This document shows positions 1-64,000 of a DNA stretch of 64,000 nt, one piece after another; the stretch's first letter is position 1; each line of letters begins with the position of its first letter. A program made the position numbers and the translations under genes. Location of the stretch: contig JBHHTW010000001.1 of the NCBI GenBank assembly GCA_046861385.1, forward strand, positions 64,001 through 128,000, read 5' to 3'. The DNA comes from Fidelibacterota bacterium. Lineage in GTDB: Bacteria; Fidelibacterota; Marinisomatia; Marinisomatales; TCS55. Under the pieces are notes generated by a model. That model was given only the letters and a program-made list of their open reading frames with translations, made no database searches and was not told where the DNA came from.

Positions 1-556
1 GGCTTTTCAACGAGTTATGGAGACAGATAATGATCATTTAAAATCCAAAGCATTTTATAATTTGGGAAACACGATGGCTAAAATGGAAAAGTATGAAGAT
101 GCGATAGAATTATATCGAAAGGCGTTAGAATTAAATCCAAATGATCAGGATGCTAAGCATAATTATGAAATGCTTCGATATGAGAAGAAACAGCAGCAGC
201 AAAATCAAGAAAATCAAGATAAAGATTCGGAAAATCAGGAGCAAAAAAAAGATCAACAACCCCAGGACGACCAACAGAAAGAAAATAATCAAAATCAGGA
301 TCAATCGCAGGAAGACTCACAGGAAAAGAAGGAGGATAAGCAATCTCAAAAACAGAATGAGCAAAATGAAGATCAGTCTCTGGATCAAAATCAGCAAAAT
401 GAACCGCAACAGAAACAAGCAGAGGAAAATCAGGAAAAAAAGCAGGATTTACAGAATGCTCAGGCTATTTTAGATGCCCTAAAAAAGGATGAAAAAGTGA
501 ATCTAAATCGACAAATGGTCCGAGCTCGATCAAGAAAACTGGAGAAAGATTGGTAA
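1..556 (+). CDS. batC: TPR protein with Gln/Asp/Glu-rich linker, BatC-like (5' end outside window)
   Basis: TPR motif AFYNLGN...AIELYRKALELNPNDQDAKHNYE, Q-rich linker, C-terminal EKDW; frame open back to position 2; directly precedes batD/batE-like genes. Confidence 0.65.
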   Translation, partial: AFQRVMETDNDHLKSKAFYNLGNTMAKMEKYEDAIELYRKALELNPNDQDAKHNYEMLRYEKKQQQQNQENQDKDSENQEQKKDQQPQDDQQKENNQNQDQSQEDSQEKKEDKQSQKQNEQNEDQSLDQNQQNEPQQKQAEENQEKKQDLQNAQAILDALKKDEKVNLNRQMVRARSRKLEKDW

Positions 557-2256
557 TGCGGATTATTCTGCCAATCGTTTTATTATTTCAAGTCGTTCTC
601 GGGCAGTCAGTTACTGCTTCAGTGGATGTTAATCAACTGGCTGTCAATGAAACATTTACGTTAAAAATTGAAGCAAAAGATGCTGAGAATATGCCGAGAG
701 TGGAACTATCTGCTTTAGGAAAAAATTTCACTGTTGTGAGCGGTCCCGCCCAACAGACCAGTTACCAATGGATTAACGGTAAAGCCACATCCAGTAAAAC
801 ATTAACATGGACATTGATTCCCAATAAGAAGGGCGTTTTGACGATTCCATCATTGGCTGTTTCTCTCGATGGAAAACAATTCAAAACAAAACCCATAAGA
901 ATGAACATCAAAGATTCGGGGCAGGTGGCGAATAAGGATGAATTATTTTTGCTGGCCGAGTTGGATAAAAAAGAAGCATTTGTTGGTGAACAAATCACAG
1001 TAGTCTATAAATTATATACACGCGTGCAAATGAGTTTGGAAAATATTCACTACCCGGAAAGTGTGGGTTTTTGGTCAGAAGAGCTATCCGTCCCGCGTCC
1101 TCCGCGATTTAACCAGATTACCATTAGCGGCGTTCGTTACAATGTGGCTACACTTTATAAAATAGCCCTTTTTCCAACCAAGACAGGAGAGTTGGAATTG
1201 ACACCTATGACTGTCAGTTGCAATGTTCAGGTAAAAAAGAAGCGCCGTCAACGGAGTGTTTTTGATGATCCGTTTTTTAATTCATTTTTCAATGAAACAG
1301 TACAGAAAGTATTGAGAACAGAACCAACAGTCATATCCGTGAAACAATTCCCGGATGGTAAACCAACCAGTTTTACCGGGGCCGTGGGCGAATTTAAACT
1401 ATCTACCTGGGTCGATTCGGATCAAGTGAAAGCAAACGAAGCAATCACGTATACAGTGGAACTCAAAGGCACCGGAAACCTAAACATGTTCAATATACCG
1501 GAATTAAATTTTCCGGAAATGATGGAGGTATTTCCTCCTACGACCACCTTTGATCAGGAACAACTTTGGGATCAGTTCACCGGAACGATGAAGTGGGAAT
1601 ACATTATCATCCCCAGACAAGCAGGGAAGGCCTTTTTACCAAGAATTGAACTATCTTATTTTAATCCGAAAGATGAATCATTTAATACCATTAACTCCAA
1701 ATCCATAGAACTGAATATCGCACCGGCGAAAGAACAATTCATCACGGGAACATCAGGTTTTACGAAAAATGAAATTACACTGTTGGGACAGGATATTCAT
1801 TACAATGTCACTACTCCTCCGTCTTGGATTGAGCGAGGCAGCAGAGGGATTCCCCTGTGGGTTTTAACGAGTTATTTCCTAACAGCTGGGCTTTTCCTGG
1901 CACCGGTTACGTTGACCCGTTATCGGTCCAAAAGATTGGCTACGGCTGGGTTACGCAGGTCTCAACGGGCGCTGAAGAAAGCTAAAAAATCACTTCAAGC
2001 CCAATCAAATCTGGATAAAATTGCTCTTGCAGCTTATACCTACCTGAAAGAGCGTTGGCAGCTGAAGTCAGAAAATTTAGATCCTTTAACTGTTGAAAAT
2101 GAATTAAATGGTTTATTGCCGCCTGAAGTACTTTCGGATCTTGTTCACCTGTTAAAAACATTTGACGCAGCGCGTTACGCACCCACGATGAATAAGGAAG
2201 AAAATCTTGCCAATACTGCATTGAAAATATTAAAAAAGGTAGACCAGTATTCATGA
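556..2256 (+). CDS. batD: BatD family protein
   Basis: Signal peptide, Ig-like repeats (SYQWING, FVGEQITVVYKLY, FTGAVGEF), C-terminal TM and ARYAP; ATG at 556 overlaps upstream TAA. Confidence 0.85.
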   Translation: MRIILPIVLLFQVVLGQSVTASVDVNQLAVNETFTLKIEAKDAENMPRVELSALGKNFTVVSGPAQQTSYQWINGKATSSKTLTWTLIPNKKGVLTIPSLAVSLDGKQFKTKPIRMNIKDSGQVANKDELFLLAELDKKEAFVGEQITVVYKLYTRVQMSLENIHYPESVGFWSEELSVPRPPRFNQITISGVRYNVATLYKIALFPTKTGELELTPMTVSCNVQVKKKRRQRSVFDDPFFNSFFNETVQKVLRTEPTVISVKQFPDGKPTSFTGAVGEFKLSTWVDSDQVKANEAITYTVELKGTGNLNMFNIPELNFPEMMEVFPPTTTFDQEQLWDQFTGTMKWEYIIIPRQAGKAFLPRIELSYFNPKDESFNTINSKSIELNIAPAKEQFITGTSGFTKNEITLLGQDIHYNVTTPPSWIERGSRGIPLWVLTSYFLTAGLFLAPVTLTRYRSKRLATAGLRRSQRALKKAKKSLQAQSNLDKIALAAYTYLKERWQLKSENLDPLTVENELNGLLPPEVLSDLVHLLKTFDAARYAPTMNKEENLANTALKILKKVDQYS

Positions 2257-2990
2257 AGTGTTTCCTCATCACTCTTTTTATATCGAATGTGTTTGCGATG
2301 AATGCCGACAGCCTCTTTATACAGGGGAATACTTATTTTGAAAATGACCAATACGCTCGATCTGCTCGTACCTTTGAACGACTATTGTCATTAGCAGAGC
2401 ATGAGGATCTTTATTATAATTTGGGAAATGCTTATTACAGAATGGGGGAAGTTGGATTTGCTGTCTGGGCCTATGAAAAAGGTCTTCAATTCGATCCAAG
2501 GAATAAGGACATTAAACATAATTTGGAATTGGTTAACACCCGTGTGAAAGATCGTATTGAGGTTCCGGAAGGGTTTGTGCTGTTAGATTGGTATAGAAGT
2601 ATAAAAAATTCAACGACAGTGAATGATTTGCTTGCATGGGGAAGTGGTTTTTTACTATTAGTCGGAATGATATATTTTTTCAGACAGTTCAGATTTATTG
2701 GGCGCCGTACATCTTTTAGATTGCAAACAACGCTGGTTGTACTGACAATCCTCGTCCATAGTATATGTCTCGATAAATATTGGGATGTTACCGATACTGA
2801 AGAAGGGGTGATTGTATCCCAAACTGTCAATGTATATTCTATTCCGGCAATTCGGGATGAAATGATGGTATTTAAAGTCCATGAAGGATTAAAAGTAGAA
2901 ATCACTCAATATCAGGACCATTGGATAGAAATTATTTTACTGGATGGAAAAAAAGGATGGATACCGGATAATACATTCAGAGCATTGTGA
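2253..2990 (+). CDS. batE: BatE-like TPR + SH3 domain protein
   Basis: TPR (LYYNLGNAYYR), two TM segments, C-terminal SH3b-like (VHEGLKVEI...W.EI...DGKKGWI). Confidence 0.8.
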   Translation: MKCFLITLFISNVFAMNADSLFIQGNTYFENDQYARSARTFERLLSLAEHEDLYYNLGNAYYRMGEVGFAVWAYEKGLQFDPRNKDIKHNLELVNTRVKDRIEVPEGFVLLDWYRSIKNSTTVNDLLAWGSGFLLLVGMIYFFRQFRFIGRRTSFRLQTTLVVLTILVHSICLDKYWDVTDTEEGVIVSQTVNVYSIPAIRDEMMVFKVHEGLKVEITQYQDHWIEIILLDGKKGWIPDNTFRAL

Positions 2991-2994
2991 TAAG

Positions 2995-3510
2995 ATGAAC
3001 CACGTAAAACTTAAATATTTGAAAAGTAAAATTTGGACTGCATTATTAAATAATTACGGGAGTACATTTATTTTCATGTTTCTACTTTCTTTTTCATTTC
3101 CGCAAGAATCTGATCCCAATAAGATATTCGACCCGGATCAACATAGGGATATCCAGCCCAAGTGGCCGGTTATTGTCAATAGCGTTTTTCAAAGCGACAA
3201 TGCCATTGACTCCATTTTAACTTCGGATACTGTCTATTGGATCACCGAAGGATTTCGAGTGCAGATTCTTGCAACCAAGTCTATGACAAAAGCTGACTCA
3301 TTGAGTGCCATATTAAATACCGTCTTACAGGATTCCATTTATGTCGTATATGAAACTCCAAATTATAAAGTACGGGTTGGTGACTATATTGTGAGAGCAG
3401 AAGCGGAGGAAACACGTCAATATTTAAGCAATATTGGGTACCCTTCCGCTTGGATAATTCGTACGCGGATTACTCCTCAACAGTCGGGGAAGATGATTCG
3501 AAACTATTAG
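2995..3510 (+). CDS. SPOR domain protein
   Basis: C-terminal GFRVQI...PNYKVRVGDY..RAEAE...GYPSAWI SPOR pattern; start uncertain (2995 or 3077). Confidence 0.75.
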   Translation: MNHVKLKYLKSKIWTALLNNYGSTFIFMFLLSFSFPQESDPNKIFDPDQHRDIQPKWPVIVNSVFQSDNAIDSILTSDTVYWITEGFRVQILATKSMTKADSLSAILNTVLQDSIYVVYETPNYKVRVGDYIVRAEAEETRQYLSNIGYPSAWIIRTRITPQQSGKMIRNY

Positions 3511-3515
3511 GATCA

Positions 3516-3629
3516 AGATTAGGAAAAGGAATTTGGATTAAGGAAAAATATAATATTTTCTTGATGGTTCCTTATTTCATCCATTTCATATTTTTTTAAA
3601 TCTTAATTCCTAATTCCATTTCGTAATCC
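3516..3629. repeat. Imperfect inverted repeat built from ~6-nt units
   Basis: AGATTAGGAAAAGGAATTTGGATTAAG (from 3516) aligns with reverse complement of 3602-3629 (GGATTACGAAATGGAATTAGGAATTAAG). Confidence 0.7.
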
Positions 3630-3646
3630 CTGAATATATAGAGGGA

Positions 3647-5473
3647 TTATTTTGGAATCCTAAGACAAAAAATATTTCCCGTTGGTTTATTTGGCTCAAC
3701 ACTTGCCTCTCCATTATGTGCTTGTGCAATTCGCTTTACAATAGCCAACCCAAGTCCCCGGCCTCGTTTTTTTCCTTCTTCCAGTTGAACGTTTCGTTTA
3801 AATATTTCCATCCGCTTATCTTCTGGGATGGTTGATCCAAAATCTTTGACACAAATGACGATGGTGTCTTTGTCTTTTCTATCTTCTACGACGATTCTTT
3901 TTCCATCACTGGCATATTTAATTGCATTGCTGATATAGTTCTTAAAAACTTCTGCAATAATGGGATTAGTATACGCCGGCAGTCTATCAGGAAGTTGCAA
4001 GTCCAAAGTCATTCCGTTATTGTTAAGCTGATTTGAAAATTCATCTGAAACACTTGTTATTATTTCAACAAGATCTAATTTCCGTTTCTCAATGCTTTCT
4101 CCCATAGATACTTTTGATAAAGTGGCTGCGTTTTCAATAACATTTATCAAACTATTGCAGCATTCGTCGATAGAATCCAACATTTCATTTTCCGGAAATT
4201 CCTCCTTCATCAATTCAGACATACCGCTGATAACACCTAATGGATTTTTTAAATCATGGGTGATAATATCCAACAATAATTCCTTCAGACTGTTTGCTTC
4301 GAATAACTCTGTAGAGAGAGTACGATATTTTTCTTCTGATTTTTCCAATTTCTCCCGGGCTTGTTTTAATTCAGTTATATCGCGGGAAACTCCCATAACA
4401 CCGATGAGTTCACCATCCTCATTCTTAAGTACTGATGCTGATAGAATACTTGGAAAAACCTCCCCGCTTTTTCTTTTATTGAGAATTTCTTGAACAAAAC
4501 TCCCTTCTTTAATTGTTGCTTTATGAGCTTTATCTCCCTTTTGTGGGTTTACATACAGCATATCAATTGGTTTGCCCAAAACATCTTCTCGATGATATCC
4601 AAAGGTTTTTTCGGCTGCTTGGTTAAACTCAGCGATCATCCTGTTTTTATCCACAGCTATGATCATATCTAATGAGCAATCAATAATGTTTTTCGCATAC
4701 TCCTGGGATGCCTTAAGTGCTTTTTTAATTTTCTTTTGTTCGGTTATATCCCGTGAAATTCCCATAACGCCGATTTCCTCCCCATGGGAATTACGTAAAA
4801 TTGAAGAAGCAAGCAGGCTTGGAAAAATAGCACCAGATTTATGCCGGTTTTGAATTTCATGCACACATCTTTTATCCTTTAGAGTTTTTTTATGTATCGC
4901 CAGTCCTTCAACTTTATCAGCGTATAAAAGGTTTATATGTTTACCCAAAACCTCTTCCCGCGAATATCCAAAAGATTCTTCTGCCATTTTATTAAACTCA
5001 ATAATTTTACGGTCATTATTCACGGCTACGATCATATCCATTGAACTTTGAATAATATTCCGATTATACTCCTGTATTGTCTTTATTTTTTTATCTTGTT
5101 GGTCTTTGTAAAGAGCAACTTCTATGACGTTTCGTAACTCTTTATCAACAATCGGTTTGATTATATAAGCAAATGGTTCAGTTCCTTTAGCACGCTGAAA
5201 AAGAGCATCGTCCTCATGTGCAGTGAGATAGACAACGGGAACATTACAAGTTTCACGTATCTTTGCTGCGGCTTCAATCCCGTCGATATCTCCTTCTAAT
5301 TGGATATCCATAATAACCAGGTCAGGAAGCAGATTTATAGCCAAATCGATTGCTTCTTTTCCAGTCGCGGCATGTCCAGCTACTCCGTAATCAAGACGCT
5401 TCATGGTTAGACAGAGAAGCTCAACCATGCTTGAATTATCTTCTACTATTAGAATATTTGCTTTATTAGACAT
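3647..5473 (-). CDS. Hybrid sensor kinase REC-PAS-PAS-HisKA-HATPase
   Basis: N-terminal receiver (ILIVED, DLVIMD, KP), two similar PAS/PAC units, H-box THDLKNPL, N-box NYISNAIKY, G-box GLGLAIVK. Confidence 0.9.
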   Translation of the reverse strand: MSNKANILIVEDNSSMVELLCLTMKRLDYGVAGHAATGKEAIDLAINLLPDLVIMDIQLEGDIDGIEAAAKIRETCNVPVVYLTAHEDDALFQRAKGTEPFAYIIKPIVDKELRNVIEVALYKDQQDKKIKTIQEYNRNIIQSSMDMIVAVNNDRKIIEFNKMAEESFGYSREEVLGKHINLLYADKVEGLAIHKKTLKDKRCVHEIQNRHKSGAIFPSLLASSILRNSHGEEIGVMGISRDITEQKKIKKALKASQEYAKNIIDCSLDMIIAVDKNRMIAEFNQAAEKTFGYHREDVLGKPIDMLYVNPQKGDKAHKATIKEGSFVQEILNKRKSGEVFPSILSASVLKNEDGELIGVMGVSRDITELKQAREKLEKSEEKYRTLSTELFEANSLKELLLDIITHDLKNPLGVISGMSELMKEEFPENEMLDSIDECCNSLINVIENAATLSKVSMGESIEKRKLDLVEIITSVSDEFSNQLNNNGMTLDLQLPDRLPAYTNPIIAEVFKNYISNAIKYASDGKRIVVEDRKDKDTIVICVKDFGSTIPEDKRMEIFKRNVQLEEGKKRGRGLGLAIVKRIAQAHNGEASVEPNKPTGNIFCLRIPK

Positions 5474-5590
5474 TTTATTCTCCTCAAGAAAATGCGTTAT
5501 TTATCTTAAAATTACCTGATAATTTACTGTATGCAATAAGTATTTATTCCGATAATGAAAGATTGTGAGAGGGAACACATTTATAAAATT

Positions 5591-5703
5591 GAAGAAATAA
5601 GTAAGAAGTAAAAAGGAAGAAAAAAAGAAGGAAACAGGTAAGCGGTGAGTGCCCGCCCGCCGTGGCGGGGTAACTGGTGAGCGGTAACTGGTAACTGGTG
5701 AGT
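5591..5703. repeat. Purine-rich array followed by 7-nt tandem array GGT(A/G)A(C/G)(T/C) x7 interrupted by a GC palindrome
   Basis: GGTAAGC GGTGAGT [GCCCGCCCGCCGTGGCGG] GGTAACT GGTGAGC GGTAACT GGTAACT GGTGAGT at 5637-5703. Confidence 0.85.
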
Positions 5704-5725
5704 GACGAAAAAGTAGCAGTGGTAG

Positions 5726-5842
5726 GAAGCCTCCTATACCGTCAGATTAAAACAATCTCTAGAAAAAGTACATAAAGGAAATGTACAATCCTTTGACAGC
5801 CCAAATGAATTGCTGAAAGCCATAGATTCTGCAGATGATTAA
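5726..5842 (+). pseudogene. Probable 3' remnant of a type II antitoxin
   Basis: Reads EASYTVRLKQSLEKVHKGNVQSFDSPNELLKAIDSADD*, resembling antitoxin C-termini; in-frame TAG at 5723 and no start; lies upstream of a RelE-family toxin. Confidence 0.5.
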
Positions 5843-5862
5843 TTGTTCTTTATAAATCATTC

Positions 5863-5987
5863 TGTCATTGCCGCATCCCGATGGTTTAATCGGGATGTGG
5901 CAATCTCCTTGGAAATGCTGGAAGAGGGGGATTGCCCCGACCTACGATGCGGGACTGTAAGCTTCATCGTTCTTCCTCGCATAGACA
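5863..5987. repeat. Palindromic element (GTCATTGC...GCAATCT...GATTGC...CTCGC..GAC type, RPE/MITE-like)
   Basis: 16-bp hairpin ATTGCCGCATCCCGAT/ATCGGGATGTGGCAAT (5867-5904, one G-T), second pair GGCAATCTCC/GGGGATTGCC, outer TGTC...GACA. Confidence 0.7.
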
Positions 5988-6004
5988 ATTATTGTGTTTT
6001 TCCC

Positions 6005-6056
6005 GTACTGCAGACATTCTTGTCTGCAGTAATACAGACAGGAATGTCTGTATTAC
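6005..6056. repeat. REP-like doublet (two inverted hairpins)
   Basis: TACTGCAGACA-TTCT-TGTCTGCAGTA (11-bp perfect stem) and GTAATACAGACA-GGAA-TGTCTGTATTAC (12-bp perfect stem); the two are near reverse complements. Confidence 0.85.
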
Positions 6057-6070
6057 AACCACAAGCAAGG

Positions 6071-6142
6071 GGATCACTTCGTCGTTTCACTTCTCGCCTG
6101 TTCGCCGGGTAGTGTAGGAGGATGATGACAATTATTGTGTTT
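6071..6142. repeat. Right half of a second palindromic element, ending in a 16-bp direct repeat
   Basis: GGATCACTTCGTCGTTTCACTTCTCGC...ATGACA; GACAATTATTGTGTTT occurs at 5984-5999 and 6127-6142. Confidence 0.55.
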
Positions 6143-6159
6143 GTGGAGGATTATTTTAA

Positions 6160-6459
6160 TTGTACACAATAAAAACGACATCTTCCTTTCTGCGAACGGC
6201 CAAAAAATTTTTCAATCGTCATCCGGAATTAAAAGAACGCTTTACCGCCATTATGGAATTATTACGTAAAGATCCCATAGCACAGGCACTGAAAATTCTT
6301 CCGTTGAGCGGAGAAATTATTGGCCTCCATGCAGCAAGCCTCACCTATAAATATAGAATTACACTCATTATTCGTTTTCCGGAAAAAGCAATCTTTTTGT
6401 GGATGTTAGAATGGCTATGGACTAAGATATTGCATGTAAATAATTACGATAACCTTTAA
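6160..6459 (+). pseudogene. RelE/ParE/YafQ-family toxin, probably frameshifted near C-terminus
   Basis: Y.I.TT.SF.R.AKKF...HPEL...LL..DP....L...L.G...GLHA.SL.Y.YRI pattern; expected L-D-I-G tail appears as GTG GAT GTT in another frame after a T run near 6393-6398; TTG start with GGAGGA. Confidence 0.7.
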
Positions 6460-6475
6460 CTGATCCAAGAATTGA

Positions 6476-6712
6476 ACATCCTACGGAGTTCGAACATTTT
6501 TCCTTATTGGTGCTATAAACATGCAACCTCTACGAGGTTTTGTATTATGTTAATCGGACTCCGTTTGGAGTTAAATATTTAGAGCACATGAATACCAAAA
6601 AGAAAGCAATCCATACGAGGTTTTGTATTATGTTAATCAGACTCCGTCTGGAGTTAAATAATTATAACATATAAATACCAAAAAGAAAACAACGCCGTGA
6701 GGTGTTGAATAA
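6476..6712. repeat. Array of small hairpins with a 79-bp tandem duplication (83-bp period)
   Basis: 6531-6609 and 6614-6692 are near-identical; contain AACCTC-TAC-GAGGTT and ACTCC-GTTT-GGAGT palindromes. Confidence 0.85.
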
Positions 6713-6728
6713 TATTTTGGAATATTTT

Positions 6729-6791
6729 TTATCCTAACTCTTAATTCATATTCTTAATCTTTATCCAATTTCCATAATTTATCCTAATCCC
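6729..6791. repeat. Degenerate ~6-nt tandem array (TAATCC/TAATTC-like)
   Basis: TTATCCTAACTCTTAATTCATATTCTTAATCTTTATCC...TTATCCTAATCCC; same style as 3596-3630. Confidence 0.6.
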
Positions 6792-6858
6792 TCGTTCCTT
6801 TTAACCCACTATCTTTTGTATTTTTTATATTCAATTTTAATCATATTTCAGAGGAATA

Positions 6859-7584
6859 ATGTCCGGACACAGTAAATGGGCGACCATTAAGCGTAAAAAA
6901 GCCGCTACCGATGCCAAACGCAGCAAGGTTTTTACTACGATTATTAAAGAAATAACGATTGCCGCCAGAGAAGGCGGTGGGGACGCAGAAAGCAATCCAA
7001 GACTACGCCAAGCTATCTCCAATGCCAAATCAGCGAATATGCCCTCTGACAACATCACCCGCGCCATCAAAAAAGGAACGGGAGAACTTCCGGGGGTGAA
7101 TTATGAAGAAGGAACGTATGAAGGATACGGCCCTGCCGGAGTAGCGATTTTTATGGACTGCCTGACGGATAATAAAAAACGTACAGTTGCAGAAATCCGC
7201 CATCTTATCACCAAATACGGCGGCAACCTTGGAGAAAATGGTTCTGTCGCATGGATGTTTGATAAAAAGGGACAAATAACTCTCAATGGAAATGACCTGG
7301 TGGAAGATACCGTTTTTGAAGCTGCATTGGACGCAGGCGCTGAAGACTTTGAAGTGGAAGGAGATACCTTTATTATTTCGACGGATCCGGGAGATTTAAT
7401 GTCTGTCCGCGACACTTTGGAAAGCCAGGGATATGAGATTGAATCGGCCACTGTGGATATGATACCGAATAATTTACAGAAAGTTGAGAGCGATAAAGAA
7501 CCGTCTGTTTTGAATTTGTTGGAAGCTTTGGAGGATCATGACGATATTAAAGCTGTTTATACTAATTTTGATTCTGAGGACTGA
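6859..7584 (+). CDS. yebC: YebC/PmpR family protein
   Basis: MSGHSKWATIKRKK, YEGYGPAGVA, precedes ruvC. Confidence 0.95.
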   Translation: MSGHSKWATIKRKKAATDAKRSKVFTTIIKEITIAAREGGGDAESNPRLRQAISNAKSANMPSDNITRAIKKGTGELPGVNYEEGTYEGYGPAGVAIFMDCLTDNKKRTVAEIRHLITKYGGNLGENGSVAWMFDKKGQITLNGNDLVEDTVFEAALDAGAEDFEVEGDTFIISTDPGDLMSVRDTLESQGYEIESATVDMIPNNLQKVESDKEPSVLNLLEALEDHDDIKAVYTNFDSED

Positions 7585-8063
7585 TGCGGGTTATCGGATT
7601 TGATCCAGGAATTAATCATACTGGTTTTGGGATTCTTGATTACAATAATAGAAGTGCGAAAGCCCATGGTTATGGAGTCATCAGACCCCCACAAAAAAAA
7701 CCGCTATCTGAACGGCTGGAATATCTACATAATGAAACGATGAAGCTGCTGGAAGAGTTCAAACCGGATGTAGTGGCGGTCGAAGATTCATTTTATTCAA
7801 ATAATTTTAAATCAGCACTTATGCTTGGACAAGCTCGGGGAATGGTGATTTTGGCATCTGCTAGACGGAAAATACCATGTTCAGAATTTGCTCCGAGAAA
7901 AGTAAAACAATCCGTTGTTGGGAATGGAAATGCCAGTAAAGAACAAGTTCAGTACATGGTGCAAAATATTCTCAAATTAAAAGAAATACCAACACCATTT
8001 GATTCATCAGATGCCTTAGCTGTAGGGATTTGTTACATTAACCAATTTAAATTCACTCTATGA
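7584..8063 (+). CDS. ruvC: Holliday junction resolvase RuvC
   Basis: IGFDPG, LGQARG, VGNGNASKEQV, DALAV motifs. Confidence 0.95.
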   Translation: MRVIGFDPGINHTGFGILDYNNRSAKAHGYGVIRPPQKKPLSERLEYLHNETMKLLEEFKPDVVAVEDSFYSNNFKSALMLGQARGMVILASARRKIPCSEFAPRKVKQSVVGNGNASKEQVQYMVQNILKLKEIPTPFDSSDALAVGICYINQFKFTL

Positions 8064-8650
8064 TTGACTCAATAAAAGGGCCTATTCATTATAAGGATCC
8101 AACATCGGTTGTTTTGGATATGCAAGGGTTGCGTTTAAAGGTATCCATCACTGTAGCTGCTTATAATTCTCTTCCGGACAAGGGGATGGTTACAGAGTTA
8201 TTGACCTACCTCAATGTCCGTGAGGACGTCCTGGAGTTGTATGGATTTTCAAATACCGAGGAACGAAATATGTTTTTAATGCTGAATACAATCAGCGGAA
8301 TCGGTCCTCGATCAGCCATGAATATCCTATCCGGATCTAATCCGACTGAATTCAAAAAGAATATTATCGCAGGTGATGTGAAATCTTTAACTGTTATTCC
8401 GGGGATTGGGACCAAAACAGCTAAGCGAATTATTGTCGAACTGAAAGAAAAGTTTGTAGATCAGGATGATGATAATATGGACTTTATGTTGGGTGCCGAT
8501 GATGGAAAAGCCGGCGATGCGATTATTGCTCTAATGTCTCTGGGGTACAAGAGAGGACATGTGAATCAGGCAATCCGCACTTTAGAATTAGCCGGCGAAT
8601 TGAATGGAAGCATCGAAGACATTATCAAAAAAGCGTTAAAAAAGCTATAA
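8060..8650 (+). CDS. ruvA: Holliday junction branch migration protein RuvA
   Basis: VRED..ELYGF, ISGIGPRSA, IPGIGTKTAKRIIVELK, ALMSLGY. Confidence 0.95.
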   Translation: MIDSIKGPIHYKDPTSVVLDMQGLRLKVSITVAAYNSLPDKGMVTELLTYLNVREDVLELYGFSNTEERNMFLMLNTISGIGPRSAMNILSGSNPTEFKKNIIAGDVKSLTVIPGIGTKTAKRIIVELKEKFVDQDDDNMDFMLGADDGKAGDAIIALMSLGYKRGHVNQAIRTLELAGELNGSIEDIIKKALKKL

Positions 8651-8653
8651 GAC

Positions 8654-8685
8654 TGATTGAATGATTGGCTGATTGGTAGATTGGT
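8654..8685 (+). repeat. Left arm: 4 x 8-nt array (TGATTGGN)
   Basis: TGATTGAA TGATTGGC TGATTGGT AGATTGGT. Confidence 0.85.
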
Positions 8686-8710
8686 GTGAATTAATGATGA
8701 TAGGAATTTT

Positions 8711-9184
8711 GTGGCCGATATAAACATATTCATAAACAGAAATAAAAATATTAATAGGGGTTATCGAATATTAGAAGTCTGGATAGAAGCAATTGAATTA
8801 TTTGCACTTGTAAAAAAGAAAATAAAACCTATGAAATCAATTTCATTCAAAACGAAAGCACAAATCGAAGACTCAGGGATATCGGTTCCCTCTAATATTG
8901 CTGAAGGTTATTCTCGCAGATAAATGAAAGAAACAATTCAATATAATTCAATCGCTCTTGCCTCTCTTTCTGAAAACTATGCTCAATTGATTGCTCTTGT
9001 TGCATCTGATGACTTGGAAAGAGAATGGTTTGAGGAATATGATAAAAAACATTATTCGATAGAAAATAAATTAATCAAATACAATCGATCTATTGTAGAA
9101 AGATTGAAAAATTCTGGTGAATGGCGAACAGATTCTCAAGTATCCGAAATAATTGAACCATATTTACAAAATGAGAAAAAATAA
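8711..9184 (+). pseudogene. Four-helix-bundle protein (23S IVS protein/Avd-like family) split by in-frame TAA at 8921-8923
   Basis: Y..LEVW..A..L, Q...S..SVPSNIAEGY.RR*..E.IQY..IALASL.E motifs continue in the same frame across the stop. Confidence 0.85.
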
Positions 9185-9195
9185 TTGACTATGAA

Positions 9196-9227
9196 ACCAA
9201 TCATTCAGCCAACCAATCATCCAATCA
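9196..9227 (-). repeat. Right arm: 4 x 8-nt array (NCCAATCA), inverse of 8654-8685
   Basis: ACCAATCA TTCAGCCA ACCAATCA TCCAATCA; 25/32 matches to left arm by hand alignment. Confidence 0.85.
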
Positions 9228-9244
9228 ATTTTTAGAGTATTATA

Positions 9245-10438
9245 ATGAGAATCGCAGATCGAATTACTAACCTTGGAACTGAAACCGCATTTGCAGTTTC
9301 AGGACAAGCTCGAGAATGGGCAGAAAAAGGAAATAAAGTCTATCCTTTCCATCTGGGAGACATGAATCTTCCTACTCCGGATAATATAGTCGAAGCAGCC
9401 AACAAATATATAAGAGAACGGTATAATGGGTACGCTCCGCCCAATGGGATTTTGCCGCTGAGAGAAGCCCTTGCAGAAGACGTGGGTAATAAGCGGGGAG
9501 TGAAATATTCTCCTGATAATGTTTCCATCCAACCCGGTGGTAAACCGACAATTGGAAAATTTATCCAAGCGATTATGAATCCGGGAGATGAGGTTCTCTA
9601 TCCTAATCCGGGATACCCTATCTACGAAAGTCAAATAGAATATCATGGAGGTACAGCTGTTCCGTATCAATATGAACAAACTGAAACAGGGTTTGCAATT
9701 GATATTGATAGATTGAAATCATCGATATCGGATAAAACGACCGCGCTTATTTATAATAATTATAATAATCCGATTTCTGCTGAATCTTCTCGGACTGAAA
9801 TGGAAGCATTGGCAGAATTGGCGATAAAGAATGATCTCTGGGTACTCAGTGATGATGCGTATTATGAAATTCTTTATGATACCCAAGCACAATCCATAGT
9901 CAATATTCCCGGGATGCAGGAACGGACTGTGATATTGTATACATTTTCAAAAAAATTCGCCATGACGGGCTGGCGTCTGGGTGCTGCAATCGGGCCAACG
10001 GATGTTATTAATGTTATCAACAAACTCAATGTAAACGATGAATCATGCACCAACCATTTTCACCAGTGGGCAATGATTGAGGCGTTGGGTGAAAATCAAT
10101 CAGGAGCAAAATCCATCTTAAATACATTGCGAAAAAGAAGGGACGCTGCTGTTCATGGATTGAATGAAATTAACGGAATAGATATCACAACACCGGAATG
10201 TACATTTTATTTATTTCCAAACGTGACTAAAATCATGGAACGAAAGCAGCTCAAAGGTTTATCTGAATTACAATTAGGAGCACTGCATGACACGGGCGTT
10301 TCTTTTTGTACCAGAGAACATTTCGGACGAATCCAATCCGGAGAGACTGAATTCTATATACGACTGGCTTATTCTGGGATCACCGTTGATGAAATTAATG
10401 AGGGATTGGGAAAATTGAAGATATTTTTTGAAGCTTAA
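9245..10438 (+). CDS. PLP-dependent aminotransferase class I/II
   Basis: YAPPNGI.PLREA, NNYNNP, SDDAY, FSKKFAMTGWRLG. Confidence 0.9.
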   Translation: MRIADRITNLGTETAFAVSGQAREWAEKGNKVYPFHLGDMNLPTPDNIVEAANKYIRERYNGYAPPNGILPLREALAEDVGNKRGVKYSPDNVSIQPGGKPTIGKFIQAIMNPGDEVLYPNPGYPIYESQIEYHGGTAVPYQYEQTETGFAIDIDRLKSSISDKTTALIYNNYNNPISAESSRTEMEALAELAIKNDLWVLSDDAYYEILYDTQAQSIVNIPGMQERTVILYTFSKKFAMTGWRLGAAIGPTDVINVINKLNVNDESCTNHFHQWAMIEALGENQSGAKSILNTLRKRRDAAVHGLNEINGIDITTPECTFYLFPNVTKIMERKQLKGLSELQLGALHDTGVSFCTREHFGRIQSGETEFYIRLAYSGITVDEINEGLGKLKIFFEA

Positions 10439-10445
10439 TAATGCT

Positions 10446-10474
10446 GAAGGGGACGCAAATTATGGGCCCCCTAC
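10446..10474. repeat. Degenerate REP-like palindrome
   Basis: GAAGGGGACGCA-AATTA-TGGGCCCCCTAC, resembling GTAGGGG...CCCCTAC REPs. Confidence 0.45.
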
Positions 10475-10489
10475 AAATAATAATTATAA

Positions 10490-11566
10490 ATGAAAAAAAC
10501 TCCATTACATCTTAAACATATTGCTTTAAACGCCCGAATGGTTGATTTTTCCGGTTATAAGATGCCTCTTCAATATACTAGTATTGTAGATGAACATAAC
10601 GCGATACGAAATACATGTGGAATATTTGATGTGAGCCACATGGGTGAATTTATTATCAGCGGTGAAAATGCAGAAATATTTATAAATAAAATGACAATTA
10701 ATGATATTTCAAAACTGAGATCCGGAGAAGCTCAGTACTCAGCCATGTGCAATGAGACTGGTGGTATCATTGATGATATTTTGATTTACCGGTTTCCTGA
10801 TTACTTTATGATGGTACCCAACGCATCGAATTTGGATAAAGATTTCAACTGGTTGACCACTCACTGTCCGAATGAAGTGACGATCAAAGATGTCAGCCAG
10901 GAAACAAGCCTCATTGCTTTGCAAGGTCCTCAATCAAGAAATATTCTACAGAATGCAATAAATGTTGATATATCTGAATTGAAATATTATACGTTTATTC
11001 AGGGAGAACTGAATAACAAAAACGTAATCATCACCAGAACGGGATATACTGGGGAATTGGGATTTGAGTTATATACAGACAACAATACGATCAAAGATTT
11101 ATGGGATTTAATCGTTGCTTTGGGAGTCCAACCCTGTGGTCTCGGTTGTAGAAATACCCTAAGGATGGAAATGAAATTTTGCCTTTATGGAAACGATATT
11201 GATGAAACAACGAATCCTATCGAAGCGGGATTGGGATGGATAACCAAATTTGATACAATTGATTTCATCGGAAAAGCAGCATTATTAAATGCAAAAAAAA
11301 ATAAAACAAGGAGATTGGTTGCATTTGAAATGATAGAAAGGGCAGTCCCGCGAAAAGGGTATAAAATATTCTTTCAGGGAAATGAAATTGGCAGTGTCAC
11401 TAGTGGAACGCAATCACCTTCGTTGCAAAAAGGAATTGGTTTGGGGTATGTTCAGGAAGGGAAACATAAGTCCGAAACTGAAATTGAAGTGAATATTCGT
11501 GGAAAAATGAAAAAGGCCATGATAGTCAAACCACCATTTTATAAAAATGGATCTGCACAGTCATGA
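10490..11566 (+). CDS. gcvT: Glycine cleavage system aminomethyltransferase T
   Basis: FDVSHMGE, ALQGP, TRTGYTGELGFE, LRME...LYG. Confidence 0.95.
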   Translation: MKKTPLHLKHIALNARMVDFSGYKMPLQYTSIVDEHNAIRNTCGIFDVSHMGEFIISGENAEIFINKMTINDISKLRSGEAQYSAMCNETGGIIDDILIYRFPDYFMMVPNASNLDKDFNWLTTHCPNEVTIKDVSQETSLIALQGPQSRNILQNAINVDISELKYYTFIQGELNNKNVIITRTGYTGELGFELYTDNNTIKDLWDLIVALGVQPCGLGCRNTLRMEMKFCLYGNDIDETTNPIEAGLGWITKFDTIDFIGKAALLNAKKNKTRRLVAFEMIERAVPRKGYKIFFQGNEIGSVTSGTQSPSLQKGIGLGYVQEGKHKSETEIEVNIRGKMKKAMIVKPPFYKNGSAQS

Positions 11567-12534
11567 GCGGTATTTTAGTTACGGGCGGCTGTGGTTTTAT
11601 TGGGTCTCATGTCATCGATACTCTTTTATCGCAAAAAAGGAGAGTGGTTTGCATTGATAATTTTAATGACTTCTATAACCCAGAAATAAAACGAATTAAC
11701 CAAAAACATCATCTCGATTATAAACGATATTCATTTCTTCAGGGTGATATCAGGGATAAAGCATTTATCAGTAAAGTTTTTACAACACAATCGATAGATA
11801 CGGTAATACATTTGGCCGCCATGGCAGGTGTTCGTCCATCTTTGGAAGAACCTTTGTTATATACAGATGTTAATATCAACGGAACACAAGTCATTTTAGA
11901 AGAAATGAAAAAGAGGAATATTAAAAAATTCATTTTTGCATCCTCTTCTTCAGTTTATGGTAATAATGATAAAATACCATTTTCAGAATCGGATATGGTA
12001 GATCAACAGATTTCCCCTTACGGCGCTACAAAAAAAATGGGAGAAGAACTGGTTTTTACTTACTCATATCTCTATAATATTTCTGCTGTTTGTTTACGGT
12101 TTTTTACAGTATACGGACCCAGACAGCGTCCTGAGATGGCCATCCACAAATTTGTTCGTCATATTTTCAACGATACGCCCATTCCTTTTTATGGAGATGG
12201 AACAACTTCGCGAGATTATACTTACATCGATGATATTGTTCGTGGTATACTTTCTACCCTTGAAACTGCAGACGAATTTATGATATACAACCTTGGAAAT
12301 TCTGAACCGGTGAAGCTGGCAGAACTGGTTTCCACAATTAGCGAAGTGATTGGAAAAGAAGCAATTCTTGATAGACAAGAGTTGCCCTCTGGTGATGTCC
12401 TACAAACGTATGCCGATATTTCCCGAGCGGAAACACGACTCGATTATAATCCTGAAACATCATTCTACGATGGCGTGGTTAAGTTTGTCGATTGGTATAA
12501 AACAGTAAAAAATAATTATCGAGATTTGTTTTGA
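11563..12534 (+). CDS. NAD-dependent epimerase/dehydratase (UDP-glucuronate 4-epimerase-like)
   Basis: GGCGFIG, HLAAMAGVRPS, YGATK, RFFTVYGPRQRP. Confidence 0.9.
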   Translation: MSGILVTGGCGFIGSHVIDTLLSQKRRVVCIDNFNDFYNPEIKRINQKHHLDYKRYSFLQGDIRDKAFISKVFTTQSIDTVIHLAAMAGVRPSLEEPLLYTDVNINGTQVILEEMKKRNIKKFIFASSSSVYGNNDKIPFSESDMVDQQISPYGATKKMGEELVFTYSYLYNISAVCLRFFTVYGPRQRPEMAIHKFVRHIFNDTPIPFYGDGTTSRDYTYIDDIVRGILSTLETADEFMIYNLGNSEPVKLAELVSTISEVIGKEAILDRQELPSGDVLQTYADISRAETRLDYNPETSFYDGVVKFVDWYKTVKNNYRDLF

Positions 12535-14900
12535 AAGATAGACGACTGGAAATACTTGGTATTCTTTCCATGACTGTGTCCATTTTAGTATTGATCAGTT
12601 TGATTGGATACAATCCCTATGAGGAACCCGGGATTTCTCCAAATGTGAATGTGGAGAACCCACTTGGAATTTTAGGAGTTTACATCTCTTATTTTTTCAT
12701 CAAATTTCTTTTTGGATATCCATCCTTTGTTCTCCCTATTTTAGGCGCCAGGTGGGGCTGGTATTTATTTAGTAAAAAAGAATTAAGATTATTCAATCGG
12801 ACTGCCGGATATATTATTGGTTCAGTCGTTCTTTTATCAGTGACCATTGGATTATTTGAAATCGGATTACAAAATAAAACCGGGCTTGAATTTACACTCA
12901 GTGGGTTAATCGGCGGGAGTCTGGCAAATTTCTTTCACAGTTTTTTAGGAATAATTGGCACTGTCATTTTATTGGTAGCTCTTTGGCTGATGTTAATCAG
13001 GGGCTATTTTGAATTTAGCCTATACGAACCAATAGAAAAATTTGGTATTTTACTTCAGAAAATGAGAGACCGGCGAAAACTAAAAAAAGATCTGATTACG
13101 TCGGAAAAAGCCAAGCGGGAACACACTCAGGATTTATTGAATAAATTCGATAATCAGCACGAAGAAGCCGTAGTATCTAATACTTCATCAACAAGATATT
13201 CTTCCAAAGCCGAAAAGCCTGCCGGAAGCAAAGATATAACTAATCAAACAGAACCATTGGATTCGGCCGAAAATGCTACTGATCAGTTATCCCCCAGCGA
13301 AGAAGAAGCCAGTCAAAAATCCGAGGAAAACATCAGAACCAAACAACCTATAAAAAAATCTGTTGAGTCTTTTGAAGTGGGTGAAATGGTCCAGGAAGAG
13401 GAAGTCAATTTGGACGAAGCATCGAATCGGAAGCAACCCAAACGAAAATATCAATTGCCATCTTCCGATTTATTAACGACACCAATTCATATTTCCGACG
13501 GAATGACACGGGATGAACTGGTAGATCGTGCAGAATTTTTAACACAATCATTACTGACTTTTGGAGTGAAAGGTAAAGTCGTAAATGTCAGTCCCGGACC
13601 GGTCATTACCCTCTTTGAAATTGAGCCGGACGAAGGGGTGAGGGTGAATAAGTTTGTTCAACTTTCGGATGATTTAGCTCGAGTAATGGAAGCAAGTCGT
13701 GTTCGGGTCATCGCTCCGATTCCTGGAAAATCCTCTGTGGGTATTGAGATTCCGAATCGAAATCCGGCAACCGTATTTTTTAAATCGGTTATTAATTCAG
13801 AGAAATTTGTAAACGCTGATTCAAAATTAACCCTGGCAGTAGGGAAAAATACTTCCGGTGAAATTTCAATTTTAGACTTAGCGACAATGCCTCACCTGCT
13901 CATTGCTGGCACCACAGGTTCTGGTAAATCAGTATGTTTGAATACAATTATATGCAGCTATCTTTACAGGCTGACCCCGGATGAATTAAAATTTGTTATC
14001 ATCGATCCAAAGAAAGTGGAAATGTCTTTATATCGAGCTTTGGAGGATTACCATCTGCTAAAAATAGAGGACATTGATGAACCAATCGTCACATCCGTTG
14101 AGAATGCTGTTTATGCCCTTCGCGCAGTAGAACGGGAAATGGGTCGGCGCTATGATGTATTGGCCGATTCGGTTGTTCGAAATATCGGTGAATATAATAA
14201 AAAAATGGTTATGCAGGGCGAACCTCAAATGCCGTTTATCGTCGTTGTGGTGGATGAGCTTGCAGATCTAATGATGCTGAATGCCAGAGAGGTAGAAGCG
14301 CCTATCGCTCGGCTTGCACAATTAGCCAGAGCAGTGGGAATTCACTTAGTTATTGCAACACAACGACCATCTGTTGATGTGATTACTGGATTGATCAAAG
14401 CCAATTTCCCATCCCGAATCGCTTTTCAGGTCGCGAGTAAAATTGATTCAAGAACCATTATTGATGGACCCGGAGCAGAAAAATTAATTGGTAAAGGAGA
14501 TATGCTGTATCTTGGCTCTGGTTCCTCTGATCCCGTTCGGATGCACAATGCTTTTGTAACTCTCGATGAAATTGAAGCCTTGATGGCACATATTCGCTTA
14601 CAACCAAAGGCCGAGGAAATAAGTCTACCTAGTATTCGAGAAGGTCAAACGGTGGATGGTGTCACGATTAGTGGAGATGATAATGGTCAAGATGACTTAT
14701 TAAATGAGGCGATTCGGTTGGTTGTTACACACCAACAAGGATCCATTTCTCTAATTCAGAGAAGACTTAAAGTTGGATATTCCAGGGCAGCTCGATTAAT
14801 CGACAAAATGGAACAAATTGCAGTCGTTGGACCTTTCACCGGTAGCAAAGCCCGTGAAGTGCTTGTTGATGAAACCTATTTACTACATTTAGATGAGTAA
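12531..14900 (+). CDS. ftsK: DNA translocase FtsK
   Basis: N-terminal TMs, PHLLIAGTTGSGKS, ATQRPSVDVITG, gamma domain QRRLKVGYSRAARLID; TTG start. Confidence 0.95.
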   Translation: MKDRRLEILGILSMTVSILVLISLIGYNPYEEPGISPNVNVENPLGILGVYISYFFIKFLFGYPSFVLPILGARWGWYLFSKKELRLFNRTAGYIIGSVVLLSVTIGLFEIGLQNKTGLEFTLSGLIGGSLANFFHSFLGIIGTVILLVALWLMLIRGYFEFSLYEPIEKFGILLQKMRDRRKLKKDLITSEKAKREHTQDLLNKFDNQHEEAVVSNTSSTRYSSKAEKPAGSKDITNQTEPLDSAENATDQLSPSEEEASQKSEENIRTKQPIKKSVESFEVGEMVQEEEVNLDEASNRKQPKRKYQLPSSDLLTTPIHISDGMTRDELVDRAEFLTQSLLTFGVKGKVVNVSPGPVITLFEIEPDEGVRVNKFVQLSDDLARVMEASRVRVIAPIPGKSSVGIEIPNRNPATVFFKSVINSEKFVNADSKLTLAVGKNTSGEISILDLATMPHLLIAGTTGSGKSVCLNTIICSYLYRLTPDELKFVIIDPKKVEMSLYRALEDYHLLKIEDIDEPIVTSVENAVYALRAVEREMGRRYDVLADSVVRNIGEYNKKMVMQGEPQMPFIVVVVDELADLMMLNAREVEAPIARLAQLARAVGIHLVIATQRPSVDVITGLIKANFPSRIAFQVASKIDSRTIIDGPGAEKLIGKGDMLYLGSGSSDPVRMHNAFVTLDEIEALMAHIRLQPKAEEISLPSIREGQTVDGVTISGDDNGQDDLLNEAIRLVVTHQQGSISLIQRRLKVGYSRAARLIDKMEQIAVVGPFTGSKAREVLVDETYLLHLDE

Positions 14901-14903
14901 TAA

Positions 14904-15491
14904 ATGAATTTTCGGTTACCCCTGGCGGGGTTCATGTTTTTTTTATCTATTTCTTATGCTCTTGAGAATAATTTAGACTCTTTAAGTAAAGGTCTCCAAC
15001 ATTTGCAATATAAAAAAATTGATGTTACGTTAACTCAATTCCAATATGGTGAACGCTATTATTCTAAAATTTCTGTCTCATTTATAGATACATCATCTTA
15101 TTTAGTGACTTCGAATGAACAGGATATTTTTGTTTCTGATCGAAAGGTAAAAACCTGGAACAAAGTCACAAATCAGCTCATTATCGATAATAAAATCGAA
15201 GGGGATAAGGATATTTTTTCATTGTTAACCGGCGATTTGAATGGCGTCATTCTGCAAAATAAACGGAACGAAAACGGAATAATTACGTTTGGTTATTTTA
15301 TCAAAGATTATGGGTTAAAAGGCATATTGAAAGTGGAAGAGTTAACCTGGCATTTACGTGAAATTGAAATTGAATATGATCAGGATAATACAGTTCAGTT
15401 GACTATAGATAATTGGCAATTCTTACCAGAAAATATTTCATTTTCTGATTTTGGAAAAAAAGCAAATGAAGTGATCGATCTTAATGAGTAA
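14904..15491 (+). CDS. LolA-like outer-membrane lipoprotein carrier
   Basis: Signal peptide, follows ftsK, EQDIFVSDRKVKTWN..TNQLII pattern, C-terminal EVIDL. Confidence 0.6.
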   Translation: MNFRLPLAGFMFFLSISYALENNLDSLSKGLQHLQYKKIDVTLTQFQYGERYYSKISVSFIDTSSYLVTSNEQDIFVSDRKVKTWNKVTNQLIIDNKIEGDKDIFSLLTGDLNGVILQNKRNENGIITFGYFIKDYGLKGILKVEELTWHLREIEIEYDQDNTVQLTIDNWQFLPENISFSDFGKKANEVIDLNE

Positions 15492-16467
15492 AAATTACAA
15501 ATTTATTATTGGGTTTAGTATTAGCATTGGCGGTCTCTGGTATGCGTTTAAAGGAGTCGATTTAAATCAAATTAAAACCCACATTCTACAGGCGGATATA
15601 CAGTATCTTCTTCTTTCCGTCATCGTAATGATTGCCAGCGTTATTGTGAGGGCGATGCGCTGGAAATTGATCTTGATACCTCTGCATATATTCCCATTAA
15701 AACCCTTATATAAATCGACAATGATTGGATATTTTGGTAATGGGGTTTTACCATTTCGATTGGGAGAACTATTAAGAGCTTACGCCATTTCGAGGTCAAA
15801 TTATATTAGTTCTTCAGCTGCTTTTGGAACCATTTTACTGGAACGCTTATTGGACCTGATTGGCTTGGCTGTTCTGATGGCTTTCGTAGCATTATCTTCC
15901 CCTCTTATGGATTGGAGTAGTGGTGTATTGTTAGGGTTAATTATTTTTACTTCATGCGGTTTTATATTCGTATTATGGTTAGAAAAAAGTCATTCAAAAC
16001 TTCATGAAAAAGTAGTGCATTGGAAATTATTTAAAAAACGTTCCGGACAAACTGCTTTACGGATTATCAATAATATTTTTGAAGGATTAACATCTATTCG
16101 TCGAACCAAACATACAGGTAGCTTGATTTTTTATACCATTGCGTTGTGGTTAATGTATTTTGTATGTACATACTCGGTCGTTTTAGCAACGCATATTGAC
16201 ATCTCATGGATAGGCGCTTGTATCATTTTGATTGCCACGACGCTGGCAATCTCAATTCCATCAGCGCCAGGATATGTGGGGACGTATCATGCAGCCGCAG
16301 TTTATGTTCTTGTAAACATCTATAATGCAAGCATTGGTGAATCTCAAGCTTTCTCTGTGCTCATTCATGCTATTGGATATATTCCATTGGTACTAATTGG
16401 ATTTATTTATTTCCTCCAAAGTTCTATCCATTTTAAAGAGATTAAATCGGTTAACATTCCTTCATGA
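15484..16467 (+). CDS. Lysylphosphatidylglycerol synthase TM-region / flippase-like protein
   Basis: RAMRW, N.VLPFRLGELLR, ERLLD, PSAPGYVG; multiple TMs. Confidence 0.85.
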   Translation: MSKNYKFIIGFSISIGGLWYAFKGVDLNQIKTHILQADIQYLLLSVIVMIASVIVRAMRWKLILIPLHIFPLKPLYKSTMIGYFGNGVLPFRLGELLRAYAISRSNYISSSAAFGTILLERLLDLIGLAVLMAFVALSSPLMDWSSGVLLGLIIFTSCGFIFVLWLEKSHSKLHEKVVHWKLFKKRSGQTALRIINNIFEGLTSIRRTKHTGSLIFYTIALWLMYFVCTYSVVLATHIDISWIGACIILIATTLAISIPSAPGYVGTYHAAAVYVLVNIYNASIGESQAFSVLIHAIGYIPLVLIGFIYFLQSSIHFKEIKSVNIPS

Positions 16468-17003
16468 AAAAATATGACACTATTTTTCTTGATCGTGATG
16501 GAACCTTAAACCCTGACCCAGGCTATATTAATGATATCACCCATTATCATTTTTATCCGTTTACGATCGAAGCCTTAAAGAAATTGGCACATGTATGCGA
16601 TAGATTTTGTATTATTACAAATCAGTCAGGCATTGGAAGAGGATTGGTTAAGCAGGAAAACCTGAATGAAATTCATGAATATATTAGATCTGAACTTAAA
16701 ATTCACCAAATTAAACTTTTAGATATCTTTGTTTGTCCCGATCATCCTGATCATGCAACGATAGATCGTAAACCGGAAACAGGAATGTTTATAAAAGCTT
16801 CAAAAAAATATAAGATTGACCTAAAAAGATCAATGATGATTGGTGATGCTGGATCGGATATTGAAGCCGGTGCTAAATTACAGATGGATACGATGTTGGT
16901 CTTAACAGGAAAAGGTCCTGAAACGGTTGAAAATCTAATAGAGATTAAACCATCTATAATTGTTGAAAATTTAATGGTCGGAGCTGAATTAATCGCATCA
17001 TGA
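16464..17003 (+). CDS. gmhB: HAD-IIIA phosphatase, heptose-1,7-bisphosphate phosphatase-like
   Basis: FLDRDGTLN, TNQSGIGRG, RKP..GM, MIGD..SD. Confidence 0.8.
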   Translation: MKKYDTIFLDRDGTLNPDPGYINDITHYHFYPFTIEALKKLAHVCDRFCIITNQSGIGRGLVKQENLNEIHEYIRSELKIHQIKLLDIFVCPDHPDHATIDRKPETGMFIKASKKYKIDLKRSMMIGDAGSDIEAGAKLQMDTMLVLTGKGPETVENLIEIKPSIIVENLMVGAELIAS

Positions 17004-17899
17004 ACACAAGTATTGCCGTATTAATGGGGGGGGCTTCCTCAGAGCGGGATGTATCTTTGCAATCCGGGAAAGCCATTCAAGGTGCTTGTGAAAATCTTGG
17101 ATATGACACAACGCCTATTATATTTAATACAAATATTATTGATTATTTAGATAAGTTACTGAATGTTGATTTGGTTCTAATCGCTCTACACGGGGGATTG
17201 GGAGAAAATGGCCGCATTCAGGGGTTATTTGAAAGCCTTGGAATTCGTTTTACAGGTTCTGATGCATTATCATCGGCATTATGTATGGATAAACATATCA
17301 GTAAATTGCTTGTAGAAGATGTTGGTATATCAACACCAAAATGGGTAAGAATACGAAAAAACGAATCGTACAACACATCCATCATTAAATATCCATGTGT
17401 AGTCAAACCAAATAGCGAAGGCAGTACCATTGGACTAACAATTGTGGATCATGCAAATCAATTGGAAGAAGCCATCAGCGCTGCTCATGTTTATGATAAT
17501 GAAATAATAATTGAGGATTATATTGGTGGGAAAGAGTTGACAGTTTCAGTCCTAGATGATGAAATTTTACCAATAGTTGAAATACGGCCATCGCATCTAT
17601 TTTATGACTATGAATGTAAATATTCAAAAGGAATGACTGAGTATTATTGTCCGGCAGAATTGGATGAGGGTTTGTCTGATAAAATAAAAGAAACAACAAT
17701 AAAAATTTACAAACTGTTAAAATGCCGTCATTACGGAAGAGTCGATTTTCGATTGGATAATAATAATAAATTTTGGTTTCTGGAGGTGAATACATTACCC
17801 GGTATGACTGAAACCAGTTTGGTGCCAAAAGCAGCTAAAGCAGCCGGAATCACTTTTGATAAATTGATACATAATATAATCAAACAAGCGTTGAACTGA
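17000..17899 (+). CDS. ddl: D-alanine--D-alanine ligase
   Basis: GGASSERDVSL.SG, LHGGLGENG, FYDYECKY, EVNTLPGMT. Confidence 0.95.
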   Translation: MNTSIAVLMGGASSERDVSLQSGKAIQGACENLGYDTTPIIFNTNIIDYLDKLLNVDLVLIALHGGLGENGRIQGLFESLGIRFTGSDALSSALCMDKHISKLLVEDVGISTPKWVRIRKNESYNTSIIKYPCVVKPNSEGSTIGLTIVDHANQLEEAISAAHVYDNEIIIEDYIGGKELTVSVLDDEILPIVEIRPSHLFYDYECKYSKGMTEYYCPAELDEGLSDKIKETTIKIYKLLKCRHYGRVDFRLDNNNKFWFLEVNTLPGMTETSLVPKAAKAAGITFDKLIHNIIKQALN

Positions 17900-17901
17900 A
17901 A

Positions 17902-19278
17902 ATGGATATCCAATTCTACAACACTATGACAGGAAAAAAGGAAAAATTTATTCCTCTGAAGGAGGGAAAGGTTTCATTATATACTTGCGGACCGACGGTT
18001 TACAATCATGCCCACATTGGAAATTTCCGAACCTTCCTTTTCGAAGACGTATTAAAGCGGTTTCTCATATTATCGGGTTATGACGTTCGTCACGTCATGA
18101 ACATTACTGATGTCGATGATAAGACTATCAATAAATCTATTAAGGAAAATATTACCCTTAGGGATTTGACAGATAAATACACGAAATATTTTATGGAAGA
18201 TTTTGAGACAATTAAAAATCTTCCCGCTGATTATTTTCCAAAGGCGACGGATCATGTAAAGGATATGATAGATATGATCCAATCCCTTATTAATAAAAGC
18301 CATGCGTATGTTGCGGATGATGGATCTGTTTATTTCTCGATAAAAACGTTTAAAGATTATGGGAAGATGTCAAATTTAGATTATGATAACCAATTTCAAA
18401 CCGATCGTGTTACTTCTGATGAATATTCTAAGGATAATCCGCAAGACTTTGCTTTGTGGAAATCGTGGAAAGAAGATGATGGAGATATTTTTTGGGATTC
18501 ACCCTGGGGTAAAGGTCGACCGGGGTGGCACATAGAATGTTCAGCAATGTCTACAAAATATCTTGGAAGCCATTTTGATATTCATTGTGGAGGAGTGGAC
18601 AATATTTTTCCTCACCACGAAAATGAAATTGCCCAAAGCCGTTGTTCATTAGAATCGCCTTTTGTTAATGTTTGGATGCATAGTGAGCATCTAAACCTGG
18701 AAGATGAAAAAATGAGTAAAAATTTAGGGAATGTAATATCAATACCCTCTTTGATTGAAAAAGGCCATACACCCGAAGCCATTCGGTTTGCACTAATTAG
18801 TAGTCATTATCGGTCGAAAGTAACATTTTCAGAATCAAAATTAATTGAATCAAAGAAAGCGGTTCATCGAATTAATGATGTCTATAATCGTTTAAAAAAT
18901 ATTCAAAAAACGAAACAATCTATTTCAAAACCATATAACGAATTTCTTGCAGCCTTAAGCGATGATTTGAATACGCCAAGAGCCCTTGGAATTCTTTTTT
19001 CATATATTAAAGATATAAACCGCTCACTTGATGAAAATGCACTTTCAAATGATCGTATTGCGAAAAGTATTTATTTTATAGAGTCCGCTGATAAAATATT
19101 TTCGTTTTTGACCCATGCAGACAAAATTCCGGAAGACATATCAAAATTAATGATGGAAAGGGAAGAAGCACGGAAGAATAGAGATTGGAAATTATCGGAT
19201 CAGATACGTCTTGAAATCGAAACAAAAGGATGGATTATAGAAGATAGACCCGACGGAAGCAGGTGTTTTAAAGCTTAA
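17902..19278 (+). CDS. cysS: Cysteine--tRNA ligase
   Basis: CGPTVY, HIGN, PGWHIECSAM, FPHHENE, KMSK. Confidence 0.97.
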   Translation: MDIQFYNTMTGKKEKFIPLKEGKVSLYTCGPTVYNHAHIGNFRTFLFEDVLKRFLILSGYDVRHVMNITDVDDKTINKSIKENITLRDLTDKYTKYFMEDFETIKNLPADYFPKATDHVKDMIDMIQSLINKSHAYVADDGSVYFSIKTFKDYGKMSNLDYDNQFQTDRVTSDEYSKDNPQDFALWKSWKEDDGDIFWDSPWGKGRPGWHIECSAMSTKYLGSHFDIHCGGVDNIFPHHENEIAQSRCSLESPFVNVWMHSEHLNLEDEKMSKNLGNVISIPSLIEKGHTPEAIRFALISSHYRSKVTFSESKLIESKKAVHRINDVYNRLKNIQKTKQSISKPYNEFLAALSDDLNTPRALGILFSYIKDINRSLDENALSNDRIAKSIYFIESADKIFSFLTHADKIPEDISKLMMEREEARKNRDWKLSDQIRLEIETKGWIIEDRPDGSRCFKA

Positions 19279-19467
19279 TCAAAACAGGTCTCTACAATAA
19301 TAGTATAAATTATTTATTTATTATGTAATTCTTTATTGCGGCTTATTTAATTTTATAATTAATTTTGGAGGCTTTACATTACCTGGAATTCGAATATTTA
19401 ATTTCCAAATATTATCGACGACCAGATGGAGTCGAATCGATTGATTCGAAAAATTAAAACCCGACTT

Positions 19468-19540
19468 GCCACCGTAGCTCAGTTGGTAGAGCAACTGATT
19501 TGTAATCAGTCGGTCGGGGGTTCGAGTCCCTTCGGTGGCT
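19468..19540 (+). tRNA. tRNA-Thr(TGT)
   Basis: Cloverleaf GCCACCG/CGGTGGC, anticodon arm ACTGA-TTTGTAA-TCAGT, GTTCGA. Confidence 0.97.
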
Positions 19541-19572
19541 CACGCTTTTTAATAATGTGAAATAGTCTGTTG

Positions 19573-19655
19573 GGGGAGATGGCCGAGCGGTCAATGGCAG
19601 CAGACTGTAAATCTGCCGGCGTACGCCTACGGAGGTTCGAATCCTCCTCTCCCCA
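19573..19655 (+). tRNA. tRNA-Tyr(GTA)
   Basis: GGGGAGA/TCTCCCC, GCAGA-CTGTAAA-TCTGC, long variable arm. Confidence 0.97.
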
Positions 19656-19664
19656 CAACATTAT

Positions 19665-19737
19665 GCGGGTGTAGCTCAGTTGGTAGAGCATCAGCCTTCC
19701 AAGCTGAGGGTCGAGAGTTCGAATCTCTTCGCCCGCT
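19665..19737 (+). tRNA. tRNA-Gly(TCC)
   Basis: GCGGGTG/CGCCCGC, TCAGC-CTTCCAA-GCTGA. Confidence 0.97.
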
Positions 19738-19781
19738 CATACTGGATGAGAAGTCTGTTGTGAGCACTTGGCAAGTTTTAT

Positions 19782-19854
<73 letters not shown>

Positions 19855-19901
19855 CAATGTAAAGCGGTAATTGAATAATTAAACACTAAGGAGATCGAGA
19901 G

Positions 19902-21092
19902 ATGTCTAAGGCAAAATTCGAGCGAACAAAACCACATGTAAATATAGGAACGATCGGTCACGTCGATCATGGCAAGACGACGTTGACGGCTGCGATCACT
20001 CTGGTACAGTCGGCCAGGGGAATGGCAGAGACACGTTCATTTGATAGTATAGATAACGCTCCGGAAGAGCGTGAGCGAGGGATCACCATTCAGACAGCTC
20101 ATGTGGAGTATGAGACGGAAAAGCGTCATTATGCACATGTAGACTGTCCGGGTCACGCGGATTACATTAAGAATATGATCACCGGAGCCGCGCAGATGGA
20201 TGGGGCGATATTGGTTGTGAGCGCAGCGGATGGTCCGATGCCTCAGACGCGAGAGCATGTATTATTGGCTCGTCAGGTAAATGTGCCCAGTTTGGTAATA
20301 TTTATGAATAAGACAGATCAGGTAGATGATCCTGAGTTATTAGAGTTAGTGGAGATGGAATTGAGGGATTTATTGAATGAGTATGAGTTTCCCGGTGATG
20401 ATACGCCGATAATAATGGGAAGCGCACTGAACGCATTGAGTAATCCAGGAGATGAAGAAGCGAATAAATGTGTTGTTGAGTTGATGGAAGCCTGTGATAG
20501 TTTTATACCGGATCCTACCCGAGACGTAGACAGGCCCTTTTTAATGCCGGTGGAGGATGTATTTTCCATCACAGGTCGGGGTACGGTAGGGACTGGACGA
20601 ATTGAGCGAGGGATCGTAAAGGTAGGAGATGTAGTGGAAATGATAGGAATGGGTGAGCATAAGAAGACCACAGTGACGGGAGTAGAGATGTTCAGGAAGT
20701 TGTTAGATGAAGGTCAGGCGGGAGATAATGCAGGTTTATTGCTTCGAGGAGTTGATAAGGAAGAGTTGAAGCGCGGGATGGTATTGGCAGCTCCGGGTTC
20801 CATTACACCTCATACAAAGTTTAAGGCGAATGTATATGTATTGAAGAAGGAAGAAGGTGGTCGTCACACGCCATTTTTCAATGGATATCGTCCGCAGTTT
20901 TATTTTAGGACCACGGATGTAACGGGAGTGGTGACGCTGCCGGCAGGAACAGAGATGGTTATGCCGGGAGACAATATTGTGATGGATGTGGAGATGATTA
21001 CTTCGATAGCGATGGATAAGGAGCTGCGTTTTGCAATTCGCGAAGGCGGCCGGACTGTAGGTGCTGGAGTTGTAACGGAGATTGTTGAGTAA
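19902..21092 (+). CDS. tuf: Elongation factor Tu (copy 1)
   Basis: [30 protein letters not shown]. Confidence 0.99.
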
Positions 21093-21095
21093 GTC

Positions 21096-21260
21096 ATGGC
21101 TGGTAACAGTAAGAGAGACATAATACAAATTGAAAGTACTGCTGGTACCGGATACCGCTATACGGTGACGAAAAGCAGGCGCTTGCATCCGGATCGTGTG
21201 GAATATAAAAAATATGATCCGATTGTTCGCAAGCATGTTGTTTTTAAAGAAACAAAATAA
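21096..21260 (+). CDS. rpmG: 50S ribosomal protein L33 (not in ORF track)
   Basis: Translates [54 protein letters not shown]. Confidence 0.95.
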
Positions 21261-21298
21261 CTGACACGGCGCTAGTGAAACATTTAATTACTCAGAAT

Positions 21299-21374
21299 AG
21301 GAGTGTAGCTCAATTGGTAGAGCACCGGTCTCCAAAACCGGGGGTTGAGGGTTCAATTCCTTCCACTCCTGCCA
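21299..21374 (+). tRNA. tRNA-Trp(CCA)
   Basis: AGGAGTG/CACTCCT, CCGGT-CTCCAAA-ACCGG, encoded 3' CCA. Confidence 0.97.
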
Positions 21375-21404
21375 AATAGACATTGTTCTTTTAAAAAGGA
21401 ATAT

Positions 21405-21587
21405 ATGATAAAGAAAACACAAAAGTTTTTTAGTGAAGTACAGGTAGAAATGAAGAAGGTTTCCTGGCCAACATGGGATGAGTTAAAAGGCTCTACTTAT
21501 GTGGTCATTGGGCTTTCTTTGTTAATCGGTGTTTTTCTGTTTTTCATCGACATTATTCTTTCAAGAGTTATGAGTATAATCCTTTAG
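21405..21587 (+). CDS. secE: Preprotein translocase SecE
   Basis: EMKKVSWPT..EL plus single TM; ATG at 21405 after AAGGA (ORF-track start overlaps tRNA). Confidence 0.95.
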   Translation: MIKKTQKFFSEVQVEMKKVSWPTWDELKGSTYVVIGLSLLIGVFLFFIDIILSRVMSIIL

Positions 21588-21588
21588 T

Positions 21589-22116
21589 ATGGAATGGTAC
21601 ACGATAAGAGTGATTTCCGGAAAGGAACGGAAGATTCGAGAAAATATTTTGTATGAAGTCGAATTGGCTAATATGCAGGATGATGTACAAGAAATTTTGG
21701 TTCCTTCTGAAAATATTATTGAAATGAAAGACGGGAAAAAGAGGGTTCGTAATAAAGTTTTTTTCCCTGGATATTTATTAGTGCAAATGAATTTGAATAA
21801 AGAATCCCGTTATTTGATTGAAAATACGACAGGTGTAATGAATTATGTCGGTCCGCACAATGAGCCGGAACCTGTTAAGTCAGAAGAGATTAATCGTATT
21901 ATTGGTGTTGTAGAAAGTGGAGAAGCCAGAGAATTAAATAAAACGCCTTATCGGGTTGGAGATCATGTTAAAGTGACGGATGGTCCTTTTATGGATTTTT
22001 CGGGTTTTGTACAGGAAATCAACGAGGATAAGCAGAAATTAAAGGTGTCAGTAAGTATTTTTGGTCGCCCAACTCCTGTAGAGTTGAATTATTTACAAAT
22101 TGAACTTGAAAAATAG
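21589..22116 (+). CDS. nusG: Transcription factor NusG
   Basis: WY.I.V.SG.E, FPGYLLV, KOW DGPF.DF.G, IFGRPTPVEL. Confidence 0.97.
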   Translation: MEWYTIRVISGKERKIRENILYEVELANMQDDVQEILVPSENIIEMKDGKKRVRNKVFFPGYLLVQMNLNKESRYLIENTTGVMNYVGPHNEPEPVKSEEINRIIGVVESGEARELNKTPYRVGDHVKVTDGPFMDFSGFVQEINEDKQKLKVSVSIFGRPTPVELNYLQIELEK

Positions 22117-22129
22117 GTATTAACTCAAA

Positions 22130-22549
22130 ATGGCAAAAAAAGAAATAGGATTTATTAAATTACAAATACCAGCCGGTCAAGCAAATCCTGCGCCACCAGT
22201 TGGACCTGCTTTGGGTCAGCATGGTGTAAATATTATGGAATTTTGCAATGCATTTAACGCAGCAACTAAAGAACAAATGGGGACGATTATTCCGGTTGAA
22301 ATTACTGTCTTTGTCGATCGAAGTTTTTCATTTATTACCAAAACTCCTCCGGCTGCAGTGTTGCTAAAGAAATCAGCAAATATTCAAAAAGGTTCCAGTG
22401 AACCAAACCGTGATAAGGTCGGTAAAGTGACCGAACAAGATTTAAGAGAAATTGCTGAAATTAAAATGCCGGATCTCAATGCCAATACGATTGAGCAGGC
22501 AGTAGAAATGATTAGAGGAACAGCAAGAAGCATGGGGCTTGAGGTTTAA
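22130..22549 (+). CDS. rplK: 50S ribosomal protein L11
   Basis: [13 protein letters not shown]. Confidence 0.98.
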
Positions 22550-22551
22550 GT

Positions 22552-23244
22552 ATGATGAAAATTTCAAAACAAAAACGTGTAGCTTTGGAACGCATTGATC
22601 GTACAAAAGAATATTCCATTGATGATGCGCTGGCTTTGGTGAACGAATTAGCGCAGGTAAAATTTGATGAAACCATTGATGTTTCAATGAACTTAGGTGT
22701 TGACCCAAGACACGCCGAGGAAAATATTCGTGTCACAACGAGTCTTCCCCATGGTACCGGTAAGGATGTAAGGGTATTGGTACTCACCCGCGGTCCAAAA
22801 GAAAAAGAGGCTCATGAAGCAGGCGCTGATTTTGTTGGAAATGATGATTTTATAGAAAAAATTAAAGGCGGCTGGTCAAATATTGACAAAATTATTGCCA
22901 CCCCAGACATGATGGCTGGACTTGGAAAGTTGGGAAAAATTTTAGGACCCAAAGGTCTAATGCCAAACCCCAAAAGCGGTACGGTAACAATGGATGTTGG
23001 AAAAGCCGTAAAAGAAATAAAAACTGGTAAAGTTGAATTACGTGTAGAAAAAAATGGAATTATTCATACAGTGTGTGGCAAGGCATCTTTCGATAAAGAA
23101 AAATTAAAAGAAAATATAAAAGCGATTTATGACACCGTAATTAAAGAGAAGCCTGCATCCGTCAAGGGAACATATTTCAAAAAAATGACTATCTCATCGA
23201 CTATGGGTCCGGGTATTAAAGTCGATATAACAACGTTAAGGTAG
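22552..23244 (+). CDS. rplA: 50S ribosomal protein L1
   Basis: [27 protein letters not shown]. Confidence 0.98.
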
Positions 23245-23248
23245 AAAG

Positions 23249-23767
23249 ATGCCAAATTCAAAAAATATTGAATCACTAAAAATACTCAAGGATAAACTTG
23301 GTCGTGCAAAGGCGATATATTTTACAGATTATCAGGGATTAGATGTATCCAGTATTACTGACTTAAGAGGTCAATTTTTTAAGGCAGATGTGGAATATAC
23401 AGTCGCTAAAAACACAATTATTAAAATTGCTGCTGAAGAAAATAAAATTGAAGGTCTCAATGAAGTATTAGCTGGCCCAACGGCCCTCGCAATTTCATAT
23501 GATGAGCCCACCAGTCCAGCAAAGGTGATTAAGTTATTTGCAAAGAAACATGATAAGCCGGACGTAAAAGGAATTCTGTTTGAAGGAGCTATCCTTCCTG
23601 GGGATGAATTTAAACGAATTGCCAATTTACCAAGTAAACCAGAATTATTATCACAGCTTGCTTCAATGCTGCAAAGTCCTATGACCAAATTGGTTGGAAC
23701 TTTGAATGCGCCGATGCTGAATATCGTCAATGTGTTAAAAAGTCTAAATGAACAAAAATCTGAGTAA
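23249..23767 (+). CDS. rplJ: 50S ribosomal protein L10
   Basis: DYQGL, VAKNT, LPSK.ELL; position. Confidence 0.96.
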   Translation: MPNSKNIESLKILKDKLGRAKAIYFTDYQGLDVSSITDLRGQFFKADVEYTVAKNTIIKIAAEENKIEGLNEVLAGPTALAISYDEPTSPAKVIKLFAKKHDKPDVKGILFEGAILPGDEFKRIANLPSKPELLSQLASMLQSPMTKLVGTLNAPMLNIVNVLKSLNEQKSE

Positions 23768-23789
23768 TAAATAAAAGGAGTGAAACAAC

Positions 23790-24170
23790 ATGGCTGAAGT
23801 TAAAAGAGCCGATGTGCTAAATTACCTTGAATCTGCAAACATGATGGAAATTTCTGATCTGATATCAGAAATAGAAGAGAAGTTTGGTGTGACCGCTGCT
23901 GCTCCAGTAGCTATTGCGGCTGCGCCTGCAGCCGGTGATGGTGAAGCCGCAGAAGTAAAAGATTCTTTCGATGTCGTTATTACCGAAGTAGGACAATCTA
24001 AGATTAGTGTTATTAAAGTTGTCCGAGCTGTTACAGATCTCGGTTTAAAAGAAGCCAAAGAATTGGTTGATTCTGCCCCAAAGGCAGTTAAAGAGGGTGT
24101 TGCGCAAGCTGAAGCTGATGAATTAAAAGCGAAACTTGAAGAAGCCGGCGCAACTATCGAGTTGAAATAA
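23790..24170 (+). CDS. rplL: 50S ribosomal protein L7/L12
   Basis: [30 protein letters not shown]. Confidence 0.98.
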
Positions 24171-24229
24171 ATTATCTTATACGATAATCTATTCACATCG
24201 TGTTTTCAACCGTAACAAAGGAGGCTTAA

Positions 24230-27200
24230 TTGGGAGCCACGCATAAAAGTACGTCCAGTAGAAAATCATTCTCTAAAATATCATCTGTTGTGGATATGCC
24301 GGATCTTCTGGCGCTGCAAAAAGATTCATTTCAGGAATTCTTACAAGAAAATGTTCCCGAAGATGAACGCTTGCCCATCGGGCTAGAAGGTGTTTTTCGA
24401 AATGTTTTTCCTTTAGAAGATACCCATCGAAACTATGTTCTGGAATTCAGTAATTATTTTCTTGGTTTACCGAAGTATACGCCAGGTGAATGCATTGACA
24501 GAGGAGTAACATATTCCCTTCCTTTAAAGGTTCGATTAGTTCTGCATATAACAGACGAAGAGGATAAAAATAAGTTTGCACAATCCATTGAACAGGAAGT
24601 GTATTTTGGGAATATCCCTTACATGACGGATAAAGGTACATTCGTTATTAATGGGGCTGAGCGAGTGATTGTTTCACAGTTACAGCGGTCGCCCGGTGTT
24701 TTCTTTGATGAAAGTATTCATCCAAATGGAACGAAATTGTTTCAAGCGCGGATTATTCCCTTTAGAGGATCGTGGGTAGATTTTACAACCGATATAAATG
24801 ATTGTCTTTTTGCAATTATTGACCGCCGTAGAAAGTTTCCGGTTACGATGCTTTTACGTGCATTGGGTTTTTCAACTAATAAAGACATTTATGAAGCATT
24901 CGGGTCGATCAAAACGTTTGGTCTTTCAGATAAGAATATTGATGACGCTTTAGGATTTACGCTTGTAGAGGACATGGTTGATGAGCTGACTGGTGAAATT
25001 TTTTATGAAGGCGGCGTTGAAGTCACCGCAGAAGTTGTGGATACGTTAAAAGAAGCCGGTATTAAATCCATTAACGTTGTGGATGGTAATAAGAGCTTCG
25101 CCTCTATGCTGTTGATGAATACAATGCAGAAAGACCCGACACGAAATACAGAACAAGCCTTGAGTGTTTTATACCAATTATTACGTTCAGGGGATCCTCC
25201 AAATCTTGAAACAGCTCAAAAATTTATAGAGCGAATATTTTTCAGTCCCAAAAAATATGATTTGGGTCAAGTCGGACGATACCGCTTAAACCAACAGTTT
25301 GATCTGAATGTTCCGGTTGAAAACACTGTTTTGACTATGGATGACATTATTCAGGTGTTGTTATTTCTCATTGAAATGCGTAAAGGCGAACGTGGGCCTG
25401 ATGATATTGATCATTTGGGCAATCGTCGTGTCAAAACTATCGGAGAACAGCTCACAAATCAATTCAGCGTCGCATTAAGTCGAATGTTGCGTACCATCTT
25501 CGAGCGTATGAATCTTAGAGAACAGGAATCAATCACTCCTCAAGATTTAATAAACTCTCGCGTAGTTACTACGGTAATTAATACTTTCTTCGGAACGAGT
25601 CAATTGTCTCAATTCGGTGATCAAACTAATCCCTTAGCGGAAATAACACATAAACGTCGTATTTCATCTCTTGGCCCCGGTGGTTTGACAAGAGAAAGAG
25701 CAGGTTTTGAAGTCCGAGATGTACACTATACTCATTATGGTCGTTTGTGTCCCATCGAAACACCTGAAGGTCCAAATATTGGATTAATATCTTCGCTGGC
25801 ATTATTTGCAATCGTAAATAACCATGGATTTATTGAAGCTCCATACCGGTTTCTAAAAAAACAAGGTAAAAATTCAATTGCGACTAATAAAGTAAAATAC
25901 TTATCAGCTGATGATGAAGATCGCGTTATGGTTGCTCAGGCCAATGCCAAAATGGATAAGAATAATCGTTTGACAGACGACGTTATCCGCGGTCGGATTC
26001 GAGGTGATTTTCCGATGGTTGAACCTGGCGAAGTGGATTATATGGATGTTTCACCAAACCAGATTTTAAGTGTCGCAGCTGCTTTAATTCCATTTTTAGA
26101 ACATGATGATGCTAACCGGGCACTAATGGGGTCTAACATGCAACGGCAATCTGTACCATTGATGAAGCCGACAGCTCCGATTGTTGGAACAGGTTTGGAA
26201 AGTAAAGTTGCAAGAGATTCCAGAACTTGCATATCATCACCAGTGGATGGAGTTGTTGAATATGTAGATTCTGAGAAAATCATCATCAGATCCACTGAGG
26301 TTCCTGATGAATTGGCATTGACTGAACATACCAATTTAATTGAAGTCAAATTGCATAAATATCATAGAACAAACCAAAATACCTGCCATAATCAAAGACC
26401 GCTTGTATCTGTCAATCAGAAAATTAAAATGGGTGATGTAATTGCAGATGGGGCATCCAGTAATGGCGGTGAATTGGCTCTTGGCCAAAATGTCACAGTT
26501 GCTTTTATGCCATGGCGCGGCTATAATTTTGAAGATGCAATTGTTATCAGTGAACGCTTGGTTAAGGATGATATATATACGAGTATTCACGTAAATGAAA
26601 TTGAACTGGAGGTTCGTGACACAAAAAGAGGTGAAGAAGAATTAACAGCAGAAATTCCGAATGTAAGTGAAGATGCAACACGAGAACTTGATGAACGGGG
26701 GATCGTTCGTATTGGTGCTAAAGTAAAACCGGGAGACATTTTAATTGGAAAAGTCACTCCTAAAGGTGAGACAGATCCCACTCCTGAAGAAAAATTGCTT
26801 CGCGCTATTTTTGGCGAAAAAGCCGGCGAAGTAAAAGATGCGTCTAAGACAGCCGACCCTGGCATTAAAGGTGTTGTAATTAATACAAAGCTTTTTGAAA
26901 AGAAAAAGAAAATTTCTAAGAAAGAGCTAAAAGTATCCATCGTAGCTTTTCAAAGAGAAACAATGGCCAAGAAACAAGCCTTAAAACAGGCGAGAGATGA
27001 GAAATTAGTTGTTTTACTCAAAGGGCAAATTTCAAAAGGTATTCGGGATCGCGCAACTGGTAAAACTCTCATTAAAAAATCGACTAAACTTACTATTAAA
27101 CGTATTCGTTCTTTTGATTTAGAGAGATTTGCTCAAGATTCAGCTTGGGTTGAAGATGCAGATACTTGGAAAAAAATTAAAACCGTATGGCGTTCCTATC

Positions 27201-28006
27201 GAAAAGAATGGCAATCCATTGAGGATTATCTTGAGAGAGAAGTTTTTAAGCTTCGAGTAGGAGATGAGCTTCAACCCGGTATTCTACAATTGGCAAAAGT
27301 CTATGTTACCAGTAAACGTAAAATCCAAGTAGGAGATAAAATGGCTGGCCGACATGGAAATAAGGGTGTTGTAGCTACAATAGTACCCGAAGAAGATATG
27401 CCATTTATGGAAGATGGAACTCCCATAGATATCGTGTTGAATCCATTAGGCGTTCCTTCTCGTATGAACCTGGGGCAATTGTATGAAACAATGCTTGGTT
27501 GGGCTGGAGATATACTTGGGAAACGATATGAAACTGCTGCGTTTGATGGAGCATCGCCAGAAGATGTGGAATCCGAATTAAAAGAGGCTAATCTACCCAC
27601 AAGTGGAAAGATAACCTTGATTGATGGTCAGACCGGTGAAAAATTTGAAAATCCTGTAACTGTTGGAATGATTTATATGATGAAATTAAGCCATATGGTT
27701 GAGGATAAAATGCATGCTCGTTCCACAGGTCCGTATTCATTAATTACCCAACAACCGTTAGGTGGAAAAGCACAATTCGGCGGTCAACGATTTGGAGAAA
27801 TGGAATGTTGGGCATTGGAGGCTTATGGGGCCGCAAGCACTTTACAAGAAATTCTGACGGTAAAATCAGACGACGTAGAAGGGCGGTCTAAAGTGTATAA
27901 CGCTATCGTTCGTGGAGATGATTTACCTGAATTTGGCTCTCCGGAATCATTTAGTGTTCTGATTAAAGAGCTCCAAGGACTTGGTTTAGATATTGAACTT
28001 GATTAA
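24230..28006 (+). CDS. rpoB: RNA polymerase beta subunit
   Basis: [34 protein letters not shown] start with AAGGAGG. Confidence 0.99.
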
Positions 28007-28020
28007 AGGGAGATAACGTT

Positions 28021-31000
28021 TTGACGTTCATTCAATCAACAAAAATCGATACATCGAAAAAATACAATTCTATCACTATTAGTCTATCGTCGCCGGAAAT
28101 GATTTTGACGCGATCCTATGGTGAAGTATTAAAACCCGAAACGATTAATTATCGTTCCTATAAACCAGAAAAAGATGGACTTTTCTGTGAAAAGATATTC
28201 GGTCCTGTGAAAGATTACGAATGCCATTGTGGGAAATATAAAGGTATCCGTTATCGCGGAATAATCTGCGATCGTTGTGGTGTTGAAGTAACACGTAAAA
28301 GAGTTCGCAGAGATCGAATGGGGCATATAACTCTTGCGGTTCCTGTCGTCCATATTTGGTATTTAAGATCAATTCCAAGCAAATTAAGCTATTTATTGGG
28401 GTTAAGTACAAAGAACCTTGAGAGAGTCATTTATTATGAAGTGTACTGCATCATCAACCCCGGTGCAAGCGGTCGGGAAGTCAATGAACTCATTGATGAA
28501 GATGAGTACTATGAATTAGATACGAAATATGGATTTTATGCTGTAACTGAAGAGGATCGTGATAATGACGACTATTTTCATGCAGCTATGGGCGGGGAAG
28601 CAATGCGTGACATGCTCGCTAATATTAATATGATTGAATTAAAGAACAATTTAATTGAAATCATCAATACATCTCGATCCAAACAGAAAAGGCAAGATGC
28701 ATTGAAACGACTGAAAGTTGTAAAAGCATTTTTGCCAACTGTCAATAAGAAAAAGCTGAACAATCCTGACTGGATGGTCATTTCTGTCCTTCCGGTAATG
28801 CCACCTGAATTAAGACCCTTGGTCCCATTGGACGGGGGTCGATTTGCTGCAAGTGATTCAAATGATCTTTATCGTAGAATTATTATTCGAAATAACCGTT
28901 TGAAGCAATTAATGGAGATAAAAGCTCCTGAGGTCATTTTGCGCAATGAAAAGCGCATGCTTCAAGAATCGGTGGACGCATTATTTGACAACAGTCGGCG
29001 AAAAACTGCTATTCGCTCGGGAACCCGAAGACCTTTAAAGTCAATTTCAGATATGCTTAGAGGGAAGACAGGTAGATTCCGTCAAAATCTTTTAGGTAAA
29101 CGTGTCGATTATTCCGGGCGATCAGTTATTGTTGTGGGACCGGATTTAATGTTGCACGAATGCGGGTTGCCAAAGAAAATGGCTTTGGAATTATTCAAAC
29201 CTCATATGATAAATGAATTGATGAAACGTGGTTTTGCTCAAACACCCCGCGGAGCAAAACTTATGATAGAAAACAGTGATGCGGTTGTCCTCAAAGTTTT
29301 GGAATATGTTGTTCAAGGACATCCTGTGTTGCTTAACCGTGCTCCTACTTTGCATCGATTGGGTATTCAAGCATTTCAACCAGTACTTGTTGATGGCAAA
29401 GCAATCAAAATTCATCCGCTGGTTTGTGCCGCATTTAATGCCGATTTCGATGGAGATCAGATGGCTGTCCATATTCCTCTTTCACTGCAAGCACAGATGG
29501 AGGCACGCGTATTAATGCTCTCTAGCCATAATATTCTTCATCCCGCAAATGGAAAGCCAATTGCCATTCCCTCCCAGGATATGGTTTTGGGCTGTCACTA
29601 TTTAACGCGACCCCGCGAAGGAATGAAAGGCGAAGGAAAAAGTTTTGGTTCCTTTCAGGAATTGTTAATGGCTTACGAAAATAGAGTCGTTGATTTGAAT
29701 GCAATAATTAACATTCGACATAAAGGAAGGTGGCATAAAAAAACGACTGTAGGCCGGGTTATGTTTAATTCGATTATGCCGGAAGAGCTTGAGTATTTTG
29801 ATGGTATAATTAGCAAAGTGACGCTGCAAAAAATTGTGAATGATTCATATCTGCTTGCCGGGAACTATAAAACAGTTCAATTTCTCGATAAGTTGAAAAA
29901 TCTTGGATTTGAAATTGCAACGAAAAGCGGCAGTTCAATTTCAATAAGCGATATATTAATTCCTGAGAAAAAACACAGTATTATTAATAGTGCATCAAAG
30001 GAAATAACCTCCATTCAAAATAAATATGACAGGCATGTATTAACAGAAGGTGAACGATATAATAAAGTAATAGATGTTTGGACACACGCTACCAATAAAG
30101 TAGCTGCAACTATGATGGATGAATTAAAAGAGGATTCACAGGGATTTAATCCTGTATTTATGATGGCGGATTCTGGAGCCCGTGGCAGCCAAGACCAAAT
30201 TAAGCAGTTGGCAGGCATGCGTGGTTTGATGGCGAAACCACAAAAATCAATGACCGGCAGTAAAGGTGAGATTATCGAATCACCCATTACATCTAATTTT
30301 AAAGAGGGCTTATCTGTTTTGGAGTATTTTATTTCAACTCATGGAGCTCGAAAAGGGTTAGCTGATACTGCTCTTAAAACTGCCGATGCGGGATATTTGA
30401 CAAGACGATTGGTTGATGTGGCTCAAGACGTCGTTATATATGAAGTAGATTGTGGTACAATCAACGGAATAACGATTTCTGATTTAAAAGAAGGTGAAGA
30501 AATAATTGAACCATTGGCAGACCGTGTGTTAGGGCGTACAATTGTAGATGACCTTATTTTAGAAGGTAAAACAAAAATCAAGAACGGACAGTTAATTACT
30601 GAAAAAGAAGCTGAACTGTTAGATAAATATAATATTGAAAGTATTCGGATTCGTTCTGTATTGACTTGTGAATCATCTCGTGGTGTTTGCGGAAAATGTT
30701 ATGGATGGAATTTATCGACTCATAATCCTGTTAATATCGGGACAGCAGTTGGAATTCAAGCAGCGCAAAGTATCGGAGAACCCGGGACCCAGCTAACGTT
30801 AAGGACATTCCATATTGGTGGAACAGCCACAAGAATAATCGAGCAGTCAGAAATGACTACTAAGTACGCCGGTGTAATTAAATATTCAAAAGGTATGGAA
30901 GTTGCGAAATTGGTTGATGAAGAAGGTATAACGAAAGTTCGCTGCATGGTTAGGCACGCAAAAATTATTGTAATAGATAAGGACGGAAAAGAATTAAACT

Positions 31001-32274
31001 ATTATAATGTTCCATATGGCGCTGATGTGCTTGTGGAAGATGGCGAAAAAATTAAATCTGGTTCAGTCTTATTCCAATGGGATCCTTACACGGATATTAT
31101 CCTTGCGCGACAAACTGGTAGAATTCAATTAAAAGATTTTATTGAAGGAGAAACCTACAAAGTAGAAGCTGTTGAGGGCGGTAAGAAGCAAATGGTTATT
31201 GTGGAAGCAAAGAACAGACAGTTGAGTCCACATGTAGATATTATAGATAAAGATGATAAAATACTCTCTGGAGGAACCATCCTCCCGGTAAAAGCAACAT
31301 TAGTTGTTCGAAACGGGCAAAAAGTGAAGCACGGTCAAACGTTGGTTAAAATTCCCAAAGATATTGGAAAAACTCGTGATATTACCGGTGGATTACCTCG
31401 TGTGGCAGAATTGTTTGAAGCAAGAAAACCTGGTAATCCAGCTGTTGTGAGTGAGGTAGATGGTGTAGTACAGTTTGGCGAAATTAAAAGAGGTATTAGA
31501 AAAATTCTCGTCACTAGTGTAGATGAAGAAGTAAGAAAGTACTCAATACCTTACGGTAAACACATCATTGTTCATGAAGGTGATTTTATCATCGCTGGTA
31601 CTCCTCTGTGTGAAGGATCTATTTCTCCAACCGATATTTTAAATATTTTAGGTCCAGGAAAAGTCCGTGAATATTTGGTAAACGAGATACAGGAAGTGTA
31701 TCGTCTTCAAGGTGTAAAAATTAATGATAAACACATTGAGACAATCGTTCGTCAAATGATGCAGAAAATAAATATCGAAGACCCCGGTGATAGTAAGTTC
31801 ATGCAGGGCGATCGAGTAAATAAAGTTGACTTTTTTGAAGCAAGCCGCCAGTTAATGGAAATGACTGTTATCAAAACCGTGGGAGATTCTGATCTTGAAG
31901 AAGGTTCGCTAATTGATAAGGCTGATTTAAGAGAAATTAATAAAGCGCTTAAAGATAGCGGAAAAGTTCCTGCGACAACGCGTAAACCGAAGCCAGCAAC
32001 TTTTAAACCGCTGTTAATGGGAATTACTCAAGCGTCGTTGAATACTGAAAGTTTTATATCCGCAGCATCATTCCAAGAGACAACACGAATTTTAACTGAC
32101 GCAGCTGTAGAATGTAAAACGGATTACTTAAGAGGATTGAAAGAGAATATCGCAGTGGGTCGTTTAATACCTGCTGGAACCGGAACCCCAGGACTTGATA
32201 GAATTCTTGTGGAAGACCCTGATTCATTAGTCACTGGCGAGTCTGGGGACGATGTTAGGAATCAATTAATATAA
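28021..32274 (+). CDS. rpoC: RNA polymerase beta' subunit
   Basis: Zn-binding Cys, [19 protein letters not shown] start. Confidence 0.99.
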
Positions 32275-32298
32275 ATGAAATATTTCATGTAAAAACAA

Positions 32299-32328
32299 TT
32301 GACTGAAAAACTAAATAAATAGTAATTT
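32299..32328 (+). promoter_or_regulatory. Possible sigma70-type promoter for str operon
   Basis: TTGACT-18 nt-TAATTT upstream of rpsL. Confidence 0.35.
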
Positions 32329-32350
32329 TATTGGCTTTTTAGGAACTGAT

Positions 32351-32722
32351 ATGCCGACGATAAACCAATTAATAAGAAAAGGGCGCAAGGCTGTAACAAA
32401 AAAAACATCTACACCTGCTCTGACTGGAAATCCTCACAAAAGAGGAGTGTGCACACGTGTGTATACAACAACACCGAAAAAGCCTAATTCGGCTCTTCGA
32501 AAAGTTGCTCGTGTACGATTAACAAATGGCCGAGAGGTAAATGCATACATTCCCGGTGAAGGACACAATCTTCAAGAGCATTCAATTGTATTAATTGAAG
32601 GCGGACGAGTGAAAGATTTGCCAGGAGTTAGATATCATATTGTTAGGGGAACATTGGATACAGCAGGAGTTTCAGACCGCCGGACAAGTCGTTCGCGTTA
32701 CGGTGCGAAGAAACCTAAATAG
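32351..32722 (+). CDS. rpsL: 30S ribosomal protein S12
   Basis: [18 protein letters not shown]. Confidence 0.99.
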
Positions 32723-32728
32723 GAAATC

Positions 32729-33193
32729 ATGAGACGCAGAAGACCAGAAAGAAGACAGATTTTACCTGATCCGGTTTATAATAACCTTTCAGTTGCAAAA
32801 TTTATCAACTACTTAATTATGGGTGGAAAGAAAGGCATGGCGGAGAAGATTTTCTATTCTGCTATGGAATCTATTAAAAGCAAAACCAAAACAGATGGTT
32901 TTAAAATTTTTGAGAAGGCAATCGAAAAAACGCAACCCCTTGTTGAAGTAAAATCCAGAAGAATTGGAGGGGCAACGTATCAAGTGCCTATTGAAGTTCC
33001 TATAAGGCGTCGTTTCTACCTGGCGTCTCAGTGGATAATTAATTCAGCAAGACGTAGAAAAGGTAAACCAATGGCTGATTGTTTAGCCTCAGAATTAATT
33101 GCAGCCGCAAATGAAGAGGGTGGTGCTATTAAGAAAAAAGACGATACACACCGAATGGCTGAAGCAAACAAAGCATTTGCCCATTTTCGTTAA
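32729..33193 (+). CDS. rpsG: 30S ribosomal protein S7
   Basis: RRIGGATYQVP, HRMAEANKAFAH. Confidence 0.98.
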   Translation: MRRRRPERRQILPDPVYNNLSVAKFINYLIMGGKKGMAEKIFYSAMESIKSKTKTDGFKIFEKAIEKTQPLVEVKSRRIGGATYQVPIEVPIRRRFYLASQWIINSARRRKGKPMADCLASELIAAANEEGGAIKKKDDTHRMAEANKAFAHFR

Positions 33194-33203
33194 GATATAG
33201 TTT

Positions 33204-35294
33204 ATGAAACACATTCCGCTAAATAGAGTCCGTAATATTGGTATCATGGCGCATATTGATGCTGGTAAAACCACTTTGACTGAGCGAGTTCTTTATTACA
33301 CCGGCAGAACTCATAAAATAGGGGAAGTTCACGAAGGTGGTGCAACCATGGATTGGATGGAGCAGGAGAAAGAGCGTGGTATCACCATTACTTCTGCCGC
33401 GACGACAGCAATATGGCAAGATCATAGAATTAATATTATAGACACTCCCGGACATGTGGATTTCACAGTCGAAGTTGAGCGCTCTTTGCGGGTTCTTGAT
33501 GGCGCATGTGCAGTTTTTTGTGCTGTGGGTGGTGTCGAACCTCAAAGTGAGACTGTTTGGCGTCAGGCTGATAAATACAAAGTCCCGCGCATTGCATTTG
33601 TCAATAAAATGGATCGTACAGGTAGCGATTTCTATAACGTTCTTGAGATGATAAAAAATCGTCTTGGTGCAAATCCTCTACCGATTGTTATACCGATCGG
33701 CGCAGGTGATTTATTCACCGGTATTGTTGATTTATTGTCAATGAAAGCAATTTTATATAATGAATTTTCATTAGGAGCCCGTTTTGAATACGGCGATATT
33801 CCTAATGATATGGTTGAAGAAGCAGAAAAATGGCGTCACCATCTAATTGAGGAGACGGCAACATATGATGAAGGCTTAATGGAAAAATATCTTGAAGAAG
33901 AACCAATTTCTATTGATGAACTCAAAGCTGCGATTCGAAAGGGATGTCTTGATAATACCTTTATTCCTACCCTTTGTGGCTCTGCTTTCAAAAATAAAGG
34001 AGTGCAAAGATTATTAGATGCGGTTATTGATTTTATGCCATCACCAAAAGACATTGGTGAGATTCACGGTTTAGATCCAAACGATTCTGATAAGAAACTA
34101 ATTCGCCATTCTAGTGTTGATGAACCGTTTAGCGCATTAGCTTTCAAGATTATGACTGATCCTTATGTAGGAAAATTGACCTACATGCGTGTTTATTCCG
34201 GTAAGTTGGATAAAGGATCATATATTTATAATGCCAATACTGGAAAACGTGAACGTGTTAGCCGACTTTTGTTAATGCATGCCAATAAGCGTGAAGAGCT
34301 TGAAGTGGTAAACGCTGGAGAAATTGTTGCTGCAGTTGGACTAAAAAAGACCTTTACGGGAAATACCTTATGTAATGAGGATAATCCCATATTGTTAGAG
34401 TCAATGGACTTCCCCGAACCTGTTGTCGAAGTGTCCGTTGAACCGGCTTCAAAAGCAGATCAAGATAATTTATCAAAGGCATTAGTTAAACTTGGTGAAG
34501 AAGACCCAACATTTAAAGTATCTATTAATCAGGACACCGGTCAGACGATTATTGCTGGAATGGGTGAGCTGCATTTAGAAATTTTAATTGACAGACTATT
34601 AAGAGAATTTAGCGTACAGGCTAAAATTGGTAAACCGCAAGTTGCTTATGCTGAGGCGATTACAAAACGTGTTGAAAATATTGATGTAAAATTTGTTAGA
34701 CAGTCCGGTGGTCGTGGCCAATACGGGCATGTCGTTATTAATGCAGAACCAAATGAAACTGGTAAAGGCTTTCATTTCGAAAATAAAATTGTTGGTGGTG
34801 TTATTCCCAGAGAATACATCCCATCAGTGAGTAGGGGAATTGAAGAAGCAATTAAAAATGGTATAATTGCAGGATATCCTCTTGAAGACGTGAGGGTGGA
34901 GTTGATTTATGGTTCATATCACGATGTTGATTCTTCAGAAATGGCTTTTAAAATTGCCGGTTCTATGGCAATTCAGGAAGCTTGTCGCAAAGCGAAGCCG
35001 GTTTTAATGGAACCGATTATGCAGGTTGAAGTAATTGTGCCGGATGAATATCTGGGCGATGTGATGGGGGACATCAATTCTCGGAGAGGAAATGTCCAGG
35101 GAATGGCTCAAAGAAATGATGCTCAGGTAGTGAATGCATTAGTTCCATTGAGTAGTATGTTTGGGTATGTAACAGATTTAAGATCCCTGACCCAGGGAAG
35201 AGCTGTTTTTCACATGGAATTTGCTGAATACAAGAAAGTTCCAGCAAGCGTGGAATCAGAAATTTTAGAAAAAGTACATGGAAAAGCTTCTTAA
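33204..35294 (+). CDS. fusA: Elongation factor G
   Basis: [29 protein letters not shown]. Confidence 0.99.
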
Positions 35295-35317
35295 GTATTA
35301 AATAACGGAGTAAAGAG

Positions 35318-36508
35318 ATGTCTAAGGCAAAATTCGAGCGAACAAAACCACATGTAAATATAGGAACGATCGGTCACGTCGATCATGGCAAGACGACGTT
35401 GACGGCTGCGATCACTCTGGTACAGTCGGCCAGGGGAATGGCAGAGACACGTTCATTTGATAGTATAGATAACGCTCCGGAAGAGCGTGAGCGAGGGATC
35501 ACCATTCAGACAGCTCATGTGGAGTATGAGACGGAAAAGCGTCATTATGCACATGTAGACTGTCCGGGTCACGCGGATTACATTAAGAATATGATCACCG
35601 GAGCCGCGCAGATGGATGGGGCGATATTGGTTGTGAGCGCAGCGGATGGTCCGATGCCTCAGACGCGAGAGCATGTATTATTGGCTCGTCAGGTAAATGT
35701 GCCCAGTTTGGTAATATTTATGAATAAGACAGATCAGGTAGATGATCCTGAGTTATTAGAGTTAGTGGAGATGGAATTGAGGGATTTATTGAATGAGTAT
35801 GAGTTTCCCGGTGATGATACGCCGATAATAATGGGAAGCGCACTGAACGCATTGAGTAATCCAGGAGATGAAGAAGCGAATAAATGTGTTGTTGAGTTGA
35901 TGGAAGCCTGTGATAGTTTTATACCGGATCCTACCCGAGACGTAGACAGGCCCTTTTTAATGCCGGTGGAGGATGTATTTTCCATCACAGGTCGGGGTAC
36001 GGTAGGGACTGGACGAATTGAGCGAGGGATCGTAAAGGTAGGAGATGTAGTGGAAATGATAGGAATGGGTGAGCATAAGAAGACCACAGTGACGGGAGTA
36101 GAGATGTTCAGGAAGTTGTTAGATGAAGGTCAGGCGGGAGATAATGCAGGTTTATTGCTTCGAGGAGTTGATAAGGAAGAGTTGAAGCGCGGGATGGTAT
36201 TGGCAGCTCCGGGTTCCATTACACCTCATACAAAGTTTAAGGCGAATGTATATGTATTGAAGAAGGAAGAAGGTGGTCGTCACACGCCATTTTTCAATGG
36301 ATATCGTCCGCAGTTTTATTTTAGGACCACGGATGTAACGGGAGTGGTGACGCTGCCGGCAGGAACAGAGATGGTTATGCCGGGAGACAATATTGTGATG
36401 GATGTGGAGATGATTACTTCGATAGCGATGGATAAGGAGCTGCGTTTTGCAATTCGCGAAGGCGGCCGGACTGTAGGTGCTGGAGTTGTAACGGAGATTG
36501 TTGAGTAA
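35318..36508 (+). CDS. tuf: Elongation factor Tu (copy 2)
   Basis: Protein identical to 19902-21092. Confidence 0.99.
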
Positions 36509-36520
36509 AAAGGATAGAAT

Positions 36521-36829
36521 GTGGCAAATCAAACAATAAGAATTAGTCTTAAAGCTTACGACCATCATCTGTTGGACAAGTCAACTGTAAAAATCGTGAA
36601 AACTGCAAAATCCACCGGAGCCATTATTTCCGGTCCTATTCCTATGCCGACAAAACGCACCATATACACCGTGTTGAGATCTCCTTTTGTTGATAAGAAA
36701 TCAAGAGAGCAATTTCAGACCAAAATACATAAGCGGGTAGTTGACATATTAAATTCAACACCTAAAACAGTTGAAGCATTAATGAAACTGGACCTGCCTG
36801 CAGGTGTTGATATTGAGATTAAGGTCTGA
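36521..36829 (+). CDS. rpsJ: 30S ribosomal protein S10
   Basis: [25 protein letters not shown] start. Confidence 0.98.
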
Positions 36830-36831
36830 TT

Positions 36832-37449
36832 ATGCGCGGTTTAATTGGAAAAAAAGTTGGAATGACGCAACTATTTGGCGATGAGGGAACAGTATATCCG
36901 GTAACTATTGTAGAAGTTGGTCCGTGTGTTGTTACGCAGATTAAGACTGACGTAAAAGATGGATATTCTGCTGTACAACTCGGTTTTGGTGAACGAAAAG
37001 AAAAGCATACCAATAAACCTATGAAAGGTTTGTATGCAAAATCAAATATTTCCCCTAAAAAAGTATTATCTGAATTTGAGCCAATTTCTGGATATGAATA
37101 CAAAGTAGGTCAGGAATTTGGTGCATCAATATTTAATGAGGGAGAATTGGTCAATGTTACTGGAACGTCCAAAGGTAAAGGATTTACAGGCGTAATTAAA
37201 CGGCATGGTTTTAGCCGCGGTCCTGTAACCCATGGTCAAAGAGAATATTTACGTTCACCAGGTTCAATCGGACAGGCCTCAGACCCTTCGAGGGTTTTCA
37301 AAGGAATGAAAATGGCTGGTCATAGCGGGGTGCAAAAAGTCACCATAAAAAACCTAGAAATAGTGAAAGTTGATAGCAGTAATAATCAGCTTTTTATCAA
37401 AGGTGCGGTGCCTGGTGTTAACAACAGTTATGTACTGATTAAGAAATAA
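36832..37449 (+). CDS. rplC: 50S ribosomal protein L3
   Basis: GKKVGMTQ, SKGKGF.GVIKR. Confidence 0.98.
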   Translation: MRGLIGKKVGMTQLFGDEGTVYPVTIVEVGPCVVTQIKTDVKDGYSAVQLGFGERKEKHTNKPMKGLYAKSNISPKKVLSEFEPISGYEYKVGQEFGASIFNEGELVNVTGTSKGKGFTGVIKRHGFSRGPVTHGQREYLRSPGSIGQASDPSRVFKGMKMAGHSGVQKVTIKNLEIVKVDSSNNQLFIKGAVPGVNNSYVLIKK

Positions 37450-37451
37450 TT

Positions 37452-38081
37452 ATGGAATTGCAAGTATATAAAAAAGACGGTAGCAAAGCTTCAAAAATGA
37501 AGCTAAATGATTCAGTATTCGGAGTGAATCCAAATGAAGACGTTGTCTATCGCGCCGTTCAATCAGAGCTAACCAATAGCCGTCAGGGGACCCACTCTGC
37601 GAAAAGCCGAGGAATGGTTAGAGGTGGAGGTAAAAAACCCTTTAAACAAAAAGGTCGCGGCGTAGCTCGCGCAGGGACAACGCGTTCACCCTTATGGCGT
37701 GGAGGTGGCACTGTATTTGGTCCGCTTCCGCATGATTATTCCTTTAAAATGCCAAAGAAAATGAAGCAATTAGCCCGCCGATCTATTTTGTCCTATAAAG
37801 CCAATAATGACGGTCTCATTATTTTAGATGAAATAAGGGTTTCTCGTCCAAAAACAAATGAATTTATTAAAATATTAAATGAATTAAATATTGGTCATAA
37901 AAAGATAACCGTATTATTGGGAGACCTTAAGACTGATGTTTTACTCGCCGGTAGAAATATACGCAATATTGCAATTTTAGAAGCCAAAGATGCCAGTGCA
38001 TATGATTTAATAGATTGCGACGTGATATTAACTGATAAATCAGGCGTGGATGTATTAACCAATCAATTAATGGTGCAATAA
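37452..38081 (+). CDS. rplD: 50S ribosomal protein L4
   Basis: RQGTH, KP.KQKG.G.AR.G, RGGG.VFGP. Confidence 0.98.
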   Translation: MELQVYKKDGSKASKMKLNDSVFGVNPNEDVVYRAVQSELTNSRQGTHSAKSRGMVRGGGKKPFKQKGRGVARAGTTRSPLWRGGGTVFGPLPHDYSFKMPKKMKQLARRSILSYKANNDGLIILDEIRVSRPKTNEFIKILNELNIGHKKITVLLGDLKTDVLLAGRNIRNIAILEAKDASAYDLIDCDVILTDKSGVDVLTNQLMVQ

Positions 38082-38395
38082 TGTCTACGAGAGAAATAAT
38101 TATTAAACCGATTTTTACCGAAAAAATGAGTCAATTGGAAGAATCCGAACGTAAATACGCATTTCAGGTAGAAAGTTTGGCGAACAAAATTGAAATAAAA
38201 GCCGCTATTGAAAAACGTTTTGATGTAGAGGTTGACAAAGTTGCAACCATGAATCGTTTAGGAAAAACCAAGCAGATGACTATGCGCAGCGGTGGAAGAA
38301 CTATCAGAACAAATGGACGTCGATCCGGATGGAAAAAAGCAGTCGTTACCTTAAAGGTAGGCTTTAATATTGACCTTGTAGGAGGAGAAGTCTGA
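38081..38395 (+). CDS. rplW: 50S ribosomal protein L23
   Basis: [21 protein letters not shown]. Confidence 0.97.
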
Positions 38396-38397
38396 TT

Positions 38398-39222
38398 ATG
38401 GGTGTACGTACTATAAAGCCAACAACTCCTGGTAATCGTTTTTCAACTCGTCCTGATTTTTCCGAAATTACCAAAGATACCCCTGAAAAAAGTTTAACGG
38501 TCGCCAAGAGAAAAACAGGCGGACGAAATAATAATGGAAGAATTACTTCTCGACATAGAGGAGGCGGTCATAAACAGCGCTATCGTATAATTGATTTTAA
38601 GCGTGATAAATTCGATGTTCCCGCCAAAATAGCTGCCATTGAATATGATCCGAATCGGTCGGCGAATATCGCTCTTTTGCACTATGCAGATGGTGAAAAA
38701 CGGTATATACTTGCCCCATTTGGGATTAAAGTTGGCGATACCATAACATCCGGAGAAGATGCTCCGTTAAGAGTTGGGAATGCCCTGCCACTAAAAAATA
38801 TTCCAACCGGTATGGTAGTTCATAATTTAGAACTAACGCCTGGAAAAGGCGGTCAAATGGTTCGCAGCGCAGGTTCTTCTGCTCAGGTTATGGCGAGAGA
38901 TGGAGGTTTTACAACCATTAAGTTGCCCTCAAATGAACTTCGTTTAATTCGAAATGAATGCTATGCCACCCTTGGTGAGGTCGGGAATAAAACGCACGAA
39001 CAAGTTATATCCGGAAAAGCAGGACGTACCCGGTGGCTTGGAATTAGACCTACCGTCCGGGGTGTAGCAATGAATCCGGTTGATCACCCGATGGGTGGTG
39101 GTGAAGGAAAATCTTCCGGTGGGCGTCATCCAACAACACCATGGGGTAAACCAACAAAAGGTTACAAGACACGAAAGAGAAACAAGAAATCGAATGATTA
39201 TATTGTGAAGAGGAGAAAATAG
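38398..39222 (+). CDS. rplB: 50S ribosomal protein L2
   Basis: [19 protein letters not shown]. Confidence 0.99.
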
Positions 39223-39223
39223 G

Positions 39224-39490
39224 ATGGCAAGATCTTTAAAAAAAGGACCGTTTGTAGATGAAAAACTGCTCAAGAAAATCTTCGCCATGAATGATAGTGG
39301 AAAAAAAAGGGTAATAAAAACGTGGTCCCGTCGTTCTATGATCACTCCCGATTTTGTCGGACATACATTTGCTGTTCATAATGGAAATAAATTTATTCCA
39401 GTATTTATTTCGGAGAATATGGTTGGTCATAAATTAGGCGAATTTGCCCCAACAAGAATATTTAGAATGCATTCAGGAGACAGAAAATAA
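39224..39490 (+). CDS. rpsS: 30S ribosomal protein S19
   Basis: [19 protein letters not shown]. Confidence 0.99.
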
Positions 39491-39492
39491 TA

Positions 39493-39834
39493 ATGGAAGC
39501 TCAAGCCAGTAGTCGTTACGTCAGACAATCACCGTACAAAATTCGTATTGTGATGGATGAAGTGCGAGGAAAAAAAGTTGGTGATGCATTGAATTATTTA
39601 CATTTTTCACCCAAAAAAGCTGCAAGTATACTTGAGAAAACCATTCGATCGGCCGTGAGCAACCTTTTGCAAAATACTGAAAATTCTGATGTTGATCCTG
39701 ATGGTTTAATTGTGTCAAAAGCATTTGTAAATGGCGGACCTCATATGAAGCGAATTCGCGCCGCATCCATGGGCAGAGTTTCCAGATTAAATAAACCAAC
39801 CAGTCATGTCACTATAGTGGTAAGTGACAAGTAA
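39493..39834 (+). CDS. rplV: 50S ribosomal protein L22
   Basis: SPYK.R.V.D.VRG, TSHVTIVV. Confidence 0.97.
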   Translation: MEAQASSRYVRQSPYKIRIVMDEVRGKKVGDALNYLHFSPKKAASILEKTIRSAVSNLLQNTENSDVDPDGLIVSKAFVNGGPHMKRIRAASMGRVSRLNKPTSHVTIVVSDK

Positions 39835-39843
39835 GGAGCAATT

Positions 39844-40467
39844 TTGGGTCAAAAGACACATCCAATAGGTTTTCGTTTATCCGTCAATAAAAATTGGCGT
39901 TCAAAATGGTATGCGAATAAATCGTTTTCACAATATCTTGAGGAAGATGTTCGGATTCGGAAATATATCAAATTACGTTTACCTAACGCTGGTATTTCAA
40001 GAGTTGAAATTAGCCGCACTTCTAAAATCGTAACAGTAACTATATTCACCGCTCGTCCGGGAATTGTGATTGGTAAGGGTGGGGAAGAAGTTGGACGGCT
40101 TAAACAAGAAGTTAATCAGCTGACTGAGAAAGATGTACAAATTAATATTTCTGAAGTAAAACGGCCTGAGCTAGATTCGGCTCTTGTAGGTGCAAACATT
40201 GCCCATCAATTAGTAAAAAAGATTTCATACCGACGGGTAGTTAGTAAAGCCATTCAATCGACAATGAGGATGGGAGCACAGGGAATACGTATAAATGTTG
40301 CAGGTCGATTAGGTGGTGCTGAAATTGCCAGAAGTGAAAAATTTCATGAAGGAAGAGTCCCTCTTCACACTCTTCGTGCCGATATCGATTATGCACTGAC
40401 AGAAGCGGAAACTGCCTATGGTATTATCGGAATAAAAGTTTGGATTTGTAGTGGGGAATCAGCTTAA
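39844..40467 (+). CDS. rpsC: 30S ribosomal protein S3
   Basis: GQKTHPIGFRL, GRVPLHTLRADID; TTG start. Confidence 0.98.
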   Translation: MGQKTHPIGFRLSVNKNWRSKWYANKSFSQYLEEDVRIRKYIKLRLPNAGISRVEISRTSKIVTVTIFTARPGIVIGKGGEEVGRLKQEVNQLTEKDVQINISEVKRPELDSALVGANIAHQLVKKISYRRVVSKAIQSTMRMGAQGIRINVAGRLGGAEIARSEKFHEGRVPLHTLRADIDYALTEAETAYGIIGIKVWICSGESA

Positions 40468-40476
40468 GAGTTTATT

Positions 40477-40890
40477 ATGTTAGAGCCGAGAAAAGTAAAA
40501 TATAGACGTCATCACAGAGGAAACCGTCGCGGGATGGCAAAAAGAGGAACCGAAGTGGCCTTTGGCAGCTATGGATTGAAAGCCATGGGTCCCGGTTGGA
40601 TCACTGCCAGGCAGATAGAGGCAGCTCGTATTACCATTTCAAGGGTTGTCCGAAAGACGGGAAAGATGTGGATTCGTATTTTTCCGGATAAACCTATTAC
40701 CAAAAAACCAGCTGAAACTCGCATGGGTAAAGGTAAGGGATCTCCGGAATATTGGGTGTCCGTCGTAAAACCCGGACGCATTTTATTCGAAATTGAAGGC
40801 GTAGATAGAGAGATGGCTGAGTTAGCTTTTACAAATGCATCCCATAAATTACCAATTAAAACAAGAATTGTAGAACGGAAAGAAGGATAA
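40477..40890 (+). CDS. rplP: 50S ribosomal protein L16
   Basis: [16 protein letters not shown]. Confidence 0.98.
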
Positions 40891-41105
40891 TGAAACGTTC
40901 TGAACTATCAGAAATGAACACTGATGAATTGCAAGTTAAGCTTCATGAAAATTTAGAAGCTTTACAAAATTTGAGGTTTCAAAAATCATTACAGCAGTTA
41001 GAAAATCCTGTTCAGCTTAAATATTTAAGAAGAGAAATCGCGCAGATTAAAACGGTGATGAATGAATATTCCACTGGCATTCGTAAAGAAAAAGGTGCTA
41101 AATAA
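40890..41105 (+). CDS. rpmC: 50S ribosomal protein L29
   Basis: NLRFQ....QLENP......RREIA.IKT. Confidence 0.95.
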
Positions 41106-41107
41106 TT

Positions 41108-41368
41108 ATGGAACGTAAAAAACAGTTATTGACTGGTGAAGTTGTCAGTGTTAAAATGGAAAAAACGGTCGTTGTAAAAGTCACGAGACGAATTCGACAT
41201 AAAGTTTATAAAAAAATTATCAACGATACGAAAAGATATAAGGCTCATGTTGGCAATGTTATTCCAAAATTGGGAGATATTGTAAGCATTTCTTCTTCAA
41301 GACCTATCAGTAAGCAAGTCCGCTGGCAGGTAAGTGAAATTATTAGAGAATCAGTAAAGATTGGTTAA
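41108..41368 (+). CDS. rpsQ: 30S ribosomal protein S17
   Basis: [18 protein letters not shown]. Confidence 0.96.
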
Positions 41369-41373
41369 AAAAG

Positions 41374-41742
41374 GTGATCCAGCAAGAAACACGATTAAAA
41401 GTTGCAGATAATACGGGCGCAAAAGAAGTGTTATGCTTCAAAATTATTGGCGGCTCTAAGAGGCGCTATGCTACCATCGGTGATATTATCGTTATAACTG
41501 TTAAAAAAGCGATTCCCGGCGGAATGGTTAAAAAAGGAGAAGTATCTCGTGCTGTGGTTGTACGGACCAGTAAAGAAGTTCGTCGAAAAGACGGTACTTA
41601 CATTCGTTTTGACGATAATGCTGCCGTATTATTAAATAATGCAGGTGAGCCTAAAGGGACACGAATCTTTGGACCCGTTGCCCGAGAATTGCGTGATGGT
41701 GGTTATATGAAAATTATATCCATGGCTCCGGAGGTCTTGTAA
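41374..41742 (+). CDS. rplN: 50S ribosomal protein L14
   Basis: [25 protein letters not shown] start. Confidence 0.99.
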
Positions 41743-42047
41743 TGCACATTAAGAAAAATATGACTGTTAGAGTAATTTCTGGAAATCACAAAGGTTCTGA
41801 AGGAAAAGTGCTTCACATTGTACCTGAGTCAGATAAGGTGATTATTGAAGGTGTGAACTTAGTGAAGCGTGCCACTCGCCCATCACAGGACAATCCATCT
41901 GGAGGCTTTGTTGAAAAAGAAGCGCCTCTTCACATATCAAATGTGTTGCCTGTTCATAAAGGGAATGTTACTCGGGTTGGATATAAAAAATTAGATAATG
42001 GTCGTAAAGTGCGTATTGCCGTAAAGACTAGAGAAGAGTTAGAATAA
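41742..42047 (+). CDS. rplX: 50S ribosomal protein L24
   Basis: [18 protein letters not shown]. Confidence 0.97.
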
Positions 42048-42051
42048 TATT

Positions 42052-42750
42052 ATGGCTGTAAAAAAACCAACTAAAGCAACTGTGAAAAAGCAAACATCTG
42101 TGAAATCAGTGCCAAAAAAGCAGACGGTAAAAAAGAGTGCTAAGAAAAAAAGTGCACCGAGTAAAGCCATATACATTCCAAATTTAAAAAAGCTTTACAA
42201 TGAAAAAATTATTCCAGCATTAATCAAACAATTTAGTTACAAAAATAAAATGGAAGTTCCGCGTATTACGATGATATCATTGAATATGGGAATTGGTGAT
42301 GCTAAAAATAATCCAAAAGCATTGGAGCGTGCTGTAGAAGAATTAACAATGGTTACTGGGCAAAAAGCAGTTGTTACACGTTCGAGAAAAGATATCTCAA
42401 ACTTCAAAATACGTTTTGGGTTTCCCGTGGGTTGTAAAGTCAACCTCCGTGGTAATCGTATGTACGAATTTTTAGAAAGGCTCATTTCGATAGCATTACC
42501 CAGGACGAGAGATTTTACAGGATTATCTTTTAAATCTTTTGATCGCAAAGGCAACTATTCTTTCGGTGTCAAAGAACAAATTATTTTTAATGAAATCGAT
42601 TATGATAAAGTGGATTCAATCAGAGGTATGGATATAACCATAACTACCTCTGCGTCTTCGGATAACGAAGCGTATGGGTTATTAAAAGCATTTGGGTTTC
42701 CTTTACGAGATAAACCTGTTAAACAAAAAGAAGTCGCAGAGGCTGCTTAA
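42052..42750 (+). CDS. rplE: 50S ribosomal protein L5 with Lys-rich N-terminal extension
   Basis: [25 protein letters not shown]; 232 aa. Confidence 0.97.
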
Positions 42751-42935
42751 TGGCAAAAAAATCACTTATTGTTAAATCAAAAAAGAAACAGAAGTTTTCA
42801 ACGCGGGAATACAATCGCTGCTTTAATTGCGGACGGCCCGATGGGTATTTGAGGAAATTTGGTTTGTGTAGAATTTGTTTCCGTGAAATGGCGCTTAAGG
42901 GCGAAATCCCCGGAATAACGAAAGCAAGTTGGTAA
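42750..42935 (+). CDS. rpsN: 30S ribosomal protein S14 (zinc-binding type)
   Basis: CFNC...CRIC, 61 aa. Confidence 0.98.
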
Positions 42936-42948
42936 GGAGAATTAATTA

Positions 42949-43347
42949 ATGAGTATGACGGATCCAATTGCAGATTTGTTAACCCGTATTCGGAACGGTT
43001 TACACGCCCATAAACGTTGGGTTGACATTCCATCATCCAACGAAAAAAAGAGAATTTTGTATATTTTAAAAGAAGAGAAATATATTGAAGATTTTATGTT
43101 GATCGATGATAAGGTGAAAAAACTAATTCGAATATTTCTTAAATACGATTATCATGGTAGCCCAGTGATATCAAGAATCGAAAGAGTAAGTAAACCTGGA
43201 TTACGGGTATATAAAAGTAAAAAAGAATTACCCCGTGTTCTGGATGGGTTAGGTATATCAATTCTGTCAACATCCAAAGGAATTATTTCAAATAAGACTG
43301 CAAAGAAAATTGGTGTTGGCGGAGAAGTTATCTGCAACGTTTGGTAA
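42949..43347 (+). CDS. rpsH: 30S ribosomal protein S8
   Basis: DPIADLLTRIRN, SKPGLRVY. Confidence 0.98.
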   Translation: MSMTDPIADLLTRIRNGLHAHKRWVDIPSSNEKKRILYILKEEKYIEDFMLIDDKVKKLIRIFLKYDYHGSPVISRIERVSKPGLRVYKSKKELPRVLDGLGISILSTSKGIISNKTAKKIGVGGEVICNVW

Positions 43348-43351
43348 AAAG

Positions 43352-43894
43352 ATGTCAAGAATAGGAAAAGAACCAATTAAAATCCCCGATGATGTCAAAG
43401 TTGACATACATTCAAATATGGTATCAGTTAATGGTCCAAAAGGTGAATTACTAGTAAATATTCATCCGGCTATAAATATTGATCAAAAAAATGATCTCCT
43501 ACATGTTTCTAGATCATCTGATATTAAAAGCCATCGTGCGTTACATGGAACAAGTCGCGTATTAGTGGCTAATGCAATAAAAGGTGTTTCTGAAGGATAT
43601 AAAAAAGAATTGGAAATCAGAGGGGTCGGTTATCAAGCCAAAATGGAAGGTAATCGGCTGGTATTACAATTAGGATATTCTCATGATATTGTTTTTGATC
43701 CCCCTGAAGGAATTGATATTAATGCCAATCGAGACTCAATCAGCATTAGCGGTATAGATAAACAAATGGTTGGAGAAATAGCTGCCAAAATTAGATCTTT
43801 TAGAAAACCTGAACCATATAAGGGTAAGGGAATTAGGTATAAAGATGAATATGTACGTTCAAAGCAAGGTAAAACTGTTGGAGGCAGTGACTAG
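43352..43894 (+). CDS. rplF: 50S ribosomal protein L6
   Basis: MSRIGK start at 43352, PEPYKGKGI. Confidence 0.98.
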
Positions 43895-43896
43895 GG

Positions 43897-44268
43897 ATGG
43901 GGCAAAATAAAGTAAAAAATATTCGATTTAGCCGAAGACGCAATCGTAGTAAACGAAATAATCGATTCCATTCTGAACGATATCGTTTAGTTGTCAATAG
44001 AAGTATCAAAAATATTTCAGCTCAGATAATAGATGATATGAATAGTACTACACTGGTTTCAGCTTCCACGATGGATAAAGATATACAAGTGAAAGTAAAA
44101 AAAGTAGACGGTAAGGTTGGGCAGAGCAAATTAGTAGGTACACACCTTGCAGCTAAAGCAAAAAAGAATAAAATTAAAAAAGTAGTATTTGACAGAAATG
44201 GATTCCCTTATCACGGTCGTGTTAAAGCTTTGGCTGATGGCGCTCGTGAAGGCGGGCTGAATTTCTAA
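43897..44268 (+). CDS. rplR: 50S ribosomal protein L18
   Basis: RL.V.RS...[21 protein letters not shown]. Confidence 0.97.
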
Positions 44269-44279
44269 AGGAGTTTGAA

Positions 44280-44783
44280 TTGGCAATTATTAATCCAGCT
44301 GAATTAGATCTTCGGGAAGAGACTGTTGTGCGAATCAATCGTGTTGCAAAAGTCACATCACGTGGAAAACGATTCCGTTTTTCTGCACTCGTTGTGGTGG
44401 GAGATGGAAAAGGCCATGTAGGTATCGGACTCGGTAAAGCAAATGAAGTGATGAGTAGTATCTCGAAAGCAAAAGATGATGCAAAAAGAAACATCTTTAA
44501 AGCATCCATAGTTAATGAAACAATTCCTCATAAAATTACCGGTAAACATGGTGCAAGTCGTGTAATGTTAAAGCCAGCGTCAGCAGGTACAGGAATTATT
44601 GCAGGAGCAGCTGTTCGCGCGGTGATGGAACAAGTAGGAGTGCATAATATTTTGACTAAGCGCTATGGCTCAAGCAATATTTTAAACGTAGTAAAGGCGA
44701 CAGTAGATGCACTTAAGAATCTGCAGGATGCTGTTTCTGTAGCAAATAAGCGTGGAATTACGATAAAAGAAGTATTTAATTAA
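44280..44783 (+). CDS. rpsE: 30S ribosomal protein S5
   Basis: RVAKV...G.RFRF.ALVVVGD; TTG start. Confidence 0.98.
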   Translation: MAIINPAELDLREETVVRINRVAKVTSRGKRFRFSALVVVGDGKGHVGIGLGKANEVMSSISKAKDDAKRNIFKASIVNETIPHKITGKHGASRVMLKPASAGTGIIAGAAVRAVMEQVGVHNILTKRYGSSNILNVVKATVDALKNLQDAVSVANKRGITIKEVFN

Positions 44784-44784
44784 A

Positions 44785-44976
44785 ATGAAAGCAAAAACAA
44801 AATCAATTCGCGTTACACAAATACGCAGCCGAATCGGACGTTTACCAAAGCAAAAGGCAACTTTGGATGCTTTGGGATTAAGAAAAATGAATAAAACAGT
44901 AGTATTACCTGATAACGAGACGGTTCGTGGTATGATTAAGAGTATATATTTTTTACTAAATGTAGAGGAAGCGTAA
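44785..44976 (+). CDS. rpmD: 50S ribosomal protein L30
   Basis: VTQIRS.IG...KQKATL.ALGL.K, RGMI. Confidence 0.96.
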   Translation: MKAKTKSIRVTQIRSRIGRLPKQKATLDALGLRKMNKTVVLPDNETVRGMIKSIYFLLNVEEA

Positions 44977-45416
44977 TGAGATTGGGTGAATTAAAACCAA
45001 CACCTGGTACCACCTCAAATAAAAAGCGTAGAGGACGCGGTCCAGGAACCGGATTAGGACGAACCGGTGGACGAGGAGAAAAAGGATATCATTCACGAAG
45101 TGGTAGTAAAACACTTGAATGGTTTGAGGGTGGACAGATGCCTCTCCTTAGGAGACTTCCAAAACGAGGTTTTTCAAACTCAATGTTTAAAAAATCATTT
45201 CAAGTTGTAAATTTATCTTCGATCGAAAAATTGGAGGTCACTGAAGTGACAGCAGAAGTTATGGCCGAAAATGGTTTAGTCCGGTCGGCTCTTCAACCGA
45301 TAAAAATATTAGCTAAAGGCGATATCACGAAGAAATTAAATGTGACAGCAAGCGCTTTTAGTTTGACAGCTAAAGAAAAAATTGAAAAAGCCGGTGGCAC
45401 TGCAATAGTTCAATGA
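44976..45416 (+). CDS. rplO: 50S ribosomal protein L15
   Basis: GRG.G.G.G.T.GRG.KG, FEGGQMPL.RRLPKRGF. Confidence 0.98.
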   Translation: MRLGELKPTPGTTSNKKRRGRGPGTGLGRTGGRGEKGYHSRSGSKTLEWFEGGQMPLLRRLPKRGFSNSMFKKSFQVVNLSSIEKLEVTEVTAEVMAENGLVRSALQPIKILAKGDITKKLNVTASAFSLTAKEKIEKAGGTAIVQ

Positions 45417-46750
45417 TTGATAAAATAAGAAACGTTTTTAGCATACCTGATCTTCGAAAGAGAATTTTCTTTACATTTGGAGTTTTGGTCATAGTCCGTC
45501 TTGGAGCACATCTTCCAATCCCAGGTGTAGATGGGGAAGCACTTCATGCTGCATTTCAAAATATGCAAAATACACTTTTTGGCCTTTTTGACATGTTTGC
45601 TGGAGGCGCATTTCAAAAAGCAACGTTGTTTGCACTGGGGATTATGCCCTATATATCTGCCTCAATTATGATTCAGCTTATGGGTTCAGTTGTTCCGTAT
45701 TTTCAACGATTACAAAAAGAAGGCGAAGCTGGACGAAAAAAAATTACACAAATTACGCGTTACGGTACTGTTTTGATTGCGATGTTTCAAGCATATAGTG
45801 TCACAGTATTCTTAGAATCGATGACTGCAAGTTCGTCATCAGGGACAATATCTGTTGTAACAAATCCTGGGTTTGGATTCAAATTTGTGGCCATTATTAG
45901 TATCGTCACGGGTACTATGTTTTTAATGTGGCTTGGCGAACGGATTACAGAGCGGGGAATTGGAAATGGCATTTCGCTCATTATTATGATTGGTATTATG
46001 TCTCGGTTACCCAATGTCATCATGAGTGAAATCACCCTGATAAATGAAGGGGTACGTAATTTATTATCTGAAGTCATTTTGTTAGGAATCATGTTTGTTA
46101 TTATTGCATTCGTTGTCTTTTTAACACAGGGAACACGCAAAATACCCGTACAATATGCTAAACGCGTTGTCGGGCGAAAAGTATATGGTGGTCAATCAAC
46201 GCATATTCCATTGCGCGTCAATACCGCTGGAGTTATGCCCATCATTTTTGCTCAGGCAATTATGTTTTTACCCAGCACTATTGCTATGTTTTTTGCTGAA
46301 AGTGAATTCATGCAAGGAGTCATGCGCTGGTTTTCATTTGATCACCCATTTTATTGGGCAGTTTTTGGGACAATGATTGTTTTCTTCACATATTTTTATA
46401 CTGCCATCGCTTTCGATCCAGTTCAAGTTTCAACTCAAATGAAACAACACGGCGGTTTTATTCCTGGTATACGTCCGGGGAAAAAGACAGCCGATTATAT
46501 TGATAATATTTTGACCAGAGTGACATTGCCTGGTTCGTTTTTTCTGGCTTTCATTGCTATTTTTCCATATATCCTAATGAATATCATGGATGTAGGTTAT
46601 GATTTGGCATCATTTTTTGGCGGCACAAGTTTATTAATTATCGTCGGTGTTTCATTAGATACATTACAGCAAATTGAATCGCACTTGCTCATGCGTCACT
46701 ATGACGGATTTTTGTCTAAGGGTAAAATACGCGGGCGGAGACGCATGTAA
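45413..46750 (+). CDS. secY: Preprotein translocase SecY
   Basis: FALGIMPYISASI, GIGNGISL, FIPGIRPG, GGTSLLI. Confidence 0.99.
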   Translation: MIDKIRNVFSIPDLRKRIFFTFGVLVIVRLGAHLPIPGVDGEALHAAFQNMQNTLFGLFDMFAGGAFQKATLFALGIMPYISASIMIQLMGSVVPYFQRLQKEGEAGRKKITQITRYGTVLIAMFQAYSVTVFLESMTASSSSGTISVVTNPGFGFKFVAIISIVTGTMFLMWLGERITERGIGNGISLIIMIGIMSRLPNVIMSEITLINEGVRNLLSEVILLGIMFVIIAFVVFLTQGTRKIPVQYAKRVVGRKVYGGQSTHIPLRVNTAGVMPIIFAQAIMFLPSTIAMFFAESEFMQGVMRWFSFDHPFYWAVFGTMIVFFTYFYTAIAFDPVQVSTQMKQHGGFIPGIRPGKKTADYIDNILTRVTLPGSFFLAFIAIFPYILMNIMDVGYDLASFFGGTSLLIIVGVSLDTLQQIESHLLMRHYDGFLSKGKIRGRRRM

Positions 46751-47502
46751 TGGTAAAAGTACGATCATCTAGAGAAATTGACTTAATCGCTGCAAGCTGC
46801 CAGATCGTCGCAGATACTTTGGATATGCTGACGAGTCATATTGTGCCAGGGGCTGAGTTGATAAAATTGGACTCATTAGCCGAAGCCTATATTCTCTCCA
46901 GAGGAGCTAAACCTGCTTTTAAAGGATATATGGGATTTCCCGCTTCCCTGTGCATCTCAATTGATGATGAAGTGGTACATGGAATTCCCGATAGACGATT
47001 TCTGAAAGAAGGTCAAATAGTTGGTTTTGATTGTGGTGCAGAAAAGAACGGTTATTACGGTGATTCAGCCCGAACTTATGCTGTTGGCTCGATATCGGAT
47101 AAAAAGAAAAAATTAATGGATATTACAAGAGAATCCCTTTTTCAAGGAATAAGCAAGGCTAAAGTCGGGAATCATGTTTCTGATATTGGTCATGCCATCC
47201 AAACATACGTTGAAGCGGTTGGATTCTCTGTGGTAAGAGAATTAGTAGGTCATGGTATCGGAACTGCATTGCATGAAGAACCCCAAGTACCTAATTATGG
47301 AAATCCAAAGCAGGGCATTCGACTAAGGCCAGGAATGTGTTTGGCTATTGAACCGATGATTAATATTGGAACTAAAGAAGTATACACGGATAATGATGGT
47401 TGGACGGTTAGAACGAAAGATGGACAATCATCGGCACATTTTGAACATACGATTGCTATTATGGATGATGGCCCGGTTATTCTAACGATGGGTAAAGCCT
47501 GA
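46750..47502 (+). CDS. map: Methionine aminopeptidase type I
   Basis: VVHGIP, GDSARTY, GHGIG..LHEEP, AIEPM, AHFEHT. Confidence 0.97.
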
Positions 47503-47729
47503 TGGCAAAAGAACAACCCATAGTCGTTGATGGAATTATTAAAGAAACATTACCCAATGCGACATTCAGAGTTGAAATCGAAATTGGTGACACAAAACAT
47601 GAAGTACTGGCACACGTCAGTGGAAAAATGCGTATGCATTTTATCAAAATATTACCGGGAGATATGGTGACATTAGAAGTATCGCCATATGATTTAAACA
47701 GAGGAAGAATTACTTACAGACAAAAGTAA
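47502..47729 (+). CDS. infA: Translation initiation factor IF-1
   Basis: [26 protein letters not shown]. Confidence 0.98.
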
Positions 47730-47734
47730 AAATT

Positions 47735-47848
47735 ATGAAAGTACGTCCATCCGTTAAAAAAATGTGTTCAAAGTGTAAGATTATTCGCCGCAAAGGTGTG
47801 GTATTGGTGATCTGTGAAAATCCAAAACATAAACAGAGACAAGGTTAG
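47735..47848 (+). CDS. rpmJ: 50S ribosomal protein L36 (not in ORF track)
   Basis: Translates [37 protein letters not shown]. Confidence 0.97.
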
Positions 47849-47857
47849 GAGTTACAA

Positions 47858-48235
47858 TTGGCTCGTATTGCTGGTATAGATATTCCGCGAGATAAAAAAG
47901 TCGCGTATTCTCTTCGATATATTTATGGAATTGGCTTAACTACTGCTAAAAAGATATGTGCTGAAGCCAAGGTAGATGAAAATATTCGTGTAAAAGATTT
48001 AAAAGAAGATCAGGTAATTGCTATCCGCGATGCTATCAATAAATTTGAAATAAAGATTGAAGGTGACGCTCGTTCTGAAATGGCCATGAATATTAAGCGC
48101 TTAAAAGACGTGGGATCATACAAAGGTATTCGTCATCGCCGTGGGTTACCTGTAAATGGGCAGCGCACCAAAACAAACGCACGAACCCGCAAAGGAAAAA
48201 AACGAACAATCGGTTTGGGTAAAGGAAGAGTTTAA
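47858..48235 (+). CDS. rpsM: 30S ribosomal protein S13
   Basis: [30 protein letters not shown] start. Confidence 0.98.
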
Positions 48236-48239
48236 TTAA

Positions 48240-48632
48240 ATGGCAAAACAAAAAAGCGTTAAGAAAAAAACTAAAAAGAAAACAGTAGAACCCAATGGTG
48301 TTGCACATATTAAAGCAACATTTAATAATACTCATGTGACAATAACGGATAGTTTCGGGAATGTGATTGCATGGTCTACAGCCGGAACATCCGGCTTTAA
48401 AGGATCGCGTAAGAGTACGGCCTACGCTGCCACTATGGCGGCAGATAAAGTCGCTAAAGAAGCAATGTCCATGGGATTGTTAAAAGTAGATGTAAAAGTA
48501 AAAGGACCTGGTTCAGGAAGAGAATCATCCATTCGTGCGTTGGCAGCTGCCGGGTTAGAAGTATTATCCATTCGAGACATGACACCGTTACCGCACAACG
48601 GATGTCGTCCACCCAAGAAACGTCGAGTTTAA
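48240..48632 (+). CDS. rpsK: 30S ribosomal protein S11
   Basis: [23 protein letters not shown]. Confidence 0.98.
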
Positions 48633-48646
48633 TAAGAGTAAGATTT

Positions 48647-49264
48647 ATGGCAAAAATAAAAACACCCAAAGGGAAACTTGTTCGGAAATTTGGTGAGAAT
48701 ATTTTCGGAAACCCAAAATTTGATAAAATACTGAATCGTAAACCATACGCAGCAGGGCAACACGGTCAAACTCGCCGCAGAAGATTATCTAACTATGGTG
48801 TTCAGCTTAAAGAAAAACAAAAGATAAAAACTATGTATGGTGTATTAGAACGCCAATTTAAAACTTATTTTGAAAAGGCAGATAAAGCAGTAGGTGAAAC
48901 AGGTACAAATCTTATGCAAATGCTCGAAAGCAGATTGGATAATGTAGTCTATCGTTTGGGTTTCGCATCCACACGTCCTGCTGCCAGACAGTTAGTGAAT
49001 CACGCTCACGTATTAGTGAACAATAAAAAAGTAAATATTCCATCATACAGGGTAAAACCGGGTGATGTGATACAGATTCGCGATCGAAGTAAAAAATTGG
49101 ATCTCATTTTGGAATCAATGAAAAGAATAAAAGGAGATCTTGATCTTCCTTGGCTTGAATTAGATAAAGCCAAGATGACCGGTGTCGTTGTTGCAATTCC
49201 TGAGAGGGAAGATATGCAAGTGCTGGTCAATGAACAATTAGTTGTAGAATTATACTCTAAATAA
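48647..49264 (+). CDS. rpsD: 30S ribosomal protein S4
   Basis: QLKEKQK, LESRLDNVVYRLG, VELYSK; ATG at 48647. Confidence 0.98.
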   Translation: MAKIKTPKGKLVRKFGENIFGNPKFDKILNRKPYAAGQHGQTRRRRLSNYGVQLKEKQKIKTMYGVLERQFKTYFEKADKAVGETGTNLMQMLESRLDNVVYRLGFASTRPAARQLVNHAHVLVNNKKVNIPSYRVKPGDVIQIRDRSKKLDLILESMKRIKGDLDLPWLELDKAKMTGVVVAIPEREDMQVLVNEQLVVELYSK

Positions 49265-49286
49265 ATAATAAAAAGGTATTTCATCC

Positions 49287-50258
49287 ATGGCACATAAACT
49301 GGACCTTAAAGTTCAATTAGATGACAAAACATTAACAGAAACATCATGTACATTTTCATTGCAACCTTTAGAACGAGGTTATGGAATTACACTTGGGAAT
49401 TCTTTACGTCGTGTACTATTAACTTGCGTTCCCGGCGCTGCAATTACGAACATTAAAATTGAAGGTGTCTTACATGAGTTCTCAACCATTAAAGGTGTTA
49501 AAGATGATGTTTCTGACATTATCCAGAACCTGAAAGGAGTCCGTTTTAAACTAATGGACAATGATCCTGATAAGGTCAATATTAAACTTGAAGGCCCCTG
49601 TAAATTCACCGCTAATAATATACAAAAAGCCAGTGACCAGTTTACGATATTGAATAAGAAACATTTCATCACTGAATTAACAGATGAAGTAACATTAGAG
49701 ATTGAACTTCGTATTGGTATTGGTAAAGGATATGTTCCTTCCGGAGAGAATGAACTACCGAATGCACCTGTTGGAACTATTGCAATAGATAGTATCTATA
49801 ATCCGGTAACAAAAGTTACATTTGATGTCAGTCCAGTTCCCGGAGCCAAAGACCCCATTGAAATATTAACTGTGAATGTAGAAACTGATGGTTCTATAAC
49901 CCCTCAGGACGCCAGTAGTTATGCCGCTTCGGTCATGATGGATCATTTAAAATATATCGAAGCCATTTCTAAACCGGAAGTTTTGGAAATATCTGAAGGT
50001 ATTAGCGAAGAAGACCTTAAAATAAGAGTATTGTTAAAAAGAACAATTGATGAGATGGAATTATCTGTGCGAAGCCACAACTGTTTGCAAGCTGCTGGCA
50101 TTAAGTACATTTATGAACTCGTGAATAAAGAAGAGGGCGCCATGCTCAAATACAAGAACTTTGGTAGAAAATCCTTAACAGAATTGGTTGAAAAATTGGA
50201 TGAAATGGGTTTGAGTTTTGGTATGGATGTTGACAATTATTTGAAAGAACCTGCTTAA
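49287..50258 (+). CDS. rpoA: RNA polymerase alpha subunit
   Basis: [34 protein letters not shown]. Confidence 0.98.
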
Positions 50259-50259
50259 A

Positions 50260-50652
50260 ATGGCCAAAAATAACAGACATCGCAAATTGGGTGTGAATCC
50301 ATCACATCGTCGAGCAATGCTTATGAATCTTGCTGAGAACCTGATCCTCCATAAGAGAATTAAAACAACTGATTCTCGAGCAAAGGCGCTTCGTGAATAT
50401 ATTGAGCCCCTCATAACGAAAGCAAAAAAAGGTGATTTGAATTCAAGAAGAATGGTATTAAAAAAATTACACAAAGATTCTGTTAAAACATTATTTAATG
50501 AAATAGGTCCCGCATTTTCAGAACGACCAGGCGGCTACACTCGAATAATCAAATTGGGTTTTCGTAAAAGTGACAGCGCAGCAATTTCATTGATTGAATT
50601 AGTTGGTTTTGAAGGTTCAGTGGAAAGCCCATCAGCTTCTGATTCCGAATAA
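50260..50652 (+). CDS. rplQ: 50S ribosomal protein L17
   Basis: [25 protein letters not shown]. Confidence 0.98.
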
Positions 50653-50665
50653 TTAATTTTAATTA

Positions 50666-51802
50666 ATGCACGTTCAACACCGAAAAAGGGCAGTCATTTT
50701 GACTGCCTTTCTTTTTTTTACAATTTCTTCTGAAATATATCCTGGATTTCTGTCATTTAATGAACGATGTTTATGGGTTGTCCGCAGCACGATGCAAAAA
50801 AGAGAATCCATTGACCAGATGATCGAATTTGCTAAAAATAATGGTTTTAATCATATATTAGTTCAAGTACGTGGTCGCGGTGATGCCCTCTATAATTCCA
50901 AATTAGTTCCTCGCAGTGAATTGTTGGAAGATACCGTTTTTGATCCACTCTATTATGTGATTCGAAAAGCTCACCAAAATGGATTGAAAGTTCATGCTTG
51001 GATGAATGTTTATCTCATTTGGTCCAAAACCATCCTTCCTAACTCCCAAAACCATGTGTTGAATTCTCATCCGGAATGGATTGATAAAAATGGAAACGAA
51101 TTCACATCTTTATTTAAAACCGATAATAAAATTGATGGAGAAGGGTATTATTTAGCACCGCATCATCCAGAAGTAAAAAAACATTTATTATCAGTATTTC
51201 GGGAAATTTCTGCATTATATGATATTGACGGACTGCATCTTGATTATATCCGTTTTCATGATAACGAATATGGAAATAATTCAGAAGCTAAAGCGACTTA
51301 TTATCAAAAATTATATCACAATAGAAAACCCTTATTTAATAATAATGATGTAGGGACAAATCGTGAGTGGGATAATTTTCGCAAAGCTTCTATTACAGAA
51401 TTATTAAACGATACAAAGCAAATGCTTAAGGAGGTCAGACCTGATTGCATTCTTTCTGCGGCGGTGAAACCCAACGTCCTAGATGCAAAAAATCGCTATT
51501 TTCAAGAATGGGATTATTGGTTAGCTGCCGGGTATTTGGATTGGGTAATACCCATGAATTATACTCCCGATCTGAGAGAATTTGCGGATAATATTAATTT
51601 AATTTATGAAAATCTTCCCAAAAAATACCGAAATAGGATTATTATGGGAATTGCCCTTTATAATCAACCTCCTCTGGATGCTGTCGATAAAATCTATTAT
51701 TCAGAAATAACTCGATTTAAAGGCATCTCGTTTTTTTCTTATAATGTCATAGCGACCCAACCTACATATTTCAAAACGCTAAAGCATTCTCAAAAATATT
51801 AA
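50666..51802 (+). CDS. Glycoside hydrolase-like family 10 (GHL10/UPF0748) exported protein
   Basis: R.LWV, VQVRGRGDA.Y.S, FDPL, HAW.N, DG.HLDYIR, QEW..W...G, PM.Y. Confidence 0.85.
   Translation: MHVQHRKRAVILTAFLFFTISSEIYPGFLSFNERCLWVVRSTMQKRESIDQMIEFAKNNGFNHILVQVRGRGDALYNSKLVPRSELLEDTVFDPLYYVIRKAHQNGLKVHAWMNVYLIWSKTILPNSQNHVLNSHPEWIDKNGNEFTSLFKTDNKIDGEGYYLAPHHPEVKKHLLSVFREISALYDIDGLHLDYIRFHDNEYGNNSEAKATYYQKLYHNRKPLFNNNDVGTNREWDNFRKASITELLNDTKQMLKEVRPDCILSAAVKPNVLDAKNRYFQEWDYWLAAGYLDWVIPMNYTPDLREFADNINLIYENLPKKYRNRIIMGIALYNQPPLDAVDKIYYSEITRFKGISFFSYNVIATQPTYFKTLKHSQKY
50686..50719 (+). terminator. Intrinsic terminator closing the ribosomal superoperon
   Basis: AAGGGCAGTCA-TTT-TGACTGCCTTT followed by CTTTTTTTT, 33 nt after rplQ. 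Confidence 0.8.
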
Positions 51803-51913
51803 TCAATTTCAGTACTTATCTGCATTTTTTTGTAATAAGTGTCCTCTAAACTCAGTTTAATGAGTATTTATATCAGTTTCATATTGTTGGAATGTGTAAG
51901 TTTATTACTAAAG

Positions 51914-53290
51914 ATGAAAAATTATATAATCAAATACTGTATATATTTCTTATGCGGATCATTACTCTATCCGTGCACAACAATATTAGTTGGGAAAGGT
52001 ATGACTGTAGATGGTTCTATTATCCATGCTCATAACGAAGATATGGGTAATCTCACAGTGGGAAGACTATGGAAAGTAAACCACAGAATAGCCGATTATG
52101 ATTCCATTTATGTTCCATATGTAAGAATTCCAACTTCAGAAACGAAATTGGCTTATTGGGCATCAGGCAATACCAAACAAATAAATCGAGAAGAATTAAA
52201 TCGGTTTGTATTACCTTACGATAATATTCTGGTGGGTATGAATGAATCTGGATTAACCTTAAGTTGCAACTGGATGTACTCCAGGGAAATGAATTTAGAA
52301 AATAAGGGTATTCGCCGCTATGCCATCCGACAATTAATATTAGAACGTTGTTCAACTTCATTGGAGGCCGTTAAGCTCATTGGTGAATTGATTGATACCT
52401 ACGGACAAGCGGACTGGGGTGGGCTGACTTATGTAATAGCTGATCAAACAGAAGGGTGGATCGTGGAAACGACAACTCATTTTTGGGTCGCAAAAAAACT
52501 AAGAGACGATGAAATTATCGCCATTGCTAATCAATATACTATTGGAGAAAATTTTGATTTATCCAGTAAGCATCTGATACAAAATGCAATTGATATGGGT
52601 TGGTATAATTCTCAAGCAGCACCATTTAATTTTAAGGAAGTTTATGGAGATCCGGAATATTTAAATGAAGCGTATGACCTTGACAGAGAGAAAAGGGTGA
52701 TAGAATTATTAGATAGTAAACTTGGAAGGATTCGACCTGATGATTTGATGAGCATATTAAGAGACCGTTATCATGATTCAGATGAATACGCGGCACCAAC
52801 TACTTTTGAACCGGACAGAATAACATGTCGAAATAATGGAGCGAAACGGCCTATATGTTCAAATTTATGCCAATCATCATTTGTTGCCCATTTGCGACCC
52901 AATCTCCCTGTGGAATTCGGTTCGGTATTTTGGTATACTATGGCAACTCCGTCATATGGATCGTATTTTCCTCTCTATCCGTCGGGTGATAAAATAATCA
53001 GATCGTTTAGTATAAATAATTCTGAGGAAACTGATTCTACTGCCTGGTGGGTATACCGTCATTTACAACAAATGATTGATGCTGCAGATGCTGAAATCAT
53101 TAAAAGAGTTCGCAATGAAACAGCCGTTATAACAAAAGATATAATGTCAGAACAGTCTGAGCGGGAAATGGAAATTCAAACTTATTTGAAAGTTGGTGAT
53201 GTTAATGGATCCCAGGCTATTATAAATCAATATTCCAATCAGTCAGCAATTAAATCCCTTAACAGCGCGTGGGAAATCCTCGAAAGATAA
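51914..53290 (+). CDS. Peptidase C69 family (Ntn-hydrolase dipeptidase/secernin-like)
   Basis: Signal peptide then CTTILVGK..TVDGS....HNED, GMNE.G, LERCST..EAV..IG.LI..YG; ATG 51914 preferred. Confidence 0.85.
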   Translation: MKNYIIKYCIYFLCGSLLYPCTTILVGKGMTVDGSIIHAHNEDMGNLTVGRLWKVNHRIADYDSIYVPYVRIPTSETKLAYWASGNTKQINREELNRFVLPYDNILVGMNESGLTLSCNWMYSREMNLENKGIRRYAIRQLILERCSTSLEAVKLIGELIDTYGQADWGGLTYVIADQTEGWIVETTTHFWVAKKLRDDEIIAIANQYTIGENFDLSSKHLIQNAIDMGWYNSQAAPFNFKEVYGDPEYLNEAYDLDREKRVIELLDSKLGRIRPDDLMSILRDRYHDSDEYAAPTTFEPDRITCRNNGAKRPICSNLCQSSFVAHLRPNLPVEFGSVFWYTMATPSYGSYFPLYPSGDKIIRSFSINNSEETDSTAWWVYRHLQQMIDAADAEIIKRVRNETAVITKDIMSEQSEREMEIQTYLKVGDVNGSQAIINQYSNQSAIKSLNSAWEILER

Positions 53291-53416
53291 AACCCCATAT
53301 AACCTAATATGGAAAATTTATTCCTGTTTTCCAGTTGTCATTAATTACTTATTTAAGGGTCATTCGAAAAATCATTTTTTTTGATTATTTTTCCTAACAC
53401 AATAGATTTTGGATAA

Positions 53417-53426
53417 GTCTATACAA
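53417..53426 (+). promoter_or_regulatory. Possible HutC-type operator
   Basis: GTCTATACAA fits GT-N-TA-N-AC, ~75 nt upstream of hutU. Confidence 0.3.
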
Positions 53427-53500
53427 TTGGCCTGATGAGAATCTCTGTTTTATCATCGGTTCGGCATCATGTAAATTATTATCATAATTCAGGAGAAAAA

Positions 53501-55153
53501 ATGCCCAGAACCATTCATGCCCCTAAGGGAAATAAACTAACATGTAAGAATTGGCAAATTGAAGCGCCATACCGCATGATCCAGAATAACTTGGATCCGG
53601 ATGTGGCTGAAAATCCTGACGAACTTGTTGTGTATGGAGGAAAAGGAAAAGCAGCTCGGAACTGGGAATGCTTTGACGCTATACTTGATACATTAGAGAG
53701 ACTCGAACCGGACGAAACGTTATTGGTTCAATCGGGAAAACCGGTGGGGGTTATTCGAACTCATACATCGTCTCCGCGAGTACTGATTGCCAATTCCAAT
53801 CTCGTTCCTGAATGGGCGAATTGGGAACATTTTAATGAGTTGGATCAAAAAGGACTCATGATGTACGGACAGATGACAGCTGGTTCTTGGATTTATATTG
53901 GAACACAAGGTATTTTACAAGGCACATATGAAACCTTTGCTGCAGCAGGTAAGCAACATTTTGATAGCGATTTAACCGGAAAATTTGTTTTAACTGCCGG
54001 TCTTGGAGGAATGGGGGGCGCTCAACCTTTATCCGTAACGATGAATAACGGTGTTGTTATTTGTATAGAGATTGATCCTCATCGAATTCAGCGCCGCTTG
54101 GAAACAAAATACCTTGATGTTGCAACAGAATCGTTAAATGATGCCCTTACAATGGCCAGAAACGCTGCAGCAAACGGAGATGCGCTATCTATTGGGTTGT
54201 TGGGTAATGCGGCTGATATTGTACCAGAAATCGCCAAAATGGGCATTGTCCCGGATTTTGTGACAGATCAAACTTCTGCCCATGATGAACTCGACGGCTA
54301 TATACCCAATGGGATGACTTTTAAGGATGCATTGGAATTGCGCAAATCCGATCCTGAGAAATATGTAAATGAGAGCTTTCGTGCTATGGCAAAACATTGC
54401 CGAGGTATTCTGAAACTACAGAAAATGGGCGCAATTGCATTTGATTATGGAAATAACCTTCGCGGACAAGCCAAAAAAGCCGGTGTGAAAAATGCCTTTG
54501 ATTATCCTGGATTTGTTCCGGCATATGTCCGTCCATTATTCTGTGATGGAAGGGGTCCGTTTCGCTGGGTGGCTTTATCGGGAGATCCTGAAGATATTTA
54601 TAAAACTGATGATAAAATATTGGAAATGTTTTCCAAAGATGAAACATTGAAGCGCTGGATCATAATGGCACGAAAAAAAGTGCAGTTCCAAGGGCTACCA
54701 TCGAGGATATGTTGGCTGGATTATACACAACGATCCAAGTTCGGAGTGGAACTAAACCGCATGGTAGCCAGTGGAGAATTATCAGCACCGATTGTTATTG
54801 GGCGTGATCATTTAGATACCGGTTCAGTCGCTTCACCCTACCGGGAAACTGAAGCTATGAAAGACGGTTCAGATGCCGTGGCGGACTGGCCTCTATTGAA
54901 TGCATTGGCGAACACAGCCAGTGGATCAACCTGGGTATCCATTCATCACGGTGGCGGTGTAGGTATGGGACTTGCGATTCATGCCGGACAAGTCATTTGC
55001 GCTGACGGTACTCCTGAAATGGAAGAGCGGCTTCAACGAGTCCTGACAACTGATCCGGGAACGGGAATCTTTCGACATGCTGATGCTGGATATGAACAAG
55101 CTATTGAAAATGCGAAAAAATGGAATGTTGATATTCCTATGATTGAAGATTAG
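53501..55153 (+). CDS. hutU: Urocanate hydratase
   Basis: [40 protein letters not shown] 53501 after AGGAG. Confidence 0.98.
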
Positions 55154-55173
55154 GGATTGTAGATTTATGATTA
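55139..55173 (+). repeat. Left arm: 5 x 7-nt array (NNGATTN), overlapping hutU 3' end
   Basis: ATGATTG AAGATTA GGGATTG TAGATTT ATGATTA. Confidence 0.8.
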
Positions 55174-55195
55174 AAGAGAATTAATTAAATAAACT

Positions 55196-55545
55196 ATGGA
55201 CAAGGAAGAATTAAAAAAGAGACCAAAAGATTTTGCACATCGTTGTGTGAAATTATGCAACTCACTGCCAAAAAATAGTCTTGGTCGTCTAGTAAAAGGA
55301 CCTTTATTAAGATCGTCTACGTCAGTTGCATCCAATTATCGTGCTAATTGCGTCGCTCAATCAAAAAAGAGTTTTATCGCGAAAATCAGTATTGTAATTG
55401 AAGAAGCTGATGAATCCTTATTTTGGCTTGAATTCATTATTGATGAAGTTTTATTGAATAAAAAAAAGTTATTTCTTTAATGAACGAAGCTAATGAGCTT
55501 GTTTCCATCTTTATTGCTTCTCGAAAAACCGCTGGTGGCAAATGA
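55196..55545 (+). pseudogene. Four-helix-bundle protein, frameshifted in A8 tract at 55460-55467
   Basis: LLRSSTSVASNYR...S.K.FIAKI.IV.EEADES.FWLE; the -1 frame continues KVISLMNEANELVSIFIASRKTAGGK* ending at TGA 55543-55545. Confidence 0.88.
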
Positions 55546-56765
55546 ATAATCGTCGATCATCAAACATAAATCATCAATCATTCCTCCTAGAGAATATTGG
55601 GCAACTAACCACATTCAACCCAGAAACTGGTAAGGTTGAAACCACATCAAATACATCTCTTTCCCTCCAAAATGGGCGAATTGTTGAAAGCTGTAGTGAT
55701 AGCGAAGTAATTGACTGCGGAGGTTCACTTGTCACACCTGGTTTTGTTGATTCTCACACTCATCCCGTATTTTTAAATGGGAGGGAAGAAGAATTTGCAA
55801 TGCGTCTGGCTGGGGCTACTTATGAAGAAATCGCCTCGAAGGGTGGAGGGATAAATTCAAGTACGGAAGCTGTTCGAAATGCTTCAAAAGACAAACTATT
55901 TGAACATGTTTCAAAACGAATGGACCGCTTCCTGAAAATGGGAACAACAACCGTCGAAGCAAAGTCCGGATATGGTTTAGATATAGAGTCAGAACTAAAA
56001 TCACTTCAAGTGTTACATGATATAAATCAGAAGCATGAAATTGATATTATTCCCACTTTTTTGGGCGCCCACGCCTTCCCTTCCGAATTTGCCAATGATC
56101 ATAATCGTTATGTGGATTTGATTTGTAATGAAATGATTCCGGAAGTAGCAAACCAAGGTATTGCGAAATTTTGTGATGTTTTTTGCGAAAATGGGTATTT
56201 CACTGTTGAGCAGTCGCGAAGAATATTGTTCACCGCAAAAGAACATGGCTTAACTCCCCGCCTCCATGCAGACGAATTTGAAGATTCCGGGGCAGCCGAA
56301 CTGGCAGCAGAAGTGGGAGCAGTATCAGCAGACCACCTTATGGCTATTAGTAATGCAGGAATTCAAAAAATGGCAGAAAATAATGTCATTGCCACTTTAC
56401 TCCCCGGAACTACGTTTTTCCTCGGTAAAGATACGTATGCACCTGCAAAGATATTAATGGCAAATGATATTGAAGTAGCCTTGGCAACGGACTTCAATCC
56501 CGGGAGTTGTCATATTCAATCCATGCCGTTTATTATTTCTTTGGCTTGTATCTATATGGGTATAACGATCGAACAGGCATTCGCATCTGGAACATATTTT
56601 TCAGCCAAGGCATTAAATTTAGATACTAAAATCGGAACCATCGCTGTTGGTCATAAGGCAGACATAATTGTTTGGGATTTAGAAAAATTGCTGGAAATTC
56701 CTTACAATGTGACTGATCTACCCATAAAAATGGTGATTAAGAGTGGAAAACCAATTGACTCATGA
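55542..56765 (+). CDS. hutI: Imidazolonepropionase
   Basis: PGFVDSHTH, GGGI, E.KSGYGL, FLGAHA, HADE, TDFNPG. Confidence 0.96.
   Translation: MNNRRSSNINHQSFLLENIGQLTTFNPETGKVETTSNTSLSLQNGRIVESCSDSEVIDCGGSLVTPGFVDSHTHPVFLNGREEEFAMRLAGATYEEIASKGGGINSSTEAVRNASKDKLFEHVSKRMDRFLKMGTTTVEAKSGYGLDIESELKSLQVLHDINQKHEIDIIPTFLGAHAFPSEFANDHNRYVDLICNEMIPEVANQGIAKFCDVFCENGYFTVEQSRRILFTAKEHGLTPRLHADEFEDSGAAELAAEVGAVSADHLMAISNAGIQKMAENNVIATLLPGTTFFLGKDTYAPAKILMANDIEVALATDFNPGSCHIQSMPFIISLACIYMGITIEQAFASGTYFSAKALNLDTKIGTIAVGHKADIIVWDLEKLLEIPYNVTDLPIKMVIKSGKPIDS
55547..55581 (-). repeat. Right arm: 5 x 7-nt array (NAATCAT), inside hutI 5' end
   Basis: TAATCGT CGATCAT CAAACAT AAATCAT CAATCAT; 25/35 matches to left arm by hand alignment. 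Confidence 0.8.
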
Positions 56766-56804
56766 TTGTTGACCTTGTAAACTCCCACCTGTTTTTAATA
56801 TAAA

Positions 56805-57272
56805 TTGATGATAAAACAATTAAAAATACTGATAATTATGTTTCTGATGCTCTTCGGGGCAGAAGGTCTTTTTGCGAATTATGCATTCTATAGAACAGTG
56901 ACGAATACCTGTAATTCTTACCATATTAATGCCCAGGAAGGGGAGATGTATTTTGGTCGGGAAGAAGCAAATAAAAACAAATTTTATCTTGCAGTCAACA
57001 GTAATCGAAATAATTTTGAAATGGCACTAATTGTCGGTTTTGTATCTGTCGGTCAGGCAATTAATCATCAGAACTACATGGTTGAAAAAGGATTGATTGA
57101 AAAATCGTTAAGACCGAGTACAGTTCATGTAACAGTTAATGTACCGATGGGCAGGGACGATATGATCATTTCCGCCAGCGCCACTGCAGATCAAGTCGTA
57201 AAGTTGGCAAATGGTGTAATCGAATCTGCCGAATTTATGCGTTTAATTAAAAATTCAATGGTAACACTATAG
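56805..57272 (+). CDS. Hypothetical exported protein
   Basis: 155-aa ORF with signal-peptide-like N-terminus; no recognised family. Confidence 0.65.
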   Translation: MMIKQLKILIIMFLMLFGAEGLFANYAFYRTVTNTCNSYHINAQEGEMYFGREEANKNKFYLAVNSNRNNFEMALIVGFVSVGQAINHQNYMVEKGLIEKSLRPSTVHVTVNVPMGRDDMIISASATADQVVKLANGVIESAEFMRLIKNSMVTL

Positions 57273-57281
57273 GAGGTCTTT

Positions 57282-57515
57282 ATGGATCCATTTGGAATTG
57301 AATCAACCTTAATTAGTTATGTACGAGCCGTAGGCTGGTCAATCACGGCAGCTATCGGATTTTCGTTTGGAATCGGTTTGGCTATAAAGGTATTTGATTG
57401 GCTCTCCACTGATATTGATGAATGGGAAGAAATAAAGAAGGGCAACATGGGTGTTGCTTTAATTTTTGTATCTCTTATTATCATGGTGGGCTTACTCGTT
57501 TATAAAGTTATTTAA
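57282..57515 (+). CDS. DUF350-family small membrane protein
   Basis: Two TMs with FDWL...ID.WEEIKKGNMGVA; strong AGGAGG RBS. Confidence 0.75.
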   Translation: MDPFGIESTLISYVRAVGWSITAAIGFSFGIGLAIKVFDWLSTDIDEWEEIKKGNMGVALIFVSLIIMVGLLVYKVI

Positions 57516-57540
57516 GACGATTTAAAACGAGAACATTTAT

Positions 57541-57573
57541 AACGGAGATTGATTAATCCAGTCTCCGTTTTTT
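57541..57573 (+). terminator. Intrinsic terminator
   Basis: AACGGAGATTG-ATTAATC-CAGTCTCCGTT then TTTT. Confidence 0.75.
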
Positions 57574-57965
57574 GTATACTCGAGAGTCTTTTTTCCTAAA
57601 ACTTTCCTGTTGTGCGAACAAACCTTTAGGGAGATTTTAAATCGTTTTATCTTGATAATAGTCGTTGAGGTATTTCTATAAAATGTATTATCAAAATACA
57701 TTAATAAGGAATATCTAAAGTGATAGCGACAATTATTGATCTTCGGTATAATATGAAATCTTTCTAACCTCCTTACTATCAAACAATTACAGCTAAATCA
57801 GCAACCATTTTTGTCTATTAAGCCTAAATTTAATAAGTTTCCCAGGGAGGGGACCGTTAGTGGGACTCTCGTGATATATTTTAGAAAAAACTGATTTGTT
57901 AGATAGAAACATTTTTTGTGAACCACATTTTCATGTAGTAGTTTTAATGTACTCTTATTTATTAG

Positions 57966-59510
57966 TTATGAAAAAACTAAAATGACTAAAACACCCACAA
58001 TCGTATTTGCAAAATTCACTCCGTCATTATCCAGCCATTGGAATCCGCGAAGATGATGGGTTGGACTTTGGCAGTGAATTCGCTTTTCTGTTTCATGATT
58101 ACAAACGACACAGCGAAACATGGATTGTACACTTCCACCCAGAATGGAATCAAATAGACTCCCCATAAAACCCGCTACAACCACCCAATAACACGCTGTG
58201 GATAACTGTTCAGAGGTGATTGCCACGCTGTTCAACCAATATCCGCCAATCAGGGCGATCACTCCTGCTCCCGACAAAGCGCCAAGAAACCCCAGGAGAG
58301 TCACACCCCCGGATGTTCCTTTTTTCACAGGTTTAAGATTCATAATATGTCGAGGTTTTCTTCTACTGAAGAAACCGATCTCTGTTGCCCATGTATCAGC
58401 TGTTGCCGCAGCAACAGCGCCTAGAAATGATAAATAAGCAAAATAAAAGGGGTCATAGTAATTCACCAAAGCGATAACCATAGGCACACCACCATTTGCA
58501 AATACTTGTACAATGTCACGTTTGGAGCCTTTTTGGATAGAATCAGTCGACTTTTTACCTATTTTTGATAGGATGGATGAAAAGATGAAAAAAGATAAAA
58601 TGGGAGTGATCCATTGTACTCCACCGGATCCAAAGATCACCACTCCCATGATAAAAGCACCGGCGGACCCTCCGGCATTTAATACACTCCATTTGTAACA
58701 AAAAAAGAAGGCGAAACCCGATCCCAAAGTCCAGAATAATAAAATAGGTAGTGTACCGTGGGTATAGTTAGTGAGAAAAATATCATAGGTGATAGCTGTA
58801 AATAGAGGAACAGAAAAATTATCTGATCCTTTGCAGGCAGCCGCTTCTGCAATCGAAGCAGCCAATCCGGTGAAGGCTGCGCAACCGATGAGCACATCCA
58901 AGGGCAAATAGAAGGCAGAACCAAACAACCATGTGAAAAAATCTGTACCGATATAAATAATCAAGAATGTGGATAAAAACATGACTACACTGCCTTGAAG
59001 TGATTTTTCATCCCTCCACAATCGAAATTTTAAGGGAAGTTTCTCATGTTTTCCCGTGTAAGATGCTACAGTATCGGAAATGGTCATAACCAGCATGGAT
59101 AAAACGAGCGTAATGGGCTTTTCCCACCAAAACGTCACCAGAAGTAAAAAGGCAAAGGGAAAGTAAACTGTACCGTAGGTAGTTCGCTCCGTAGCGTGCA
59201 TACTTTTGAATTGATTAGAATTTAGTGTGAAAGCATTCACGACAATGAAGATTATTGCCAACGTCATAGGCTGGATATTTGATGTAAAAATAAAAGGACA
59301 GGTGGTCGTCATCAGTCCGATGATAACATGAACCATTTTTCGGCTTGCCTCCGGATTCCATTTCAATCTTGAACGGATAAATCCGGTTATGCCAATCAGC
59401 AAGAAGATGGCCATAAAAAATGCACAAAATGTGATCCATTCATTTGAGAAAGGATGATACAGGGGTAGTTTCATATAATAATCTACTAAAATCAATCCTA
59501 TTATGTGCAT
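57966..59510 (-). CDS. Phytol/dolichol kinase-like domain fused to DUF92 (TMEM19/VTE6-like) domain
   Basis: SRKMVH, D..AS..G, KSLQGS, DNFSVP (kinase); R...QVFANGG, ADTWATEIG, GTSGGVT..G, DS.LG...Q, ND.VNF (DUF92); start may be 59474. Confidence 0.85.
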   Translation of the reverse strand: MHIIGLILVDYYMKLPLYHPFSNEWITFCAFFMAIFLLIGITGFIRSRLKWNPEASRKMVHVIIGLMTTTCPFIFTSNIQPMTLAIIFIVVNAFTLNSNQFKSMHATERTTYGTVYFPFAFLLLVTFWWEKPITLVLSMLVMTISDTVASYTGKHEKLPLKFRLWRDEKSLQGSVVMFLSTFLIIYIGTDFFTWLFGSAFYLPLDVLIGCAAFTGLAASIAEAAACKGSDNFSVPLFTAITYDIFLTNYTHGTLPILLFWTLGSGFAFFFCYKWSVLNAGGSAGAFIMGVVIFGSGGVQWITPILSFFIFSSILSKIGKKSTDSIQKGSKRDIVQVFANGGVPMVIALVNYYDPFYFAYLSFLGAVAAATADTWATEIGFFSRRKPRHIMNLKPVKKGTSGGVTLLGFLGALSGAGVIALIGGYWLNSVAITSEQLSTACYWVVVAGFMGSLFDSILGGSVQSMFRCVVCNHETEKRIHCQSPTHHLRGFQWLDNDGVNFANTIVGVLVILVFS

Positions 59511-59565
59511 TGTTAGATGAATATTTTGTAGAATTCAGAACCATACAAACAGGAAAATTGAATAC

Positions 59566-60405
59566 ATGGTAAAAAAAATAAGCTCTAAAGCTGTCGGTCT
59601 TGATATTGGACTATTAATCGGTCGATTCTTTATGGATACTGATGACTTACATTACGGATATTGGCCCGATGACAAAACAGCCACACCCCAAAATTTTGCC
59701 GAAGCACAATATCGACATTCACAACTCATTATTAAACATATACCTGACGGAGTAAATCGAATTTTGGATGTGGGAAGCGGTTCCGGTAACTTGGCAAAGA
59801 AATTGATGAATTTGAATTACGAAGTGGATTGTGTTCTACCCAGTGAATTTTTAGCAGAAAATATTCGTAAAAAACTGGGAGACAAAGGTCACATCCATGT
59901 TTGCGGATTCGAGGAATTAATTACCGAACAACAATATGATTTAATTTTATTTAGCGAAAGTTTTCAATATGTCAAACTGGGATATTCTATTGATAAAATT
60001 GTGGAAATGCTTCCAGACGATGGATATTTACAAATCTGCGATTTTTTTAAAAGAGATGTGTCCGGAAAAAGTCCCTTAGGCGGTGGACATCGCTGGAAAA
60101 ATTTTGAAGAAAAAATCTCTTCTGTTTCTCTCAGTAAAATTCTCGACATCGATATCACAGAAGAAACAGCCCCCACGAATGACCTTTTGGATAAATTCGT
60201 TACCCAAGTTCTAGGGCCTGTTAAAGGGATTACAGGTAAATATATGAAGAGTAATTATCCAAAATTATCTAAATTTATTGAGTGGAAGTATAAGAAACGG
60301 TTAAATAAAATCAATAATGTATATTTTACAGGTCAACTGACAGGTGAAAATTTTATCAAATATAAAACGTACCGTATGCTGGTATTTAAGAAATTTTCTA
60401 CTTAA
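59566..60405 (+). CDS. Class I SAM-dependent methyltransferase
   Basis: LHYGYW, ILDVGSGSG, DLILFSESFQY. Confidence 0.85.
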   Translation: MVKKISSKAVGLDIGLLIGRFFMDTDDLHYGYWPDDKTATPQNFAEAQYRHSQLIIKHIPDGVNRILDVGSGSGNLAKKLMNLNYEVDCVLPSEFLAENIRKKLGDKGHIHVCGFEELITEQQYDLILFSESFQYVKLGYSIDKIVEMLPDDGYLQICDFFKRDVSGKSPLGGGHRWKNFEEKISSVSLSKILDIDITEETAPTNDLLDKFVTQVLGPVKGITGKYMKSNYPKLSKFIEWKYKKRLNKINNVYFTGQLTGENFIKYKTYRMLVFKKFST

Positions 60406-60454
60406 TCAATTCAGGGGCAGTTCTGCCACGTTTATCCATCCTAGGGTTTGGAGC

Positions 60455-61015
60455 TTATTTCAAATTTAATTTTTTTAATTTGGGTGCAATCACATACGAA
60501 CAATAGGGTGCATTTTTATTATTTTCATAATAATTCTGGTGATAGTCTTCAGCTGTATAATATTGATCTAGAGGTTCGATTTCTGTCACGATATTTTGAT
60601 TGAACGCTGTTTGTGCATTCGTCATAGATTTTTCTGCAATTTCTTTTTGAAGGTCTGATTGAAAATAAATGCCGGAGCGATATTGAGTCCCCACATCAGC
60701 TCCTTGTCGATTGAGTGTGGTGGGATCGTGGGATTTCCAAAACATATCCAGAATTTCAGAAAAGGACACTTTTTGCGGATCAAATCTTATTTTGGCCACT
60801 TCAGCATAACCAGTATTCCCACCACATACATCCTGATAAGTTGGTTTTTCCGTAATACCGTTGGAGTATCCGGCTTCTACAGAAATAACGCCGTCGATCC
60901 GTTCATAAATGGCTTCTACACACCAAAAACATCCCGCTCCGAGGACAACAGTTTCTGGTTCAACTGCCATAATCTTTGCTCCTAATAAGGTGAATAATAC
61001 AATTTGTTTTAACAT
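60455..61015 (-). CDS. msrA: Peptide-methionine (S)-S-oxide reductase
   Basis: GCFWC, DPTTLNRQG.D.GTQYRS, AEDYHQNY, PYC; start uncertain. Confidence 0.95.
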   Translation of the reverse strand: MLKQIVLFTLLGAKIMAVEPETVVLGAGCFWCVEAIYERIDGVISVEAGYSNGITEKPTYQDVCGGNTGYAEVAKIRFDPQKVSFSEILDMFWKSHDPTTLNRQGADVGTQYRSGIYFQSDLQKEIAEKSMTNAQTAFNQNIVTEIEPLDQYYTAEDYHQNYYENNKNAPYCSYVIAPKLKKLNLK

Positions 61016-61131
61016 GAGATTCTTCCATGAAGTTATCACCTTTCAAACATCATGATTAGGAAATTTGTTTCAAAAAATAAGGAACAATCAATTGCTCATT
61101 ATTTTTGAATATAAATAATTCGTTGATTGAA

Positions 61132-62502
61132 TTATAATTCCTTTAATTCTTTCAGCAAATCAGTCAAAGTAACTTTGGCATCGCCAAAGACCATCAATGT
61201 GTTGTCAAAGCCGAATAATTCATTTTGAATGCCGGCAAATCCTGGATTCATGGTCCGCTTATTAACCAAAACTGTTTTTGATTTATCAACATCCAGAATA
61301 GGCATTCCATAAATCGGACTGGATGTATCGTGCCTTGCAGCCGGATTCACTACATCATTCGCTCCTAACACAATTGCCACATCGCAATCTTCAAATTCCG
61401 GATTTATTTGATCCAGGTCTTTCAACTGTTCATAAGGGACGTTTGCTTCCGCCAAAAGCACATTCATATGACCGGGCATTCTTCCAGCAACAGGATGAAT
61501 AGCATAAAAAACCTTTTTACCCATCCCTTCCAAAAAGTCGGCGACTTCCCGAACGGCATGCTGCGCCTGGGCAACTGCCAGACCGTAACCGGGTACAACG
61601 ATTATTTTACTTGCGGCTTCTAATATCATAGCCGCTTCTTCGGTGGATGCACTTTTGACCGACATTTGTTGGACATCTCCAGGGGCTCCAGAATCCTTCA
61701 CAAGACCCACAGCTCCAAAGATGACATTGACCAAAGAACGATTCATACCTTTACACATAATATTGGTGAGAATCAATCCAGATGCTCCAACCAAAGCACC
61801 GGAAATAATCAGCCCGTTATTCATGAGAACGAAACCGGTTGCAGCGGCGGCGATACCTGAATAAGAATTCAAAAGTGAAATAACCACAGGCATATCTGCT
61901 CCTCCGATGGGAATGGTTAATGTAATTCCAATCAAAGCAGAAAGAACGACTAAACCATAAAAATAATTTATAGTATCACCCCCGACTACGGAATAAACCC
62001 CAAGAAGAACCAAACAGATGGCAATGAGTGCGTTTAATATTTTTTGACCCGGGAAAACAATAGGTTGACCGCTGACAAATCCCTGTAGTTTACCAAAGGC
62101 AATAAAACTCCCGGTAAAGGTTAGGGTACCCACAAACACACTGATAGCAATAGTGGCGGCATTAAAGGTGGAAGGATTGGCCGGATTAAAATATTCAGCT
62201 GCAGCAACCAACGCGGAAGCACCACCGCCAAAACCATTAAAAATTGCGACCATTTGAGGCATTTGGGTCATTTGAACTTTTAATGCAAAAAATGCACCAA
62301 TGATTGTTCCAATAATAATACCAATAGCAATTATTTTTAAATCCAGGTGTCCATACGACACCAATGTTGCAATAATGGCAATGAGCATACCGACCGAAGC
62401 GATGGTGTTTCCACTCCGGGCTGTTTTAGGAGAGCTTAAGCGTTTAATCCCTAATATAAAGAGAATTGCAGCGAAGACGTAGGCTATATTTGTGTATTCC
62501 AT
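61132..62502 (-). CDS. pntB: NAD(P) transhydrogenase beta subunit
   Basis: MPQMVA.FNG.GG, GGADMPVVISLLNSYSG, HPVAGRMPGHMNVLLAEA. Confidence 0.97.
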   Translation of the reverse strand: MEYTNIAYVFAAILFILGIKRLSSPKTARSGNTIASVGMLIAIIATLVSYGHLDLKIIAIGIIIGTIIGAFFALKVQMTQMPQMVAIFNGFGGGASALVAAAEYFNPANPSTFNAATIAISVFVGTLTFTGSFIAFGKLQGFVSGQPIVFPGQKILNALIAICLVLLGVYSVVGGDTINYFYGLVVLSALIGITLTIPIGGADMPVVISLLNSYSGIAAAATGFVLMNNGLIISGALVGASGLILTNIMCKGMNRSLVNVIFGAVGLVKDSGAPGDVQQMSVKSASTEEAAMILEAASKIIVVPGYGLAVAQAQHAVREVADFLEGMGKKVFYAIHPVAGRMPGHMNVLLAEANVPYEQLKDLDQINPEFEDCDVAIVLGANDVVNPAARHDTSSPIYGMPILDVDKSKTVLVNKRTMNPGFAGIQNELFGFDNTLMVFGDAKVTLTDLLKELKEL

Positions 62503-62511
62503 AATTTTAAC

Positions 62512-62784
62512 CTATTTCCGCTTAAACATTTTTAACATTCTGTCCGTCACCATGAATCCGCCCACCACATTAATGGTTGCGAATATCACCGCAATGAGAC
62601 CTAGCCATGTTCCCAATTCACCTCCGATTTTCGTCGCGATGATAGCACCGACTATGGCAATACCCGAAATGGCATTTGACCCGGACATTAGAGGGGTATG
62701 TAATGTGGGAGGGACTTTCGTGATAATTTCAAATCCGACGAATATCGCCAGAATGAATACAGTGAAAATATTGATCATATCCAT
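62512..62784 (-). CDS. pntAB: NAD(P) transhydrogenase alpha subunit part 2
   Basis: VPPTLHTPLMSGSNAISG, GGF.VTDRML.MF. Confidence 0.95.
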   Translation of the reverse strand: MDMINIFTVFILAIFVGFEIITKVPPTLHTPLMSGSNAISGIAIVGAIIATKIGGELGTWLGLIAVIFATINVVGGFMVTDRMLKMFKRK

Positions 62785-62804
62785 CGGTTATTAATCCTTA
62801 TGAT

Positions 62805-63956
62805 TTATGCGTTATGTTTTTGAACAGTTTCTAAAGCTTCTTGTGTGGGTTTATGGGTGATTTCACCATTATGAGTGAACAATGCACCGGAGATGATTTC
62901 GTCATCGAGATTCAAACTTATTTCACCCTCTGGACACAGGTGATTGATAAATGAAATGATATTTTTCGAATATAATTGAGATGCGTGCACGGACATAGTA
63001 GAAGGAAGGTTTAAGGTTCCGTCAATGATAACACCGTTTTCTATAACAACCTCTCCCGGAGATGTTAGTTCACAATTTCCTCCATTTTCCGCAGCCAAAT
63101 CCATAATTACAGCACCCGGCTTCATCACATCCACCATGTGCTTCGGAATCAGGATCGGTGCAGGTTTACCGGGAATCAAAGCGGTAGTCACTACCATATC
63201 TGATTTCGCAATATGCTCCTTAATTAATTCCTGTTGACGTTTTTTATAGTCTTCACTCGTTTCTTTTGCGTAGCCACCTTCACCGACACCATCATCAGTA
63301 CTAGTCTCGACTTCAATAAATTTCGCCCCTAAACTTTCAACCTGCTCTTTGACAACTGGTCGCACATCAAATGATTCAACTTGACCGCCCAATCGTTTTG
63401 CCGTTGCGATAGCTTGCAATCCGGCAACACCCGCTCCTAATATCAATACTTTTGCCGGCGGAATGGTTCCAGCGGCAGTCATGAGCAATGGCATATAAAC
63501 ACTCAAATGAGCGGCTCCCATTAATACTGCCTTATAGCCGGAAATATTACTTTGAGAGCTCAATGCATCCATGCTCTGAGCCAAAGTTATCCTGGGAATA
63601 TTGTGCATAGAAAAAGCAGATATGTTTTTTCTTTTGAGTTTTTTAACCTCTTCTAAATGTTTTGTCGTCGGGAAGAGTGAAACATACGTGATGCCGTTCT
63701 TAAATAGACCGATTTCTTCAATGTCAGCTGGAGCTACCTTTAATATCAAGTCAGCATCTGCTAATAAAAACTCACGATCTGAAATAATCTCTGCGCCCGC
63801 ATGTTGATAATTATCATCTGAAATATAGGAACCTTCACCCGCACCGGACTCAACCTTTACGGTCATCCCTTTTTTTACCATCGTTTTAACAGTAGCGGGA
63901 ACAGCCGATACCCGATGTTCACCTGGAGTTATTTCCTTAAGAATTGCAACGATCAT
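62805..63956 (-). CDS. pntAA: NAD(P) transhydrogenase alpha subunit part 1 (domain I)
   Basis: E.RV..VP, AQSMDALSSQ, GAGVAGL, GGYAKE, GGNCE; ATG 63956 after AAGGA. Confidence 0.95.
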   Translation of the reverse strand: MIVAILKEITPGEHRVSAVPATVKTMVKKGMTVKVESGAGEGSYISDDNYQHAGAEIISDREFLLADADLILKVAPADIEEIGLFKNGITYVSLFPTTKHLEEVKKLKRKNISAFSMHNIPRITLAQSMDALSSQSNISGYKAVLMGAAHLSVYMPLLMTAAGTIPPAKVLILGAGVAGLQAIATAKRLGGQVESFDVRPVVKEQVESLGAKFIEVETSTDDGVGEGGYAKETSEDYKKRQQELIKEHIAKSDMVVTTALIPGKPAPILIPKHMVDVMKPGAVIMDLAAENGGNCELTSPGEVVIENGVIIDGTLNLPSTMSVHASQLYSKNIISFINHLCPEGEISLNLDDEIISGALFTHNGEITHKPTQEALETVQKHNA

Positions 63957-64000
63957 AAATGGGTCCTTTAACACTTAATTAAAAGTTCAAGTATAGACAG

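Follow-up and report, generated by a model that had tools for sequence, protein, structure and literature searches.

A TIGR02436 gene between inverted heptamer arrays at the hutU–hutI junction of a Fidelibacterota bacterium: a probable copy of a widespread transposase-less cassette

In the window, i.e. the whole stretch of 64,000 nucleotides analysed here, hutU and hutI are separated by a gene of the TIGR02436/PF05635 four-helix-bundle family that is bracketed by inverted arrays with a period of 7 nt (Table 1). The HMM match of hutU begins at residue 25, which makes the ATG at 53501 the probable true start of this gene; the homologue at locus L001 begins MPKIIHAP. As for hutI, no other ATG, GTG or TTG lies upstream of its conserved LENIG motif. 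Both arrays lie partly in translated sequence: the last codons of hutU (ATG ATT GAA GAT TAG, 55139-55153) overlap the left one, and the hutI ATG sits 3 nt 5' of the right one. A second cassette, described below, is found elsewhere in the window, and the GC content of the two (31.8% and 30.6%, versus 40-44% in the flanking genes) counts in favor of a foreign composition.

Table 1. Position of the two cassettes and of the genes flanking the first one (window coordinates)
Feature	Position	Strand	Remarks
Second cassette, left arm	8649..8685	+	8-nt units ending GATTGG/GATT; begins at ruvA stop (8648-8650)
Second cassette, cargo	8711..9184	+	TIGR02436/PF05635 gene, in-frame TAA 8921-8923
Second cassette, right arm	9196..9232	+	CCAATC-type units, 12 nt 5' of aminotransferase gene ATG (9245)
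hutU (urocanate hydratase)	53435..55153	+	TIGR01228 956 bits
Left arm	55139..55175	+	five tandem 7-nt GATTNNN units (55141-55175); contains hutU final Asp codon and TAG stop
AT-rich spacer, left arm to cargo start	55176..55195	+	sequence
Cargo ORF as sequenced	55196..55480	+	94 aa, helices 1-3 of TIGR02436/PF05635 (S23p, Avd-like); TAA 55478-55480
A8 homopolymer	55460..55467	+	frame lost, one A fewer than needed
Cargo C-terminal helix, -1 frame	55462..55545	+	KKVISLMNEANELVSIFIASRKTAGGK; ends TGA 55543-55545
ATGA overlap	55542..55545	+	hutI start codon 55542-55544 overlaps full-length cargo frame stop 55543-55545
hutI (imidazolonepropionase)	55542..56765	+	TIGR01224 441 bits; 10-12-residue N-terminal leader
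Right arm	55547..55581	+	five degenerate 7-nt units, complement of left units; translated as HutI residues 3-14

The original prediction had described the arms as five NNGATTN units facing five NAATCAT units. The left half of this description holds, since all five units carry GATT (GATTGAA, GATTAGG, GATTGTA, GATTTAT and GATTAAA). The right half is overstated because, among the units TAATCGT, CGATCAT, CAAACAT, AAATCAT and CAATCAT, NAATCAT is exact in only two and AATC present in three. The arm pair was nevertheless the top hit of an inverted-repeat search (35 nt, 71% complementary, 373 nt apart): 25 of 35 positions are complementary between 55139-55175 and 55547-55581, in the form of 5-bp helices interrupted by 2-nt mismatches. 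With TRF, the two arrays scored 45 and 40, below the default threshold of the program. The spacer that follows the left arm contains no clear Shine–Dalgarno sequence. Promoter-like and terminator-like sites occurred at chance level (16 versus 12.7 +/- 3.9 expected and 1 versus 3.4 expected, respectively), and none of either kind lies between hutU and hutI: the cassette, which is co-oriented with its neighbours, shows neither a promoter nor a terminator signal beyond chance level. Searching the window with Rfam at gathering thresholds yielded five tRNAs only.

As sequenced, the cargo scores 54.3 bits against TIGR02436 (cut-off 24) and 37.6 bits against PF05635 (cut-off 33.8); the corresponding values for the L002 orthologue, which is in frame throughout and intact (115 aa), are 76 and 51.7 bits. 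The window gene (55196-55545) is broken by a 1-nt frameshift in the A8 run. Aligned with 12 full-length homologues, its product diverges exactly at the Lys run, and the C-terminal helix encoded in the -1 frame is 70% identical to that of L002 (dN/dS 0.17 over 24 codons). A complete protein of the family would have four helices and approximately 115-130 aa (114-147 aa among the 120 matches listed), which the window cargo falls short of, with 94 aa and helix 4 in the -1 frame. Note that the A8 run, read in frame, is A_AAA_AAG (55462-55468), a -1 slippery heptamer. The stop codon restored in the -1 frame overlaps the hutI ATG, exactly as had been predicted, and the same ATGA overlap is present in L002. 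Comparison of the cargo with its L002 orthologue gave a dN/dS of 0.085 over 88 codons (0.078 for hutI), and purifying selection of this strength does not fit a purely decaying parasite.

The cargo family is large (5362 protein clusters at E <= 1e-10), and the relatives at 69-74% identity include, among the matches listed, proteins named from WOR-3, Deltaproteobacteria, Desulfobacteraceae and Flavobacteriales. The L002 orthologue matches PDB 2RLD, a structure with five chains, over residues 4-113 (E 3e-14); judging from this match, the cargo appears to be related to a solved pentameric four-helix bundle.

That the cassette is an insertion was borne out by a comparison of 18 Marinimicrobia-type loci in which hutU and hutI occur together. 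At 14 of them the two genes are adjacent, with a gap of 0-23 nt, no arrays and no HutI leader of 10-12 residues. Another one, L002, shares the cassette, with a left array of about 11 units at the same place and a right array of about 4-5 units, and three hold other insertions. The 297-nt insert of L015 displays no similarity to the insert of L014, and at L001 the same hutU/hutI junction is occupied by a RAYT with REP-like hairpins.

The ends of the two host genes bear the mark of this event. The HutI NIG motif is preceded by 17 residues in the window and in L002, versus 5-7 residues in all 17 relatives devoid of the cassette, and the leader (MNNRRSSNINHQSFLLENIG and MNNRRSTIDNQQSLLLENIG) is exclusive to these two loci: the right arm does supply the first residues of HutI, as proposed. 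The parallel claim that the left arm supplies the last codons of hutU stands for the last codon and the stop, which are all that the clear array units hold (GAT TAG in the window, GAT TGT TGA in L002); by contrast, the preceding M-I-E looks host-like, because HutU ends in 2-4 variable residues beyond the conserved P-M in all relatives, at filled and empty junctions alike. The insertion at this tight junction predates the split of the window organism and L002, and it deleted the original last codon(s) and stop of hutU, a short spacer and the original start of hutI. The left array now provides hutU with an in-frame stop after one codon, while hutI, starting at the ATGA overlap, reads through the right array as a leader of 10-12 residues, which keeps the host operon translatable, as was anticipated. 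No convincing remnant of the original hutI ATG was found downstream of the right arm. The residues QSFL resemble the sequence 3' of the hutU stop in L018, which may be a coincidence.

The second cassette (8649-9232), located between ruvA and an aminotransferase gene, has the same design. Its 37-nt arms (8649-8685 and 9196-9232) are 76% complementary and form a duplex of -30.4 kcal/mol, a value that none of 200 shuffles equalled. Its cargo is split into two halves (8711-8920 and 8924-9184) that cover TIGR02436 positions 1-49 and 52-107; the N-terminal half scores 33.8 bits against PF05635 (cut-off 33.8) and 31.1 against TIGR02436, the C-terminal half merely 16.5 bits. No BLASTP similarity between the two window cargos is detectable, though their units share a GATTG core, and a search of plasmids for relatives of the second cargo gave no match, which leaves its subfamily without comparators. 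With a local HMM derived from 17 cargo proteins, the hutU–hutI copies of the window and of L002 were the only ones recovered; the HMM missed the second cassette and is therefore subfamily-specific. PF05635, for its part, matched only the two cassette ORFs among the 44 small intergenic ORFs scanned (of 75 listed). Both cargo copies of the window are thus broken as sequenced, despite the purifying selection acting on the cargo.

Could the arms have arisen by chance? Among the 38,122,031 antiparallel pairs of 35-mers lying 200-800 nt apart in the window, a complementarity of 25/35 is reached at three loci, two of which are the arms around the two TIGR02436 genes. Because twelve dinucleotide shuffles gave a mean of 0.83 such loci per window, the strength of the arms alone is near the chance maximum; their twofold placement is not chance. 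A chance origin of the hutU–hutI arms was rejected on this placement, not on strength. Likewise, when arms were scored as 21-mers, 61 other genes of the window reached 11-16 of 21 and the two cassettes 16 and 17, with two of the 61 controls equalling the hutU–hutI cassette.

At the RNA level, the hutU–hutI arms form a duplex of -20.9 kcal/mol, versus -10.8 +/- 2.7 kcal/mol for shuffled sequences (1 of 200 as good). It is the weakest of the eight arm duplexes folded, other family members having near-perfect duplexes of 28-35 bp (-42 to -64 kcal/mol). These values bear on the idea that the paired arms act in the mRNA as an intervening sequence (IVS) or processing switch, being cut by an RNase III-like enzyme or hiding the hutI start. 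The predicted pairing was recovered in both the minimum-energy and the centroid folds of 55130-55590, but the fold of the region as a whole is not exceptional (z -1.25, equalled by 10 of 100 shuffles); that of the second cassette is not significant either (z -1.20). The strong duplexes of the other family members, the short distance between the hutI ATG and the right arm, and the fact that RNase III cuts the IVS stems of the same element type in rRNA (PMC4990558, available text) speak for such a switch. However, the stem is interrupted, both arms are translated and those of L002 are unequal; moreover, hutI codons 2-14 would be lost to cleavage in the right arm, and the hutU stop to cleavage in the left arm. 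We consider this switch unlikely.

In architecture, the cassette corresponds to an ORF-bearing 23S rRNA IVS, placed here in an mRNA operon. According to the available part of PMC4990558, the Coxiella IVS consists of a terminal inverted-repeat stem (28 bp, near-perfect), an S23p ORF and upstream tandem heptamers, the number of which varies between strains. The cassette has in common with the IVSs of Leptospira, Coxiella and others the protein family encoded in the loop, terminal inverted repeats closing a stem (imperfect in the cassette: 25/35, -20.9 kcal/mol), a size of about 430-450 nt, heptamers in variable number upstream of the ORF (5 here versus about 11 in L002), a frequently decaying ORF, the lack of a transposase and an inferred horizontal spread (PMC4990558, same part). 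It differs from them in that it lies between protein-coding genes, not in rRNA helix 9, 25 or 45, in that its arms extend into the neighbouring genes and provide part of their coding sequence, and in that its stem is much weaker, with RNase III excision liable to damage the host genes.

The design recurs around other members of the family. The comparison loci were 14 of 28 plasmid records, chosen for taxonomic spread, and the Nostoc copies L099 and L100, recovered with L090 as the query; they are mostly from Nostocales, and some are mutually related. In 14 of the 17 family loci, including loci from cyanobacteria, Chloroflexota and Spirochaetota, the inverted match between the 100-nt flanks beats 300 shuffles (p <= 0.0033), whereas none of 12 neighbouring genes from the same plasmid loci passes (lowest p 0.2); inverted short-period arrays thus surround other family members, as the original prediction would have it. 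Self-similarity of the flanks is highest at a lag of 7 for 14 of 17 on the upstream side and for 15 of 17 on the downstream side. L081, L087 and L091 lack the inverted signal, and some family loci carry direct, not inverted, flanking repeats. The unit sequence differs among loci and the period is 8 in the second cassette, which leaves the element with no single defined recognition site. At 17 of 19 loci the cargo points the same way as the gene downstream of it, at 13 of 19 the same way as both neighbours. The insertion contexts include defence operons (DISARM, DUF1156-HEPN, helicase-methylase, cas1/cas2).

The Nostoc copies define the boundaries of the element. L090, L099 and L100 are 85-87% identical and lie in unrelated contexts, and their homology ends at the outer ends of the arrays (L090 750/752-1206, L099 401/403-864, L100 401-862); the two further copies score 21/21. 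In other genomes, then, arms and ORF form one discrete dispersed unit. Sites matching L090 without the cassette are provided by L095 and L096; emptiness is less clear for the L088 site (L097, L098), where nothing is shared beyond the downstream xisH flank and 50 nt on the upstream side. No target-site duplication is shared by L090, L099 and L100 and none is evident at the hutU/hutI or ruvA junctions, where it may have eroded since the sites are old.

Heptamer arrays as such have precedents. The STRRs of cyanobacteria are heptamer simple-sequence arrays, and several known arrays share a GATT core with the cassette units. The available text of PMC4692102 and PMC4679880 describes GGGAATC heptamers in Xanthomonas (70-75 inverted pairs per genome), GGGGATT in Nostoc and TAACTGA just 5' of start codons in Beggiatoaceae. 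Like the cassette arrays, these have a period of 7, are intergenic, vary in number and often form inverted pairs or lie just 5' of start codons; unlike them, the cassette arrays terminate a unit that carries a gene, and that text makes no mention of S23p, four-helix-bundle or intervening-sequence genes. A literature search outside subscription journals and supplements found no paper linking heptamer arrays to TIGR02436 genes other than in the Coxiella IVS. The arrays could be imagined as host simple-sequence repeats or regulatory heptamers produced at gene junctions by slippage and associated with the gene only incidentally: heptamer repeats exist, unexplained, in some genomes (PMC4692102, PMC4679880), the number of units is not the same in the window and in L002, as expected from slippage, and Planktothrix L084 also has, beside its cargo, inverted arrays that enclose no gene. 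Yet, apart from L002, none of the 80 hutI loci (L001-L080) has a GATTG/CAATC array, nor does the window contain any further one. (One short GATTG/CAATC run lies inside L010.) The array-free empty junctions, the dispersed Nostoc copies that bring their arrays along and the 0/12 control flanks largely refute this reading, which we deem highly improbable.

The arrays may instead be binding sites, as RNA or folded DNA, of an Avd-like pentamer made by the cargo, serving autoregulation or copying of the element, in which case functional recognition, beyond shared descent, would tie the gene to its arrays. PF05635 resembles Avd, which has a homologous four-helix-bundle fold (PMC10053308, available part). 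Avd is the accessory protein of diversity-generating retroelements (DGRs). The available part of bioRxiv 10.1101/2023.10.23.563531 presents it as a positively charged pentamer that binds a stem-loop and acts on an RNA in which sequences upstream and downstream of the template pair in a long-range duplex, with putative Avd-binding stem-loops in 207 of 278 DGRs. The cassette differs from a DGR in that its gene stands alone between repeat arrays, with no reverse transcriptase, template repeat or variable repeat adjoining it (the neighbours being hutU and hutI). The five-chain match to 2RLD, the five units per arm at hutU–hutI and the distribution of unit types are consistent with recognition: GATT-type units are found in L081-L084 and L086, the most similar plasmid homologues (40-49% identity; H5 and H6 left out), and more distant homologues carry other units. 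On the other hand, the number of units ranges from 3 to 11, the period of 8 in the second cassette clashes with a fixed geometry, and the dissimilar cargos of the window share one unit core. Such recognition is conceivable, although on balance doubtful.

MITEs and mobile insertion cassettes are bounded by terminal inverted repeats, have no transposase of their own and sometimes carry a passenger gene. The cassettes are likewise short, end in inverted repeats, lack a transposase and occur as copies scattered over unrelated contexts (L090, L099, L100); the window itself holds two divergent ones. They depart from MITEs by termini made of tandem 7-nt units in variable number, by the lack of a visible target-site duplication, and by a passenger that is always of the same family and under purifying selection. 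We know of no partner transposase for TIGR02436 cassettes. The foldback transposons of eukaryotes also have inverted termini of tandem short repeats whose length varies between copies, but they are much longer and, as far as known, mechanistically unrelated. REP/RAYT elements resemble the cassettes as a small intergenic gene flanked by its own short repeats; RAYT is a Y1 transposase whose hairpin repeats have a direct orientation, while to our knowledge no catalytic activity is known for the four-helix-bundle protein.

Taken together, the empty and filled junctions, the second copy, the family-wide arrays and the end points of the Nostoc copies argue for a discrete unit that is transposase-less, as first proposed: the cassette contains no transposase, and the cassettes have neither a transposase nor an integrase or reverse transcriptase linked to them (immediate neighbours hutU and hutI). 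The hutU–hutI cassette is thus probably one copy of a widespread TIGR02436 cassette bounded by inverted 7-nt arrays. It would be co-transcribed with the operon, and hutI translation may be coupled to termination of cargo translation. The arrays would be the termini of the element itself, required for its spread or for handling of its transcript, and would be able to close a stem around the cargo, eroded at hutU–hutI.

A broader scenario, quite unlikely when all its parts are taken jointly, would make these cassettes pan-bacterial autonomous 'foldback' elements, whose Avd-like pentamer recognises the stem formed by its own heptamer arrays, in the transcript or in folded DNA, and helps to copy the element into new sites, a reverse transcriptase or nuclease perhaps being provided in trans. 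In that case ORF-bearing rRNA intervening sequences would derive from these elements, which would also seed the heptamer arrays (STRR/LSSR) of cyanobacteria, Xanthomonas and others, and the 'association' with CRISPR and defence would be insertion into tightly packed operons.

The finding joins two questions, namely the role and spread of the S23p/23S-IVS family, debated since the 1990s, and the bacterial tandem heptamer arrays: in four phyla, the TIGR02436 gene moves as a unit within inverted heptamer arrays. Its cassettes are not limited to rRNA and settle between operon genes, defence operons included. Caution may be needed before PF05635 genes found in CRISPR loci are taken to be functionally Cas-associated (PMC3936711). 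A cassette can also remodel the termini of adjacent genes and leave these genes unbroken, and the one described here is likely a small selfish, mobile gene unit of about 460 bp that rewrote the ends of hutU and hutI.

Between hutU and hutI in the window, a bacterial chromosome segment of 38.6% GC whose nearest hutI relatives are found in Marinimicrobia (Neomarinimicrobiota) genomes, lies a cassette consisting of a cargo gene of the TIGR02436/PF05635 four-helix-bundle family and two flanking arms, i.e. inverted arrays of short units (see the table). As sequenced, the cargo ORF ends after 94 residues, within an A8 run (55460-55467), and its fourth helix lies in the -1 frame, which runs to a TGA (55543-55545). 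As originally predicted, this stop overlaps the hutI ATG as ATGA. The frame is single (115 aa) in L002, the sole relative sharing the cassette, and the window protein diverges from 12 full-length homologues exactly from the Lys run onwards; the cargo codons past the break nevertheless have a dN/dS of 0.17 versus L002. The in-frame context at the run (55460-55468) is A_AAA_AAG, the classical -1 slippery heptamer. Judging from the sequence, slippage, a frameshift of very recent date or an error in sequencing could each account for the loss of frame. The window offers no alternative start codon between 55542 and the conserved LENIG of hutI, and we infer that the cassette is transcribed together with the hut operon and that hutI translation is coupled to cargo termination at the ATGA. 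At the other end, the listed hutU ORF carries a 22-residue N-terminal extension (53435-53500) that lies outside the HMM match and is missing from relatives; translation probably begins instead at the ATG at 53501.

Coordinates of the features in the window and of the insertions found at the same junction in relatives
Feature	Coordinates	Description
hutU	53435-55153	TIGR01228, 956 bits
Left array	55141-55175	five GATTNNN units
Cargo ORF as sequenced	55196-55480	between hutU and hutI; TIGR02436 54.3 bits (cut-off 24); PF05635 37.6 (cut-off 33.8)
hutI	55542-56765	TIGR01224, 441 bits
Right array	55547-55581	five degenerate complements of left units
Second cassette	8649-9232	between ruvA (8060-8650) and an aminotransferase gene (9245-10438)
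Second-cassette arms	8649-8685 and 9196-9232	37 nt, 76% complementary
L001 insertion (relative)	4924-5991	REP-associated tyrosine transposase, NF047646 81 bits; REP-like hairpin repeats
L014 insertion (relative)	2165-3284	DUF559 endonuclease-like gene between direct repeats of ~70-150 nt
L015 insertion (relative)	1645-1941	297-nt hairpin-rich piece, unrelated to the L001 or L014 inserts

Evidence for insertion came from a HutI scan, in which 80 loci were kept; hutU adjoins hutI in 18 members of the Marinimicrobia-type set (L001-L019). In 14 of these 18, 0-23 nt separate the hutU stop from the inferred hutI start, without arrays (the hutI starts of L004, L006 and L018 were inferred by reading the sequence), which bears out the claim that the cassette was inserted. 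At this junction, three further relatives have insertions of another kind. The cassette recurs, together with the ATGA overlap and a HutI leader of like kind, in L002, whose HutI is 83% identical; there the left array has ~11 units (10.1 copies at 5557-5627 according to TRF). Since HutI of the window and of L002 has 17 residues ahead of the N-I-G motif, versus 5-7 in 17 cassette-free relatives, the right arm supplies 10-12 residues of the HutI leader, as had been proposed. The corresponding proposal for the left arm stands in part: because HutU tails contain 2-4 variable residues after P-M in all relatives, it is only for the last hutU codon and the stop that a place in the array is clear. The observation is real: a discrete unit, bounded by repeats and devoid of a transposase, was inserted here long ago and gave hutU and hutI new ends. 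Separately, the match to hutU of the relative L007 (4336-5975) is split into two overlapping parts that differ in frame, residues 23-428 and residues 421-569, which points to a frameshift or an error of assembly.

The discreteness of the unit is also apparent in three dispersed Nostoc copies (L090, L099 and L100), which are 85-87% identical and lie in unrelated contexts, homology stopping at the outer array ends, with no target duplication visible at any of the three. Matching cassette-free sites, L095 and L096, exist for L090. For L088, a plasmid locus of Nostoc punctiforme, the sequence in common with its comparison sites L097 and L098 is limited to the xisH flank downstream and a 50-nt stretch upstream. 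Relative to the empty sites, the filled L090 site (also Nostoc punctiforme) is longer outside the arrays, by ~60 nt on its left side (690-750) and ~45 nt on its right (1207-1252); the empty site holds ACGAATT, which resembles the arm unit GCGAATT.

As for the arms of the hutU-hutI cassette, the five predicted GATT-type units are present on the left, whereas the five NAATCAT units announced on the right match exactly in two cases only. No other inverted repeat in the region ranks above the arms (35 nt, 71% complementary). Such strength could arise by chance: twelve dinucleotide shuffles gave a mean of 0.83 loci per window at >=25/35, so that by itself it does not exceed the best chance pair expected in 64 kb. 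Of the 38.1 million pairs in the real window, those at this level fall at three loci, two of which bracket the window's two family members. The arm duplex reaches -20.9 kcal/mol versus -10.8 +/- 2.7 for shuffles (1 of 200 was as good), and folding of 55130-55590 pairs the arms, with a z of only -1.25. The arms would act as element termini or as an RNA stem.

The second family member, likewise TIGR02436/PF05635, is interrupted by an in-frame TAA (8921-8923). Its arms are built of 8-nt units (GATTGG/CCAATC) that have a GATTG/CAATC core in common with the hutU-hutI cassette; BLASTP detected no similarity between the two cargo proteins. These two cargos gave the only PF05635 matches among the 44 small intergenic ORFs scanned (75 listed), and the GC content of the cassettes is 31.8% and 30.6%, versus 40-44% in their neighbours. 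Elsewhere in the window, a long repeat-rich intergenic stretch (5474-6858) comprises heptamer runs, GAAGTAA (5591-5621) and GGTAACT (5669-5699), flanking a GC hairpin, several long hairpins at ~5860-6150, a 99-aa ORF without Pfam match (6160-6459) and an 83-nt tandem duplication (6531-6692). Two elongation-factor-Tu-like genes (19902-21092 and 35318-36508), named from gene order and sequence motifs, encode 100% identical proteins of 396 aa; one lies behind a tRNA cluster and the other closes an S12-S7-fusA row.

The original prediction called for a survey of the flanks of other family members. A tblastn search of plasmids with the intact cargo returned 28 records, 14 of which were fetched, having been picked for taxonomic spread without prior view of their flanks. 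When 100-nt flanks were analyzed at these loci, the two window cassettes and L002, the inverted flank match exceeded 300 shuffles in 14 of the 17 (the exceptions being L081, L087 and L091), and the best self-similarity lag was 7 in 14 flanks upstream and 15 downstream. The inverted signal was absent from all 12 neighbouring genes examined at the same plasmid loci; 61 other window genes scored 11-16 of 21, the two cassettes 16 and 17. Inverted 7-nt arrays abut the cargo start and stop in Gloeocapsa, Dolichospermum, Planktothrix, several Nostoc and Aulosira, and the layout is the same in Chlorohelix (Chloroflexota) and Treponema (Spirochaetota), with a unit that varies by locus (GATTTTA, GATTTAC, GATTGCN, AATTCGC, AATTCAA, GTCGGAG, GATGAAG, CTCTCCG). 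At two plasmid loci the final codons and stop of the upstream gene lie inside the array, as in the hutU-hutI cassette, and in 17 of 19 loci the cargo and the gene downstream of it are co-directional. Some family members (L082-L085, L087, L091 and L092) sit, mostly co-directionally, within defence or mobile-element operons (DUF1156/cargo/Swt1-HEPN, drmD/cargo/MmeI, helicase/cargo/methylase, or beside cas1/cas2), and those of L088 and L089 lie upstream of xisH/xisI. In L084 (Planktothrix), extra inverted heptamer arrays enclosing no gene occur on both sides of the cargo (1213-1500 and 1861-2039; GATTTAC ... CCCCAAT ... GTAAATC) and could represent solo arms or else empty hairpins; the CCCCAAT unit resembles the cyanobacterial STRR1 unit.

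The cargo protein is kept by selection, as its dN/dS versus L002 is 0.085 (hutI, 0.078; hutU, 0.047; dS ~1). It matches the five-chain structure 2RLD, and its subfamily comprises 5362 clusters at E <= 1e-10. The listed relatives with 69-74% identity include proteins assigned by name to WOR-3, Deltaproteobacteria, Desulfobacteraceae and Flavobacteriales, a range that fits horizontal spread.

The family is homologous to Avd (PMC10053308), for which RNA stem binding is described in bioRxiv 10.1101/2023.10.23.563531. According to PMC4990558, the Coxiella 23S rRNA gene's intervening sequence (IVS) is 428 nt long, has a 28-bp terminal stem, is excised by RNase III and contains a decaying S23p ORF preceded by tandem heptameric repeats of strain-dependent copy number; an old idea cited there regards the IVS as a mobile element, with its ORF as an aid to mobility. 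The hutU-hutI cassette has the same architecture but is sited in an mRNA operon. Heptamer arrays are known from Xanthomonas and Nostoc (PMC4692102) and from Beggiatoaceae (PMC4679880), and the searched sections of both papers contain no S23, four-helix or intervening-sequence terms. Finally, PF05635 genes within cas operons have been interpreted as Cas-associated (PMC3936711); the example in that paper, 86 nt past cmr3 and 6 nt ahead of cmr2, looks like the same kind of insertion.
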